Source: an uncultured Pelagibacteraceae bacterium | GTDB lineage: Bacteria > Pseudomonadota > Alphaproteobacteria > Pelagibacterales > Pelagibacteraceae | Assembly: GCA_902544135.1 (NCBI GenBank) | Contig: CACCBF010000002.1 | Location: forward strand, 40,596-104,595 | Direction: 5' to 3' | Length of the DNA stretch: 64,000 bases | Shown here: positions 1 to 64,000 of the stretch, piece by piece | Layout: each line of letters starts with the position of its first letter | How positions within the stretch are numbered: the stretch's first letter is position 1 | Position numbers and translations under genes: made by a program | Notes under the pieces: model-generated | What the model saw: the letters and a program-made list of their open reading frames with translations, nothing else | Told to the model about the DNA's origin: nothing | Database searches by the model: none

Positions 1-1473
1 GGTAGATATAATGCTTGCATAAGTTGAAGGTCTACCGATTCCAAGCTCTTCGAGTTTTTTTACTAAACTTGCTTCAGAGTATCTTGGCGGGTGTTGAGTA
101 AAATGTTGCTCATCTATTAAAGACTCAATATTTACTAAACCCTTTGTCATAGCTGGTAATATACTTTCATCATCATCTTTATTTTGGTTATTATAGATTT
201 TTAAAAAACCATCAAATTTGAGAACAGAGCCGCTAGCTTTACAAACTGTGTCATTATTATCAGAAGTTACAGTAATTGTATTCCTATCAAATTTCGCAGA
301 TGACATTTGGGAGGACAAAGCTCGACTCCAAATTAAGTCATATAATTTACTTTGATCGGTGCTTAAATATTTTTTAACACTTTGTGGAGTTCTAATTATA
401 TCTGTAGGCCTAATTGCTTCATGAGCTTCTTGTGCATTTTTAGCTTTTTTTCCTGAATAGTTTAGAGAGCTCTCAGGCAAATATTCATTACCAATTTCTT
501 TTTTAATATAGTCTCTAAAAGCTGAGACTGCATCTTTTGACAAATTTGTTCCATCAGTTCTCATATATGTAATTAAACCTATAGTTTCTCCATCTATTTC
601 TATCCCTTGGTAAAGTTTTTGAGCAATTTGCATTGTTCTTGATGCGCCAAAACCTAGTTTACTTGAGGCTGTTTGTTGCAGTGTAGATGTTGTGAAAGGC
701 CCTGAGGGATTTCGATTTATAATTTTACTTGAAATATCGGTAATACTAAATTTTTTTTTATTAATAATTGATATAGCTTTATTTATTTCTTCTTTATTTC
801 TAAAAGAAAATTTTTCTATTTTGTTGTTTTCAAGTTGACTTATACTAGCAGTTATAATTTGATTGTTTTTATCTTTAAATTTAACACTTAGAGTCCAGAA
901 TTCCTCTGGATTGAATGACTCAATTTCATGTTCTCTCTCAGTTATTAACTTTAATGCTACAGACTGAACTCTCCCAGCAGACTTTGAGCCTGGTAATTTA
1001 GTCCAAAGAATAGGTGAAATGTTAAAACCAACTAAGTAGTCCAAAGCACGTCTAGCCATATAAGCATCTACTAACAAAGGTTCAATTTGTCTTGGATTAT
1101 CAATACCATGTAACACGGCTTTTTTTGTAATTTCATTAAAAACAACTCTTTCGATTTCCTTATCTTTTAGAAGTTTTTTTTCATTTAAATACTCTTTTAC
1201 ATGCCATGCTATTGCTTCACCTTCACGATCAGGGTCAGTAGCAAGGATAATTTTAGAGGAGTCTTTTGCTGCATCGGTAATTTCTTTAAGATATTTTTTT
1301 GAAAAACTGTCTACTTCCCACTCCATTTTAAAGTCATGATCAGGATCAACTGAACCATTTTTTGAGGGTAAATCTCTTATATGTCCATAACTTGCTAAAA
1401 CTTTGTAATCATCACCTAAATATTTATTTATGGTTTTTGCTTTAGCAGGACTTTCTACAATCACCAAGTTCAT
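1..1473 (-). CDS. topA: DNA topoisomerase I, N-terminal ~490 aa (gene continues past window start)
   Basis: My own minus-strand translation from ATG at 1473 gives MNLVIVESPAKAKTINKYLGDDYKVLASYGHIRDLP..., a typical TopA Toprim N-terminus. The frame stays open to position 1. It is absent from the ORF track because it runs off the window. Confidence 0.9.
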   Translation of the reverse strand, partial: MNLVIVESPAKAKTINKYLGDDYKVLASYGHIRDLPSKNGSVDPDHDFKMEWEVDSFSKKYLKEITDAAKDSSKIILATDPDREGEAIAWHVKEYLNEKKLLKDKEIERVVFNEITKKAVLHGIDNPRQIEPLLVDAYMARRALDYLVGFNISPILWTKLPGSKSAGRVQSVALKLITEREHEIESFNPEEFWTLSVKFKDKNNQIITASISQLENNKIEKFSFRNKEEINKAISIINKKKFSITDISSKIINRNPSGPFTTSTLQQTASSKLGFGASRTMQIAQKLYQGIEIDGETIGLITYMRTDGTNLSKDAVSAFRDYIKKEIGNEYLPESSLNYSGKKAKNAQEAHEAIRPTDIIRTPQSVKKYLSTDQSKLYDLIWSRALSSQMSSAKFDRNTITVTSDNNDTVCKASGSVLKFDGFLKIYNNQNKDDDESILPAMTKGLVNIESLIDEQHFTQHPPRYSEASLVKKLEELGIGRPSTYASIIST

Positions 1474-1509
1474 TAACTACAAACTACTCAAATGAGTTAG
1501 ATAGTCAAA

Positions 1510-2088
1510 TTAATAAATTTTTGTCTTTGTTTCTTCTTTATTTTTCAATCTTTTAATATTTTCTCTGTGAGTAAAAAATATCAAAATAAACATAATAGTA
1601 AAAAAAATCACTTGATTAAATTGTGATGAAAATAACAAATATATCGGAACAGAAATTGATGCAACCAATGAAGACAAAGATGAATATTTAGAGAGACCAA
1701 ATGTAACAAACCAAGAAATTATAAAGATTAAACTGAAATAAATATTTAATGCAAATAAAATTCCTAAATAAGTCGCAACACCCTTACCACCTTTGAATTT
1801 TAACCAGATAGGAAAAACATGACCCAAGAAAGCACAAAGTGAGGATACATAAACTAATTCTGGAAAATAAATTTTAACATAAATAACTGGAATGATAGCT
1901 TTAAGAATATCAAAAAATAAAGTTGTATAACCAATGATTTTATTTCCTGTTCTCAGAGCATTTGTGGCACCTATATTTCCAGAACCTATTTCTCTAATAT
2001 CTTTTTTTAAAAAAATTTTTGATAGTATTAAACCAAATGGAATTGATCCCATTAAATACGAAATAATACCAACAATTAAAATTTCCAT
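1510..2088 (-). CDS. plsY: Acyl-phosphate:glycerol-3-phosphate acyltransferase PlsY
   Basis: 192-aa polytopic membrane ORF with the GSGNIGATNALRTG motif characteristic of PlsY. Confidence 0.9.
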   Translation of the reverse strand: MEILIVGIISYLMGSIPFGLILSKIFLKKDIREIGSGNIGATNALRTGNKIIGYTTLFFDILKAIIPVIYVKIYFPELVYVSSLCAFLGHVFPIWLKFKGGKGVATYLGILFALNIYFSLIFIISWFVTFGLSKYSSLSSLVASISVPIYLLFSSQFNQVIFFTIMFILIFFTHRENIKRLKNKEETKTKIY

Positions 2089-2089
2089 A

Positions 2090-3376
2090 TTATAACTTAA
2101 ATAATTCTTTTCCTTTTACAAATGTATTTGTAACTTTACCTTGAAGTTTTTTATCTTCAATTGATGTATTTTTTGATTTTGATATTAGTTTTTCTTTTTT
2201 TACAATCCAGGGTTTATCTAAGTCAACAATACAAAAGTCGGCATCATTACCAATTGATAGATTTCCTTTATTAATCTTTAGAATTTTTGCAGGATTTGAG
2301 GTCATAGCTTTAATTATAGTTTCTAATTTAAGTGACCCATTATGATATAGTTCTAAACTTAATGATAAAAGAGTCTCAATTCCTGACGCACCAGTTGCTG
2401 CTTGTGCAAAAGTAAGTCTTTTTGACTCTTCATCCTCAGGTTTGTGATCAGATACGATTACATCTATCAATTCACTTTTTAATCCTTGAATTAGAGCTAA
2501 TCTATCTTCCTCTCTTCTTAAAGGTGGTGAGAGTTTTAAAAAAGTTCTAAAATCACCAATATCATTCTCATTCAATGAAAGATTATTGATTGATACACCG
2601 GAAGAAAATTTAACAATTTCTTTTCTATGCTTAAGTACTTCAACTGATTTTTGTGATGAAAGTTGTGAAATATGATATCTACATTTAACTTTTTCCAACA
2701 AAGTTAAATCTCTTTCTATTAAAACTCTCTCAGCTATTTCTGGTATACCTGACAAACCTAATTTTGTTGCAATTATTCCCGAATTTATCATTCCATTCTT
2801 GGCAAGTTCATAATCCTCAGCATGTTGCATAATTAAACAGCCAAGGTCTTTTGCAGAATTCATAATTCTTGACATCAATCTTGGATTTTGGATTGTCCTA
2901 ATTCCATCTGTAAATGCAATAATCCCTTTTTTTTGTAAGAGGCCGAATTCAGTCATGTTAGAACCCTCAATATTTTTAGTTAGCGACGCACATGGAAAAA
3001 TATTAATTTTAGATTTATCTCTTCCTCTCCTTTTTAAAAAATCAACGATCGATACATTATCAATAATTGGATTAGTATTAGGCATGGTGACTACTGAGGT
3101 TACTCCACCTGAAAGGGCTGCATCACTAAGTGTTCTAAAGTTCTCTTTATACTCAAAACCAGGTTCACCAACAAAAACCCTCATATCAACTAATCCTGGA
3201 AAAAGGTGCTTTCCCTTTAAATCCACTGGTTTTTCGCGAGTTGGAAGATTATTTGTATTTACTTTTTTTCCTACAGCTTCAATTTTACCATCTTCTCCAA
3301 TAATTAAACCACCAACTTCATTAATAGAATTATGAGGGTCAACTATATTTGCATTTATAAAATATTGTTTTTTCAT
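2090..3376 (-). CDS. pyrC: Dihydroorotase-like protein, probably the non-catalytic PyrC' partner of PyrB
   Basis: Amidohydrolase-fold DHOase homologue (PGLVD..., MQHAED, SDHKPE). Start moved to MKKQYF (ATG 3376), giving a TAATG 1-nt overlap with the pyrB stop. The class I D-x-H-x-H zinc motif reads DMRVF. Confidence 0.85.
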   Translation of the reverse strand: MKKQYFINANIVDPHNSINEVGGLIIGEDGKIEAVGKKVNTNNLPTREKPVDLKGKHLFPGLVDMRVFVGEPGFEYKENFRTLSDAALSGGVTSVVTMPNTNPIIDNVSIVDFLKRRGRDKSKINIFPCASLTKNIEGSNMTEFGLLQKKGIIAFTDGIRTIQNPRLMSRIMNSAKDLGCLIMQHAEDYELAKNGMINSGIIATKLGLSGIPEIAERVLIERDLTLLEKVKCRYHISQLSSQKSVEVLKHRKEIVKFSSGVSINNLSLNENDIGDFRTFLKLSPPLRREEDRLALIQGLKSELIDVIVSDHKPEDEESKRLTFAQAATGASGIETLLSLSLELYHNGSLKLETIIKAMTSNPAKILKINKGNLSIGNDADFCIVDLDKPWIVKKEKLISKSKNTSIEDKKLQGKVTNTFVKGKELFKL

Positions 3377-4326
3377 TATGTACAAAATATTTTCAAACAA
3401 GCCATTCTTACTGCAACGCCAAGTTCAACTTGTTCTTTAATTACACTTTTATTAATATCATCTGCAAGAATTGTATCTATTTCGATACCTCTATTCATTG
3501 GACCTGGATGCATTATTAAAGCATCTGATTTTGCATATTCTAATTTATCAGGTGTCAGTCCAAAATATTCATAATATTCTCTGTTTGATGAAAGATATGA
3601 ACTACTCATTCTTTCATTTTGTAATCTTAACATCATAACGATGTCGCAATCTTTTAATCCTTTTTTCATATCAGTAAAAGGGTTCACGCCGAATCTATCT
3701 ATTTCTTTTGGCATTAAATTGGTTGGTGCAATAATATTTACTTCGGCTCCAAGCATATTTAGTAAATAGATATTTGATCTAGCCACTCTAGAATGTAATA
3801 TATCTCCACAAATTGCTATTTTTAAACCCTCTATTTTTTTTTTACGGTTAATGATTGTTAAAGCATCAAGTAAAGCTTGTGTTGGATGCTCACGCCTACC
3901 ATCACCTGCATTTAAAACTGCACAATTAACTTTTTGTGAAAGTAAATTACATGCACCAGAATCTTGATGTCTAATGACAATAATATCTGGATGCATTGCG
4001 TTTAATGTCATTGCAGTATCAATTAAAGTTTCACCTTTTTTTATGGCTGAATTGCTAATGTTCATAGACATTACATCAGCCCCAAGTCTTTTTCCTGCAA
4101 GTTCAAAAGAACTTTGTGTTCTTGTGGATGGCTCAAAAAATAAATTTATTTGAGTTTTACCTTTTAGCGCATCTATTTTTTTGTTTTTACTTTGATTAAC
4201 CTTTATAAAGTCTTTAGCTTCATCAAGTATTAAATTTACATCATTTATTGATAAATCTTGGATTCCTAACAAATGCTTTTGGGAAATTTTAATAGCTTTA
4301 TTAGTTGGTATTGCCATTAAAACCAA
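3376..4326 (-). CDS. pyrB: Aspartate carbamoyltransferase catalytic chain
   Basis: Contains the [17 protein letters not shown] and HPGPMNRG motifs of ATCase. Confidence 0.95.
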
Positions 4327-4359
4327 CTCTATAACTATAATTCTTTACAATAGCAAGTA

Positions 4360-4815
4360 TTAATTATTTAAAAAATCAATTGCACCCTGTAATATAAATG
4401 CAGCTGCATTCTCATCAATTTTTTTTTCCCTTTTTGTAACATTTACGTCCAATTGGCTTGACAAATTAAAAGCCCCAACTGTTGATAACCTTTCATCCCA
4501 TAAGCAAACGGGTATATTAATATTCTTTTCTATGTTTTTAGACATGTCTTTAATTGATTGAGTTGATCTGCCCGATGAACCATCCATATTAAGAGGATTT
4601 CCAATTATGATACCTCCTATATCATTTTCCTCAATAATTTCCTTTAATTCTATTATTAGTTTTTCAGATGAAGTTTTGACAATAGTTCTAAATGGTGTTG
4701 CAATTAATTGCTTCTCATCACATATTGAAACGCCGATTCTTTTAGAACCAAGGTCTAATCCTATTAATCTACACTTATCTGAGTGTTTTTTTTTAAATTC
4801 ATCTAATGTCACCAT
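4360..4815 (-). CDS. ruvX: YqgF/RuvX family putative pre-16S rRNA nuclease / Holliday junction resolvase-like
   Basis: 151 aa with an N-terminal LIGLDLGSKRIGVSICD RNase H-like motif. Confidence 0.85.
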   Translation of the reverse strand: MVTLDEFKKKHSDKCRLIGLDLGSKRIGVSICDEKQLIATPFRTIVKTSSEKLIIELKEIIEENDIGGIIIGNPLNMDGSSGRSTQSIKDMSKNIEKNINIPVCLWDERLSTVGAFNLSSQLDVNVTKREKKIDENAAAFILQGAIDFLNN

Positions 4816-4865
4816 ATTGTATAATTTAAGCTTAAGTGATAGTTTTCGTCATATTTAAATAGCAT

Positions 4866-5153
4866 ATGAGCATAGATCTTAAAACAATAAAACATATTTC
4901 TAAATTATCAAGAATTTCAGTTGATGAGCAAAGGGCTAAAAAATTAGTTGGTGATTTAAATTCAATTTTTGATTTTATTGAAAAGCTTAATGAATTAAAA
5001 ACAGAAAATATTAAACCGTTAACTTCTATCGCAGAAACAACATTAAAATTAAGGTCTGATGAGGTTCAAAGTAAAAATATCAGAGAACAAATAATTAAGA
5101 ATTCTCCTCAAGATAATGAAGATTATTTTGTTGTACCTAAGGTTATTGAGTGA
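4866..5153 (+). CDS. gatC: Glu/Asp-tRNA amidotransferase subunit C
   Basis: 95 aa, positioned first in a gatCAB operon. It overlaps gatA by 4 nt. Confidence 0.9.
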
Positions 5154-6610
5154 TGTCAGAAATAACTAAACAATCTCTAACAGAATTAGTTGAAAGTATT
5201 AAAAATAAAAAACTTTCTTCATCAGAAATTACGAAAGCCTTTATTGAAAGATCTGAAAAATCAAAAGCGCTTAATGCTTTTATTACTGAAGACTTCACAT
5301 CCGCATTAGATAAAGCAAAAAAATTTGATCAAAAACCCAATTTAGATTTAAAATTACCTGGTATTCCAATGGCCGTTAAAGATTTATTTTGCACAAAGAA
5401 TGTTAAGACAACTGCTGGTAGCAAGATTTTAAATAATTTTGTGCCAACATACGAGTCAACTGTAACAGAAAATATTTGGAGTGAAGGTGCAATTCTTTTG
5501 GGTAAGTTAAATTGTGATGAGTTCGCAATGGGCTCCTCTAATGAGACTAGTTTTTTCGGCAATGTCCAAAATCCTATTGATAAAAATTTAGTACCAGGTG
5601 GTTCCTCTGGAGGATCTGCATCAGCTGTTGCTGGACAATTAACACCGATTACAATTGGTACAGATACCGGTGGATCAATAAGACAACCAGCTTCTTTCAC
5701 TGGAATAGTTGGTTTAAAGCCAACCTATGGTAGTTGTTCAAGATATGGAATTGTTGCTTTTGCTTCTTCCTTAGATCAAGCAGGTCCAATGGCACAAAAT
5801 GTTAAAGATTGTGCTTTACTTCAGGAAGTAATCAGTAGTTTTGATGCGAAAGATTCAACTTCAATAGATTTTAAAAGAAATCATTATAGTAAAGATCTTA
5901 CTAATAATATTAAAGGAAAAAAAATTGGAATACCAAAAGAATATAGAGTTGATGGTATGCCTAAAGAAATTGAGGACCTCTGGCAAAAAGGTATTGAATA
6001 TGTAAGAGATTGTGGTGCAGAAATTATAAATATTTCACTTCCGCATACTAGTTATGCTCTGCCAACTTATTATATAGTTGCTCCAGCAGAAGCATCTTCA
6101 AATTTAGCAAGATATGACGGTGTTAAGTATGGATATAGAGCAAATGGTGAAAATTTAATTGATATGTATGAAAAAACTAGGTCGGAAGGTTTTGGTGCAG
6201 AAGTTCAAAGAAGGATTATGATTGGAACTTATGTTCTATCTTCAGGGTATTATGATGCATATTATTTAAAAGCTCAAAAAGTTAGAAGATTAATCAAAAA
6301 TGATTTTGATGAAGCATATAAAAAAGTAGACGCAATTTTAACACCATCTACGCCTAGCTCAGCTTTCAAAATTGGTGAAAAAACAAATGATCCTGTTTCC
6401 ATGTATCTCAACGATATATTTACAGTGCCTGTTAATTTAGCTGGTTTACCTGGTATTTCAATTCCTGCAGGACATGACGCAAAAGGTTACCCCCTTGGTC
6501 TACAAATAATTGGTAAAGCTTTCGATGAACAAAATATATTGAATATTGCATTTGCAATGGAGGAAAAAATAAATTTTAAAAATAAAATTAATGATTGGTG
6601 GATTAAATGA
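5150..6610 (+). CDS. gatA: Glu/Asp-tRNA amidotransferase subunit A
   Basis: Amidase signature [12 protein letters not shown] plus the [12 protein letters not shown] motif. Confidence 0.95.
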
Positions 6611-8082
6611 GTAAAAAGAGCGGAGAATATTTGATTAATCGTAGAGATAATCAATATGAAGTTGTAATAGGTTTAGAAGTTCATGCTCAAGTATTATCCG
6701 AGTCAAAATTATTTTCTACTTCTGCTACAAAATTTGGTGCTGAACCTAATACTCAAGTAAGTTTAGTCGATGCTGCTTTTCCAGGAATGCTTCCAGTAAT
6801 AAATGAATTTTGTGTTAAACAAGCAATAAAAACCGGTATAGGTCTTAATGCAAAAATAAATAAACGCTCAGTTTTTGATAGAAAAAATTATTTTTATGCA
6901 GATTTACCACAAGGATATCAAATTTCACAATTTAAAGATCCAATAGTGGGTGAGGGTAAAGTTATTATAGATTTGCCTGACGGTCATAAAGAAGTAGGTA
7001 TAGAAAGATTACATTTAGAACAAGATGCAGGAAAGAGTATACATGATTTAGATCCTCAAAATACTTTTGTTGATTTGAATAGATCAGGAGTAGCTTTAAT
7101 GGAAATTGTAAGTAAACCAGACCTTAGATCTCCAGATGAAGTAAGTATATATATAAAAAAATTGAGATCAATCATGCGATATTTAGGTACTTGCGATGGA
7201 AATATGCAAGAGGGATCATTAAGAGCTGATGTTAATGTATCCGTAAGGAAAAAAGGGTCAAAAGAGTTTGGAATAAGATGTGAAATTAAAAATGTAAACT
7301 CGATTAAATTTATGCAAATGGCTATAGAATATGAGGCTAATAGACAAGTTGATCTAATTGAAGAAGGTAAAACAATTGATCAGGAGACTAGACTATTTGA
7401 CACTAAGAAAAATGAGACAAGATCAATGAGATCGAAAGAAGATGCCCATGACTATAGATATTTCCCTGATCCAGATTTATTACCACTAGAAGTCTCAGAC
7501 GAATTTGTAAATAAACTTAAAAGTGAAATTCCAGAGTTACCTGATGATAAGAAGAAAAGATTTATTAATGAATTAAAGTTATCAGCTTATGAGGCAACAA
7601 TCTTAGTTTCTGATATAGAAATAGCAAAATATTTTGAAGAAGTTGTTGCAAAAATGGGAAAAAATAAAGATATGAAACTTGCTGTCAACTGGATTACTGG
7701 AGAGCTTTTTGCTGTTTTAAATAGTAAAAATTTAGAAATTACACAAAGCCCTGTAAGTGCAAAAAATTTGGCAATATTAGTAAATTTAATTAAGAATGGA
7801 ACAATCTCAGGAAAAATTGCTAAAACAGTTTTTGAACTAATGTTGAAGAATGATGAAGATCCTCAAAAAATTGTGGAAGAAAAAGGCTTAAAACAACAAA
7901 GCGATCCAAAAGCATTAGAGGAATTGATAGATAAGATAATTAACAATAATAGAGATAAAGCTATTGAATACAAGCAGGGCAAAGAAAAATTGTTTGGTTT
8001 TTTTGTAGGTCAAGCTATGAAAGCCTCTGGTGGAAAAGCCAATCCTCAATTAATTAATGAGATCTTAAAAAAAAAATTATAA
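6607..8082 (+). CDS. gatB: Glu/Asp-tRNA amidotransferase subunit B
   Basis: 491 aa GatB homologue ([13 protein letters not shown]-like start, LHLEQDAGK). It overlaps gatA by 4 nt. Confidence 0.95.
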
Positions 8083-8087
8083 GGGTT

Positions 8088-8738
8088 ATGGGTTCTGACC
8101 TTAATATTACAAAGCATTTGCAAGATTATATATTAAAACATGGTTTAAAACTTCATCCAGTACAAAAAGAGATAATTAATTATAATCTTAAATTAGGTGA
8201 TATTAAAAGAATGCAAATATCAATATCACAATGTCAATTTCTTCATTTAATTATTAAAGTTTCTAAAATTAAGAAAGTTTTAGAAATCGGAACCTTCACT
8301 GGCCTAAGTACATTATCCATGGCATTAGCTTTACCTGATAATGGAAAAATTATTGCTTTAGATAAAAATAGCGAGACTAATAAAATTGCTGTTAATTATT
8401 TTAAAAAAGCTGAACAAAATCATAAGATAAAGACAATTATAAAACCAGCCTTAGAATCTTTAATTAAGATTAGAAATGAAAAATTTGATTTAGTTTTTAT
8501 AGATGCAGATAAAATGAATTATAAAAAGTATTATGAAATTTCTCTAGACTTATTAAATAAAGGAGGTTTAGTAATAATTGATAATGTATTATGGCATGGA
8601 GAAGTAGTTGATAAAAGAATAAATGATAAATTTACAAAAAATATAAGGGAACTGAATAATTTTATATCAAAAGACAAACGAATAGAAAAAGTAATTGTGC
8701 CTTTTGGTGATGGAATGAGTGTTTGTAGGAAAGTTTAA
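8088..8738 (+). CDS. Class I SAM-dependent O-methyltransferase (caffeoyl-CoA OMT-like)
   Basis: Motif I VLEIGTFTGLS and the FIDADK motif, 216 aa. Confidence 0.8.
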   Translation: MGSDLNITKHLQDYILKHGLKLHPVQKEIINYNLKLGDIKRMQISISQCQFLHLIIKVSKIKKVLEIGTFTGLSTLSMALALPDNGKIIALDKNSETNKIAVNYFKKAEQNHKIKTIIKPALESLIKIRNEKFDLVFIDADKMNYKKYYEISLDLLNKGGLVIIDNVLWHGEVVDKRINDKFTKNIRELNNFISKDKRIEKVIVPFGDGMSVCRKV

Positions 8739-9643
8739 TGTTTAAAGTATTTGGTTTTTATAAATTCAAACAAATTAATAATTTAAATAGAAATAAAAAA
8801 TTATTAAATAATATTCTTGTTAAAAAAGATATTAGAGGAACAATTATAATTTCTAGAGAAGGAGTCAATGGATCTTTATCTGGAAAAAATAAAGATTTAA
8901 ATGAAACAATTAGAAAAATTAAGACTATTTTTAAATTAAAAGAGTTTAATAGTTTTAATAAGTCAAATAGCAAATTTCAACCTTATCACAAACCAAAAAT
9001 AAAAATCAAAAAAGAGTTAGTACCAATGAGTTTAAATATAAAAAATGAAATTCAAAAAATTGATAATCGTATAGAGCCAAACAAATGGAATAAGCTAATT
9101 AAAAGTAAAAAAACATTTTTACTAGATGCGAGAAAACCTTTTGAAAACAAAGTAGGATCTTTTAAAAATGCTTTTAATCCTAATGTTGATAATTTTAGGG
9201 ATTTTCCAAAATATTTAAAACGATTAAAAAAGCAACAGCCTATCGCTATGTTTTGCACTGGTGGTATTAGGTGTGAAAAAGCTTCTGTATTTTTAAAAAA
9301 AAAAGGTTTTGAAAATGTTTATCAATTAAAAGGAGGCATACTAAATTACTTAAAAAAAATCAAAAAAAAGGATAGTTTATGGAAAGGGGAATGCTTTGTT
9401 TTTGATAATCGAGTCAGTTTAAAACATGGCTTATTACAAGGCTCTTATTCGGTTTGCAGCGGATGCAGAAAACCAATTTCATTAAAAGATAAAAAATCTA
9501 AAATGTACGAGGAGGGTGTATCCTGTCCAAGTTGTTATGGTAAACTCTCTAAAAAACAAAAATCTCGTTTTAGAATGAGGCAAAGTCAGATATATAAAGC
9601 AAAGTTATCAGGAAAAAAATATAATTTTCAAAAAGAATATTAG
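8738..9643 (+). CDS. trhO: Rhodanese-domain protein, UPF0176/TrhO (tRNA U34 hydroxylase) family
   Basis: CTGGIRCEKAS rhodanese active-site loop and a C-terminal Cys cluster (CSGC...CPSC). Confidence 0.8.
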   Translation: MFKVFGFYKFKQINNLNRNKKLLNNILVKKDIRGTIIISREGVNGSLSGKNKDLNETIRKIKTIFKLKEFNSFNKSNSKFQPYHKPKIKIKKELVPMSLNIKNEIQKIDNRIEPNKWNKLIKSKKTFLLDARKPFENKVGSFKNAFNPNVDNFRDFPKYLKRLKKQQPIAMFCTGGIRCEKASVFLKKKGFENVYQLKGGILNYLKKIKKKDSLWKGECFVFDNRVSLKHGLLQGSYSVCSGCRKPISLKDKKSKMYEEGVSCPSCYGKLSKKQKSRFRMRQSQIYKAKLSGKKYNFQKEY

Positions 9644-9654
9644 TAGGAATTAAT

Positions 9655-11025
9655 TTGCCACAATCTCTTAAACTTACCAAGGACCCAATATGGTTTTTAT
9701 TAAGGAAAGTCACAATCCCAGCGAGTGTGGGTTCGTTATTTCAAACTTTTTATAATTTAGTTGACACATGGTTCGCAGGAAGAATATCAGCTGAAGCAAT
9801 AGCAGCAATTGCAAAATCTTTTCCAATTTACTTTACTATAATTGCCATAGGTGTTGGTTTAACAGCTGGTACAAATACATTAATAGGTAATAATTTAGGA
9901 GCTAATAATAAAAAAAAAGCTTCATTATTTATTGCTCAATCGATAATTTTTGCAATTTTTTTATCTGTTCTTGTTACCTTCTTTGGTTTAAACGTTTCAG
10001 ATTTCTTATTGTCATTAATGGGGTCTGACCCAGATGGAATTATTTTATCAAGAGAATATTTAGATATTATTTTTTATGGAACAATTATTGTTTTAATACA
10101 AATTTCCTTAAATGGGACTTTAAATGCTCAAGGAGATACTAAAAGTTATAGAAATGTATTGATATTTACCTTCTTTTTAAATATTTTTTTAAATCCTTTA
10201 TTTATTTTTGGATATGGATTTGTTCCTGCTTTTGGCATAGCAGGTTTAGCAATAGCCACAGTTGTTGCTCAATTTACTGGTCTGCTTTATCTGGCGCATA
10301 AGGTATATTGTTGTGAGTTAAAACAATACCTAAAACTAGAATGCTTCATTCCTAAATTTAATCTTTTGGGTGAGTTAGTTTATCAAACCATACCTGTTAT
10401 GTTTAGTATGTTATTAATTGGTGTGGGTTTATTTAATATTCTTTATTTCATTGGACAATTTGGAGATCTCGCAACTGCCGGTTATGGCGCTGCCCTAAGA
10501 ATTGAACAAGTTTTTTTACTACCTGTTATAGGCCTGAATACAGCTGTTTTATCTATTGGTGGACAAAATTTTGGGGCAAAAAATTATGATCGTCTTAGAG
10601 AATTATATAAAAAAGCTTTACTATTTGGCTCATCTTTCATGATTTGTGCAGGAATAATAATTTTTATTGGAGCAGAATTTTTAGTTTCATTATTTACAGA
10701 CAATTCAGAGGCAGTAAAACATGGTGCAATTTACCTAAAAGTTGCTGCATTGATTGGTCCTATCTATCCAGTGTTCTTTATTACTACTGCAGTATTTCAA
10801 GCAGTCAAAAAACCTCTTTATAGTCTTTATATGAGTGTTTTAAGATTAACAGCCCTTCCTTTTTTTAGTTTATGGTATGTAATTAATATTAGAGGAGGTG
10901 ATTATGAGGACATTTTTTACACTATATTTGTAACAAATTGGTTAATGGGAATTGCAGTTTTGATGTTTATTGGATATTTCTTAAATAATGTTTTTAAACA
11001 AAATAAGAGTCTTTTTATTAATTAA
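9655..11025 (+). CDS. MATE family efflux transporter
   Basis: 456 aa with about 12 TM segments and a MatE-type internal duplication. TTG start at 9655. Confidence 0.85.
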   Translation: MPQSLKLTKDPIWFLLRKVTIPASVGSLFQTFYNLVDTWFAGRISAEAIAAIAKSFPIYFTIIAIGVGLTAGTNTLIGNNLGANNKKKASLFIAQSIIFAIFLSVLVTFFGLNVSDFLLSLMGSDPDGIILSREYLDIIFYGTIIVLIQISLNGTLNAQGDTKSYRNVLIFTFFLNIFLNPLFIFGYGFVPAFGIAGLAIATVVAQFTGLLYLAHKVYCCELKQYLKLECFIPKFNLLGELVYQTIPVMFSMLLIGVGLFNILYFIGQFGDLATAGYGAALRIEQVFLLPVIGLNTAVLSIGGQNFGAKNYDRLRELYKKALLFGSSFMICAGIIIFIGAEFLVSLFTDNSEAVKHGAIYLKVAALIGPIYPVFFITTAVFQAVKKPLYSLYMSVLRLTALPFFSLWYVINIRGGDYEDIFYTIFVTNWLMGIAVLMFIGYFLNNVFKQNKSLFIN

Positions 11026-11515
11026 TTTACATATAGTCATTCTTTTAACTAGCCCAGAAAATCTTAAAGCTAAAGAGCTAAAAATTATTACTGGTATTGC
11101 AAAAGTTATTGATGGTGACACAATTTTAATAGATAAAAAAAAAATTCGTCTTTTTGGAATTGATGCCCCGGAACGGGATCAAAAATGTCAAAAAATTTGG
11201 CTAACAATTTATTTCTTTTCATTTAATAAAGATTATTTTTGTGGTGAGATTTCTACTAATAGGCTCAAAAAAAAAATTAACAATCAATTTATGAGCTGTA
11301 AATGGAAAAATAAAGATAGATATAAAAGATTTATCGCAGAATGTTTTGAGGGCAAGACTAACATCAATGCTTGGATGGTTCGATATGGTTATGCTGTTGC
11401 ATATAGAAAATACTCGAAAAAATATGTTGCACATGAAGAAATAGCAAAAAAAGACAAATTAGGTTTATGGTCTGGTACATTTGAAATGCCTTGGGTTTAT
11501 AGAAAAAAAAATTAA
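10988..11515 (+). CDS. Secreted thermonuclease (staphylococcal nuclease, SNc fold)
   Basis: Signal-peptide-like N-terminus followed by GDTILIDKKKIRLFGIDAPE. Overlaps the MATE gene by 38 nt. Confidence 0.75.
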   Translation: MFLNKIRVFLLINLHIVILLTSPENLKAKELKIITGIAKVIDGDTILIDKKKIRLFGIDAPERDQKCQKIWLTIYFFSFNKDYFCGEISTNRLKKKINNQFMSCKWKNKDRYKRFIAECFEGKTNINAWMVRYGYAVAYRKYSKKYVAHEEIAKKDKLGLWSGTFEMPWVYRKKN

Positions 11516-12243
11516 TCCTTTTGCAATTTTTTTTCAAATTTTCTCACTAGATAGGAAACAATTAATATTAAAACTAAATACTCAAGAATTAAAAATGTAT
11601 ATATTTCAAGGGGGCGATAAGTTGTAACAACAAGTTCGTTAGCTTTTCTTGTCAAATCACCAATACCTATAATTGAAACTAAAGAAGACATTTTTAAGAC
11701 ATAAACAAATTGATTTCCTATTGCAGGTAAAATATTTTTGATAGCTTGAGGAAGAATAACAAGCTTTAATTTTTTGACAAAATTTAATCCCAACGAACTT
11801 CCAGCCTCCCACTGGGACTTCTTTATAGAGTTTATGCCCGCTCTAAAAATTTCTGCTTGAAATGCACTTTCACTTATAGATAGTGCAATAATGCCAGATA
11901 CAAATGGACTAAAGCTAATACCCGTCATTATTGGTAGTCCATAATAGATCCATAATATTAATACCAATAACGGTATCGCCCTGACAATCTCAACATAGCC
12001 AATATTGATATAAGTTAAAAATTTATTTTTAGCTAATGATGGTATGGCTACAATTAATCCAACAATGATTGAGATAATAATTGAAACTAAAGAAATAAAA
12101 ATTGTGGTGGTTAAACCACTTAATAGAAACTTTAGATTTGTTAAACCTTCAATATTGTTTGGTGATAAGATTAGCCAATTAAGTTCGCCTTTATTACATG
12201 AAGTTAAAGGGATAATTAGAAGTAAAAAAAATAAATTTCTCAC
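11512..12243 (-). CDS. Polar amino acid ABC transporter permease
   Basis: His/Glu/Gln/Arg/opine-family permease with multiple TM segments and an EAA-like loop around SQWEAGSSLGL. Confidence 0.85.
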   Translation of the reverse strand: MRNLFFLLLIIPLTSCNKGELNWLILSPNNIEGLTNLKFLLSGLTTTIFISLVSIIISIIVGLIVAIPSLAKNKFLTYINIGYVEIVRAIPLLVLILWIYYGLPIMTGISFSPFVSGIIALSISESAFQAEIFRAGINSIKKSQWEAGSSLGLNFVKKLKLVILPQAIKNILPAIGNQFVYVLKMSSLVSIIGIGDLTRKANELVVTTYRPLEIYTFLILEYLVLILIVSYLVRKFEKKLQKD

Positions 12244-12283
12244 CCCCCAATTTATAAAGTATTAAGCAGTAAATACTAATTTA

Positions 12284-13051
12284 TTATAAACTTTTTAGAT
12301 TATATTTAGCTAACAACTTAGTAAAGAAGCCCGATGATTTCTTGTTTTTAATCCAATCATTAACATAGTTGTTCCATTTATTATCACCTTTAGGAACCAT
12401 CATAGCTAAAAAAGCAGGATTTTTTTCACCATCAGGAACGATAGCTAGTTGAGGATATTTAATAACTAACTTATTTGCCTCTGTTGAACTTGTTATATTT
12501 CCATCTGCTCTCCCGGCTAATACTTCTTGAAAGTCTCTAGCTGGAGCTTCTACAGAATTCAGTTTTGATTTAGGAAAAAATTCTTTTGCTTTTTCTTCCT
12601 GTGATGTACCAAGAGTAGTTGCAATAGTTACACTTGAGTTGTTAAGAGAGTCCCAGGTCGAAAATTTGCTTAAATTCTTTTTTAGAACAAGTGGTACAGT
12701 TCCATATTTATAGTAGGTATCTGTAAATCCAGCTACCTCAGCTCTTTTAGGAGTTTTCGTGACACTTGTTGATATATCATACCTTTCAGAAGTTATTCCA
12801 GAAACGATAGTTTTCCACTCAGCTGGTACAAATTCAATTTTAACACCCATGTCCTTAGCTAGTTCATTCATTACATCGATATCAAACCCTTTATATTTAT
12901 TAGTCACCGGATCTTTAATAGTCATAGGATCCCAATCTCCAGTTGTTCCAACTTTTAAGACACCTGATGATAAAATCTTATCTAAATTTGATTCTGCGTT
13001 TAAATTAAAGGGTAAAAGAGCAAAGATTGCTAAATAAATTAGTTTTTTCAT
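12284..13051 (-). CDS. Polar amino acid ABC transporter substrate-binding protein (family 3)
   Basis: Start set at the [15 protein letters not shown] signal peptide (ATG 13051). SBP_bac_3-like body ([12 protein letters not shown]...). Confidence 0.8.
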
Positions 13052-13085
13052 ACTTACTTCTAACAAATTTAAAAAAAAAATGAGA

Positions 13086-13649
13086 CTATAATCTTGACGC
13101 ACTATCATTCATCCAAGAAAATAAATGCTGCGAAAAAGAGCGTCTTACAAAAAGGTTAATGTCATTTTGACTCTCGTTTTGTATAATCACATCAATTTTT
13201 GCTAATATTGTTTGTGTGACAGAACCCTTTTTTTTTCTAAAATCGTTGAAATTAAATGGGGATCCATTCTCAAATAAGTCATAAACTTTGTCACCTTTAA
13301 TGTTAATCAAAACAAATTGGTCGGTAACATCTGTGACAGCTCCTAAATTTGTTCTACAAATATTTTTATTAAGTAAATTTTCTGTTTGATAATCGTTGCT
13401 ACCAGTATTAGAAACTTCATTTGAAAAAATCATCCATTCATCAGGACTTAGCCAAAGTGCAGTTAATTTATCGCTTTTAGTAAATGTATTTGCTTCGGCT
13501 GGCAATATCAAATTTAATGATTTTCCAACTGCAGATAAAAATTCTCTTTTTTTTCCTCTTAGAATCAGTTTCATTATTGGTTTAACTTCTTTCATTTTTA
13601 ATCCTGAATAAGACTTTTCTTCTGTAATTGCGTTTGAATAATTAAGCAT
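13086..13649 (-). CDS. soxG: Sarcosine oxidase gamma subunit
   Basis: 187 aa, last gene of the soxBDAG order. Overlaps soxA by 8 nt. Confidence 0.8.
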
Positions 13650-16647
13650 TTAATCTTTTATTCTCCTTGTCTAAAAACACTGGATCTGTAACTGTCACTT
13701 TGATTTGTTTATTTTCCATTGGGATAATCAGGTTTTGACCCATCATATTTTTTCCACCTTTAACAACACCTAAAGCAATAGATTTTTCTAAATTTGGACT
13801 ATAGTAACTTGAAGTTATATGACCCAACATTTCAACTGGTGACTTGTTTGCATCGGCGACAATTTGAGCACCTTCTTCCAAAACTTCTTTTGGGTTCTCT
13901 GTAACTAAACCAATTAACTGTTTTCTATCCTCTCTGATTGTATCTGATCTATATAAAGATCTTTTACCGATAAAGTCATATTTCTTTTTACTAACTATCC
14001 AATCCATTTGAAGATCTATTGGTGTCATAGTAGCATCAGTGTCTTGTCCTACAATTATGTATCCTTTTTCTGCCCTTAGTAAATGCATTGTCTCAGTCCC
14101 ATAAGGTGTGATATTAAATTCTTTTCCTGCCTGCATACATTTATCCCATACAGATTTTCCATAGTTAGCTTGAACATTAATTTCATAACTTTGCTCACCG
14201 GTAAAACTTATTCTCATTACTCTACATTTAACTTTGTCAATCTTTGCGTTTTTAAATGACATATGTGGAAATTTTTCATCAGATAAATCTATCTCAGGAA
14301 TTACTTTTGAAATAATTTTTTTACTGTTTGGACCACAAACACTAATTGTTGCATAATGGTCGGTCACTGAAGTTAAGTATACATCTAATTCTGGCCATTC
14401 TGTCTGAAGATAGTCTTCTAATTTACCCAAAACAGTTGCTGCTCCACCAGTTGTTGTGGTCATAATATAATGGTTCTCATCTAAGCGCGTTGTTACACCA
14501 TCGTCATACACCATGCCATCCTCATTAAGCATCAGTCCATATCGACATTTTCCAATAGCAAGCTTTGACCATGCATTGGTATAAACTCTATTTAAAAACT
14601 CTGAAGCATCTGTACCTTGAATATCAATCTTACCTAATGTTGAAGCATCTAATATACCAGCACTATCTCTTGCAGCTTTACTTTCTCTTTGTACAGCTTC
14701 ATGCATACCTTCATTTTCTTTTGGATAAAACCAAGCTCTTTTCCATTGTCCCACATTTTCAAATTTTGCTTTATTTTCAACGTGCCAATCATGAATTGGA
14801 GTTTTTCTAAAAATATCAAAATATTCTCCTACATTTCTTCCAACAATTGTACCAAAAGTAAGAGGAGTGTAGGGTGGTCTAAATGTTGTTGTACCAAGCT
14901 CACCCATTCTGGAGCCAGCAGTTTCTGAAATAATTCCTAAAGCATGCATATTACCAAGTTTACCTTGATCAGTTCCCATACCTGTAGTGGTGTATCTTTT
15001 TACATGCTCTATAGATCTAAATCCTTCTCTTAAAGCTAATTTAATATCTTTTGCTGTTGCATCATTTTGATAATCAATAAATGGTTTTGTCTTACCCATT
15101 ATCTTATCAGATGGAAGTAACCATATATTTCTTTTAGTTTTATTGAAATGAGATTGGATCTCAAGATTTTCATATTCAGTTTTCTTAATATTTAAGAAAT
15201 TTTTAAGTTTTTTTGAAATACCTGTTAATATTTCATCCAATGTAAATTCTCCATTACAAGAACCTATACTTATTTGATCCGAAGGGTATGTATCTGGAAT
15301 AAATACTTGATCGTCATCTCTGAATTTCAATTTGCCACCAGATTGTGTGAAAAGATGTACTGCTGGAGTCCATCCTCCAGACATACCAAGGCAATCACAA
15401 TCAATAGATATTTTAGAACCTACAACTTTTTGACCATCTTTTGATAGTTGCATTATTGAGATTTTTTTAATCTTTTTGTATCCGAATGTGTCATTAACTG
15501 TATATCCTTTATAAATTTTTATATTATTTTTTTCTATTTCTTTAATTAATTTTGAATCAACCTCTTCTCTATTATCGATAATAGCTTCAACATTGATTCC
15601 TTTTTGAAATAGACTTATTGCGGTTTCATAGGCACTATCATTATTAGTAAAAAGAACATTTTTTTGACCACATGCAACACCAAATAAATTCGAGTATTTT
15701 TCTATTGCAGATGACAGCAAAATCCCTGGTCGATCATTATTGTCAAATATTAGAGGTCTTTCTAAAGATCCAGTTGCGCATATGACTTTTTTTGCTCTTA
15801 TCTTAAGTAGTCTATGACGAATTTTTTCATCTCTTTGATGTAAAGGTAAATGATCAGTTAAGTTTTCTCGTGCCAATAAAAAGTTGTAACCATGGAATGC
15901 GGCTACACTTGTTCTTGTTTTTATTTTTAAATTATCAATTTTTTTTATTTCATTTATTTCTTTTTCCAACCATGAACTTGAAATTTGATTATTAATCTTA
16001 AAGTGTTCTGAATTTTGGTGAATTGTGGAACCACCAAGATAAGGTTTTTCGTCTAACAATAGTGTTTTAAAGCCACTTTTTGCAGAAGTCTTTGCTGCAA
16101 TAATACCTGAAATACCTGCACCAATAACTAATACATCACAATGGATATATTTATGTTCATACATGTCTGGATCAGGCTCCGTAGGTGATTTACCTAAACC
16201 AGCAGACTTTCTTATAAAATACTCATATTTTTCCCAAAAACTTGCTGGCCACATGAAAGTTTTATAATAAAAACCCGCTGGAAGTACTGGACTTAAAAAA
16301 TTGTTTATACCTCCTATATCAAAGTTTACACTTGGCCAACAATTTTGACTTGAAGCTTCAAGTCCTTCGTAAATTTCTATTTCTGTAGCTCTAACATTTG
16401 GTTCAGTTCGAGATGTATTTTTATGAAGTTGAACAATAGCATTAGGCTCTTCTGAACCAGCAGTCATTATTCCTCTTGGTCTATGGTATTTAAAACTTCT
16501 TCCTACTAAATGGATACCATTAGCTAAAAGTGCAGATGCTAATGTATCTCCTTTGTAACCATAATAAGTTTTATTATTAAACTTAAATGAAATTTTATAT
16601 GTTTCATCTATAAACTTACTTGACTTAACTCTTAAATTTTTTGTCAT
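13642..16647 (-). CDS. soxA: Sarcosine oxidase alpha subunit
   Basis: 1001 aa with a dinucleotide-binding GAGISG motif and a C-terminal aminomethyltransferase (GcvT)-like folate domain. Confidence 0.95.
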   Translation of the reverse strand: MTKNLRVKSSKFIDETYKISFKFNNKTYYGYKGDTLASALLANGIHLVGRSFKYHRPRGIMTAGSEEPNAIVQLHKNTSRTEPNVRATEIEIYEGLEASSQNCWPSVNFDIGGINNFLSPVLPAGFYYKTFMWPASFWEKYEYFIRKSAGLGKSPTEPDPDMYEHKYIHCDVLVIGAGISGIIAAKTSAKSGFKTLLLDEKPYLGGSTIHQNSEHFKINNQISSSWLEKEINEIKKIDNLKIKTRTSVAAFHGYNFLLARENLTDHLPLHQRDEKIRHRLLKIRAKKVICATGSLERPLIFDNNDRPGILLSSAIEKYSNLFGVACGQKNVLFTNNDSAYETAISLFQKGINVEAIIDNREEVDSKLIKEIEKNNIKIYKGYTVNDTFGYKKIKKISIMQLSKDGQKVVGSKISIDCDCLGMSGGWTPAVHLFTQSGGKLKFRDDDQVFIPDTYPSDQISIGSCNGEFTLDEILTGISKKLKNFLNIKKTEYENLEIQSHFNKTKRNIWLLPSDKIMGKTKPFIDYQNDATAKDIKLALREGFRSIEHVKRYTTTGMGTDQGKLGNMHALGIISETAGSRMGELGTTTFRPPYTPLTFGTIVGRNVGEYFDIFRKTPIHDWHVENKAKFENVGQWKRAWFYPKENEGMHEAVQRESKAARDSAGILDASTLGKIDIQGTDASEFLNRVYTNAWSKLAIGKCRYGLMLNEDGMVYDDGVTTRLDENHYIMTTTTGGAATVLGKLEDYLQTEWPELDVYLTSVTDHYATISVCGPNSKKIISKVIPEIDLSDEKFPHMSFKNAKIDKVKCRVMRISFTGEQSYEINVQANYGKSVWDKCMQAGKEFNITPYGTETMHLLRAEKGYIIVGQDTDATMTPIDLQMDWIVSKKKYDFIGKRSLYRSDTIREDRKQLIGLVTENPKEVLEEGAQIVADANKSPVEMLGHITSSYYSPNLEKSIALGVVKGGKNMMGQNLIIPMENKQIKVTVTDPVFLDKENKRLNA

Positions 16648-16649
16648 TT

Positions 16650-16925
16650 CTATTTTGTTGGAGGCTTTTCACCCATTTTATAAATTGCTTTAATTTCATC
16701 ATTAGATGTGTCTCTAACCATGTTAAACCATTTTCTACATCCATGGGTATGAACCCATCTTTCAAACTGGACACCTTTGATATTTTTTCTCATAAAAAGA
16801 TATTCGGCCCACTGATCATCACTTAATTCAGTTGGTTGTTTGGGTCTAACTATATGAGCTTCACCTCCAGCTTTGAACTCACTTTGTTCTCTTTCACCGC
16901 AATAAGGACAATGAATCAAAAACAT
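16650..16925 (-). CDS. soxD: Sarcosine oxidase delta subunit
   Basis: 91 aa with the CPYCGERE...HTHGC zinc-binding pattern, located between soxB and soxA. Confidence 0.9.
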   Translation of the reverse strand: MFLIHCPYCGEREQSEFKAGGEAHIVRPKQPTELSDDQWAEYLFMRKNIKGVQFERWVHTHGCRKWFNMVRDTSNDEIKAIYKMGEKPPTK

Positions 16926-18178
16926 TAGTGTGCTACAGCAGCTGCACCATGTTCATCAACAAGATCACCACTTATAAATCTATTAAGATTAAATGCAGCA
17001 TTTAATTTGTGAGGTTCATCATTTGCTATTGTATGAGCAAATAGATCTCCTGAACCTGGTGTTGCTTTGAATCCTCCAGTGCCCCAACCACAATTAAAGT
17101 ATAAACCTTTTATTGGAGTCTTGCTAATAATAGGACTCGCATCAGGACATATATCTACGATTCCACCCCATTGTCTTAACATTCTCATACGACTGAATAT
17201 TGGATATAATTCTAGAATAGCATTTAAGGTTCCTTCAACAATGTCATGACTTCCTTTTTGAGAATAAGAAACATAATCATCTGTACCAGCTCCAATTACT
17301 AGCTCACCTTTATCCGACTGACTGACATAAGCATGCACTGCATTTGACATAACTACTGTATCAATAATAGGTTTTACCGGCTCAGAAACTAAAGCTTGAA
17401 GAGGTTTGCTCTCCAAAGGCAATCTTAAACCTGCCATGTTTGCTATTACACTTGAATGACCAGCAGCAACAACACCAATTTTTTTGGTTTTGATAAAACC
17501 TTTTGTTGTCTCAACGCCTTCAATACTATCACCACTTCTTTTAATTCCTTTAACTTCACAATTTTGAATTATGTTAACACCCATTTCATCAGCACCTCTT
17601 GCGTAACCCCAAGCGACGGCATCATGACGCGCTGTACCAGCTCTACGCTGGAGAGTTCCACCTAAAACTGGATATCTAATATCTGGAGATGTATTTATAA
17701 TTGGACAAAATTTTTTTACTTGCTCTGTATTAAGATAAACTGCATCAATACCATTCAATCTATTAGCATGAGTCCTTCTCTTAAGATCTCTAACATCTTG
17801 TAAATTATGAGCAAGATTCATTACTCCCCGTTGACTGAACATTACATTGTAATTTAATTCTTGAGAAAGTTTCTCCCAAATTTTTAGAGCATGATCATAT
17901 AAACCAGCACTCGCATCCCATAAATAGTTAGATCTGATTATTGTAGTGTTCCTTCCAGTATTACCTCCACCAATCCAACCTTTTTCTATCACAGCAACAT
18001 TTTTAATATGATGTTTTTTTGCAAGATAATAAGCTGTAGCCAATCCATGACCTCCACCACCGATAATTACAATATCATATTCTTTTTTTGGTTCAGGATC
18101 ACCCCAAGCCTTTTGCCAATTTTCGTGATATGAAAAAGAATTTTTAATTAACGAAATTATTGAATATTTATTTTTCAT
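16925..18178 (-). CDS. soxB: Sarcosine oxidase beta subunit
   Basis: 417 aa FAD oxidase with an N-terminal [16 protein letters not shown] Rossmann motif. Confidence 0.95.
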
Positions 18179-18201
18179 TGTGCAATAAATACTTGATTAA
18201 T

Positions 18202-18215
18202 ATTGAATATTCAAT
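18202..18215. promoter_or_regulatory. Perfect 14-nt palindrome ATTGAATATTCAAT upstream of soxB (candidate operator)
   Basis: Read directly from the sequence. It lies 24 nt upstream of the soxB ATG, inside the 62-nt soxB/tRNA-Ser spacer. Confidence 0.25.
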
Positions 18216-18240
18216 GATTTCAAGTTACACACTTATCAAC

Positions 18241-18332
18241 GGAAAGGTGGGTGAGAGGCTTAAACCAGTCGTTTGCTAAATGACCGTGCGAGGAAACTTG
18301 TACCGAGGGTTCGAATCCCTCCCTTTCCGCCA
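18241..18332 (+). tRNA. tRNA-Ser (anticodon GCU), CCA encoded
   Basis: Hand-folded. Acceptor GGAAAGG/CCTTTCC. Anticodon stem GTCGT/ATGAC with loop TTGCTAA. Long variable arm. T-arm GAGGG-TTCGAAT-CCCTC. Ends in discriminator G plus CCA. Confidence 0.9.
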
Positions 18333-18347
18333 TTTTTTTTAGAAAAA

Positions 18348-19943
18348 TTACCTTTTAAATAATTCTTTCAATTTATTGTTAATCTTCAGAGAGACTGACT
18401 CCCAATTATTTAAATTGTCAGCTTTAATTATTTCTAAATTGTCATAAAAACATTTTTCCTTTAACTCTATATGCCATCGCCAATCAGGATTAGAGTTAAG
18501 TAATAACATAGTCTTAACTCCTATAGTAGAGGCGAGATGAGTCATTGATGTGTCAACTGTAATTAACAAGTCTACATTATTTAGAATAGAGATAGTATCA
18601 ACAAATCTTTTATCTCCGATATCTATTTGTTCTGAGAAATCAGTAATAAATTCTTGTAAGTTATTTGATTTAATATCCGAAGAAAAATTATCTTTTTGTA
18701 AGCTTAAAAAAGAATAATTTTTATCTTTGATTAAATTACTCAAAAATTTAATAGGAATAGATCTTTCTTGATCATCTAAAAATTTTTTATTACCCTTCCA
18801 TTGAATAACAATAAGAGGTCTCTTTAAATTCTCGAGTTTTTTTTTCCAATTTAAATTATTAGATGTATCATCTGATATAAATGGAATCCGTTTCTTAAAT
18901 TTATTTTCTATTTTATAATAAATGTAAGGTAAAGTTAATAAATGTTGATAAAAATCAATTTTATCAACTTTATCTAAATCATTTATAATTTTACACGGAC
19001 AATTTTTAAAAAGGTGTGAAATTTTTTCATTAACATAAAAAAATATATCACAATTAAATTTTTCTTTTAACCAAAAGATATATCTAGCAAATTGTAAGTT
19101 ATCTCCAATACCTTGTTCACTAAGGATTAAAATCTTTTTATTATCTATTTTATCCTTAAACCATTCTTTACAATTGAAATCATTAATCAATTTATTAGTA
19201 ATTCTTAAATTGTCTAATTGTACTTTTTTTCTTGCCTCAAAAAAATAAAAAGCTTTGTCATAGTTATTTATAGCAAAATAACATTTACTTAAACCTATTT
19301 TAGCAATTGTATGATCTTTATCTATGTCTAAAACTTTATAATAATTTATGATTGAATTTTTAAAATCTTTTGTTTGAAATAAACAATTAGCTAAATTTAG
19401 AATAGCTTGTTTATTTTTATTATTTATATTAAGACATTGTTTAAATAAATTAATTGCTTTTTTAAAATTAATTTGCTTCAAATAACAGATACCAAGATTA
19501 TTAAGAGCATTCAAATTTTTTGGTTCCTTCAACAAGATATCTTTAAATTTTTTTTTGGCCTTTTCATACTCCTTGTTCATTAATTCAATTAATCCAAGGT
19601 GATATTTGGCTAACAAATTCTCTTGATTTATATTTAGCGTTTTATTGAAATAATCTATTGTATTTTTAAGATTTTTTTCTTGAAAAAAAATGAGCCCTAA
19701 ATTTAAATTTGCAAACTCATGATTTTTATCTATCTTCAGAATTTTAAAAAAAAATTTTTTGGCATTTTCATTATTATTTTTTTTTATTTCTATTATCCCT
19801 AAATAAAAAAAAGCTACTATTTGTGTCGATTTTTCATTTTGTAGAATTTTAAAACACTCAATAGCCTCATTTAGTTTATTTTTATTGAAAAATTCTATTC
19901 CAGATTTTAATTTTTGCTGAAAAAAAGATTGATTAAATTCCAT
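18348..19943 (-). CDS. TPR-repeat protein fused to a GT9 (heptosyltransferase-like) glycosyltransferase domain
   Basis: N-terminal ~250 aa are repeated 34-aa TPR-like units. The C-terminal half has the ILSEQGIGDNLQFARY motif typical of GT9. Confidence 0.75.
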   Translation of the reverse strand: MEFNQSFFQQKLKSGIEFFNKNKLNEAIECFKILQNEKSTQIVAFFYLGIIEIKKNNNENAKKFFFKILKIDKNHEFANLNLGLIFFQEKNLKNTIDYFNKTLNINQENLLAKYHLGLIELMNKEYEKAKKKFKDILLKEPKNLNALNNLGICYLKQINFKKAINLFKQCLNINNKNKQAILNLANCLFQTKDFKNSIINYYKVLDIDKDHTIAKIGLSKCYFAINNYDKAFYFFEARKKVQLDNLRITNKLINDFNCKEWFKDKIDNKKILILSEQGIGDNLQFARYIFWLKEKFNCDIFFYVNEKISHLFKNCPCKIINDLDKVDKIDFYQHLLTLPYIYYKIENKFKKRIPFISDDTSNNLNWKKKLENLKRPLIVIQWKGNKKFLDDQERSIPIKFLSNLIKDKNYSFLSLQKDNFSSDIKSNNLQEFITDFSEQIDIGDKRFVDTISILNNVDLLITVDTSMTHLASTIGVKTMLLLNSNPDWRWHIELKEKCFYDNLEIIKADNLNNWESVSLKINNKLKELFKR

Positions 19944-19945
19944 GT

Positions 19946-22165
19946 TTAATAAAGAGGATCATCTTTAAAAAAATTTTTCATTCTTATAGGTTTTTGCTCT
20001 AAAATATATCGATAGACATTATAATTTTCTAAAACTCTTTGCACATAATTTCTTGTTTCTTTAAATTTAATTAACTCAATCCAGTTTATATAATCAATTT
20101 GTTTTTTTTGAGGATTTTTATTTATTTTTTTCCAATATTTAACTCTTTTGGGACCTGCATTATAAGCTGCAACAGCAAAAGGATAAGCTCCATCATAATC
20201 AAGAATTAAACCAGCTATATAATGTGATCCAAGATTAATATTGTACTCCGCATCCTTTGTTAGTCTTGATTTTGAATATGGAAGCTTTGCTTGTTTGGCA
20301 ACTACTTTTGCAGTGTAGGGCATTAATTGCATTAAACCTTTTGCACCTGCATGACTATTAGCGCTTAAATCAAATTCACTTTCTTGTCTTATAATTGATA
20401 GAATAAAAGCAGTTTCTGGTATTTTTCTTCCATTGATATATTTAGGTGTACTTATAATTGGATAATTAAATTTATTATGGAATCTTTTTTCATAGGAAGC
20501 AATTTTTGCAATTTGAATTGCAAAATCAAATCTATCAATATTAGTCGCTAGCTGTGCTGCTAAAATTTCACTTCCACTTTCGATATTATCATTGGCTAGA
20601 TGTCGAAGAATATGTTTTGTGTATTTATCATTGTCGAGTTCATCAAGAAGATAAATTGTTTTTACCAATTCTTTTTTAAAAAAATAATCCTTGTAATCTT
20701 TTGACACTTCTAAATCTTTGGAAAGTTCAAAAGTTTTATCAGGATTTAATTCCATAAATGCTAATTGACCATAGTAAGTAGTCAAAAATTGTGCTGCTTT
20801 TTGAAGCCATTCAATTGCTAAGTTACTTTCTCCAAGTTTTTGGTAAGTTTTTCCTAACCAATACGCACCGCGGGAAACACTTATAGGATAGCCCACATTA
20901 TTATAAAAATTTTCAAAATGATCTTTTGCCAATAAAGGATCTTTTAAAAAACTTAGTGCTATCCATCCGCTCATCCATTCAGCTGCAGCATATTCAGATC
21001 CTTCAGTCAACGCATGATTACTTGATACCTTATAAGCTAATTCAAACTTTTTTTTATATATAAGAGATCTCGAAATTATTTCTCTTTCAATCCACCATTT
21101 ATCAGGTCGAACAAGATAATCTTTTGTATTTTTAATCTTTAATAAAATTTCCAGAGAACTATCAACTCTACCTCTTTTACGTCTCCATTTTAACCTGTCG
21201 TAATTTAATCCTGCATCGTTTTTAAATTTAGTAGGTACTTTTGCAATTGCATTATCTACACCATATGACTTACTCATCAAAAGTTGCCTCGCTGTGTATA
21301 AAAGTTGATAATCTTTCGGTAAATATCTTAAAAGTCTCTTTAAATCCCAATATTTATTATTCCAGGCAAGGTAATCTGCTCTTTTGATATAATCATCAGA
21401 ATTTAGATATTTTTTAAATTTTTTCCTATAAAACTTTAGTTCAGATCTGTTAAGCTCAGCTGTTATCCATCCTTCTTTAACTAAAGATATTCCCCTTTGT
21501 TTACTGCCTAGCAAAATATAGCTTTCACCCAATATCATTTTTCCAAAACCACTCAACGGTTCGCTAGTTTCAAACCAACTTATAATCTTTTTTGGTGAGA
21601 CAGTGTCTGTCGAAAGTTTATGTTCTGCTAGATATTTAATTCTACCTATTCTTGGGTAATCCTCATTTGCATCAATAAATGCTTTATATTCATAATATGA
21701 GGCTTTATTTCCCTTTGTTAAGAGGTGTCTCCATTGTATGAAATTGTAAATTGATTTGTCTCTAGCTCTTTTTGAAGTTTTTAAAGCAGAGGCCCACTTT
21801 GCTTGTTTCATTTCACTTAAAGCTTTTTTTGCTAATGCAAAATCTTTTTTACTGTAATATTTTGATTTTTTAACAGTATCCTTTTTTTTTGCTCCCGCAA
21901 TCAAAGGTTTTTTTTTAGGTAAAATTATTCCTATATTGCTTTTTTTATTTGTGACTTTTTTGTAATTTGTTTGTTTTTGCTGGTTTTTGATGGCTTTTTT
22001 AGTTGACGGTTTTTGTAATGGTTTTAGAACATCTATTAGCAGCTTTTGTTCTTTTTCCTCTAAACTTTGATCAGGCTTTTTCAATGGGATTATTTCTGCA
22101 AAAACTTCAATAGATTGATTAAAAAATATAAACAAACTAATAATTAATAAGAATTTTTTAAACAT
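19946..22165 (-). CDS. slt: Soluble lytic murein transglycosylase (Slt70-like)
   Basis: Signal peptide, a long superhelical region, and a C-terminal SLT domain ESEFDLSANSHAGAKGLMQLMPYTA. Confidence 0.85.
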   Translation of the reverse strand: MFKKFLLIISLFIFFNQSIEVFAEIIPLKKPDQSLEEKEQKLLIDVLKPLQKPSTKKAIKNQQKQTNYKKVTNKKSNIGIILPKKKPLIAGAKKKDTVKKSKYYSKKDFALAKKALSEMKQAKWASALKTSKRARDKSIYNFIQWRHLLTKGNKASYYEYKAFIDANEDYPRIGRIKYLAEHKLSTDTVSPKKIISWFETSEPLSGFGKMILGESYILLGSKQRGISLVKEGWITAELNRSELKFYRKKFKKYLNSDDYIKRADYLAWNNKYWDLKRLLRYLPKDYQLLYTARQLLMSKSYGVDNAIAKVPTKFKNDAGLNYDRLKWRRKRGRVDSSLEILLKIKNTKDYLVRPDKWWIEREIISRSLIYKKKFELAYKVSSNHALTEGSEYAAAEWMSGWIALSFLKDPLLAKDHFENFYNNVGYPISVSRGAYWLGKTYQKLGESNLAIEWLQKAAQFLTTYYGQLAFMELNPDKTFELSKDLEVSKDYKDYFFKKELVKTIYLLDELDNDKYTKHILRHLANDNIESGSEILAAQLATNIDRFDFAIQIAKIASYEKRFHNKFNYPIISTPKYINGRKIPETAFILSIIRQESEFDLSANSHAGAKGLMQLMPYTAKVVAKQAKLPYSKSRLTKDAEYNINLGSHYIAGLILDYDGAYPFAVAAYNAGPKRVKYWKKINKNPQKKQIDYINWIELIKFKETRNYVQRVLENYNVYRYILEQKPIRMKNFFKDDPLY

Positions 22166-22208
22166 ATTCTTTTACTATATGAATCTTTAAACTATGTTAT
22201 AAGTATTT

Positions 22209-23090
22209 ATGTTTAAAGGTTCAAATGTTGCTTTAGTCACCCCATTTAAAAATAATCAACTTGATGAGGAAAATTATATCAAGTTAATACATTTTCACAT
22301 CGAAAATGGTACAAATGGTCTGGTGCCAGCTGGTACAACGGGGGAGTCTCCAACTTTAAGTCATGACGAGCATCAGAAAGTAATTGAACTATGCGTTAAA
22401 GAGAGTAATGGTCAATTACCTGTTATTGCAGGAACTGGATCTAATTCTACAGAGGAGGCGATTTCTTTAACAAAACATGCTGAAAAAATAGGTGCGAATG
22501 GAGCTCTTGTGGTTACTCCATATTACAATAAACCAACGCAAGAAGGTTTGTATCAACACTACAAGGCTATAAATGACAACTGTGGAATACCAATACTGAT
22601 TTATAATATTCCGGGAAGATCTGTAATTGATATGTCTGTAGAAACGATGGCAAGATTATTTGAATTAAAAAATATTATTGGTGTAAAGGATGCTACTGGA
22701 GACTTAAATCGAGTAAATCAAACATTAGAGAAAATCGGAAAAGATTTTATTCAACTAACTGGAAATGACGATAATGCAATGGAATTTAATAAAAGGGGAG
22801 GTGTTGGAGCTATAAGCGTCACAGCTAATATAGCACCTAAATTATGTTCTGAATTTCAAGAAAGTTCTTTAAAGAATGATGACAAATCAATTAAAGAAAC
22901 TGTAAAATTGGATGAAATGTTGCAGCCTTTGCATAATGCAATGTTTGTTGAGAGTAATCCGAGTCCAGTTAAATATGCTGCAAAATTATTAAATCTTTGC
23001 AATGATGATGTGAGACTTCCACTGGTTAAAGTTACAGAAAAAACAAAAGATATTGTGGAAAAAGCACTTCGGTTATCTAAATTGATTTAA
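22209..23090 (+). CDS. dapA: 4-hydroxy-tetrahydrodipicolinate synthase
   Basis: TTGESPTLS motif and [10 protein letters not shown] carrying the Schiff-base Lys, 293 aa. Confidence 0.95.
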
Positions 23091-23560
23091 TGATAAAAAA
23101 ACCAAATCAAGGTTTAAAGATAATCTGTTTAAATAGAAAAGCTAGTTTTAATTATTTTTTTGAAAGTCTTTTAGAGGCTGGAATCGTTCTAAAGGGTTCT
23201 GAGATCAAATCTTTAAGGCAAGGTAAGGTTAATATAGCAGACTCCTACGCTGTTGAAAAAAATGGAGAAATTATATTAATTAATTCTCATATAGCATCTT
23301 ACAAACAAGCAAGTTACATAAATCACAAACCACTGGATGAAAGAAAACTTTTACTAAATAAAAAAGAAATAAATAAACTTATAGGTAAAATGCAAAGAGA
23401 AGGTTTCACAATAATTCCAACAAAAATGTACTTTAAGAAGGGTAAAGCCAAAATTGAGTTAGCTGTCGCTAAAGGAAAAAAACAATTTGATAAAAGAGCT
23501 GCGATTAAAAGAAGAGACTGGAATCGTGATAAGGCAAGATATGTCAGGAAAACAAGCTAA
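23090..23560 (+). CDS. smpB: SsrA-binding protein
   Basis: 156 aa SmpB homologue with a basic C-terminal tail. Its start overlaps the dapA stop. Confidence 0.95.
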
Positions 23561-24038
23561 AATTATTTATTTGAGTATTGGTTCTAATCTTGGCAACAGA
23601 AAAAAAAATATAGAAAAAACTAAATTCGAATTATATTCTAAAGGTATAAATATAATTAAATCCTCTAATTACTACGAAACTTTATCTTGGCCAAATCCAA
23701 ATAATCCAAAATTTTATAATATTATCTTAAAAGTTTCATCAGATCTGAAAATATTAGAATTATTAAAAATTTGTAAGCAAATAGAAACATCTTTAGGAAG
23801 AAAAAAGGCTCCTAAAAATTCACCGCGTACATGTGATATTGATGTTATTGACTATAATCAAAAAATTACTGTTAATGGCATAAATGTTCCCCATCCTAGA
23901 ATGCACCTTAGAAACTTTGTATTAATACCATTATTCGAAATAGAAAAAAATTGGAGATACCCTAATTCCAAACGATATATAAAAAATCTTATTTTTTCTT
24001 TATCAAATAGTGACATTAGATCTATTAAACTTGTCTAA
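23541..24038 (+). CDS. folK: 2-amino-4-hydroxy-6-hydroxymethyldihydropteridine pyrophosphokinase
   Basis: Start set at ATG 23541 ([19 protein letters not shown]). [14 protein letters not shown] motif present. Overlaps smpB by 20 nt. Confidence 0.85.
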
Positions 24039-24057
24039 ATTAATGATATAGTTAAGA

Positions 24058-25803
24058 ATGTTAAATTCTCAAGAACTTATAAATAAAGTAAAAAATTATA
24101 ATAAATTCTTGAATCCTGATAAACTAAATAAAGCTTACGATTTTGCAGTAAAGGCGCACAAGAACCAAAAAAGAGCATCAGGAGATCCATATTCGGTTCA
24201 TCCAATTGAAGTAGCAAATATTTTAACAGATTTAAAGTTAGACAGTGCAACTATAACAACTGGTTTATTACACGATACTATCGAGGATACGTATGCAACC
24301 TATGAGACGATCAAAGGAGAATTTGGAATTGAAGTGGCTGATTTAGTTGATGGAGTAACAAAAATTTCTGTATTTGAAAATACTGCATCACCGAACTCAA
24401 AAGCAGAAAACTTTAGAAAGTTAATTTTAGCTACATCAAAAGATATCAGAGTTTTATTAGTTAAAATTGCTGATCGCTTACACAATATGAGAACCATTAA
24501 AGCAATTAAAAAAAAAGATAAAAGACAAAGAATAGCTCACGAAACAATGGAAATATATGCACCTCTAGCTGATAGAATGGGTATGCATAGAATTAGAGAT
24601 GAATTAGAAGATTTATCTTTTGAAATTTTGAATAATGATGCACGGTCATTAATTCAAAAACGATTAGATGAAATAAAATTAGACAAAAAAGATATTTTTG
24701 AAACACTATCAAATGAAATTAATACATTATTATTTAAGAATAATATTCAGTCAAAAATTTTTGGTAGAGAAAAAACTCCTTTTTCAATTTGGAGAAAAGT
24801 TCAAAAGAAGAGAATTTCATTAGAACAAATTACGGATATAATTGGGTTTAGAATTATTCTAAATGATATAGATGATTGCTATAAAACTTTAGGAATACTT
24901 CATAAGGAGTGGAATTGTATTCCAGGAAAATTCAAAGATTATATATCATCACCGAAAATTAACGGATATAAGTCAATTCATACATCGGTTATTGGATCTT
25001 ATAAAAAACCAATAGAAATACAAATACGAACAAGAAAGATGCACGATTTTGCTGAGCGGGGTATAGCATCGCACTGGCAATATAAATCTTCGGAAAAATT
25101 TAATTCTTTAACATGGAAAGAGTATGATTGGTTAAAAGATTTAGTTGAGATTATAGAAAAAAATGAAAATCCTGAACATTCGTATGAATATACCAAAATG
25201 CAAATGTTCCAAGAAAATGTGTTTTGTTTTACGCCTAAAGGATCTGTGATTAAGTTGCCAAAAAATGCAACTCCAATTGATTTTGCATATGCAGTACACA
25301 CAAAAATAGGTGATACGGCTGTTGGTTGTGAGATTAATGGTAACAAAGGAGAATTACAAAGTATTTTAAGAAACGGAGATACGGTAAAAATTATAACATC
25401 TAAAAATAATTCTCCATCACTACATTGGATACCAATTACTAAAACAGGTAAGGCTAGATCTGCTATTAGAAAGTATTGGCACGATAAAGGAGAAAAAAAA
25501 CAGGAAAGAGTAAAAAAATACAATACCACTCTTTGGATTTCTTTACCTGATAAACCAGGTCAATTAGGTAATGTTAGTTCACTCTTAGGACAACATAAAT
25601 TAAATATATCAAATCTTGAGATGGTTGGAAAAAACCCTAATTATATTAATTTCAAGTTTCAACTTATAATAAGAGATCTTAAAAATTTTACTAATTTTAT
25701 TGCAGAGCTTAAACAAAAAGGTATAAAATTTAAGATAATCAGACACGAAGATAAAAGAAATGCTTTCACACAAAAAATCCTTAAATATTTTAAGAAAAAC
25801 TGA
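24058..25803 (+). CDS. spoT: Bifunctional (p)ppGpp synthetase/hydrolase, RelA/SpoT homologue
   Basis: HD hydrolase (HPIEVANIL...HDTIEDT), synthetase motifs (DIIGFRIIL, YKSIHTSV, EIQIRTRKMHDFAE), TGS and a C-terminal ACT-like domain. Compact at 581 aa. Confidence 0.9.
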   Translation: MLNSQELINKVKNYNKFLNPDKLNKAYDFAVKAHKNQKRASGDPYSVHPIEVANILTDLKLDSATITTGLLHDTIEDTYATYETIKGEFGIEVADLVDGVTKISVFENTASPNSKAENFRKLILATSKDIRVLLVKIADRLHNMRTIKAIKKKDKRQRIAHETMEIYAPLADRMGMHRIRDELEDLSFEILNNDARSLIQKRLDEIKLDKKDIFETLSNEINTLLFKNNIQSKIFGREKTPFSIWRKVQKKRISLEQITDIIGFRIILNDIDDCYKTLGILHKEWNCIPGKFKDYISSPKINGYKSIHTSVIGSYKKPIEIQIRTRKMHDFAERGIASHWQYKSSEKFNSLTWKEYDWLKDLVEIIEKNENPEHSYEYTKMQMFQENVFCFTPKGSVIKLPKNATPIDFAYAVHTKIGDTAVGCEINGNKGELQSILRNGDTVKIITSKNNSPSLHWIPITKTGKARSAIRKYWHDKGEKKQERVKKYNTTLWISLPDKPGQLGNVSSLLGQHKLNISNLEMVGKNPNYINFKFQLIIRDLKNFTNFIAELKQKGIKFKIIRHEDKRNAFTQKILKYFKKN

Positions 25804-26347
25804 TGCGCTTTTAGAAGGACATTTTGTATTATCATCTGGTCTCCATTCTTCAAAATACATTCAATGTGCAAAACTTTTAAGTTATCCTCATTTAGCTGAA
25901 AAAATATGCAAATCTCTGGCAAGCAAGATTAAAAAAAATTTTAGTAAATTCGATCTTATTTTATCTCCAGCAATGGGAGGCATAATAATTGGGTATGAAA
26001 TAGGTAGAATTTTAAAAAAAGAAGCTATTTTTTGTGAAAGAGTAAGGGGTAAATTTACACTCAGAAGAGGATTTAAGATAAGGAAGGGATCAAAGGTTTT
26101 AATAATAGAAGATGTTATTACTACAGGAAAGTCAAGTATCGAATGTGTCAAATTAATAAAAAAAGCTAAAGCAAAATTAATAGGATTTGCTTCTATAATT
26201 GACAGGTCAAATAAAAAAAATCTCAAAATAAAAAGTAAAATTATTTCTCATCTTAAAATAGATGTGCCAGTTTTTAATAAAAAACAAATACCAAATAGTT
26301 TAAAACTTATTCCTATAACAACTCCAGGGAGTAGATTTACAAAATGA
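25760..26347 (+). CDS. pyrE: Orotate phosphoribosyltransferase
   Basis: LLEGHFVLSSGLHS N-terminal region and PRPP loop VLIIEDVITTGKS. The ATG at 25760 overlaps spoT by 44 nt. Confidence 0.9.
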   Translation: MLSHKKSLNILRKTDALLEGHFVLSSGLHSSKYIQCAKLLSYPHLAEKICKSLASKIKKNFSKFDLILSPAMGGIIIGYEIGRILKKEAIFCERVRGKFTLRRGFKIRKGSKVLIIEDVITTGKSSIECVKLIKKAKAKLIGFASIIDRSNKKNLKIKSKIISHLKIDVPVFNKKQIPNSLKLIPITTPGSRFTK

Positions 26348-27060
26348 AACGTTTAGGTGTAAATATCGATCATGTAGCAACTTTAAGAAATGCTAGAGGT
26401 GAAAATCATCCAGATCCAGTTTACGCAGCCAAATTTGCTAAAAAAGTTGGAGCAGATTCAATTACAATTCACTTAAGAGAAGATAGAAGACATATTAATG
26501 ATGCTGATGCGAAAAGAATATGTTCTATTAAAGGATTACTGGTAAATTTAGAAATTTCAACTAATTCAGATATTGTTAAAAATGCAATGAAAATAAAACC
26601 TAATTTTATTTGTATTGTTCCTGAAAAAAGAAAAGAAATAACTACTGAAGGAGGCTTAGATTTAATTAAAAATAGAACTACAATACAAAATATAATTAAA
26701 AAATTTAAACTATTAGATATTAGAACTAGTCTTTTTATTAATCCTTCTTTGAAAGATATTAGAATATCAAAAGCAATTAATGTTGATTGTGTTGAAATAC
26801 ATACAGGTAAATTATCTAATTTAGTTAAAAAGCGAAAAAATTTTTCGAATGAATTAAAGAGAATTAAAGAATGCTCTTATTTAGCAAATGATTTGGGAAT
26901 AGAAGTTCATGCTGGGCATGGCCTTGACTATAAAACAACAAAAATTTTAACTAGTATAAAAGAGATAGAAGAATTTAATATTGGACATTTTATAATAGGG
27001 GAGTCAATTTTTATGGGATTCAAGAATGTAGTTAAAAAATTTAAGACTATAATTAAGTAA
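26344..27060 (+). CDS. pdxJ: Pyridoxine 5'-phosphate synthase
   Basis: LGVNIDHVATLRNARG N-terminus, 238 aa. Confidence 0.95.
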   Translation: MKRLGVNIDHVATLRNARGENHPDPVYAAKFAKKVGADSITIHLREDRRHINDADAKRICSIKGLLVNLEISTNSDIVKNAMKIKPNFICIVPEKRKEITTEGGLDLIKNRTTIQNIIKKFKLLDIRTSLFINPSLKDIRISKAINVDCVEIHTGKLSNLVKKRKNFSNELKRIKECSYLANDLGIEVHAGHGLDYKTTKILTSIKEIEEFNIGHFIIGESIFMGFKNVVKKFKTIIK

Positions 27061-27061
27061 C

Positions 27062-27448
27062 ATGAAAATTTTAGGTGTAGGCGTAGATGTAGTTAAGAAT
27101 AACAGATTTAAGATATTAGCAAGAAAAGAAAACTTTATCCTTCGAACTTTTAGCAAAAATGAAATAAATTTTTCAAAAAAAAAAAATATGAAAATAGCCT
27201 TTTTTGCAAAAAGATTTGCAGCAAAAGAATCTTTTTCTAAATCTTTAGGTACTGGAATTAGAGATAACCTTAACTTTAAAGATATTGAAGTTCTTAATGA
27301 TAAATTCGGCAAGCCTTATTTTCGTAAAACAAAAAAGATTGGTAATCTTATTTATAAAAAATTTAAAGTTAAAAAGTACGATTTGTTCCTTTCAATTTCT
27401 GATGAAAAGGACTATTCAATAGCATTTACAATTATTCAAAAACAATAA
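27062..27448 (+). CDS. acpS: Holo-ACP synthase
   Basis: 128 aa with a GVGVDVV start and FAAKESFSKSLG, a 4'-phosphopantetheinyl transferase motif. Confidence 0.9.
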   Translation: MKILGVGVDVVKNNRFKILARKENFILRTFSKNEINFSKKKNMKIAFFAKRFAAKESFSKSLGTGIRDNLNFKDIEVLNDKFGKPYFRKTKKIGNLIYKKFKVKKYDLFLSISDEKDYSIAFTIIQKQ

Positions 27449-28182
27449 TGTTTAATAAAAATTTTCTAATTGAAAACACCAAAACATTGTTCTATGCGTT
27501 AATAATAGCTATTTTTATTAGATCTATAATTATTCAACCATTTTATATACCCTCCTCGTCAATGGAGCCTAACCTTTTAGTTGGAGATAGATTGTTTGTT
27601 AGTAAATATTCTTTTGGTTACAGCAAACATTCTTTTCCATTTAGCCCACCAATTTTCAAAGGTAGGATTTTTTTTAATGAACCTAAAAGAGGTGATGTAG
27701 TTGTTTTTAAAACACCGGCAGATAATAGAACTGATTACATAAAAAGATTAATTGGTCTTCCAGGAGATAAAATTCAGTTTATAAACTCTGAATTATACAT
27801 AAATAATAATATAATTTTTAAAAATAAAACATCAAATAATGATAAAATTTTTTGTGGAAAAAAAATAGTTGATGTTTTTTCTTTTAAAGAGAAATTGCCT
27901 AATGGCTATGATTATAAAACAGTTTATTTTAAGAAGGGATCTTTTCAAAATTCTGATATTTTTATTGTGCCTAAAGATAATTACTTCTTTTTAGGAGACA
28001 ATAGAGACTGCTCAAAAGATAGTAGATATTTATCAAGTGTAGGCTATGTCCATAAAGATAATCTAGTCGGCAAGGCACAATTTATTTTCTTTTCCTCGGA
28101 CAGATCTTTTGGAAGTATTTTTTATTTTTGGAAATGGAATCAGTCAATTAGATTTGATAGATTTTTTAAAAAGATAAAATAA
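27448..28182 (+). CDS. lepB: Signal peptidase I
   Basis: S26 family: catalytic Ser in SSSMEPNL, plus the RGDVVVFK and GDNRDCSKDSR boxes. Confidence 0.9.
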   Translation: MFNKNFLIENTKTLFYALIIAIFIRSIIIQPFYIPSSSMEPNLLVGDRLFVSKYSFGYSKHSFPFSPPIFKGRIFFNEPKRGDVVVFKTPADNRTDYIKRLIGLPGDKIQFINSELYINNNIIFKNKTSNNDKIFCGKKIVDVFSFKEKLPNGYDYKTVYFKKGSFQNSDIFIVPKDNYFFLGDNRDCSKDSRYLSSVGYVHKDNLVGKAQFIFFSSDRSFGSIFYFWKWNQSIRFDRFFKKIK

Positions 28183-28844
28183 TGAAAACACTCTATACAG
28201 GTCTTGAAAAGAAATTAGGTGTAAATTTTAAAGATAAAAATCTCTTGGTAAAATCACTGACACATAAAAGTTTTGATAATAATGAGAATAATGAAAAAAT
28301 TGAATTTTTGGGTGACAGAGTTTTGGGCCTGGTTATTGCTAAAAAACTTTTAGAAATTTACCCAAATGAGAAGGAGGGTATTTTGGATAAAAAATTTGCA
28401 TCACTTGTTAACAGAAAAACCTGTTTACAAATTGCAAATGAAATCGAATTAGAAAAATATATATTAATTTTTAGACCTAGAAACAAGAAAACAATCATTG
28501 AGGATAAAGTTATTGCTGATAGTTGTGAAGCTCTAATAGGTGCTATTTATCTAGATAAAGGTTTTGCAACTGTAGAAAAAACTATTCTTAATTTATGGAA
28601 AAAACATTTAGAAAGAAGCGTAATAACAGAAATCGACGCAAAAACAAAATTACAAGAATTGTCTCTTAAAAAATTTAAAAAATTACCAACTTATAAGTTA
28701 ATATCCAATACTGGTCCAAGACACAAACCTCTATTTAAGGTAGGTGTAAAATTATTAAATACAAAATTATTTATATCTGAAGGTAGATCAAAAAAAGACG
28801 CTGAGCAAAATGCAGCAATACTTTGTTTAAAAAATATTATTTAA
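28182..28844 (+). CDS. rnc: Ribonuclease III
   Basis: RNase III signature EFLGDRVLG and a C-terminal dsRBD. Confidence 0.95.
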   Translation: MKTLYTGLEKKLGVNFKDKNLLVKSLTHKSFDNNENNEKIEFLGDRVLGLVIAKKLLEIYPNEKEGILDKKFASLVNRKTCLQIANEIELEKYILIFRPRNKKTIIEDKVIADSCEALIGAIYLDKGFATVEKTILNLWKKHLERSVITEIDAKTKLQELSLKKFKKLPTYKLISNTGPRHKPLFKVGVKLLNTKLFISEGRSKKDAEQNAAILCLKNII

Positions 28845-28846
28845 TT

Positions 28847-29527
28847 ATGACTTGGGATGATGAAGGTTTTTTAATTTCGAAAAATAAATATAGTGAAAAT
28901 TCATTAATTGTTGAAATTTTTACTAAAAATTATGGCAAAGTGCCCGGGATTATTTTTGGAGGAACCTCGAGGAAAATTAAGAATTATCTCCAGTTAGGAA
29001 ATCAATTGTATGTAAATTATTCCTCTAAAACAGAAAATAAGATTGGTAATTTTAAAATTGAAATACTTAATGCTTACACACCTTCTTTTTTTGATAATTA
29101 TAGAAAACTACTATGTATTTTTTCCGCTTTTCAATTAATCAAAATTTTAACTGCTGAGTCTCAAAAGAATTCAAAGATTTATAGTTTAATTAAAAATTTT
29201 TACACTTTTTTAAAAAAAGAAAATTGGATAAAGAATTATATTTTTTGGGAGTTAGAATTCTTTAAAGTTATTGGTTATGATCTTGAGTTAAAGAATTTAG
29301 TTAAAAAAGAACTTATAAATAATGAAGTTAAGTATTTTGTTAAATCTACGAAAGAAAACAAAATTGTTCCAAATTTCTTAATAGATAATAATCAGGATTT
29401 TTTAAATGAGGAAATTTTAATTGATGGATTAGTGCTAGTTGGTGATTATTTAGAAAAAAGTATATTGAAACCCAATAATATCAATTATCCATTAAACAGA
29501 TTGAGGTTTTTAAACACATTCAAATAG
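28847..29527 (+). CDS. recO: DNA repair protein RecO
   Basis: Start set at ATG 28847 (MTWDDEGFLISKNKY...). It has an OB-fold-like N-terminus and sits just downstream of rnc. Sequence similarity is weak by eye. Confidence 0.75.
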   Translation: MTWDDEGFLISKNKYSENSLIVEIFTKNYGKVPGIIFGGTSRKIKNYLQLGNQLYVNYSSKTENKIGNFKIEILNAYTPSFFDNYRKLLCIFSAFQLIKILTAESQKNSKIYSLIKNFYTFLKKENWIKNYIFWELEFFKVIGYDLELKNLVKKELINNEVKYFVKSTKENKIVPNFLIDNNQDFLNEEILIDGLVLVGDYLEKSILKPNNINYPLNRLRFLNTFK

Positions 29528-30517
29528 TCAATCTAATATTTTATCAATCCTATCTGCATAATAGCTAACAATTGCATTAGCACCCGATCGTTTAAATGAT
29601 ATAAGACTTTCTAGGATGGCATTCTTATTTACAAAACCTTTATTAATAGCACTCGATAATAAAGTGTACTCACCGGATACTTGATAGGCAAATACTGGTA
29701 TTTTAAATTTTTCTTTCACAGATTTTATAATATCTAAATATGGCATACCTGGTTTAACCATTACCATATCAGCACCTTCTTTAATATCTAAGGCAACTTC
29801 CCTTAAAGCTTCATCGCTATTCCTAAAATCCATTTGATAATTCTTTTTATTACCCTTTAAGATATTTTTAGAGCCAACCGCATCTCTAAATGGACCATAG
29901 AAACTTGAGGCATATTTAATTGCATAAGATAAAATTTGTGTCATTTTATAACCATTTTTATCTAATGATTTTCTAATTTTACCTATTCTTCCATCCATCA
30001 TATCAGATGGTGCTATGACGTCACATCCCATTTCAGCTTGCAACAATGATTGTTTTATTAAAATTTCTACTGTTTCATCATTTAGGACATAACTATTATC
30101 CACTAATCCATCTTGTCCATGTGAGGTATATGGATCCAATGCAACATCACACATAATCCCGATCTCATTTCGATATTTTTTTTTGATTAACTGTAAAGCT
30201 TTACAAACTAAATTGTTTTCGTTTAATGCTTCAGTTCCAAATTTATCTTTGTTTTTTTTATTAGTATATGGAAATAGAGCAATCATTGGCAGTTTTAATT
30301 TAAGTGCTCTATCAACTATCGAACTTAATTTATCTAATGAATAACGATACACGCCTGGCATAGAATTAATGCCTTGCTTTTTATTTCTTCCATCTGTGAG
30401 AAATACCGGAAGTATAAAATCACTTGGTGTTAAATTATTTTCAGCTATTAATCTTCTAGACCAACTTTTTTTACGACTTCTTCTCAGTCTTAAATTAGGA
30501 AAACTACCAGTAATCAT
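29528..30517 (-). CDS. hemB: Porphobilinogen synthase (delta-aminolevulinate dehydratase)
   Basis: 329 aa. Asp-rich, Mg-type metal site DVALDPYTSHGQDG and Schiff-base Lys in VMVKPG. Confidence 0.95.
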   Translation of the reverse strand: MITGSFPNLRLRRSRKKSWSRRLIAENNLTPSDFILPVFLTDGRNKKQGINSMPGVYRYSLDKLSSIVDRALKLKLPMIALFPYTNKKNKDKFGTEALNENNLVCKALQLIKKKYRNEIGIMCDVALDPYTSHGQDGLVDNSYVLNDETVEILIKQSLLQAEMGCDVIAPSDMMDGRIGKIRKSLDKNGYKMTQILSYAIKYASSFYGPFRDAVGSKNILKGNKKNYQMDFRNSDEALREVALDIKEGADMVMVKPGMPYLDIIKSVKEKFKIPVFAYQVSGEYTLLSSAINKGFVNKNAILESLISFKRSGANAIVSYYADRIDKILD

Positions 30518-30607
30518 ATTTTATTATATTAATAATGTGCGACAAATGATATATACAAATATAGCTTAAAAAAGATAATAAACAATATTAAGAGACAATT
30601 AGCTACA

Positions 30608-31198
30608 ATGAATTTAAATTTTAATGATTTTCAGAAACAAGATATAAAGTTTGACATCAACAAACTTAAAGAGGCCTATAGACAAGTTTTATCAATAAAG
30701 GGCTTCACCGGTGTCACTGGAGTATCAAATTTTGGAGCAATTTCATTGACTCAAATTCCAGGAGATCCAGGGTCTATAAAGGGTAACAAAGCTAGAGGTG
30801 TGTTTTGGACAAAACCAGACTCTACTGGAAAAGAAGTAAGAAGAGATGAATTGATAGATGAAGCGGCTTATTCTGAATTTATCCATGATTATCAAAACAC
30901 TTATTTTAAAGAAGTCTTTGATGTTCTTTCATCCAAATACAAACTCGGAAGAATAAGGGTTTTATTAAAAGAGCCAAGATCAACATTGAGTTGGCATAGA
31001 GATCCAGAACCAAGACTTCATATTCCAATTATAACAAACCCAGGTTCAATAATGGTTATAGACAATGTTGCAAAACATATGCCAGCTGATGGTTCCGTTT
31101 GGATAACTAATAATACCAAATATCATAACGCTTTTAACGGTGGAGAAGAAGATAGAGTCCATTTAGTTGCTTGCGTATTAGATTACAAATTTAACTAA
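30608..31198 (+). CDS. Cupin / aspartyl-asparaginyl beta-hydroxylase-like 2OG-Fe(II) oxygenase (putative)
   Basis: WHRDPEPRLHIPI ... KYHNAFNGGEEDRVHLV resembles the H-x-D...H facial triad region of Asp/Asn beta-hydroxylase family proteins. This is a motif-level call only. Confidence 0.55.
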   Translation: MNLNFNDFQKQDIKFDINKLKEAYRQVLSIKGFTGVTGVSNFGAISLTQIPGDPGSIKGNKARGVFWTKPDSTGKEVRRDELIDEAAYSEFIHDYQNTYFKEVFDVLSSKYKLGRIRVLLKEPRSTLSWHRDPEPRLHIPIITNPGSIMVIDNVAKHMPADGSVWITNNTKYHNAFNGGEEDRVHLVACVLDYKFN

Positions 31199-31199
31199 A

Positions 31200-31625
31200 T
31201 TGAAAAAAGTATTTATTTCATCAGATCATGCTGGATATCAACTAAAGGAACAGATTAAAAAAAAATTTTCTAAAAAATTTATATTTGACGATTTAGGGAC
31301 TCACAATTCAAAGAACTCAGTAAATTATCCAGATTATGCACATAATCTATGTAAAAAAGTTAGTCAAAAAAAGGAAAATATGGGTATATTAGTCTGCGGA
31401 TCGGGTATGGGAATGTCAATGGCGGCTAATAAACACAAGAAAATAAGAGCAGCTTTAGGTTATTCAGTAAAAAACACGAAATTATCCAGATTACACAATA
31501 ATGCAAATATTATTACATTAGGTTCTAGATTGACAAAAAAAGATACAGCATTTAAATGTATTACTGTATTCTTTAATACAAATTTTGAAGGTGGAAGACA
31601 CAAAAAAAGAGTTAAAAAAATTTAG
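31200..31625 (+). CDS. rpiB: Ribose-5-phosphate isomerase B
   Basis: LacAB/RpiB motif GILVCGSGMGMSMAANK. TTG start at 31200. Confidence 0.9.
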   Translation: MKKVFISSDHAGYQLKEQIKKKFSKKFIFDDLGTHNSKNSVNYPDYAHNLCKKVSQKKENMGILVCGSGMGMSMAANKHKKIRAALGYSVKNTKLSRLHNNANIITLGSRLTKKDTAFKCITVFFNTNFEGGRHKKRVKKI

Positions 31626-31631
31626 GTTATT

Positions 31632-32945
31632 ATGTCAAGTGAAACTAAGTATATAAATTCAGATTATAAAGATTTTTTTGAAAAAAGCTTATCCCAATCA
31701 GATCCTGATTTATTTAAGGCTATTAACGATGAGTTAGTCAGACAACAAAATCATATTGAACTTATAGCATCTGAAAACATTGTTTCTCAGGCAGTGCTTG
31801 AAGCACAAGGTTCAGTCCTTACAAACAAATATGCGGAGGGATACCCAGGTAAGAGATATTATAATGGATGTGAACATGTAGATGTAGCTGAGCAATTAGC
31901 TTTAGAGAGAATTAAAAAACTTTTTAATTGTAAGTATGCAAATGTACAACCACATTCTGGCGCACAAGCAAATGGAGCAGTATTTTTAGCTCTCCTTAAA
32001 CCTAATGATACATTTATGGGCATGAGCCTAAATTCTGGGGGTCATATTACTCACGGCTTAAAAATTTCAATGTCTGGAAAGTGGTTTAATGCGATTAGTT
32101 ATGATGTAGATAAAAAATCAGAGTTAATTGATTATCAAAATGTAGAGAAATTAGCTTTAGAACACAAACCAAAATTAATTATTGCTGGTGGAAGCGCATA
32201 CTCGAGAGTAATTGATTTTAAAAGATTTCGTGAAATAGCAGATAAGGTAGGTGCATACTTGATGGTTGATATGGCTCATTTTTCTGGTCTTGTTGCCGGA
32301 AAAGGTTATCCAAACCCATGTGATTATGCTCATGTAGTCACCTCAACAACTCACAAAGTTTTTAGAAGTGCAAGAGGTGGTATAATTTTATCAAATGATC
32401 TTGATCTTGGAAAAAAATTTGATACAGCAGTTTTCCCTGGATACCAAGGGGGACCATTAATGCACATAATTGCAGCAAAAGCTGCAGGGTTTTTCGAGGC
32501 GCTTAAACCAGAATTTCAAGTTTATATAAAAAATGTTTTAGCTAATGCTAAAATGTTAGCTGAAACATTAAAAAATAATGGATTTAAAATTTACTCTGGT
32601 GGTACAGATACCCATCTAATGTTAGTTGATCTAAGACCCTTCAATGTGAAGGGAAATGTAGCATCTGAAAGCCTGTGTAGAGCAAACATTACTTGTAATA
32701 AAAACGGAATTCCATTTGACACTGAAAAACCGATGATCACATCAGGTATTAGGCTTGGCTCTCAAGCGGCAACAACAAGAGGTTTTGGTTTAAAAGAATT
32801 TGAGAAAGTTGGTAATTTAATCACAAAAGTAATAGAAGGTTTATCAAAAAATCCTGAGGATAATAGTAAAATTGAGGAAGAAGTTAGAAACGAAGTTATA
32901 GACTTGTGCTCTCATTTCCCAATTTACAAAAATCTCAATCGATGA
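31632..32945 (+). CDS. glyA: Serine hydroxymethyltransferase
   Basis: 437 aa SHMT with PLP-Lys in [13 protein letters not shown]. Confidence 0.97.
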
Positions 32946-33400
32946 TCTGTCCTTGCGAAAAGAAAGGTGAGACTTCTGTAGTGGACTCTCGCCCAACTGA
33001 AGATGGAACAGCAATTCGTAGAAGAAGATTATGTGAGTGTGGTACTAGATTTACAACATTTGAGAGAATTCAACATCGTGAAATAATGGTGGTAAAAAAA
33101 AACGGACGAAAATCTTCATTCGACAGAGATAAATTATCAAAATCAATTTACATTGCGCTTAAGAAAAGACCACTAGATACTGAAACTATTGAGAAGTTTA
33201 TTAGTAAAATTTCAAGATCTTTGGAGGAGTTAGGCCAAAATGAAATTTCTAGTAATACAATTGGCACTATGGTTATGGAAGGTTTGAAAGATCTTGACCC
33301 TGTTGCATATGTCAGATTTGCATCTGTTTATAGAAATTTTAGAGAAGAAAAAGATTTTATACAATTTGTGGACAAGATAGATGTCTACAAAAAAAGATAA
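32942..33400 (+). CDS. nrdR: Transcriptional repressor NrdR
   Basis: Start set at ATG 32942, giving an ATGA overlap with gly[18 protein letters not shown] motif plus an ATP-cone. The ribbon cysteines are spaced CxC...CxC. Confidence 0.9.
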
Positions 33401-34484
33401 TTTTACAAAAAAAGATAAGAAATTTATGAAACTTGCTTTAGATTTAGCAAGTGCTAGAAAAGGTTTAACTGGTGATAATCCATCTGTTGGGTGTGTAATT
33501 GTAAAAAAAGATAAGATTATTTCCATAGGTCAAACTGGGTATGGAGGCAGACCTCATGCTGAACATAATGCGATTTTAAATTGTTTTGAAAACCCAAAAG
33601 GCTCTAAAATGTATATTACATTAGAACCTTGTAATCATTATGGAAAAACACCTCCTTGTACCAATAATATAATTAAGAATAAAATTAGTGAGGTTTATTA
33701 TTCAATTGATGACATTGATTTAAAGGTGAAAGGTAAAAGTTATTCAATTTTAAAAAAGAATAACATTAATGTTAAAAAAGGTCTTCTAAAAAAAGAGTCA
33801 CTAAATTTATATAAATCATATTATTTAAATAGAAAAAAAAAACTGCCTTACGTGATTGGAAAAATTGCATTATCAAAAGATAAGATTATTTATAGTGATA
33901 TATCAAAAAAAATTACTAACAAAAAATCGGATAAATTAACCCATTATCTAAGACTAAAATGTGACGGTATAATGATTACTAGCAAAACACTAAACATAGA
34001 TAACCCAAAACTCAATTGTAGATTAGAAGGATATGCGCAGCATTCTCCAAAAAGAATTATTTTAGATAAAAATTTAAAAATTGATTTAAATAGTTATGTT
34101 GTTAAGTCGATAAAAAACAGAAATACTATTATCTTCTATAACTCAAACAATAAAATAAAAAAAAACTTTTTAATAAAAAAAGGAGCTCTTTTGATAAATC
34201 AACCCACCCAAAGACATAAAGATTTTAATTTAAAAAAAATTCTTAAAAAATTATATGTGATAGGAATTAAAAATCTTTTAGTAGAGGGAGGCGATAAATT
34301 AACAAAAAGTTTTCTTCAAAAAAGAATATTTAATGAATTTTATATGTTTAAAAGTTCAAAGAATTTATTAAAAGAAAGTAATTATGTTAATTTTACATCT
34401 TCTGATATTCTGAATACTAAATATTATAAATATAAAACAAATTTTAAATTAGGCACTGACAAGGTAACAATTTATAAGAATTAA
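33381..34484 (+). CDS. ribD: Bifunctional riboflavin biosynthesis deaminase/reductase
   Basis: CMP/dCMP-type deaminase zinc motifs HAEHNA and [11 protein letters not shown], plus a C-terminal RibD reductase domain. Confidence 0.9.
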
Positions 34485-34485
34485 A

Positions 34486-35079
34486 ATGTTCAACGGAATT
34501 ATATTTAACAAAGGTTCAATTACAAAGATTCTTAAAAGACCCAAAGGTATTAATATATTTATAAAATCAGATCTAAAATTAAGTGTGAGAGATATTGGTA
34601 TTTCTGTAGCTTGTGATGGTGTTTGCCTTACTCTTATATCAATTAAAAATAAGATTATGGAGTTCTATCTTTCAGATGAAACGATAAATCGTTCTAAATT
34701 TAATTTTATTAAATTAAAAGATAAGATTAATCTAGAACTTCCACTTCAATACGGTCAAAAGATTTCTGGCCATATTTGTCAAGGTCACGTTGATACTATC
34801 GGAAAAATATTAAGTATAAAAAAAATTGATAAATCTTACTTATTTGATTTTCAAATTAGTAAAAAAGAGAGAAAAAATATTATTGAAAAAGCCTCAATTA
34901 GTATAAATGGTATTTCTCTAACAATTTCAAAAGTAACAAGTAAAGGTTTTCAAATCTGGATTATTCCTCACACATATAAATTAACAAATTTATCATCTCT
35001 TAAAAAAGATAGTTTTGTTAATGTTGAGATAGATATTCTATCAAAGTACGTTAGGAATTATTTTTATGAAAAAAAATAA
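34486..35079 (+). CDS. ribE: Riboflavin synthase
   Basis: 197 aa with an MFNGII start and two lumazine-binding repeats. Confidence 0.9.
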   Translation: MFNGIIFNKGSITKILKRPKGINIFIKSDLKLSVRDIGISVACDGVCLTLISIKNKIMEFYLSDETINRSKFNFIKLKDKINLELPLQYGQKISGHICQGHVDTIGKILSIKKIDKSYLFDFQISKKERKNIIEKASISINGISLTISKVTSKGFQIWIIPHTYKLTNLSSLKKDSFVNVEIDILSKYVRNYFYEKK

Positions 35080-36169
35080 TTATTCATCAATAGAAACCAT
35101 AATAAAAGTTGCAAAAAGAGGAGGTATGTACATTTTAGTCGATGATGAAAAAAGAGAAAATGAAGGTGACTTAGTTATGTCAACTTCTGATACTAATGCA
35201 CGCAACATTAATTTTATGGCTAAATATGGAAGAGGTTTAATTTGTTTAGCATTGGATAGTATTCAAGCTAAAAGATTGAATTTATCTTTAATGTCACCTG
35301 TGAATCAATCTAGAAATCAAACAGCTTTTACAGTTTCAATAGAAGCAAAAAAAGGAATTACAACTGGTATTTCGGCAAAAGATAGGGCTAGAACTATTAA
35401 GATTGCATCAAAAAAAAATGTAAGTAAAAAAGATATTGTATCACCAGGTCATGTCTTTCCAATTATCGCACAAGATGGTGGTGTTCTTGTTAGAGCTGGT
35501 CACACTGAGGCTTCGGTTGATATCTCAAAACTAGCTAGAAAAAATAACTCAGCCGTGATTTGTGAAATTATGAATGAAGATGGATCTATGGCGAAGGGTC
35601 AAAGACTTCTAAATTTTGCTCATAAACACAACCTTAAGATTGGAAAAATTGAGGATCTTATTTCTTATCGTTTAAAAAAAGAAAAATTAGTGAAACTAAA
35701 AAAAACATCCGAAATTAAGATTAAAAAACAAAAATATAAAATTAAAATATATGAAAATTTATTAGATGGATCAGAACATTTTGCACTTATTAAGGGTTCG
35801 TTAAAGAAATCTATAATTCCAAGAGTTAGAGTTATTTCATCTAATGTTGTTTATAATTATTTAATAAGTCAAAAGTTACCTAACTCATTTGATAAAACTA
35901 TAAATTATTTTAAAAAATATAATAATTGTGTATTAATATTTATTAAAGATACTAACTTAAAATCTGTTACACAAACATTAAAAAGTTTTAAAAATAAAGA
36001 TTTAAAAAAAAGAAAAGGAAAAGATAACCTTATAAGAAATTATGGTATAGGTGCACAGATTATTAAAGACTTAAAGATTTATAAAATGATATTAATCACG
36101 AAAACACCCAAAAAAGTTGTTGGACTTGAGGGTTTTAATATTAAGATTACAAAACAAGAATTAATTTAA
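35066..36169 (+). CDS. ribB: 3,4-dihydroxy-2-butanone-4-phosphate synthase with a degenerate GTP cyclohydrolase II-like C-terminal domain
   Basis: The N-terminal half has ENEGDLVMS...GRGLICLAL and RAGHTEASVD, which are DHBPS motifs. The C-terminal half aligns in length to RibA but lacks the Cys-rich zinc motif. Confidence 0.9.
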   Translation: MKKNNYSSIETIIKVAKRGGMYILVDDEKRENEGDLVMSTSDTNARNINFMAKYGRGLICLALDSIQAKRLNLSLMSPVNQSRNQTAFTVSIEAKKGITTGISAKDRARTIKIASKKNVSKKDIVSPGHVFPIIAQDGGVLVRAGHTEASVDISKLARKNNSAVICEIMNEDGSMAKGQRLLNFAHKHNLKIGKIEDLISYRLKKEKLVKLKKTSEIKIKKQKYKIKIYENLLDGSEHFALIKGSLKKSIIPRVRVISSNVVYNYLISQKLPNSFDKTINYFKKYNNCVLIFIKDTNLKSVTQTLKSFKNKDLKKRKGKDNLIRNYGIGAQIIKDLKIYKMILITKTPKKVVGLEGFNIKITKQELI

Positions 36170-36558
36170 TGAAAAAAAAAATATTAATCGTTATAGCTAA
36201 CTACTATAAGGAAATTTCTTTAGGTTTGTTAAATAGTGCAAAAAAAAACCTTCCTAGATCTTTCGAAATAAAAGTAATAGAAGTTCCAGGTGTTTTCGAA
36301 ATACCAATTACTATATCAAAATATTTAAAAAAATTTGACGCTTTTATTGCTCTTGGTTGTGTTATCAAAGGTAAAACTCCTCATTTTGATTTCATATCTC
36401 AATCTTCAACTAATGCTATTATGAATTTAGCAATAAATTCAAAAAAACCGATAGGAAATGGAATCCTTACTTGTCTAAATATGAATCAAGCAAAGATCAG
36501 AAAAAAAAAGGGTGCTGAAGCAGCAAAAGCTATTATTTCAGTTTTATCTCAAAAATGA
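36169..36558 (+). CDS. ribH: 6,7-dimethyl-8-ribityllumazine synthase
   Basis: 129 aa with VPGVFEIP and GCVIKGKTPHFDFI motifs. Short N-terminus. Confidence 0.85.
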   Translation: MKKKILIVIANYYKEISLGLLNSAKKNLPRSFEIKVIEVPGVFEIPITISKYLKKFDAFIALGCVIKGKTPHFDFISQSSTNAIMNLAINSKKPIGNGILTCLNMNQAKIRKKKGAEAAKAIISVLSQK

Positions 36559-36959
36559 GACCAAAGTACACTGCAAAAAATAATCCAAGAGTTATAATTA
36601 TTCAAAAATTATACAGCTTTTTATATAATAATGATGACAAAATTGAATTTCCAAAACATAGGTTTAAAAAATTTATTAAAGACATTGTTCTTGGTACAAT
36701 TGAACGAAATGAAATTATTATGGAAGAGTTAGATAAAAATCTTGGCGTGAACTTTAATTTATTTAAGCTAGATAAGATATTTCAAGTTATTTTAAAATCA
36801 GCAACATATGAAATCTTGTATAAACCTAATGTGTCGATAAAAATAATCATTAAAGAGTATCTTGATGCATCTAATTTCTTTTTAAATGAGTCTCAGACTA
36901 AATATCTAAATGCATTATTAGACAATGCAGCCAAAAAGTTAAGATATTCAAATGCATGA
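36555..36959 (+). CDS. nusB: Transcription antitermination factor NusB
   Basis: 134 aa helical protein in the conserved position after ribH. Confidence 0.8.
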   Translation: MRPKYTAKNNPRVIIIQKLYSFLYNNDDKIEFPKHRFKKFIKDIVLGTIERNEIIMEELDKNLGVNFNLFKLDKIFQVILKSATYEILYKPNVSIKIIIKEYLDASNFFLNESQTKYLNALLDNAAKKLRYSNA

Positions 36960-37911
36960 ATTTGATCTAATTAAAAAATATTTTTCTAAACTTTCATTAG
37001 GCAATAAAAATTCACTAAACCTTAATGATGACGTTTTTTTTGATAAAAAAAAAAAATTAGTTATTTCAGTAGACACTTATGTGTATAAATCTCATTTCTT
37101 TGATTTTAAAAAACCTAATTTAGTAATTAAAAAGATACTCAGGTCATCTATCTCTGATTTAATATGCAAGGGTGTTAAACCGAAATATTATTTTATTTCA
37201 GGTTCGGGAAATAAAAAAACATTTACAAAATCAAATTTAAATAAAATTTCTTTTTCACTTAAACAGGAACAAAAAAAATTTGGAATTTATTTGTCTGGTG
37301 GTGATACGGTTTTTTCTAATAAATTAAGCTTTACAATTATATCTGTTGGTTTTTCTAAAAATATAATATTTAGAAATAATGCTAAAATAAATGATGATAT
37401 TTATGTATCAGGTAACTTGGGAGATAGTTATGCAGGTTTAAAAATTTTAAAAAAAGATATTTCATTAAATAAATATTCAAATAAATATTTTGTTATGAAA
37501 TATTATCTTCCAGAATTACATATTGATTTGGCCAAAAAGTTATTGAGTTTTGCAAATACATCTATAGATATTTCCGATGGTTTATTTACTGATTTAGACA
37601 AATTAATTAATAGACAGAAACTTTCTTACAAAATTAATTTAGGTGATGTACCAATATCTAAAAAACTAAAAGCTATGATTTTACAAAAAAAATTAAAAAA
37701 AATTGAATTCATATCTAGAGGCGATGATTATCAAATATTATTCACTGCATCTCAGGAAAAAGCTAGAATCATTCAAAGAACATTTAAATCTTTAGGGATA
37801 AAAATTTCAAAAATTGGAAAAATTTGTTCAATTAATCAAAAATCACAAATTATTGATGAAAAAGGGAATAAAATTACCATAAAAAATAAAGGCTATTTAC
37901 ACAAATTTTAA
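36952..37911 (+). CDS. thiL: Thiamine-monophosphate kinase
   Basis: 319 aa AIR-synthase-related fold (DISDGLFTDL). Conserved nusB-thiL adjacency. Confidence 0.85.
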   Translation: MHEFDLIKKYFSKLSLGNKNSLNLNDDVFFDKKKKLVISVDTYVYKSHFFDFKKPNLVIKKILRSSISDLICKGVKPKYYFISGSGNKKTFTKSNLNKISFSLKQEQKKFGIYLSGGDTVFSNKLSFTIISVGFSKNIIFRNNAKINDDIYVSGNLGDSYAGLKILKKDISLNKYSNKYFVMKYYLPELHIDLAKKLLSFANTSIDISDGLFTDLDKLINRQKLSYKINLGDVPISKKLKAMILQKKLKKIEFISRGDDYQILFTASQEKARIIQRTFKSLGIKISKIGKICSINQKSQIIDEKGNKITIKNKGYLHKF

Positions 37912-37992
37912 AAGTTAGTTATTGCCTTTTATTGCTTTTTTTGTATTGTCCGCCTTTTATAAATAACAAGTAACAACTTAATTAAGGTTTAT

Positions 37993-40098
37993 ATGAATTC
38001 AACTATAGAGACTATTCTTTTATACACAATAGGAGCAGGATTACTATCAATTGTTTACGGTTATCTAACTGGAAAAAATATTTTAAATTCAAGTGCGGGT
38101 AACTCAAAAATGCAAGACATTGCATCCGCTATTCAGATAGGTGCAAAGGCTTATCTTGCAAGACAATATAAGACAATTGCTATCGTTGGTGTTGTGGTAT
38201 TAGTTATTGTAAGTTCTGCTTTTAGTATGCTCGTTGGATTAGGTTATCTAATTGGTGCTACATTATCTGGAATAGCTGGATATGTGGGAATGCTAGTTTC
38301 TGTCCAAGCAAATGTTAGAACCGCAGAAGCATCAAGAAAAGGTCTAGCTAGCGGTCTTTCTGTAGCTTTTAAGTCTGGTGCTGTAACAGGTATGCTTGTT
38401 GCTGGTTTAGCTTTATTGTCAATTGCAGTTTATTATTATTTATTAATTAAATTTAATGTTGAAGAGAGAGAAATTGTAAATGCTCTTGTTGCACTCGGTT
38501 TTGGTGCTTCATTAATATCTATTTTTGCTAGACTAGGTGGAGGGATTTTTACAAAAGGTGCAGATGTTGGAGCAGATCTAGTAGGTAAAGTAGAAGCTGG
38601 AATACCAGAAGATGACCCAAGGAATCCTGCTGTTATAGCCGACAATGTTGGCGACAATGTTGGTGATTGTGCAGGAATGGCAGCGGATTTATTTGAAACT
38701 TACGCTGTAACAATCGTTGCAACAATGGTTTTATCCTCAATTTTTTTCCCAGGTGACTTATCAATGATGATTTACCCTTTAACTATTGGTGGTGCCTGTA
38801 TTCTAACATCAATAATTGGAACCTTTTTTGTAAAACTCGGTGGTAGTAAAAATGTTATGGGGGCTTTATACAAAGGATTTGTTGTTTCTGCTTTGACTTC
38901 ATTAATAATTCTATATCCAGTCACAGACTTTGTTTTGGGTTTAGATAAATCTTATGATCTTAATAATAAGTCCTTCACAGGCATGAGTTTGTATTACTGT
39001 GGGGTAATTGGATTAATTATAACAGGTTTATTAATTTGGGTAACTGAATATTACACAGGAACTAATTATAGACCTGTAAGAAGTGTTGCTCATTCATCAA
39101 CAACAGGACATGGTACTAATGTGATACAAGGTTTAGCTATTTCGTTAGAGGCTACTGCTATACCAGCACTAATTATAGTTACAGGTATTTTACTTACTAA
39201 TCATATTGCTGGTTTATATGGAATCGCTATAGCTGTAACAACTATGTTGGCATTAGCAGGTATGGTTGTAGCTTTAGATGCCTATGGACCGGTTACCGAT
39301 AATGCCGGTGGTATTGCGGAAATGTCCAAGTTACCAAACAATGTTAGAAAAACTACTGATGCTTTAGATGCTGTAGGAAATACAACTAAAGCTGTAACAA
39401 AAGGTTACGCAATAGGTTCTGCAGGATTAGGTGCTTTAGTTTTGTTTGCAGCTTATACTGAAGATATTAAACATTTTTCAAAAGAGGCTGGATCAAAATT
39501 AGAAGGTATCGTAGTGACATTTGATCTATCTAATCCTTATGTTGTAGTAGGTTTATTAATCGGTGGAATGCTTCCATATTTATTTGGATCAATGGGTATG
39601 CAGGCTGTGGGTAGAGCAGGTGGTGCTGTAGTGATAGAAGTTAGAAGACAATTCAAGAAGTACCCAGGTATTATGAAAAGAAAACAAAAACCTGATTACG
39701 CAAAGTTAGTTGATTTATTAACAGTTGCAGCAATCAAAGAAATGATTATTCCATCTCTACTTCCCGTACTATCGCCCATAGTTTTATATTTTGTTATATT
39801 TTCGATTGGTGGTCAAGTGGCAGCATTAGCCTCAGTTGGGGCAATGTTGTTAGGCGTAATAATTACAGGTTTGTTTGTGGCTGTATCAATGACAGCTGGT
39901 GGTGGCGCATGGGACAACGCCAAGAAATATATTGAAGATGGAAATCATGGAGGCAAAGGTTCAGAAGCTCACAAAGCCGCTGTAACTGGAGATACAGTTG
40001 GAGATCCTTATAAAGATACAGCTGGTCCCGCGGTAAATCCAATGATAAAGATAACAAATATTGTTGCTCTACTATTGTTGGCTGTCATCGCTGGTTAA
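37993..40098 (+). CDS. hppA: Membrane-bound proton-translocating pyrophosphatase
   Basis: 701 aa polytopic protein with [23 protein letters not shown] has Lys at the A/K position, which indicates the K+-independent type. Confidence 0.97.
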
Positions 40099-40570
40099 TT
40101 TCTTTTCGTTTTTTTGCTCTTACGCCAAGTGGGTCATTTATTTTTTGTCTCATGCTAGACATAAAGTCATATATAAACGAATTTTTAGTTATATTTCCTT
40201 GTGTTGTTTCCTTTACAATTTTTATTTTTTTCATATCTTTTAAATCATAAAAATCTTTTTTTTTTAAGACACCATAATTATCTATCTCAAGTACCAATAC
40301 ATCATTTTTATAGACTTTCATTCTTCCTAAGTTTTTCAATCGAGATTGAGTTTGCTTTCTTTCAATGTATATCCAAACATCATTATTAAACTTACTTCTA
40401 GTTGAGGGATTTCCTAATAGATCAATAATTTCATTTTTGTTTGATTGATTTATAACTAAATTTTTTTGTTTTTTTTCAAGAAATGAAACACCATGATGCT
40501 TGACAACTTTTTTAAAGGAACAATTAGTGACTATCAAAGATATAATAAATAGATATAATATATTCTTCAT
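40085..40570 (-). CDS. bamE: Outer membrane lipoprotein BamE/SmpA/OmlA family
   Basis: Lipobox IVTNC followed by a SmpA_OmlA-like body. Overlaps the hppA 3' end by 14 nt, convergently. Confidence 0.75.
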
Positions 40571-41036
40571 GGATAAAAATTTTATTAATATTTATAATTA
40601 TTTAATTAATTACACTAGAAATGAACAATTATACAGTTCATTAAATAGAAATGATAATTTTTCCGATAGATTAACCTTTTTTTTATTACATTTTGCCTTT
40701 TTTTTAAAAAATTTTAAAAATGAGGAAAATAAAGAACTTTTACAAAAGATTTATGATTTTAATTTTCGCCAATTAGAACTTAGTATTAGGGAAATTGGAT
40801 ACGGAGATCAATCAATTAACAAGAAAATGAAGATTTATATTAATTTATTTCATTCGATGGTGAGTGAAATTCATTTTTGGGATGATTTAAATAGAGAAAA
40901 AAAAATTGAAAAATTATCGATATTTTTAGAGGATTTTAAAGATATAGACGAATTTGTTGATTATTTTGAAGTTTTTAGAGAGAAACTATCAAAAAAAAAT
41001 TTGAATTATTTAATAAAAGGTGTAATTAACTCTTAA
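40569..41036 (+). CDS. Ubiquinol-cytochrome c chaperone domain protein
   Basis: Start set at ATG 40569 ([10 protein letters not shown]...). The [17 protein letters not shown] region resembles the Ubiq_cyt_C_chap family, which commonly lies between bamE and rpmF in Alphaproteobacteria. Confidence 0.6.
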
Positions 41037-41038
41037 TT

Positions 41039-41221
41039 ATGGCAGTCCCTAAACGAAAACAAACACCATCGAGAACTGGTATGAGAAGATCTCAGAATAT
41101 GAAATTTTCATCAAAAAATGTTATTGAAGATAAAAAAACTGGTGAGTACAGATTATCACATCATTTAGATTTAAAAACTGGAATGTATAAAGGAAGACAA
41201 GTTTTAGACCCTAAAGAATAA
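41039..41221 (+). CDS. rpmF: 50S ribosomal protein L32
   Basis: [19 protein letters not shown]-terminus. Confidence 0.9.
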
Positions 41222-41237
41222 TTTTTAAGATTTTAAG

Positions 41238-42242
41238 ATGACTAAATTGATAAAAATTGCAGTTGATGCAATGGGTGGAGATAATTCACCAAGAAAAGTG
41301 ATCGAAGGAATTATTCACAATCATAAAAAAAATAAAGAGAGTTTTTATAAAATTTTTGGTGACAAAGATAAAATTTCAAAGCATTTAGATAACAAGATTA
41401 ATGAGAGTTTTTACGAAATAATACATACCAATGATGCTGTGAAAAGTACAGATAGTCCATTAGAGGCCGCAAAAAGAGGGAAAAAAACAAGTATGTGGCT
41501 TTCAATTGAGAGCGTCAAAAATAAAGAAACCGATATCGTAATTTCTGCTGGTAATACTGGAGCTTTGCTAGTAATTGCAAAATTAAATTTAAAAATGCTT
41601 GAAAATATTGATAGACCAGCTTTATCAGCTTTATGGCCGAACAAAAAAGGGATGAGTGTAGTCTTGGATCTTGGTGCAAATATTGAGTGTAGTTCAAAAA
41701 ATTTAACTGATTTTGCTATTATGGGGGCCTCTTTATATAAGTCTCTATATCCTAATGATATTTCAAAAGTAGCTTTATTGAATATTGGTTCTGAGGAATT
41801 GAAAGGAAATGAAACCATAAAGGAAACTTATCAATTATTAAATGATAGAAAAAACCAAAATTTTGATTTTGAGGGGTACATAGAAGGAAATGAATTAATG
41901 AATGGTAGAGTAAATGTTATTGTTTCGGATGGATTTACTGGAAATGTTGCTTTAAAAACAGCTGAGGGTACTGCCAATTTTATTACAGAAGAGTTAAAGA
42001 AAGCTTTAAGTGGATCGTTTCTTGGAAAAATATCCTCTCTACTTAATATCACAAATCTAAAAAAATTTAAAAAAAGATTAGATCCTAGATTATATAATGG
42101 AGCGATATTTGTAGGTTTGGATACTCCAGTTGTTAAAAGTCATGGTGGAATTGATTATATTGGGTTCTCTAACTCTTTAGATGTTTGTAATAGAATAATT
42201 AAAGGAAATTTGATAAAAAAAATTAAGGAAAATATCAAATAA
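41238..42242 (+). CDS. plsX: Phosphate acyltransferase PlsX
   Basis: IAVDAMGGDNSP N-terminus, 334 aa, located after rpmF. Confidence 0.95.
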   Translation: MTKLIKIAVDAMGGDNSPRKVIEGIIHNHKKNKESFYKIFGDKDKISKHLDNKINESFYEIIHTNDAVKSTDSPLEAAKRGKKTSMWLSIESVKNKETDIVISAGNTGALLVIAKLNLKMLENIDRPALSALWPNKKGMSVVLDLGANIECSSKNLTDFAIMGASLYKSLYPNDISKVALLNIGSEELKGNETIKETYQLLNDRKNQNFDFEGYIEGNELMNGRVNVIVSDGFTGNVALKTAEGTANFITEELKKALSGSFLGKISSLLNITNLKKFKKRLDPRLYNGAIFVGLDTPVVKSHGGIDYIGFSNSLDVCNRIIKGNLIKKIKENIK

Positions 42243-42539
42243 ATGAGAACAAACTTAACTAAAAAAGATTTAGTTAATATTATTTACATGCAAGTGGGTT
42301 TTTCTAAACAAATATCAGAACATTTAATAGATGAATTTTTTTCTCTTATAACTCTAAACCTAAAGAAAGAAAGAAAATTAAAATTAACAAAATTTGGTAC
42401 ATTTTTGATTAAATCAAAAAAATCTAGAATTGGAAGAAATCCTAAAACAAAGGAAGACAAGATCATTTCTGAGAGAAATGTAGTTTTATTTAAACCTTCT
42501 AAAGAATTTAAGGAATTTATAAATTCAAAAAATGAGTAA
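42243..42539 (+). CDS. ihfA: Integration host factor alpha / HU-family DNA-binding protein
   Basis: 98 aa with the GRNPKTKE arm motif. Confidence 0.85.
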   Translation: MRTNLTKKDLVNIIYMQVGFSKQISEHLIDEFFSLITLNLKKERKLKLTKFGTFLIKSKKSRIGRNPKTKEDKIISERNVVLFKPSKEFKEFINSKNE

Positions 42540-42903
42540 ACTTGAGAGCGCTTATAAAACTATAGGTGAGGTAGTCAAAATTGTTGGCTTGAAATCTAAA
42601 AGAGGTGATACCTCTCCAACACATACCATAAGATATTGGGAAAAAGAATTTAAACAAATTAAACCTAAAATTTTAAACGGTAATAGACGGTATTATGATA
42701 AAAAAAATATAGATTTAATCAGAAAAGTTCATTTTCTTTTAAAAGATCAAGGAATGACAATAAAAGGTGTAAAAAAGATTTTAAATAATGTGGATACTTT
42801 AAAACTTGACGAAAATTCAAATGAATCTATAAAAGCTTACGATATTAGAAATAAATTAGTTAAAATTTCTAATATGATTAAAAATTTAAAAAATAATAAA
42901 TAA
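42532..42903 (+). CDS. MerR family transcriptional regulator
   Basis: N-terminal HTH (YKTIGEVVKIVGL...IRYWEKEF), 123 aa. Confidence 0.8.
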   Translation: MSKLESAYKTIGEVVKIVGLKSKRGDTSPTHTIRYWEKEFKQIKPKILNGNRRYYDKKNIDLIRKVHFLLKDQGMTIKGVKKILNNVDTLKLDENSNESIKAYDIRNKLVKISNMIKNLKNNK

Positions 42904-42904
42904 T

Positions 42905-43096
42905 ATGGCTAAAAAAACTCATGTTAAAGTAAGACTTGTTCCCGAATCTAAACCAGACAGCTCTTTTTTTTATTATGTTAAAAAACCTGCAGGTGGAGAA
43001 AAAGCTAAAATAAAACTTAAAGCAAAAAAGTATAATCCTGTTACTAGAAAACATGAAATTTTTGTGGAAAAAAAACTTCCACCCCATAGCAAATAA
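42905..43096 (+). CDS. rpmG: 50S ribosomal protein L33
   Basis: 63 aa with FFYYVKK...KLKAKKYNPVTRKHEIFVEKK, matching the L33 pattern. Cys-free form. Confidence 0.8.
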   Translation: MAKKTHVKVRLVPESKPDSSFFYYVKKPAGGEKAKIKLKAKKYNPVTRKHEIFVEKKLPPHSK

Positions 43097-43387
43097 TTAT
43101 TTTTTTTTGAAGTTTCTCTTTTCGTAATCGATATATGCATAAATCATATTTTTCCAAATTTTATTTGTGATCTTAGGATCAATATTATTTTTCTGAGATT
43201 TTTTCTTTATATTTAATAAAATTTCTTTAATTCTTTTTTTATCAACTATTTGACTTTTTTTTTCTTTTAGTAAAAGCACTTTTTGAACTAAAAATGTTCT
43301 TTTTTTAATTAGCTTTATTAGTAAATTATCAAGTTTGTCTAATTTAATTCTAATTTTATTCAACTTTTTTATTTTTAAAGGCGACAT
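43097..43387 (-). CDS. Chorismate mutase (AroQ-type, single domain)
   Basis: 96 aa all-helical protein. IRIKLDKLDNLLIKLIKKRTFLVQKV resembles CM_2 helix 1. Its stop abuts the rpmG stop with zero spacer. Confidence 0.65.
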   Translation of the reverse strand: MSPLKIKKLNKIRIKLDKLDNLLIKLIKKRTFLVQKVLLLKEKKSQIVDKKRIKEILLNIKKKSQKNNIDPKITNKIWKNMIYAYIDYEKRNFKKK

Positions 43388-43430
43388 TTATCTAATTGGA
43401 TTTATTAATAATTATTATATTTATCGCTAT

Positions 43431-44456
43431 ATGTATATAGAGAATTATTTATTGAAAAAATACATATCATTATGGTTAATGTTCATGTTTTTTTTGGTAG
43501 CTTTTATGATTGTTGTGGGTGGTCTAACAAGACTAACCGATTCTGGTCTCTCAATAACAAAGTGGGAATTGTTTTCTGGAACATTGCCTCCCCTAAGTGA
43601 TGTCAAATGGTTAGATTATTTTGAGGAGTATAAAAAAATACCAGAATATAAAATGCAAAATTATTCTATGACCATGAGTGAATTTAAAGTTATCTTTTGG
43701 TGGGAGTGGGCACATCGTTTTTTAGGAAGACTAATTGGTTTAGGATTTTTAATTCCTCTAATATATTTTTCTTTTAAGATTAAGTTAACAAAATTATTAA
43801 ATCTTTATTCAATTTTTTTTCTTATATGTTTTCAAGGTTTCATAGGCTGGTATATGGTTTCAAGTGGGTTAGTTGATAGATTAGACGTAAGCCATTTTCG
43901 ACTATCAATTCATCTATTAATAGCATTTTTAATTTTGTCTTTAATCTTATGGAATTACCTTAAATTGAATTTTCATATAAAAGAGCAATCACAATTAAAT
44001 ATTTTTTTTCCTATAGTCTTTTTATTTCTAGTTTTTTTACAAATAGTTATTGGTGCTTTTGTTTCAGGTATGGACGCCGGTTTAATCTATAATTCATGGC
44101 CGATGATGGGCAATACTTACTTTCCAGATGATAATGAATTGGTAAATCTATTCAATTTAGCTGCATTTAGTGATGCATCATTAGTTCAATTTCTTCATAG
44201 AAATTTAGCATATGTAATACTTTTTTATTATTTTTGGATTTTATTTAGAATTTATAAATATCAAATAAAAAATTGTTTTTTTGCAATTAATTTAGTTGGT
44301 TTTTTCTTGCTTACCCAAGTCATTCTTGGAATATTCACTTTAATAAATGGAGCTCAAATAGTTTTAGCATCAATGCATCAATTGAGTTCTATATTTCTTG
44401 TTAGTGCATCAATATATTTTTTATATCTTAATAAAAGAATTAATTCTTTTTTATAG
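43431..44456 (+). CDS. ctaA: Heme A synthase (COX15/CtaA)
   Basis: Start set at ATG 43431. Polytopic, with GGLTRLTDSGLSITKW and the HRxLA motif (FLHRNLAYV). Confidence 0.85.
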   Translation: MYIENYLLKKYISLWLMFMFFLVAFMIVVGGLTRLTDSGLSITKWELFSGTLPPLSDVKWLDYFEEYKKIPEYKMQNYSMTMSEFKVIFWWEWAHRFLGRLIGLGFLIPLIYFSFKIKLTKLLNLYSIFFLICFQGFIGWYMVSSGLVDRLDVSHFRLSIHLLIAFLILSLILWNYLKLNFHIKEQSQLNIFFPIVFLFLVFLQIVIGAFVSGMDAGLIYNSWPMMGNTYFPDDNELVNLFNLAAFSDASLVQFLHRNLAYVILFYYFWILFRIYKYQIKNCFFAINLVGFFLLTQVILGIFTLINGAQIVLASMHQLSSIFLVSASIYFLYLNKRINSFL

Positions 44457-45258
44457 GAAAATAAGTAAGAATAAATTTTTTTAGTACATTCAAGACTTTA
44501 TCAGCTTCTTCTAAGAGCATCATATGCCCACAATTGTCAATTATTTCAATTTTACTTCCATCTATTAAATCTGCTAATTTTTTTCCCTCCTTTACAGGAC
44601 ACATCTTGTCTCCATTCGCCAAAATAGATAAAGTAGGAATCTTTATTTCTTTGGCAGCCTTAAAACCATTCTTGTAATTATCACAAGCTCTAAAATCTAT
44701 TCCTAATGTATTTTTGATTGTTCTGGACTTAGCTAGCATTCCACCTGTATTGATGTGATACAAACCTGGAACTGGGTGTCCACCAAAGTGTCCAGCTGGA
44801 CCATGTGCCCAGTCCATCATCAAATCAACAGCTTTCGGATCATCATTTTCTGCTAGAGACAATAATTCTGGATTCATAGGAATTGCTCCAGCGCCACCCA
44901 TTAAACTTAGTGTTTTTATTTTTTTTGGAAACCTAAATGCACATTCTAAAATAACCAAACATCCTTGAGAATGACCAACTAGAGATGCCTCTTTATAACC
45001 TACTGCATCTATGACATCACTAATCCAATCAGCCATATCCTCTATTGTTTTTAAACTTTCACCTCCTGAAAGACCATGTCCAGGCATATCTAAAGCTAAA
45101 ACACTATAACCATGAAAAGCAAAATACCTAGTTTGGAGTACCCAAGTCATATGTGTTAATCCACTACCATGAACAAAAATAATCAGTGGTTTTTTTTTGT
45201 CGAAAGGTCGTCCACCTGTAGAAGCAAAAACTTCTACACCATTAACTTTAAACTTCAT
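44440..45258 (-). CDS. Alpha/beta-fold hydrolase
   Basis: HGSG oxyanion region, nucleophile elbow GHSQGC and a C-terminal GH motif. Overlaps metY by 4 nt. Confidence 0.8.
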   Translation of the reverse strand: MKFKVNGVEVFASTGGRPFDKKKPLIIFVHGSGLTHMTWVLQTRYFAFHGYSVLALDMPGHGLSGGESLKTIEDMADWISDVIDAVGYKEASLVGHSQGCLVILECAFRFPKKIKTLSLMGGAGAIPMNPELLSLAENDDPKAVDLMMDWAHGPAGHFGGHPVPGLYHINTGGMLAKSRTIKNTLGIDFRACDNYKNGFKAAKEIKIPTLSILANGDKMCPVKEGKKLADLIDGSKIEIIDNCGHMMLLEEADKVLNVLKKFILTYFPIKKN

Positions 45259-46589
45259 TGATTGGAAACAAGTCTTGGTCGTCTTGCAGCTCTAAAACCT
45301 GTCTCAAAGTCATTCCTAATATCATCAAAATCCTCTATCCCCACAGACAATCTAATCATATCTTGAGATAATCCGGCAAATTTTAATGTAGCTTCATCCA
45401 TTTGTGAATGTGTAGAAGATGCTGGATGAATTACCAAGGTTCTAGTATCTCCAACATTTGCAAGATGTGAAGCAAGTTTAACATTATTTATAAATGCCTC
45501 TCCAGCTTCTTTACCACCTTTAATACCAAAAGCTATCATAGAACCTTTACCATGTGGTAAAAGTTTTTTAGCTAAATCATGGTCGGGGTGATCAGGAACA
45601 CTTGGATGTGAAACCCAAGCGACACTTTCATGGCTTAATAAATATTCGACCATTTTTTCTGCATTAGAACAATGCTTTTGCATTCTAACAGATAAAGTTT
45701 CTATACCTTGCAAAACATTCCAAGCATTCTGTGGACTCAAACATGGTCCAAAATCTCTCATACCTTCAGCTCTTGCTTTCATTGTAAAAGCTGTAGGACC
45801 AAACTCTTCAGCAAACGAAAGTCCATGGTAACCTTCATAAGGTTTAGTCATAGTTGGAAATTTATCATTTTGCATCCAATCAAATTTTCCACCCTCTACT
45901 AAAATTCCAGCCATTGATGAACCGTGACCTGCCATCCATTTAGTAAGTGAATGTACAACAATATCAGCACCATGATCAATTGGTTTGCAAAGATATGGTG
46001 TTTGATAAGTTGCATCTATAATCAAAGGAACTCCGGCATCATGAGCAATCTTAGCTATTTCAGGCATATTCATAATTTCATTTCCAGGGTTTCCAACAAG
46101 CTCACCAAAAATACCTTTAGTATTTTTTTGTATTGCTTTTTTAAAACCCTCAGTATCTCTTGGTTTTACAAATGTACATTTGACTCCAAATTTTGGTAAA
46201 GTAAGTCTAAATAAATTTACAGTCCCACCATAAAGCTGAGACGAAACTACTAAATGATCTCCAGCTTCACATAAAGTCATTATCGTTAAAAAAATTGCAC
46301 TCATACCAGATGAAGTTGCTAACGCTGCTGTACCTCCTTCTAAGGCCGCAACTCTTTCTTCTAAGACAGCAACTGTAGGATTAGAAATTCTGCTATAGAT
46401 ATGACCACCCCTTTCCAAATTGAAAAGTGCAGCAGCATGATCAACATCATCAAATAAATATGATGTAGTTTGATAAATTGGAACTTGTCTCGAACCAGCA
46501 TTTTTGTGAGGTTGATAGCCAGCATGAAGACTTAATGTATCAAATTTGTAAGTTTTAGGATCTGTACTTTTCTTTTTTTTATCAGTCAT
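45255..46589 (-). CDS. metY: O-acetylhomoserine (thiol)-lyase / sulfhydrylase
   Basis: 444 aa Cys/Met-metabolism PLP enzyme with PLP-Lys in HSLTKWMAGHG. Confidence 0.92.
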   Translation of the reverse strand: MTDKKKKSTDPKTYKFDTLSLHAGYQPHKNAGSRQVPIYQTTSYLFDDVDHAAALFNLERGGHIYSRISNPTVAVLEERVAALEGGTAALATSSGMSAIFLTIMTLCEAGDHLVVSSQLYGGTVNLFRLTLPKFGVKCTFVKPRDTEGFKKAIQKNTKGIFGELVGNPGNEIMNMPEIAKIAHDAGVPLIIDATYQTPYLCKPIDHGADIVVHSLTKWMAGHGSSMAGILVEGGKFDWMQNDKFPTMTKPYEGYHGLSFAEEFGPTAFTMKARAEGMRDFGPCLSPQNAWNVLQGIETLSVRMQKHCSNAEKMVEYLLSHESVAWVSHPSVPDHPDHDLAKKLLPHGKGSMIAFGIKGGKEAGEAFINNVKLASHLANVGDTRTLVIHPASSTHSQMDEATLKFAGLSQDMIRLSVGIEDFDDIRNDFETGFRAARRPRLVSNQ

Positions 46590-46641
46590 AAATTTTCCTT
46601 GATTTTAAATATTAATAACTAACTATCAATATTAATATAAA

Positions 46642-46670
46642 TTGACAATATCACATTTATCAGTATTAAT
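46642..46670 (+). promoter_or_regulatory. Candidate sigma-70-type promoter for rplM-rpsI
   Basis: TTGACA (46642-46647), a 17-nt spacer, then ATTAAT (46665-46670). This lies about 10 nt upstream of the rplM ATG. Confidence 0.3.
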
Positions 46671-46680
46671 CCGGCCAATC

Positions 46681-47139
46681 ATGACTAAATTTATCAAAAA
46701 AGAGCAATTATCACCATCATGGTATGAGATTGATGCAACCAATGCAGTTGTAGGTAGACTCGCTACAGTAATATCCAAAATTATAAGAGGAAAAAATAAA
46801 ACTACTTATACACCACATATGAATAGTGGGGATTTTGTTGTTGTTAAAAATATCGAACAAATAAGATTTACAGGAAAAAAATTTCAGAATAAAAAATACT
46901 ATAAACACACCGGTCATCCTGGTGGAATCAAAGAAACTACCCCTGAAAAACTTAAAGAAAAAAATCCAGGTGAGATTTTAAAATTAGCTGTAAAAAGAAT
47001 GCTACCTACTGGAGTATTAGGTAGAGAACAGCTTTCCAAGTTAAAAATTTATAGTGGGGACAATCATCCTCATACAGCTCAAAATCCTAAAGTAATAGAA
47101 CTAAATAAGCTTAATAACAAAAATATTGTAAGAAATTAA
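46681..47139 (+). CDS. rplM: 50S ribosomal protein L13
   Basis: Start set at ATG 46681 (MTKFIKKEQLSPSWYEIDATNAVVGRLAT), which matches the L13 N-terminus. The ORF-track TTG extension is rejected. Confidence 0.95.
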   Translation: MTKFIKKEQLSPSWYEIDATNAVVGRLATVISKIIRGKNKTTYTPHMNSGDFVVVKNIEQIRFTGKKFQNKKYYKHTGHPGGIKETTPEKLKEKNPGEILKLAVKRMLPTGVLGREQLSKLKIYSGDNHPHTAQNPKVIELNKLNNKNIVRN

Positions 47140-47140
47140 T

Positions 47141-47578
47141 ATGGAAAGTGCTCAACAAAATCAAAAAAAAATAAAGTTAAAATTAGATTTTAAAGATAGC
47201 AGATATGCCACTGGTAGAAGAAAAACTTCAATTGCAAAAGTTTGGCTTAAAAAAGGTTCTGGTAAAATTTATGTTAATGGAAAACTTTATAGCGAATATT
47301 TTTCAAGTGATAATCATAAAATGCAAATAACAAAACCCTTTGAATTGATTAAACAACCCACTGATTTTGACGTTAGATGCAATGTAAAGGGTGGGGGACC
47401 AACGGGTCAAGCTGGAGCAATGGTTCATGGAATTTCTAAAGCTTTAGTTTTATTTGATGAAAATTTTAAAACATCACTTAGAACTGAAAAATTAACCACT
47501 CGCGATTCTCGTGCTGTTGAAAGAAAAAAACCTGGAAGAAAAAAAGCGAGAAGAAGTTTCCAGTTTTCTAAAAGATAA
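47141..47578 (+). CDS. rpsI: 30S ribosomal protein S9
   Basis: GGGPTGQAGA motif and a C-terminal ...KKARRSFQFSKR tail. Confidence 0.95.
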   Translation: MESAQQNQKKIKLKLDFKDSRYATGRRKTSIAKVWLKKGSGKIYVNGKLYSEYFSSDNHKMQITKPFELIKQPTDFDVRCNVKGGGPTGQAGAMVHGISKALVLFDENFKTSLRTEKLTTRDSRAVERKKPGRKKARRSFQFSKR

Positions 47579-47611
47579 TTTTCTTTTAATAATTAACTGT
47601 TATAATAAAAA

Positions 47612-48634
47612 ATGCCTAAGCTTAATGTATTAATTTCTGGATCAACTGGATATATCGGTATTCAATTAATTAAATTGTTAGTCAAACATAAATATGTAAA
47701 AATTAAGTATCTTTGTGGAAATTCCTCCATTGGAAAAAAGATTTCATATTTTGATAAATCTTTAATTAATAAAAAATTACCAAAAATTGTAAAATTTAAT
47801 AAAGAATATCTTAATGAAATTGACATAATTTTTACAGCACTTCCCAATGGTGAAGCTCAGATAATTTCAAATTATTTAAAAAAAAATAATGTGTTAATTG
47901 ATTTAGCTGCCGATTTTAGACTAAAAAATGCTTCTGATTATTTTAAGTGGTATAAACAGAAACATAAATCAACTAAGAATATTAAAAAAAGTATTTATTC
48001 AATACCAGAAATTTCAAAACAAGAAGTTAAAAAATTTAATATAATTGCTTGTCCTGGATGTTATCCAACCTCGATTCTATTACCTTTAATTCCATTAGTT
48101 CAGAAAAAATTGATTCGATTAAACAACATTATTATTGACTCTAAATCAGGATATTCAGGCGCAGGTAGAGGAGTTCACAAAAAATATAAAGATCAAAATT
48201 TATATGAGTCAATTAGTGCTTATGGAGTTGGGTTCCACAGACACAATTCAGAAATAGAGCAAACTTTAAAAGAATATTCAAAAAAAAAAATTGAGTTTAA
48301 TTTCACTCCACATCTAACACCAATGTTTAGAGGAATTTTGAGTACAATTTATGTAGAGGTCAACAAAAATGTTTCTCAAAACAAAATTAAAAAAGTTTTA
48401 GCAAATTATTATAAGAACGATATTTTTATCAAAATTCTAAAAAATGATGCTTTAATAAGTACTAATGATGTAATTAATACTAACAAATGTCTTATATCAG
48501 TATGTAAGACGAAAAATAAAAATAAGTTAATTATTCTCTCAACAATAGATAATCTTATCAAGGGTGGATCTGGTCAAGGTATACAAAACATGAATTTAAA
48601 GTTTGGATTTCCTTTAAAAACTGGACTTATATGA
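47612..48634 (+). CDS. argC: N-acetyl-gamma-glutamyl-phosphate reductase
   Basis: GSTGYIG NAD motif and active-site Cys in ACPGCYPTS. Confidence 0.9.
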   Translation: MPKLNVLISGSTGYIGIQLIKLLVKHKYVKIKYLCGNSSIGKKISYFDKSLINKKLPKIVKFNKEYLNEIDIIFTALPNGEAQIISNYLKKNNVLIDLAADFRLKNASDYFKWYKQKHKSTKNIKKSIYSIPEISKQEVKKFNIIACPGCYPTSILLPLIPLVQKKLIRLNNIIIDSKSGYSGAGRGVHKKYKDQNLYESISAYGVGFHRHNSEIEQTLKEYSKKKIEFNFTPHLTPMFRGILSTIYVEVNKNVSQNKIKKVLANYYKNDIFIKILKNDALISTNDVINTNKCLISVCKTKNKNKLIILSTIDNLIKGGSGQGIQNMNLKFGFPLKTGLI

Positions 48635-48858
48635 AAAAAATAAATCTAATTTTAATTTTAATAATCTTCTCATCATGTTCTTTTAGTAATGATTCTGCTT
48701 ATTGGAATGAACACAACAAAAAAAAAGTTAAAGAACAAAAAAAATTAGCTAAAATAATTAAAAAATCAAAAGATATTACATTAATGTCTCTAGATGAGTA
48801 CAAGATTTATATAGATGATTATATTAAAAAAAGTAAATATCCTGATATAGCAAGATGA
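48631..48858 (+). CDS. Small lipoprotein, unknown function
   Basis: 75 aa with signal peptide plus lipobox IFSSC. ATGA overlaps with both argC and hom suggest translational coupling. Confidence 0.6.
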   Translation: MKKINLILILIIFSSCSFSNDSAYWNEHNKKKVKEQKKLAKIIKKSKDITLMSLDEYKIYIDDYIKKSKYPDIAR

Positions 48859-50147
48859 AAAATTTAGTAAATATTGCAATAATTGGCTTAGGACAAATAG
48901 GTATTTACCTCTACAATGAGTTGAGATCAAAAAAAAAAGAAATTGAGAGAAAAACTGGAAAAAAAATTAATATTGTTGCTATATCAGCAAAAAATAGTAA
49001 CAAAAAAAGAAGATTTCAAATTCAAAAAAATATCTTCTTTAAAAAACCACTTCAAATTTTTAGAGATAAAAAAATAGATGTACTATTTGAATGCATAGGT
49101 CAATCTGACGGTATTTCAAAAAAGATCGTCGAAACTGCTCTTAAAAATAAAATACATGTCATAACACCTAACAAAGCTTTAATTGCAAAACATGGGGATC
49201 GTTTAGCAAAACTTGCTGAAAAAAATAATGTAAATTTAGAATTTGAAGCCTCTGTTGCAGGAGGGATCCCTATCTTAAGAACGATTAAGGAAGGTTTAGC
49301 AACAAATAAAATCGATAAAGTCTACGGAATTTTGAATGGAACAACCAACTATATCTTATCTGAAATGGAAAATAGTAACGAAAACTTTAATAAAGTTTTA
49401 CAAAAAGCACAACAACTTGGCTATGCAGAGCCAGGAAACCCAAAACTTGATCTGAATGGGTTTGATGCGTTTGCAAAAGTAAGAATTTTATCTGCTCTCT
49501 CGTTTAATACAAAAATTTCTAAACACAAATGTATAATGCAAGGTATTGAAAATATCGATTTGAAAGACATTAAAATCGCAGGTCAATTAGGATTAAGAGT
49601 TAAACTTCTTGGTATTTCTGAAATAGTCAATCATAGATTATTTGAAACTGTGCATCCATGCTTAGTTAGTAAAAATACTTATATTGGAAATGTTAATGGG
49701 GTTATGAATGCTGTTATTATAGAGGGTAAACCAATAGGTGAGAGTGTCCTGCAAGGCGAGGGTGCTGGCCCGGGTCCAACCTCATCTTCTCTATTGTCTG
49801 ATTTATTGTCAATTTTGAGAGGAAATATTAAGTATCCATTTGGTTTATCCTCAAAAAAAAGAAAATCTCTTAAATCATTTAATAATGATAATTATACTAA
49901 TTCTTTGTATCTTAGATTTGAGGTAAATGACAAACAAGGTGTTCTTTCTTTTATAACAAACAGATTATCTAAATATAAAATTTCTGTAAAAAGAATAATC
50001 CAGACACCAGATAAAAAAAACAAGAAGGCGACAATAGTGATCATTACCCATAAAACTTCTGAGAAGAATGCTAGTAATTGCTTATCTATATTTAGAAAAA
50101 ACAAGAATATTCTTAGATCTCCAACATTAATTCGATTATATAATTAA
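48855..50147 (+). CDS. hom: Homoserine dehydrogenase
   Basis: N-terminal IIGLGQIG NAD(P) motif, catalytic domain and a C-terminal ACT domain. Confidence 0.92.
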   Translation: MKNLVNIAIIGLGQIGIYLYNELRSKKKEIERKTGKKINIVAISAKNSNKKRRFQIQKNIFFKKPLQIFRDKKIDVLFECIGQSDGISKKIVETALKNKIHVITPNKALIAKHGDRLAKLAEKNNVNLEFEASVAGGIPILRTIKEGLATNKIDKVYGILNGTTNYILSEMENSNENFNKVLQKAQQLGYAEPGNPKLDLNGFDAFAKVRILSALSFNTKISKHKCIMQGIENIDLKDIKIAGQLGLRVKLLGISEIVNHRLFETVHPCLVSKNTYIGNVNGVMNAVIIEGKPIGESVLQGEGAGPGPTSSSLLSDLLSILRGNIKYPFGLSSKKRKSLKSFNNDNYTNSLYLRFEVNDKQGVLSFITNRLSKYKISVKRIIQTPDKKNKKATIVIITHKTSEKNASNCLSIFRKNKNILRSPTLIRLYN

Positions 50148-51049
50148 TGGATATTTATATAAAACTTTTTGAGGTTTTATTCCCAGTATTTTTCGTAGTT
50201 GGTATTGGATATTACTTAGGTAAAAAAAATCCTAAAATAGATACAACTTTTATTACTAATTTTGCTGCTAATGTTGGAACCCCAGCAATGATTATTTATG
50301 CATTAAATCCAGTTAATATCTCTTTCAATATTTTTTTAAATTATTTTTGGTATTACGCGCTAGCTATTGTTGGTTTTATGATTACTGGAGTTATAATACT
50401 ATTTCTTCTAAATACTAAAGATATTATAAGAGAATTACCTCCACTAACAATGCCAAATACTGGAAATATGGGCTTGCCTATATGTTTGTTTGCTTATGGT
50501 TCACAAGGACTTGGAGTTTCAGCCGCAATATCTGCTTTAATTATTTTATGCCATTTTACCTTAGGTGTATTTCTTGCTGATAGAAAATTTAGTTTGGACG
50601 TTATACTTAAAAGCCCTCCGTTTTATGCAATAATAATTTCCGTTTTTTTGCTTTATTACGACTTAGAACTTCCAGGATTTGTTGAAAATACCACTTTTCT
50701 ATTAATGTATGCTACAATATTTCTAATTTTAATGTCTTTAGGAATTGCTCTAACAAGACTAAAGGTCTTCTCACTTAATAAAGCAATATTTTCTTCTATA
50801 GGACGAGTAATCATTGGTCCTATAATTGGATACTTTTTGATTTTATATTTTAATCTAGAGGGATTTGCAGCCGGTGTTTTATTGATTCAATGTTCTATGC
50901 CAAGTGCAGTTCTTAATTACCTTGTTGCCTCTATATATTCTCCCAAAAAGATTGTTGATAGTGTTGCTAGTACTATTGTTGTTTCGACATTGATGTCATT
51001 TATAACTGTGCCAATAGTAGTATTCTTTGCTTTAAAATACTTTAATTAA
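50147..51049 (+). CDS. AEC (auxin efflux carrier) family transporter
   Basis: 300 aa with about 10 TM segments and Mem_trans-like organisation. Confidence 0.8.
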   Translation: MDIYIKLFEVLFPVFFVVGIGYYLGKKNPKIDTTFITNFAANVGTPAMIIYALNPVNISFNIFLNYFWYYALAIVGFMITGVIILFLLNTKDIIRELPPLTMPNTGNMGLPICLFAYGSQGLGVSAAISALIILCHFTLGVFLADRKFSLDVILKSPPFYAIIISVFLLYYDLELPGFVENTTFLLMYATIFLILMSLGIALTRLKVFSLNKAIFSSIGRVIIGPIIGYFLILYFNLEGFAAGVLLIQCSMPSAVLNYLVASIYSPKKIVDSVASTIVVSTLMSFITVPIVVFFALKYFN

Positions 51050-51067
51050 TATATATCCTATTAATAG

Positions 51068-51913
51068 ATGAAGGCTATTACTTTTAATCTATTGGCCTGG
51101 ATAATGCTTCCAATTATGGATGGATTTGCAAAATATCTAAGTGCTGATCTTCCAGTCTTACAAATTACTTGGGCAAGATATTTTTTTACCGTTGCATTTA
51201 CTTTTCCAATTATGTTCCTATTTTTTAGAAAAAATCTTGTGTGGACTGATAAACCAAAATTACAAATTACAAGAGGAATAATTCTTTTAACAGCTAATAT
51301 TTGTTTCTTTTATGCAATTTCGATAATTTCTTTAGCTAAAGCACTAACTTTGGCTTTTGTTGCTCCTTTAATTGTAACTGCTTTTTCTCCAATTTTTTTA
51401 GGTGAGAGGGTTGGATTTAAGAGATGGTCTGCAGTTATTATAGGATTTATAGGTTCATTAGTAGTCATAAGACCTGGTTTCGTTGAAATAAATTTAGCAA
51501 GTATTGCTGCGCTTGGGACAGGTGTAATGTATGGGTTTTATTTAATTATTACTCGTAAATTGAGTACGTCAGACAACCCTTTATTAACTTTATTATTAAC
51601 TGGTGTAGTAGGGGCCATAATCATATCTTTTGTGATGCCATTTGTTTGGGTTAAACCTAATTTTAATCAGTGGTCTATCATGGCTGCAATAGGTATTTTT
51701 GCATGTTTAGGCCATTTTTTTTTAATATTGTCTCTTAAATACGCTCATGCCTCTAAATTAGCTCCATTTAGTTACTTTGAAATTATTACAAACATAATTA
51801 TAGGTTATTATTTCTTTAGTGATTTCCCCGATAATTGGACTTTCTTAGGTTTATTTATTATTGTATTAAGTGGTATCTATATCTCAAGAAGAGAGATCTT
51901 AGTAAAAAATTAA
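51068..51913 (+). CDS. EamA/DMT family transporter
   Basis: 281 aa with 10 TM segments in two EamA-like halves. Confidence 0.85.
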   Translation: MKAITFNLLAWIMLPIMDGFAKYLSADLPVLQITWARYFFTVAFTFPIMFLFFRKNLVWTDKPKLQITRGIILLTANICFFYAISIISLAKALTLAFVAPLIVTAFSPIFLGERVGFKRWSAVIIGFIGSLVVIRPGFVEINLASIAALGTGVMYGFYLIITRKLSTSDNPLLTLLLTGVVGAIIISFVMPFVWVKPNFNQWSIMAAIGIFACLGHFFLILSLKYAHASKLAPFSYFEIITNIIIGYYFFSDFPDNWTFLGLFIIVLSGIYISRREILVKN

Positions 51914-52340
51914 AATAATAGGTATTATTTATTTACTATTATCTAAAGTATTACATTAAGTATAAATTCTAAACTATTGTTTTTATTGTATTTTATTAAT
52001 AATATAAATAATATAATTTTTGAATATTTTGGATTATTTAATGCTAAAATTTCCTTGATTTACTGAGTAAGAGCATTTTAAAATAGGGGCTTTTTCCGAT
52101 TGTGGTAATGAAAATTTCCTAAAATTGGGGAGTCTAAAAGCATTGATATAGTTAAATAGTAGAGCGATGCACTAATTGAATATACCATTTAAACGCCCGT
52201 AGAGGGGTCTATTTTAAGTATAGGCTAATATATGGTACAACTAAAGGGTGAATTATGTTATTTAGAAAGAATTCTTGAAAAAAGGAAAAAAAAGGTTGAT
52301 TTTACTTACTTTTTTAACTTAAAAAAGGTTTAAAATAGCG

Positions 52341-52619
52341 CTAAATAGATACTTTTTCAGATCTAAGTAATTTGAGCTTTTGCTTGATTCCACCTTTCCC
52401 AGAATAACCTCCAAGACCTCCATCAGACCTAATCACTCTATGACAGGGTATTTTTGGAGCATATGGGTTTTTTGCACAAGCATTTGCGACTGCACGGGCT
52501 GCTTTAGGTTTTTTAATTGCAATTGCTACTTGTTTATATGTTTTCACGCTGCCTTTAGGGATAGTAATTAGGTATTTCCAAACTCTTAGTTGAAATTTTG
52601 TTCCAAGTAGGGATCTCAT
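52341..52619 (-). CDS. ogt: Methylated-DNA-protein-cysteine methyltransferase, C-terminal (DNA-binding/active-site) domain only
   Basis: 92 aa starting at the FQLRVW helix, with an intact PCHRVIRSDGGLGGY active site. There is no N-terminal domain, and an in-frame stop lies 7 codons upstream of the ATG. Confidence 0.75.
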   Translation of the reverse strand: MRSLLGTKFQLRVWKYLITIPKGSVKTYKQVAIAIKKPKAARAVANACAKNPYAPKIPCHRVIRSDGGLGGYSGKGGIKQKLKLLRSEKVSI

Positions 52620-52620
52620 A

Positions 52621-52664
52621 AAAAAAACCCTGATTCTTTACACTTTTTACGGTGCAAAGATCAG
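52621..52664 (-). terminator. Rho-independent terminator (minus strand)
   Basis: On the minus strand, CUGAUCUUUGCAC-CGUAAAAA-GUGUAAAGAAUCAG forms 13 bp with one bulge and one G-U pair. GG and then eight U follow, with the last U at 52620. The G-U pair would be a C-A mismatch on the plus strand. Confidence 0.6.
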
Positions 52665-52804
52665 AATTTTATGGCTCGTCGTTTTATGCGCTACCGCCGA
52701 ACCGACCACCCTGTATGTTTAGCGCTGCTTTACAGGGTTTTCTGCCCTCCAGACTTAAACCTCTCGGCCTTTCTCTGGCTGGCCAGTTAAGAGTTGCCTC
52801 TTAA
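52665..52804 (-). ncRNA. Candidate structured RNA of unidentified class (sRNA or cis-regulatory leader)
   Basis: 70/130 G+C by hand count over 52671-52800, set in roughly 30% GC DNA. Two GNRA-capped hairpins (GCAA, GAGA), nested helices and a possible pseudoknot. G-U pairs favour the minus strand. See findings. Confidence 0.5.
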
Positions 52805-52901
52805 GTTATAATTACATTACCAGACAGTAATTGAAATTGTTATCACTAAATAGTTGTTTTTCATAATTAAATGATTTTTCTGTGAATTTCGGGGATAACT
52901 C

Positions 52902-53075
52902 CTATTTTGTAAGCAATATTAGGTAACTTACAAAAAATATAACAGCCATACTTGATAGAAATATTGTATTTATACTTTTGCCAGTATTTTTATACTGAAT
53001 AACACTTAAAATAATAAATCCAATTGAACTTATCAAAAACCATACCGCAGGTATTTCTCCATCAATTGAACCCAT
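52902..53075 (-). CDS. Hypothetical 57-aa two-TM membrane protein (below the ORF-track cutoff)
   Basis: My own translation gives MGSIDGEIPAVWFLISSIGFIILSVIQYKNTGKSINTIFLSSMAVIFFVSYLILLTK. It has two hydrophobic helices separated by a basic loop. No homology is recognised. Confidence 0.35.
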   Translation of the reverse strand: MGSIDGEIPAVWFLISSIGFIILSVIQYKNTGKSINTIFLSSMAVIFFVSYLILLTK

Positions 53076-53155
53076 ATATTTTAATTTAAACTATTGACAT
53101 TAAAAATCACTTGATATATTACTAATGATAATTAATTGTTATCAATAGTAATTAT

Positions 53156-54109
53156 ATGAATGAACTGACAACAGACCTAAAATCGCTTCATGAGGCAACT
53201 TTAAATAATCTCAAAAGCTCTAAAGCAAATAATACTCTAAGAGCTTATAAGTCGGACTTTAAAGACTTTGGAGCTTTTTGTGCAAAACATAGATTAAATT
53301 CATTACCAACAGAGCCGAAAATAGTTTCATTGTACCTTACCCATCTCTCTAAAAACTCAAAAATAAGCACTTTAAGACGAAGATTAGTATCAATAAGCAT
53401 GGTTCATAGGCTTAAAGGGCATTATCTAGACACTAAACATCCAATCATCGTTGAAAATTTAATGGGAATAAGAAGGGTCAAAGGAAGTATTCAGAAAGGT
53501 AAAAAACCTATATTAATCAATCATTTAAAATTAATTATTAATGTAATAAATGAACAAAAAACTGAAGAAATAAAAAGACTTAGAGACAAATCAATAATCT
53601 TAATTGGCTTTGGAGGAGGCTTTAGAAGAACAGAGCTCATTTCAATTGATCATGAGGATTTAGAATTTGTTCCTGAGGGTCTAAAAATCACTATTAAAAA
53701 ATCAAAAACTGACCAATTCGGAGAAGGGATGACTAAAGGACTACCCTACTTTGATAATGAAATTTACTGTCCTGTTTCAAATCTAAAAAAATGGTTGGAA
53801 ATTTCTAAAATTAAGTCTGGACCTATTTTTAGAAGATTTTCTAAGGGTTTATCATTAACGGACAAAAGATTAACTGACCAATCTGTAGTTTTATTAATGA
53901 AAGAGTATTTAAGGTTAGCAGGAATCGAAAACAAAAATTTTGCAGGTCATAGTTTAAGGTCAGGTTTTGCAACAGTAGCTGCTGAGTCTGGGGCTGATGA
54001 AAGAAGTATTATGGCAATGACAGGCCATAAAACAACACAAATGGTTAGAAGATATATTAGAGAAGCAAATATATTCAAAAATAATGCTCTTAGTAAAATT
54101 AAAATTTAA
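53156..54109 (+). CDS. Tyrosine-type site-specific recombinase/integrase
   Basis: 317 aa with an N-terminal SAM-like domain (LRAYKSDFKDFGAFC). Catalytic residues are R (GGFRRTEL), K (KSKTDQFGEG), HxxR (GHSLRSG), H (GHKTT) and Y (RRYIRE). Confidence 0.9.
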   Translation: MNELTTDLKSLHEATLNNLKSSKANNTLRAYKSDFKDFGAFCAKHRLNSLPTEPKIVSLYLTHLSKNSKISTLRRRLVSISMVHRLKGHYLDTKHPIIVENLMGIRRVKGSIQKGKKPILINHLKLIINVINEQKTEEIKRLRDKSIILIGFGGGFRRTELISIDHEDLEFVPEGLKITIKKSKTDQFGEGMTKGLPYFDNEIYCPVSNLKKWLEISKIKSGPIFRRFSKGLSLTDKRLTDQSVVLLMKEYLRLAGIENKNFAGHSLRSGFATVAAESGADERSIMAMTGHKTTQMVRRYIREANIFKNNALSKIKI

Positions 54110-54815
54110 GCTTAGAAAAGTAATAGGAAAAAATATTAAACTTTTTATTATAGAATATTTCAAATAATTCTTTTTTGTATTCTTTGAAGTTCCATTTTCC
54201 TTTAATCACAGCTGTACAAATATAGGGATATACAGAACTATCGTAGTGAAATTTCCCTCTTTTTTTATCTATATTTGAGTCAAACGAACAAAGTGAAACT
54301 AGATCTGCAAGATATTTTTTTGAAGTATTGGCTTCAAATTCCCAAATGTTATCGCCTGGAACTGTCTTATAAATATATTTAAGAGTTTTAACCTTAATAA
54401 CTGTTGGTTGAATTGAAAATAATTGTTTATCAGGATTTTTAAATAACTTTTCATGCAAATTTGACTTATCTAAATTTTCAAAAGCTCTAACTAATTTAAT
54501 TAATTCACATTTTTCATTTTTAATTAATTTTATATACTCATTTATTATTGTAAAATTAGGTTCTTTATATAAAAACATATCCTCGTGACAAAAGAGGACA
54601 ATTTCATTATCATCGATATCGTTTAAACAGGAAAGAATTCTATTTTTGTAGGTCAGTTCGTCATTGTATTTAATCACAAGATAATCATCTCTAAATGATG
54701 AATTTGAATTTAATAAACAAATCTTTTCAAAACCATGTAAAAATTTATCAGTTTGTTGATGCCAATATTTCCATACCCAGGAATAATCACTGTGAGTGTA
54801 CACGAGTATTTTCAT
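54099..54815 (-). CDS. Hypothetical protein, possibly a GT-A-like glycosyltransferase accessory
   Basis: 238-aa ORF arranged as an operon with the upstream GT gene at a 5-nt gap. The VLFCHEDMF stretch resembles a DxD-like region. No firm family assignment. Confidence 0.65.
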   Translation of the reverse strand: MKILVYTHSDYSWVWKYWHQQTDKFLHGFEKICLLNSNSSFRDDYLVIKYNDELTYKNRILSCLNDIDDNEIVLFCHEDMFLYKEPNFTIINEYIKLIKNEKCELIKLVRAFENLDKSNLHEKLFKNPDKQLFSIQPTVIKVKTLKYIYKTVPGDNIWEFEANTSKKYLADLVSLCSFDSNIDKKRGKFHYDSSVYPYICTAVIKGKWNFKEYKKELFEIFYNKKFNIFSYYFSKLKF

Positions 54816-54820
54816 TTACT

Positions 54821-56941
54821 TCAAAATAATTTGAAATTTTTGCCTACAGAAATATTTATAAAATATTCAGTAATACGTTTTTCATTAAATAATTGGAAAT
54901 ATTTTTTTTGACCATTCTTAGCTATTTTTTTCCGAAGCTTATCATTTATTGAATAAAAGATTATTTTATCAGCTAAATCATTAATGTTATTGTAGAAAAC
55001 TATCTCTTTGGAATTAAAAAAATGATCCATTTGTACTTTTTTATCAATAAAAGTTAGCAAACCATTACCCATAATTGATGCAATTCTATTGCTGGAGTAA
55101 TATTTCGTTGGTTTTCCCCTGCTAAGATTTAGGCCCATTTTAGAATTAATTAGGGAACGAAAAAAATTATTTCCCCAAATTGGCTGTTTGTTCGCGAAAC
55201 CATAAAAGTCATATTTAATGTTAGGTATCTTTTTTACTAAATTATTTAAAAAGATAATACGATCATCCTCAATTCCCTCTTTTAAAGTCGCCCTATTTAC
55301 TCCATGACTCATTGCGTAAAAAAGATCTTTTTGTGGTCTTAAATTATATACATCAAAAAATTCAATATTTTTATCAACTGGCACAAAGAAAAAATGAAAA
55401 TTATCGATATTTATATTCTGTTTCTTTAATTCACTTGGATTAGTAGTTATAAAATTATGATCAACTAATTTTGAATATTTTTGAATATTTTCAATATTAT
55501 TTTTTGAATAATTCAAACTTGGCATAACAGGATCCTCATTCCATTGCGAAATAATCAGATTTTTATTTAATGATTTAAGAGTATCTATAGTTTCGCTATC
55601 AATATTTCTAGTGTGCCCAAAAAATAGGAGATCTGGATTATAATTCTTAAAAGATTCAATTAGATATTTCTGAAAAGAACTTTTGACAGGTATAAATGAA
55701 AATGTTCTGTTATTTTTTATATAGTCCCTATCACTAATTTCGAGAACATCATGGCCATTTCTTATGAATCCATTTGTAAATTTTTTTCCTAAAGAAATAT
55801 TATAAAGTCTATGATCTAATTTTTGACCTTGATTATAAATGTTAAGTATTTTTAATTTATTTTTTATAAAGTTAAAATTACTATATGGTAGACATTCTTG
55901 TCTAATTTTATCGATAAGTTTTGTATTCTCAGAAATAATATGTTCAACATTAAAAAAAGAATTTTTTTGAATTATTTTTCTTCTTTTTTTATCTTTTATT
56001 AAAAATTTTATTTGTTTATACAGACTATTATCATCAAGATTTTTTAGTATGATAGCTTGCTTCGTAGTTTCAGGTAATCCTCCTTTATTAGAAATTATAG
56101 TTGCACACCCTCTTGAGGTTGCCTCTAAAGCTGTCCTACCAAAAGGTTCCTCCCATTTAGAAGGCACTACAGATATTGATGATTTATTCAACAGATTAAG
56201 AACCTTTGAATGTTTTATAAAACCTAGCTCAAAATGATTAGGATGTTTTATAAATATTTTTCTTCTATCTTCATCACCTAAAGAAAAAGCTTTCCATTCT
56301 GGGAACTCATCTAATATTTTTATAATAGATTTTGAAAATATATCATAACCCTTTGACTCATTAAGCTTTCCCACAAAGGTAATGTAATTTTTTTTTCTAG
56401 TAATTTTTTTTTTAGGATTTATACTTGGATAAACAATTTCAGTTTTGGTTCTTAATTTATCATCTAAATTTATAAAAAATCTTTTTTGTGTCCATTCACT
56501 AACAAAAATAATCTTTTCTACATTAGAAATTATATTGAGTCTTTCTTTAATTGTTTTTGATCCTTTCATTGATAATGGATCGTTATGAAAATAGATTATG
56601 TATCTAGAATTAATACTTTTAATGATCTCTTTTAAGATGAGAGGCCTGTTATGTATTTCGATTAAATCATAATTTTGATTTTTAAATTTCTTAATTAGTT
56701 TTTTTGAATATTCTTTTGTAGCACTTTTTAATTTTGAACTAATATTATTCAAATTAATATTAATATAATTTTTTGATAAAAAGTCTTTATATTTAGTATG
56801 ACCAAAAATATAATTTGTTTTTTTAAATTTTGATCTTTTATAGAATTCACTCACCCATAAAGAAGCTGCAGAGGCTTTTGCGAAAGTATAATTTTCTTTA
56901 TATGGTAGAACTGTAGCAATTTTAATATTTTTTTTTTTCAT
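54821..56941 (-). CDS. Two-domain glycosyltransferase: N-terminal GT4 (GT-B) plus C-terminal CgeB-like/Glyco_trans_1_2 domain
   Basis: E-x7-E motif in WEEPFGRTALEATSRGCATI. The C-terminal ~340 aa resemble CgeB-type GT domains (YSSNRIASIMGNGLLTF...IAKNGQKKY). Confidence 0.85.
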   Translation of the reverse strand: MKKKNIKIATVLPYKENYTFAKASAASLWVSEFYKRSKFKKTNYIFGHTKYKDFLSKNYININLNNISSKLKSATKEYSKKLIKKFKNQNYDLIEIHNRPLILKEIIKSINSRYIIYFHNDPLSMKGSKTIKERLNIISNVEKIIFVSEWTQKRFFINLDDKLRTKTEIVYPSINPKKKITRKKNYITFVGKLNESKGYDIFSKSIIKILDEFPEWKAFSLGDEDRRKIFIKHPNHFELGFIKHSKVLNLLNKSSISVVPSKWEEPFGRTALEATSRGCATIISNKGGLPETTKQAIILKNLDDNSLYKQIKFLIKDKKRRKIIQKNSFFNVEHIISENTKLIDKIRQECLPYSNFNFIKNKLKILNIYNQGQKLDHRLYNISLGKKFTNGFIRNGHDVLEISDRDYIKNNRTFSFIPVKSSFQKYLIESFKNYNPDLLFFGHTRNIDSETIDTLKSLNKNLIISQWNEDPVMPSLNYSKNNIENIQKYSKLVDHNFITTNPSELKKQNINIDNFHFFFVPVDKNIEFFDVYNLRPQKDLFYAMSHGVNRATLKEGIEDDRIIFLNNLVKKIPNIKYDFYGFANKQPIWGNNFFRSLINSKMGLNLSRGKPTKYYSSNRIASIMGNGLLTFIDKKVQMDHFFNSKEIVFYNNINDLADKIIFYSINDKLRKKIAKNGQKKYFQLFNEKRITEYFINISVGKNFKLF

Positions 56942-57185
56942 AAGTACTAATTAGTAATAATCGTCTTAGCCTATCATTCTTTAATTTATACTCATAAGAA
57001 AGTGCTGATGACTTATTTTTGAAACCTTTTTTATAAACCAATTCCCACTTATATCCCTTTGTAGTTTTAGCCCCTTTATTTTCATTATGTTTAGCTAATC
57101 TATTTTTTATATTATTTGTGAAACCGACATAAGACTTATTTTTAAACCCTTTTATGGTTTTTATAAGATAAACATAAAAAAGCAT
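56922..57185 (-). CDS. GIY-YIG nuclease domain protein (UPF0213-like)
   Basis: 87 aa: FYVYLIKT...SYVGFTNNIKNRLAKHN...ALSYEYKLK matches the GIY-YIG core. Starts 17 nt downstream of the tRNA-Glu 3' end. Confidence 0.8.
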   Translation of the reverse strand: MLFYVYLIKTIKGFKNKSYVGFTNNIKNRLAKHNENKGAKTTKGYKWELVYKKGFKNKSSALSYEYKLKNDRLRRLLLISTYEKKKY

Positions 57186-57202
57186 ATAAAATCACTCAAT
57201 TT

Positions 57203-57277
57203 TGGCGGTCCCTAGGGGAATCGAACCCCTCTTTCGAGGATGAAAACCACGTGTCCTAACCGATAGACGAAGGGACC
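57203..57277 (-). tRNA. tRNA-Glu (anticodon UUC), CCA encoded
   Basis: Hand-folded from the reverse complement: GGTCCCT TC GTCT-ATCGGTTA-GGAC A CGTGG-TTTTCAT-CCTCG AAAG AGGGG-TTCGATT-CCCCT AGGGACC G CCA. There is one U-U mismatch in the anticodon stem. Confidence 0.9.
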
Positions 57278-57339
57278 AAAAAAAAAAGATTTTTTATTGT
57301 ATAATTTAACATTTATCAAGTGTTTATAATATAAATTCT

Positions 57340-58281
57340 TTAAATTAATTGTTTGGTTTTTATTATTTTTTTTAATCCAGAAGATTTATGAGTAATGAGT
57401 GTCTCAGAAACAAATTCATCATTGATTATTTCAATACCTGAAACAATATCTCCAGATGTAATTCCGGTGGCACAAAATATACTATCACCTTTTACAATTT
57501 CATTTAGTTGATATTTTTTGTCAAAATCCTCAATACCCATTTTTTTTGCTCTTTCTTTATCTTTGTTTGATTTAAATAAAAATCTTCCTTGGAAATTACA
57601 GTTATATGCATCTAATGCTGTAGCAGCTAAAACACCCTCTGGTCCTCCACCAATTCCTAAAAAAATATCTACTGAGTACTTTTTATCAATTACCATTAGT
57701 GCTCCAGCAATATCACCATCAGTTATTAACTTTAATTGAACCCTCAATTTTTTTAATTCATCTATAATTGCTTTGTGTCTCGGTCGATCTAAGATACAAG
57801 CGGTCAAATCCTCTGGTCTCTTATTCTTAAATTCCGATAAATTAAAGATATTTTTTTTTACTGAATAATCTAGGTCTACAACATCAGGTTCCGAAAAGTT
57901 AACAGATAACTTATCCATGTATGTCTCAGGAGCATTAAAAAGATTAGATTTGTTAGAGACAGCAATTACTGATAGAGCCCCAGATAAATTATTAGCAACA
58001 AAATTAGTTCCCTCTAATGGATCTACAGCTATATCCAATTCCGGTCCATTTTTATTACCAACTTTTTCACCGATATAAAGCATAGGTGCTTTGTCTAATT
58101 CACCCTCACCTATTACAATTTCTCCATTCATGTCGATTTTGTTTAATTCATTTCTCATTGCGTCAACCGCTGCTTTATCAGCTGCTATTTTATCTTTTTT
58201 TCCTATTAAGTGGTATGAAGATAAAGCAGCTCTTTTTGAAACCTCTAAAAAAAGTTTTTCAAATTTTTTATCTAAATACAT
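57340..58281 (-). CDS. glpX: Fructose-1,6-bisphosphatase class II
   Basis: 313 aa GlpX homologue (AVDPLEGT, GGGPEGVLAA). Confidence 0.93.
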   Translation of the reverse strand: MYLDKKFEKLFLEVSKRAALSSYHLIGKKDKIAADKAAVDAMRNELNKIDMNGEIVIGEGELDKAPMLYIGEKVGNKNGPELDIAVDPLEGTNFVANNLSGALSVIAVSNKSNLFNAPETYMDKLSVNFSEPDVVDLDYSVKKNIFNLSEFKNKRPEDLTACILDRPRHKAIIDELKKLRVQLKLITDGDIAGALMVIDKKYSVDIFLGIGGGPEGVLAATALDAYNCNFQGRFLFKSNKDKERAKKMGIEDFDKKYQLNEIVKGDSIFCATGITSGDIVSGIEIINDEFVSETLITHKSSGLKKIIKTKQLI

Positions 58282-59273
58282 TAGCTAACAGTTTCTAAAG
58301 ATGTATTTTTTTCTAATTTAGCCTCAAATTCTCTTAATCGTTTCCACACAGATATTAATTCAACAATTATTGGCCAACTTCTTACTAAATATTGAAGTGA
58401 AGTTTCAACTCTTCCAAAAGCTCTTATTATTTGTTGAACAAATCCTAATGTAATTGCGCCAGTTACGATTGTTGGTGCTAAAGCTAAGTAAGGAACTATT
58501 ACCATCCCCTGTAAATAACTCCATTTTACTGCATTAAAATAGAGATAATGAAAATACATTTTATAATGTATCTTTCGAACTCCTCCATAAAGATCAGTTA
58601 TTTTTTCAGGTTTTGCACTTTCTTTAAAATCCTCACCTAAGACAAGTTCTTTTCTATAAGCAGCCTCTTCTTTTTGTATGTCATACTCTATTCCAGGTAA
58701 TTTTATACCAACACTTGCTAATAAAATAGTGCCACCCAAAGCAGATAGTATAGCGACCCAAACTAAAGCATGTTCAACTTCACCGACCCAAGGTAATACC
58801 GTGATGCTTTTGGAAAGGCCCCATAATATAGGAGTGAATGCTATAAGTGTCATTAAACTTCTTAACAGTTCTGCACCTAAGCCTTCCATAATTCTGGCAA
58901 ATTTAAGAGTGTCTTCTTGAACTCTTTGAGAAGCACCTTCTATAGATGAAGCGTCGTCCCATTTATCATGATAGAAGTCGGCCATTGCTGTCCTCCATCT
59001 AAAAGTCCAATGACTTGTAAAATAGTCGCTAAAAATAACTACAAGTATGTAAACAGCGGCAATTTTAGCAAATGTAAAAAGATAATTGATAAATTCTTTT
59101 TCTGAAACTGAATTAGGCTCTGTTAAAGCTTTTTGCAAAGTGTCGTAAAATTCACCAAACCATTCATTAATTCTTACATCTAATTGTACTTGGTACCATG
59201 TAGCCAGCAGTATTAATATAGTACCACCTATACTCCAAGGAAACCATTTTTTTTGACTAAAAAATTTGAACAT
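58281..59273 (-). CDS. SbmA/BacA-like inner-membrane transporter (transmembrane domain only)
   Basis: 330 aa. The N-terminal region TWYQVQLDVRINEWFGEFYDTLQKAL parallels SbmA (VNAWYAPFYDLIQTAL). No fused ATPase. Confidence 0.75.
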   Translation of the reverse strand: MFKFFSQKKWFPWSIGGTILILLATWYQVQLDVRINEWFGEFYDTLQKALTEPNSVSEKEFINYLFTFAKIAAVYILVVIFSDYFTSHWTFRWRTAMADFYHDKWDDASSIEGASQRVQEDTLKFARIMEGLGAELLRSLMTLIAFTPILWGLSKSITVLPWVGEVEHALVWVAILSALGGTILLASVGIKLPGIEYDIQKEEAAYRKELVLGEDFKESAKPEKITDLYGGVRKIHYKMYFHYLYFNAVKWSYLQGMVIVPYLALAPTIVTGAITLGFVQQIIRAFGRVETSLQYLVRSWPIIVELISVWKRLREFEAKLEKNTSLETVS

Positions 59274-59555
59274 TTATTTTAAAAAATTATCTGCATAAGA
59301 TTTTTTTACAATCTTTCTTTTTTTTGGCTCAATAAGCTCATAATCAATACTCTTTTTTTTTGCGTAATTGATAGCACTTTCCTTTGTTGAAAATTCTAAT
59401 TTCAATTCACTTAAAGTATCTGATGAACTCTCCCAACCCATTAAAGGATTCTTAGAGGGATCTTTTGTTTCATATTCTAAAATCCATTTTACTGATTTAG
59501 CTAGTCCTGACTGCATTGCACTTTTGTTTGGTATGTAAATTTTTGCTTTTTTCAT
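59274..59555 (-). CDS. ETC complex I subunit conserved-region protein (NDUFS4-like)
   Basis: 93 aa with SAMQSG...NPLMGWESSSDT...YADNF, which follows the NDUFS4-family pattern. Confidence 0.75.
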   Translation of the reverse strand: MKKAKIYIPNKSAMQSGLAKSVKWILEYETKDPSKNPLMGWESSSDTLSELKLEFSTKESAINYAKKKSIDYELIEPKKRKIVKKSYADNFLK

Positions 59556-59561
59556 AATTGA

Positions 59562-59638
<77 letters not shown>

Positions 59639-59731
59639 AATGATGTACTAATACAGTAGTTATCAATATTTTCAATGGATAAAGCTGCCAAATATGAAGA
59701 ATTTTAATCAAAATCTGATATAAAAAGATAC

Positions 59732-60205
59732 ATGATAATTTCATGCCCCGCTTGTAAAAAAAAATTTGAAATTGGTGCAAATTTAATAACTTCAGAGGGT
59801 CGTAATTTACAATGTGGATCTTGTTTAAATGTCTGGTTTTATAAACCTGAAAAAGACATTTTAGATTTAAAGATCAAAGACAATACGACAGATCTAGATA
59901 AGGATGATAATGAAATTATCAATGAAGAAAATATAGAAAAAGAAATATCTATAATCAAAAAAAATAATAATGAAAATCTAAAAGATAAAGCTTTAGTAAA
60001 ATATGAGAAAAAAACAAAGTTAAAATTTTTTAATTTTATAGGTTATTTTTTTGTATTAATCATATCATTTGTCGCAATATTGATCATTTTAGATACATTT
60101 CAGCCCTTGCTACTTAAAATATTTCCAAATCTTGAATTAATTTTATTTAATTTTTATGAAATTTTATTAGATATATTCCTTTTTATAAAAGATTTAATTA
60201 AATAA
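59732..60205 (+). CDS. Zinc-ribbon (MJ0042-type) membrane-anchored protein
   Basis: N-terminal CPACKKKF...CGSC ribbon, an acidic/lysine-rich linker and a C-terminal TM helix. Confidence 0.65.
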   Translation: MIISCPACKKKFEIGANLITSEGRNLQCGSCLNVWFYKPEKDILDLKIKDNTTDLDKDDNEIINEENIEKEISIIKKNNNENLKDKALVKYEKKTKLKFFNFIGYFFVLIISFVAILIILDTFQPLLLKIFPNLELILFNFYEILLDIFLFIKDLIK

Positions 60206-60206
60206 G

Positions 60207-61379
60207 ATGATTAATTACATTTCAAAACCTTTTAAATGGTTTTTTAAATTAGAAGCAGCAAGTGGTTTAGTTTTGTTATTTGCTGCGGTAATTGCCTTAT
60301 TTATAAGTAATTCAAATTTATCAGAAACATACTTCTCTACTTTGGAAAAATATATTTTTTTAGGAATTAACAATTTTGGAATTAAATTAAGTGTCTTACA
60401 TTGGATTAATGACGCTTTAATGGCTATATTCTTTTTTTTTGTTACTTTAGAAATAAAGAGAGAATTTTTACAAGGAGAACTTTCCAATATTAAGCAAGCT
60501 TTGCTTCCTATTATTGCTGCAGTTGGAGGTATGCTTGTTCCTGCATTATTTTATGTTTTTATAAACTTTGGTGATAGTGAAACTCTGAATGGTTGGGCCA
60601 TCCCTTCAGCTACAGATATAGCTTTTTCTCTTGGTGTTCTATCTTTATTGGGAAAAAGAGTTCCATTGTCACTAAAAGTTTTTTTGACAGCTCTTGCTAT
60701 AATTGATGATTTAGGTGCAATAGTGATTATTGCTTTATTTTACTCTGGAGACCTGAGTGTAAAATACTTAAGCTTAATGCTCTTAGCTTTTTTGGTTTTA
60801 TTAATTATAAATAAATTTAATATTAAAAAGTTTTTACCATACTTGATAATAGGAATTTTTCTATGGGATTTTACTCATAATTCTGGAATACACGCAACAA
60901 TCGCAGGGGTATTATTAGCAATGACTATACCTCACAGAAAAAAAGAAAAAGATTTTTCTCTACTAATTAAAGTTGAACATGCAATTAGTCCCTATGTTGC
61001 CTTTGGTATAATGCCTTTATTTGCATTTGCTAACGCAGGTGTTTCGCTGGAAGGCCTATCCATAAACTCATTACTGGATAAAGTTCCTCTTGGAATATTG
61101 TTAGGATTATTTGTTGGAAAACAACTTGGGGTCTTTGTCTTTTCTTATGTTGCTATTAAAACAAAAATAGCACAGATGCCAAATAACTCCAATTGGTATA
61201 ATTTTTATGGGGTTGGTGTATTGACAGGAATTGGTTTTACAATGAGTTTATTTGTCGGAAATTTAGCTTTTGTAGAAAATATGCAGTATATGGATGGTGT
61301 AAAAATAGGAGTTCTAACTGGATCACTTTTGTCTACTTTATTTGGTTATTTTTTAATATTACTAACGCCTAATAGATGA
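60207..61379 (+). CDS. nhaA: Na+/H+ antiporter NhaA
   Basis: 390 aa polytopic protein with the IPSATDIAFSLGVL and ALAIIDDLGAI (DD) motifs. Confidence 0.93.
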   Translation: MINYISKPFKWFFKLEAASGLVLLFAAVIALFISNSNLSETYFSTLEKYIFLGINNFGIKLSVLHWINDALMAIFFFFVTLEIKREFLQGELSNIKQALLPIIAAVGGMLVPALFYVFINFGDSETLNGWAIPSATDIAFSLGVLSLLGKRVPLSLKVFLTALAIIDDLGAIVIIALFYSGDLSVKYLSLMLLAFLVLLIINKFNIKKFLPYLIIGIFLWDFTHNSGIHATIAGVLLAMTIPHRKKEKDFSLLIKVEHAISPYVAFGIMPLFAFANAGVSLEGLSINSLLDKVPLGILLGLFVGKQLGVFVFSYVAIKTKIAQMPNNSNWYNFYGVGVLTGIGFTMSLFVGNLAFVENMQYMDGVKIGVLTGSLLSTLFGYFLILLTPNR

Positions 61380-61921
61380 AAAAAAAATTATTAGTAGGTT
61401 TAACAATAATTATGTTTTTTTTTAAGAATGCATCTGCTGGAAATTATGAAAAAGTTTTTTATGACTTTAAAATAGAAAGTATTACAGGTGAGATTATCGA
61501 TTTAAATCAATATAAAAATAAAGTCATCTTAATTGTTAACACAGCAAGCTATTGTGGTTTTACGAAACAATATGCTGAATTACAAGAGCTTTGGAATAAA
61601 TATAAGTCTAAGGGTTTAATTGTTCTTGGTGTGCCCTCTAATTCATTTAATCAGGAAAAAGATGATAATAAAGATATAAAGAAATTTTGTGAAGTTAATT
61701 TTAATATAAATTTTCCATTATCAAGTATAACAGATGTTAAAGGGGAAAATGTTCACGAAATATTTAAATGGGCAGCTGATAACCACGGTAAATCAGCCAT
61801 ACCTAAATGGAACTTCTACAAAATTTTAATAAACAAAGAAGGTAAAGTTGAGGATACTTATTCATCATTTACTAAACCAATGTCAAATAAAATAATAAAG
61901 AAAATAGAAAGTATTCTATAA
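61376..61921 (+). CDS. Glutathione peroxidase (Cys type), with signal peptide
   Basis: NTASYCGFT active site, with Cys encoded by TGT rather than TGA, plus PKWNFYKILI. Confidence 0.9.
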   Translation: MKKKLLVGLTIIMFFFKNASAGNYEKVFYDFKIESITGEIIDLNQYKNKVILIVNTASYCGFTKQYAELQELWNKYKSKGLIVLGVPSNSFNQEKDDNKDIKKFCEVNFNINFPLSSITDVKGENVHEIFKWAADNHGKSAIPKWNFYKILINKEGKVEDTYSSFTKPMSNKIIKKIESIL

Positions 61922-62686
61922 TTTCAACAAAAGACCATCGTGAGCAGGAACAACATTTTTAGGTAAAATTTTTTTAAGTTCACTGTAGTCCAAAATAGGA
62001 GATAGATTTGTTAAAATAGCTTTTTGTGGTGCAAATTTATTTATCATTAATAATGATTTTTCTAAATTAAAATGTGACGGATGGTAATTATACCACAAAC
62101 AATCAATAATTAGATATTTTAATTTACGAAAATATTTATAATCTTTTTCATAAATTTCACTTACATCACTTATATAGGCTATCTTCTTATTGATTATAAA
62201 ACAATTTGATTTTACATTACCATGATCAACAATAATTGATCTAATATTTACTTTCTTGTTATTGTTTCTAAAAAAAAAATTCTTTGTTAACTTGTTTAGC
62301 TTAAGCGTAGCAGGATATTCTTTTGAATAACTATTAAAAATATAGGAAAAACTTTTTTTTAAATATTTTGAAGTAATCTGGTCTGCATAAACATTTATTT
62401 GTTTTTTACTACTAATATAAAAAGATCTTAAATCGTTAATGCCGTGTGTTTGATCTCCATGCATATGAGAATAAAAAACTTTATCGATTTTCTTAATATT
62501 ATGTCTTAATAACTGTTGACGTAAATCAGGAGATGTATCAAATAAAATATTTTGGTTAGAAGTTTTTAATAAAGCAGAACATCTTGTTCTGTAGTTTTTT
62601 TTATTTTTTGGATCACAATTCCCAAAAAAACCATCGGGTCGAGGAACTCCCATTGAACTACCACATCCAAGAATTATAAATTTCAT
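61916..62686 (-). CDS. MBL-fold metallo-hydrolase (PhnP/GPX-like subgroup)
   Basis: HMHGDQTHG (HxHxDH) motif, 256 aa. Confidence 0.8.
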   Translation of the reverse strand: MKFIILGCGSSMGVPRPDGFFGNCDPKNKKNYRTRCSALLKTSNQNILFDTSPDLRQQLLRHNIKKIDKVFYSHMHGDQTHGINDLRSFYISSKKQINVYADQITSKYLKKSFSYIFNSYSKEYPATLKLNKLTKNFFFRNNNKKVNIRSIIVDHGNVKSNCFIINKKIAYISDVSEIYEKDYKYFRKLKYLIIDCLWYNYHPSHFNLEKSLLMINKFAPQKAILTNLSPILDYSELKKILPKNVVPAHDGLLLKL

Positions 62687-62692
62687 ATTAAA

Positions 62693-63454
62693 CTATTTAA
62701 AAAAAAGATTATCAAAATTTTCAGTGGTTATTTTGTCAAGTTTTGATTTCTCTATAGCTTTAATTTCTGCAAGTTTTTTAGATGTAAAATTAATAAAAGA
62801 AGGTTCATTTTTTTTTCCCCGATTAGGAACTGGGGCTAAAAAAGGACTATCTGTTTCAATCAAAATTCTATCTAAAGGTAAAAATTTAAATGTTTTTTGT
62901 AATTCTTTAGAATTTTTAAATGTTATAATACCACTTGCTGAAAAATACGTATTTAGATTAAGTAAATCTTCTGCAAATTTTTGTGAACCAGTGAAACAGT
63001 GCATTAAGATCTTAAGTTCTGTATCTTTGTATTCATTTAAAATATCGAAGGTATTTTCCTCTGCATTTCTAGAATGAACAATCAACGGAAGATTATTTTC
63101 TATAGCAGCGTTTATATGAATCTTAAAACTTTCAATTTGTTTTTTTCTGTCAGAGTTATCATAATAATAATCAAGACCTGTTTCACCTATACCAATAATT
63201 TTCTTATTTTCCCTTAAATTTTTGTTAAAAAATCCGGAGACGACCATATTTTTATCTACTTCGTGAGGATGAATTCCAATAGAACCATAAATTATGTCGT
63301 CTTTCTTTACTATTTCTTTAACTCTTGAAAAACTCTCTATAGATGTTGATATTGTTAGTATCTTTTCAATGCCAACATCTTTTGATCTTTGAATAATATC
63401 ATCCAAGTTACTTAATAAAGGCTCATGGTCTAAATGGCAGTGTGAGTCAATCAT
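62693..63454 (-). CDS. tatD: TatD family metal-dependent hydrolase/DNase
   Basis: MIDSHCHLD start and ETDSPFLAP motif. Confidence 0.9.
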   Translation of the reverse strand: MIDSHCHLDHEPLLSNLDDIIQRSKDVGIEKILTISTSIESFSRVKEIVKKDDIIYGSIGIHPHEVDKNMVVSGFFNKNLRENKKIIGIGETGLDYYYDNSDRKKQIESFKIHINAAIENNLPLIVHSRNAEENTFDILNEYKDTELKILMHCFTGSQKFAEDLLNLNTYFSASGIITFKNSKELQKTFKFLPLDRILIETDSPFLAPVPNRGKKNEPSFINFTSKKLAEIKAIEKSKLDKITTENFDNLFFK

Positions 63455-64000
63455 TTTTTTTTTCTATTTTATTGAAAAGAATGTTTATCTTATTAATTGA
63501 ATTTCCTTGTTTTAAAAAAGTATTATCTCCTATTGATGTAAAATCAATATCTTTTTCAGTTAAGTTAAAAATCTTCAAAGCTTTTAAAGATGATTGAGGT
63601 ATAATTGGATAAAGCAAGTAGCTTACCTTTCTTACTATCTCAAGTGTCGAGTATACAATTGTATTCAATCTTAAAGGGTTGTCTTTTTTTTTCCATGGTT
63701 CTTGGTCATTAAAATATTTATTCGCTTCAAATAAAGAACTAATTATGTAATCAATATAAAAATTGATATTTTGATTATCAATTTCAAGTCTAATTTTACT
63801 TAGATTTTCTTTATATTTATCTAAAATATCTAAGTCGTCTTTTTCAAAATTAATTTTTTCTGGAATTTTACCTGAACAATTTTTAATTGTGAAAGAAATA
63901 ACACGTTGACATAAATTACCAAAATTATTAGCCAAATCACTATTTATACAATCCTCCAATTTATCTTGGGATATATTACCATCGTTTCCAAAAGAAACTT
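63447..64000 (-). CDS. metG: Methionyl-tRNA synthetase, C-terminal ~184 aa (gene start beyond window end)
   Basis: The frame stays open to position 64000 (...VSFGNDGNISQDKLEDCINSDLANNFGNLCQRV), matching the MetRS anticodon-binding domain. The ORF-track M at 63959 is an internal TTG. Confidence 0.85.
   Translation of the reverse strand, partial: VSFGNDGNISQDKLEDCINSDLANNFGNLCQRVISFTIKNCSGKIPEKINFEKDDLDILDKYKENLSKIRLEIDNQNINFYIDYIISSLFEANKYFNDQEPWKKKDNPLRLNTIVYSTLEIVRKVSYLLYPIIPQSSLKALKIFNLTEKDIDFTSIGDNTFLKQGNSINKINILFNKIEKKND

Follow-up and report, generated by a model that had tools for sequence, protein, structure and literature searches.

Marine bacteria of the SAR11 group, which outnumber every other bacterial clade in the sea, carry a structured RNA named IMES-2. 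In ocean metatranscriptomes, few non-ribosomal RNAs are more abundant than this one, and its family has had a curated entry in Rfam since about 2009. IMES-2 is said to have been described from marine sequences by Weinberg, Perreault, Meyer and Breaker in Nature in 2009, and Shi, Tyson and DeLong reportedly saw it in marine metatranscriptomes in the same journal and year. Both of these papers are said to have found it very abundant and to have assigned no function to it. To our knowledge, IMES-2 is still an orphan RNA, and we know of no structural or genetic data on it. A full-text literature search for IMES-2 found nothing, and the RNA is not mentioned in papers on SAR11 that deal with structured RNAs, with hypervariable regions or with the mapping of TSS in situ.

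IMES-2 resembles several other orphan RNAs (raiA motif RNA, OLE, ROOL/GOLLD and Yfr103). Like IMES-2 as it is predicted here, these are stand-alone genes with their own promoter and terminator, and they share with it an elaborate tertiary structure, a reported abundance and the lack of a known function. IMES-2 differs from them in being far smaller (with a core of ~141 nt) and, in the present data, in being found in Pelagibacteraceae only. Kissing loops are reported to give tertiary or quaternary structure to several of these orphan structured RNAs (PMC12286853, PMC12968392). In transcription-attenuating riboswitches, a conserved fold precedes an intrinsic terminator, after which a coding sequence starts, an order that is also seen in one of the two genomic contexts of IMES-2 (class A, see below). 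The tRNA and tmRNA genes that serve as integrase targets are, like IMES-2, small conserved RNA genes that border a variable gene cluster and have a tyrosine recombinase as neighbor. The IMES-2 copy analyzed here is found in a 64-kb stretch of DNA from an uncultured Pelagibacteraceae bacterium; this whole stretch is referred to below as the window.

Identification of the G+C-rich element

When the entire window was searched with the Rfam 15 models at their curated thresholds, four matches were obtained, three to tRNAs and one to IMES-2 (RF02035). The IMES-2 match is on the minus strand at 52811..52671 and scores 150.3 bits, compared with a gathering score of 54.7 (cmscan, E-value: 3.1e-39). The alignment spans model positions 1-141 of 141, is untruncated and has no indel, and only two non-standard pairs are flagged in it. 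A permissive Rfam scan of positions 52400-53100 (E-value of 10 or less) again recovered IMES-2 (E-value: 3.4e-41), the other match being noise (Hatchet, E-value: 7.8). The element at 52671-52811 is IMES-2 in its full length, and this identification is as good as certain. It is an unannotated member of a known Rfam family and not a new RNA class. It shares with the family all 141 consensus positions, each of the four hairpin domains, both tetraloops (GCAA and GAGA), the conserved sequences of loops L3 and L4 and the setting in a marine SAR11-type genome, and no material difference from the family was found.

A preliminary description of this locus had assigned the RNA to an unidentified class and had proposed an Rfam scan, naming a significant match as the refuting outcome. 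The scan returned such a match over the full length of RF02035, and the designation was wrong. The same description stated that the element is not a tmRNA, SRP RNA or RNase P RNA, which agrees with the Rfam results. No tRNA, tmRNA, SRP RNA or RNase P RNA was found at the locus with Rfam and ARAGORN, the only three tRNAs being located elsewhere in the window.

Positions 52671-52800 contain 70 G+C in 130 nt, exactly as had been counted by hand, and this is the most G+C-rich 130-nt interval of the 64 kb (the runner-up has 63, and the overall G+C content is 28.7%). The accompanying statement that only the three tRNAs reach that composition is inaccurate, as several non-tRNA intervals reach 62-63 G+C in 130 nt. 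A 196-nt segment of the minus strand folds with -70 kcal/mol (z-score: -6.1), a value that was equalled by none of 200 shuffled sequences. The plus strand of the same segment folds less well (-52.9 kcal/mol, z-score: -3.1). Both this difference and the orientation of the Rfam match bear out the earlier placement of a structured RNA on the minus strand.

Homologues and distribution

Homologues were collected with two sequence patterns. A pattern for the 3' half of the RNA gave at least 119 matches in a collection of species-representative genomes, each from a different assembly, and a pattern for the 5' half gave at least 120 contigs in a scan of marine metagenomes. Among the matches listed, 117 of 119 are from Pelagibacteraceae or Pelagibacter assemblies; the other two are chance matches. 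IMES-2 is a single-copy gene and, among the matches listed in these scans, is restricted to Pelagibacteraceae. Two pattern scans of IMG/VR gave no true IMES-2, the one match (L120) being due to chance and, like the off-target genome match, lacking the 5' half, and the sole match in GenBank phages was a chance match of 38 nt in AT-rich sequence. A phage or mobile origin of IMES-2 was considered and rejected on the basis of these viral searches.

Conserved fold of the RNA

The RNA is folded into four hairpin domains, P1 to P4, the coordinates of which are given in Table 1 along with those of the flanking elements and genes. P1 (UUAAGAG-GCAA-CUCUUAA) has compensatory changes in three of its seven pairs (AU to GC or the reverse). 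P2 has a GAAA/AAG internal loop and ends in a C-GAGA-G hairpin of the GNRA type; the GAAA, CGAGAG and AAG sequences are invariant, and compensatory changes are found in 7/11 and 3/4 of the pairs. In P3, which includes the helix CCCUGU/ACAGGG, all eight pairs have compensatory changes. In P4, seven of nine pairs covary (in one homologue set), and position 7 is a non-canonical G.A pair in 103/103 genome and 82/82 metagenome sequences, with a swap to A.G in one locus (L099) and in the P4-variant group. The loop consensus is AG(U/C)AGCGCU for L3 and GGUAGCGC for L4, and the window carries AGCAGCGCU and GGUAGCGC, respectively.

Table 1. Features of the IMES-2 locus in the window.
Feature	Position	Strand	Evidence or remark
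IMES-2 RNA core, RF02035 model positions 1-141	52671..52811	-	cmscan, covariation, RNAalifold
P1 hairpin, 7 bp, invariant GCAA (GNRA) tetraloop	52787..52804	-	100% of cells paired
P2 composite stem, CUG.CC/GG.CAG then CCAGA/UCUGG	52742..52786	-	covariation
P3 hairpin, 8 bp, 15-nt loop L3 AGCAGCGCUAAACAU	52708..52738	-	covariation
P4 hairpin, 9 positions, 13-nt loop L4 GUAGCGCAUAAAA	52673..52703	-	covariation
L3 half of predicted kissing-loop pseudoknot, GCGCUA	52720..52725	-	pairs with 52688-52693
L4 half of predicted kissing-loop pseudoknot, UAGCGC	52688..52693	-	pairs with 52720-52725
Hairpin of predicted intrinsic terminator, 13 bp and two further potential U.G pairs, bulged A, 8-nt loop	52628..52666	-	folding, covariation
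U8 tract of predicted terminator	52620..52627	-	abuts ATG at 52617-52619
Conserved upstream box CAACTATTTAGTGATA, -35-region or activator-site candidate	52841..52856	-	upstream alignments
TGgTAATGT, putative extended -10-like element	52814..52822	-	register conserved
Mini-MGMT, 92 aa, methylated-DNA-protein-cysteine methyltransferase, C-terminal domain only	52341..52619	-	PF01035 (E-value: 6e-32)
Cre/XerD-like tyrosine recombinase, 317 aa, divergent neighbor	53156..54109	+	PF00589, PF02899

The Rfam nested structure is strongly conserved in both homologue sets. The genome set (103 distinct homologues) has pairing in 95.3% of cells and double changes in 24/45 pairs; these sequences have 510 compensatory cells, compared with 134 in column shuffles (0/500 of which reach 510), and slid controls are only 31-40% paired. 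The values for 82 distinct metagenome homologues are 94.7% of cells paired and 30/45 pairs covarying. RNAalifold finds the same four domains without use of the Rfam structure. IMES-2 is under purifying selection across more than 200 sequences and hence is not in decay.

The helices that had been drawn by hand from the minus strand (P1, CCAGA/UCUGG with its C-GAGA-G hairpin and CCCUGU/ACAGGG) all coincide with the Rfam consensus structure, and the covariation check that was proposed for them reveals compensatory substitutions in all four hairpin domains. A competing hairpin, GGG-CAGAAAA-CCC, had also been suggested, but it is not a conserved feature: the CCC serves as the 5' arm of P3 and for this reason varies between C, U, G and A among the homologues.

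Pairing between loops L3 and L4

As the search pattern used for the genome set fixed both loops, pairing between them was tested on the metagenome set obtained with the 5'-half pattern. In 81 distinct full-length sequences, the two loops vary in concert. Counts for the two pairs at the center are CG:63/UA:18/AU:1 and GC:65/AU:14/UA:3, and no cell is unpaired. The L3-L4 pairing has 36 compensatory cells, compared with 6.4 in shuffles (0/500 as high). At least six complementary loop types occur, including GCGC/GCGC, GCUC/GAGC, GUGC/GCAC, GUAC/GUAC, GAAC/GUUC, GUUC/GAAC and GCAC/GUGC. Among the matches listed, all of the loop-variant RNAs belong to the second genomic context (class B).

This covariation argues that the L3-L4 pairing is real, and it fits an intramolecular contact and an intermolecular contact equally well. 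The pairing of GCGCUA with UAGCGC had been proposed earlier as part of a possible H-type pseudoknot. The pairing itself stands and the H-type topology does not, as the two strands are the loops of two hairpins and would form a kissing interaction.

Terminator and upstream elements

The hairpin that follows the RNA pairs 52652-52664 with 52630-52643 (-20.1 kcal/mol, z-score: -4.8), and the earlier account of a 13-bp terminator followed by eight U residues, with the AUG of an ogt-like gene on the very next base, is accurate. A hairpin and T-run are found downstream of IMES-2 in every homologue among the matches listed. In 81 class A homologues, 97.4% of the cells of the hairpin are paired and five pairs have double changes, with 38 compensatory cells compared with 13 in shuffles. 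The hairpin and U8 tract are predicted to be a Rho-independent terminator that belongs to IMES-2. A generic scanner for promoters and terminators did not detect the terminator, which escaped it because of the bulge and 8-nt loop, and it called no convincing promoter here.

Two conserved elements are located upstream of the RNA. The sequence [AG]GTGAT, within CAAC-N5-AGTGATA, is present in 226/227 distinct upstream regions from both genomic contexts, and the distance from this box to P1 is 41-44 nt in nearly all of them. The full box has one perfect match in the 64-kb window, while its AGTGATA core alone occurs six times, which is no more than is expected by chance. Closer to the RNA, the register TGnT(A/T)nnnT is kept in the upstream alignments of both classes, although a generic sigma-70 scan did not call it. 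The upstream box is a candidate promoter element and, together with the -10-like element, would place the 5' end of the transcript at ~52805-52811, near the start of the Rfam model.

Genomic contexts

ORF clustering around all loci shows that IMES-2 is found in two contexts only among the matches listed. In class A, to which the window locus belongs, variable glycosyltransferase-type genes are followed by a divergent Cre/XerD-like tyrosine recombinase gene, one or two small membrane ORFs and then IMES-2. On the 3' side of the RNA are the terminator, the mini-MGMT gene (the ogt-like gene of the preliminary description) and convergent genes for EamA, Mem_trans and homoserine dehydrogenase. In class B, IMES-2 and its terminator are preceded by recX, a cysQ-like gene and mnmA and are followed by a convergent membrane-protein gene. 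Contexts were counted for loci with at least 2 kb of upstream and 0.7 kb of downstream sequence. Among the matches listed, the genome loci with this much flank comprise 43 of class A and 21 of class B, and the metagenome contigs comprise 3 and 23, respectively.

The mini-MGMT protein belongs to TIGR00589 (ogt) and aligns with the structure of the Ada C-terminal domain (1sfe, E-value: 5e-23), including the PCHRV active site. The ATG of its gene is located 0-8 nt past the T-run in 79 distinct class A sequences, and in 28 of these the distance is 0 nt. The recombinase scores far below the XerC and XerD equivalog cut-offs, and its PDB matches are XerC-like proteins, XerD and Cre. In searches of viral sequences, its matches show at most 28.7% identity and include none to a SAR11 phage, and IMG/VR gave one weak fragment. 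Exact-match look-ups of the recombinase and MGMT proteins gave no record.

Both the recombinase and MGMT genes are present in 43/43 class A genome loci with enough flank. The strictness of the recombinase, IMES-2 and MGMT trio in class A may reflect a functional link that goes beyond action purely in trans.

Function of IMES-2

The position of IMES-2 directly ahead of an alkyltransferase gene raises the question of whether it is a cis-acting leader, either a riboswitch or a protein-responsive attenuator, that governs terminator read-through into the ogt-like gene. The order of complex fold, terminator and AUG at 0-8 nt is kept in all class A genomes among the matches listed, the ogt-like gene has no room for a promoter of its own, and in some class A sequences the 5' arm of the terminator has an alternative pairing worth up to -9 kcal/mol. 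However, in the mnmA context (21 genome and 23 metagenome loci with enough flank), the gene that comes after the RNA is always convergent with it, so that there is nothing to regulate in cis. The same RNA, upstream box and terminator are present at these loci with nothing co-oriented after them, and IMES-2 is therefore not a dedicated alkyltransferase leader. In addition, at one class A locus (L030) another small ORF separates the terminator from the MGMT gene. Antiterminators were sought by folding nascent transcripts that end before the 3' arm of the terminator, a crude and purely thermodynamic approach, and no conserved antiterminator was found by it in the class A and class B homologues. 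The median gain from upstream pairing of the terminator 5' arm was -2.5 kcal/mol in class A and -1.05 kcal/mol in class B, compared with -11 to -25 kcal/mol for the stability of the terminators themselves (-15.5 kcal/mol in the window). The partner regions are inconsistent, and the alternative pairing is conserved neither in partner nor in strength, amounting to 0 nt and -0.4 kcal/mol in the window. IMES-2 also differs from attenuating riboswitches in that it matches no riboswitch model and has no fixed association with a single downstream gene family. Its hairpins are arranged in a linear row, and there is no closing helix for a terminator or other expression platform to share. A role as a cis-acting leader is for these reasons considered unlikely. 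Of riboswitch types, a permuted or decayed FMN riboswitch (RFN, RF00050) had been raised earlier on the strength of three short blocks that resembled the FMN core. RF00050 has no match on either strand of 52400-53100 at an E-value of 10 or less with permissive filters, which upholds the earlier decision not to call the element RFN. The supposed FMN-like blocks are conserved positions of an intact and strongly covarying IMES-2 (the block CGACGAGCC is the 3' arm of P4), and the resemblance is unsupported. No riboflavin genes are nearby, the downstream gene being that of the MGMT C-terminal domain or, in class B, a convergent gene, and an FMN relic has practically no chance of being correct. Nor does the element appear to be a G+C-rich patch that arose by chance or that encodes the 50-aa ORF on the plus strand (52652-52804). 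Similar antisense ORFs are found in at least 59 loci, but the ORF has no Pfam match and is fragmentary and variable among homologues. Double changes that preserve helices, with 490-510 compensatory cells, are not expected from coding constraint, and the Rfam E-value of 3e-39 counts against both coding and chance. A coding or chance origin was thus ruled out by covariation, and its probability is negligible.

A different kind of link, to the tyrosine recombinase, would make IMES-2 either its chromosomal attachment target, at the edge of the variable glycosyltransferase island, or its RNA cofactor. Small RNA genes are common targets of tyrosine integrases. The recombinase gene is divergent from and adjacent to IMES-2 in each of the 43 class A loci mentioned above and in at least 76 loci overall, with constant orientation. 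Variable glycosyltransferase genes are located beyond it, and the trio of recombinase, IMES-2 and MGMT remains intact where the flanks are rearranged (L006 and L203). Against this, class B genomes have IMES-2 with no recombinase within ~4 kb. The window contains no partial duplicate of IMES-2 and no att-type repeat of 52600-52900, the best matches being chance matches of 12-17 nt (E-values of 0.23 or more). The recombinase gene is found 5' of IMES-2, as opposed to the usual 3' position, which sets IMES-2 further apart from tRNA and tmRNA targets. The viral collections searched contain neither IMES-2 nor any phage protein closely related to the recombinase. Finally, covariation reflects selection on RNA structure, for which a DNA att site has no need. 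A functional tie between IMES-2 and the recombinase is accordingly judged to be very improbable, and it is equally doubtful that IMES-2 takes part, as target or cofactor, in DNA transactions together with a module of recombinase and O6-alkylguanine transferase. If it did so, IMES-2 would help to turn over the hypervariable surface-glycan island of SAR11.

The explanation that best fits the data, and that is considered probable as a whole, is that IMES-2 is a self-contained RNA gene with a compact four-hairpin fold that probably acts in trans, and that the ogt-like gene is expressed through read-through of its terminator. With regard to the separate parts of this reading, we are quite confident that IMES-2 is an independent gene and not ogt-specific, and we hold with moderate confidence that it acts in trans through a bound partner. 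Of the three functions that had been suggested for the element, the orphan small RNA is the best fit; the alkyltransferase leader or riboswitch does not agree with the mnmA loci, and the riboswitch relic is likewise set aside.

The stand-alone gene is envisaged as follows. The upstream elements (52814-52856), the RNA (52671-52811) and the terminator (52620-52666) would together form an RNA gene of ~190 nt. The four hairpin domains of its transcript, of which two end in GNRA loops, would be drawn into a compact tertiary fold by kissing of L3 and L4. Besides the kissing loops, the tertiary ties would come from the two GNRA loops, from internal loops and joints rich in A and from the purine-purine pair. 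Because nearly all of the conserved nucleotides serve structure, such a fold would be expected to bind a protein or small ligand rather than to base-pair with mRNAs. As an abundant structured RNA, IMES-2 would have a role in trans that is independent of the downstream gene. In class A, the ogt-like gene would be transcribed by read-through of the IMES-2 terminator, which is likely because its ATG is so close to the T-run that there is no room for a promoter. The resulting mRNA would be translated without a Shine-Dalgarno sequence, from a U-rich tract.

Significance

Identification of the element as IMES-2 averts a false claim of a new RNA class or a new riboswitch. The two genomic contexts, the upstream box, the terminator and the L3-L4 covariation may go beyond the original description of IMES-2; they are incremental and do not reveal its function. 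They do provide handles by which that function may be found, namely a single-copy, self-contained gene, a candidate promoter box upstream of it, two contexts, predicted kissing loops and a purine-purine pair. A further handle is that, in one of these contexts, a DNA-repair gene would depend on read-through of the IMES-2 terminator.

Genes flanking IMES-2

In the arrangement found in the window (class A), the structured RNA IMES-2 lies between a divergent Cre/XerD-like tyrosine recombinase gene and a gene for a one-domain alkyltransferase (MGMT). The recombinase adjoins IMES-2 divergently in all 43 class-A genome loci with enough flank among the matches listed, and is found beside it at at least 76 loci altogether. 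Its score falls far short of the equivalog cut-offs for XerC/XerD. The genes past the recombinase are variable glycosyltransferase genes, and those on the opposite side are conserved. At two loci (L006 and L203) these flanks are rearranged, yet the recombinase, IMES-2 and MGMT remain together as an intact trio.

The alkyltransferase consists of the DNA-binding and active-site domain alone, with an intact PCHRV motif. In at least 79 distinct species-level sequences, its start codon follows the T-run of the IMES-2 terminator by 0-8 nt, without Shine-Dalgarno spacing.

Small ORFs predicted to encode membrane proteins, belonging to families c6 and c11 (54-59 aa) and c25 (157 aa), occupy the interval that separates IMES-2 from the recombinase. 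Apart from a weak DUF4131 hint, no family match was found for these three families. In one locus (L030), a c6 homologue is instead located 3' of the IMES-2 terminator and ahead of MGMT (168..384 relative to IMES-2).

Features in and around the IMES-2 region of the window
Feature	Position	Strand	Remark
G.A pair, P4 position 7	52679 and 52697	-	conserved, non-canonical
Alkyltransferase, 92 aa	52341-52619	-	C-terminal domain only
Box CAAC-N5-AGTGATA	52841-52856	-	accompanies IMES-2
Small predicted membrane ORF	52902-53075	-	recombinase/IMES-2 gap
Cre/XerD-like tyrosine recombinase, 317 aa	53156-54109	+	divergent from IMES-2
238-aa ORF	54099-54815	-	convergent with recombinase gene

The 238-aa ORF overlaps the 3' end of the recombinase gene by 11 nt and has no Pfam or NCBIfam matches. 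Adjacent to this ORF, a 706-aa protein shows a weak GT4 glycosyltransferase signature. Elsewhere in the window, non-tRNA 130-nt stretches with 62-63/130 G+C are located at 38556-38687, 39877-40033 and 44765-44901.

Contig ends at IMES-2

Among the matches listed, 37 of the 120 metagenome contigs (L121-L240) stop within or just beside IMES-2, typically 30-80 nt before its 3' end. Assembly was likely disrupted by a near-identical IMES-2 5' half common to co-occurring genomes with differing flanks.

Upstream box and P4 pair

The upstream box accompanies IMES-2 both in class A and in class B (where IMES-2 lies between mnmA and a convergent membrane gene), and its full sequence has one perfect match within the 64-kb window. 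This box could be either a variant of the -35 region or a sequence recognised by a dedicated transcription factor.

Within IMES-2, the G.A pair of the fourth hairpin (P4) is universally conserved among the homologues aligned. The pair is reversed to A.G in L099, and a class-B variant group (L125, L131, L135 and others) has a tandem A.G/A.A at the same site, which co-occurs with GUAC-type kissing loops (the paired loops of hairpins 3 and 4). The P4 pair may be a site of protein contact or tertiary contact.
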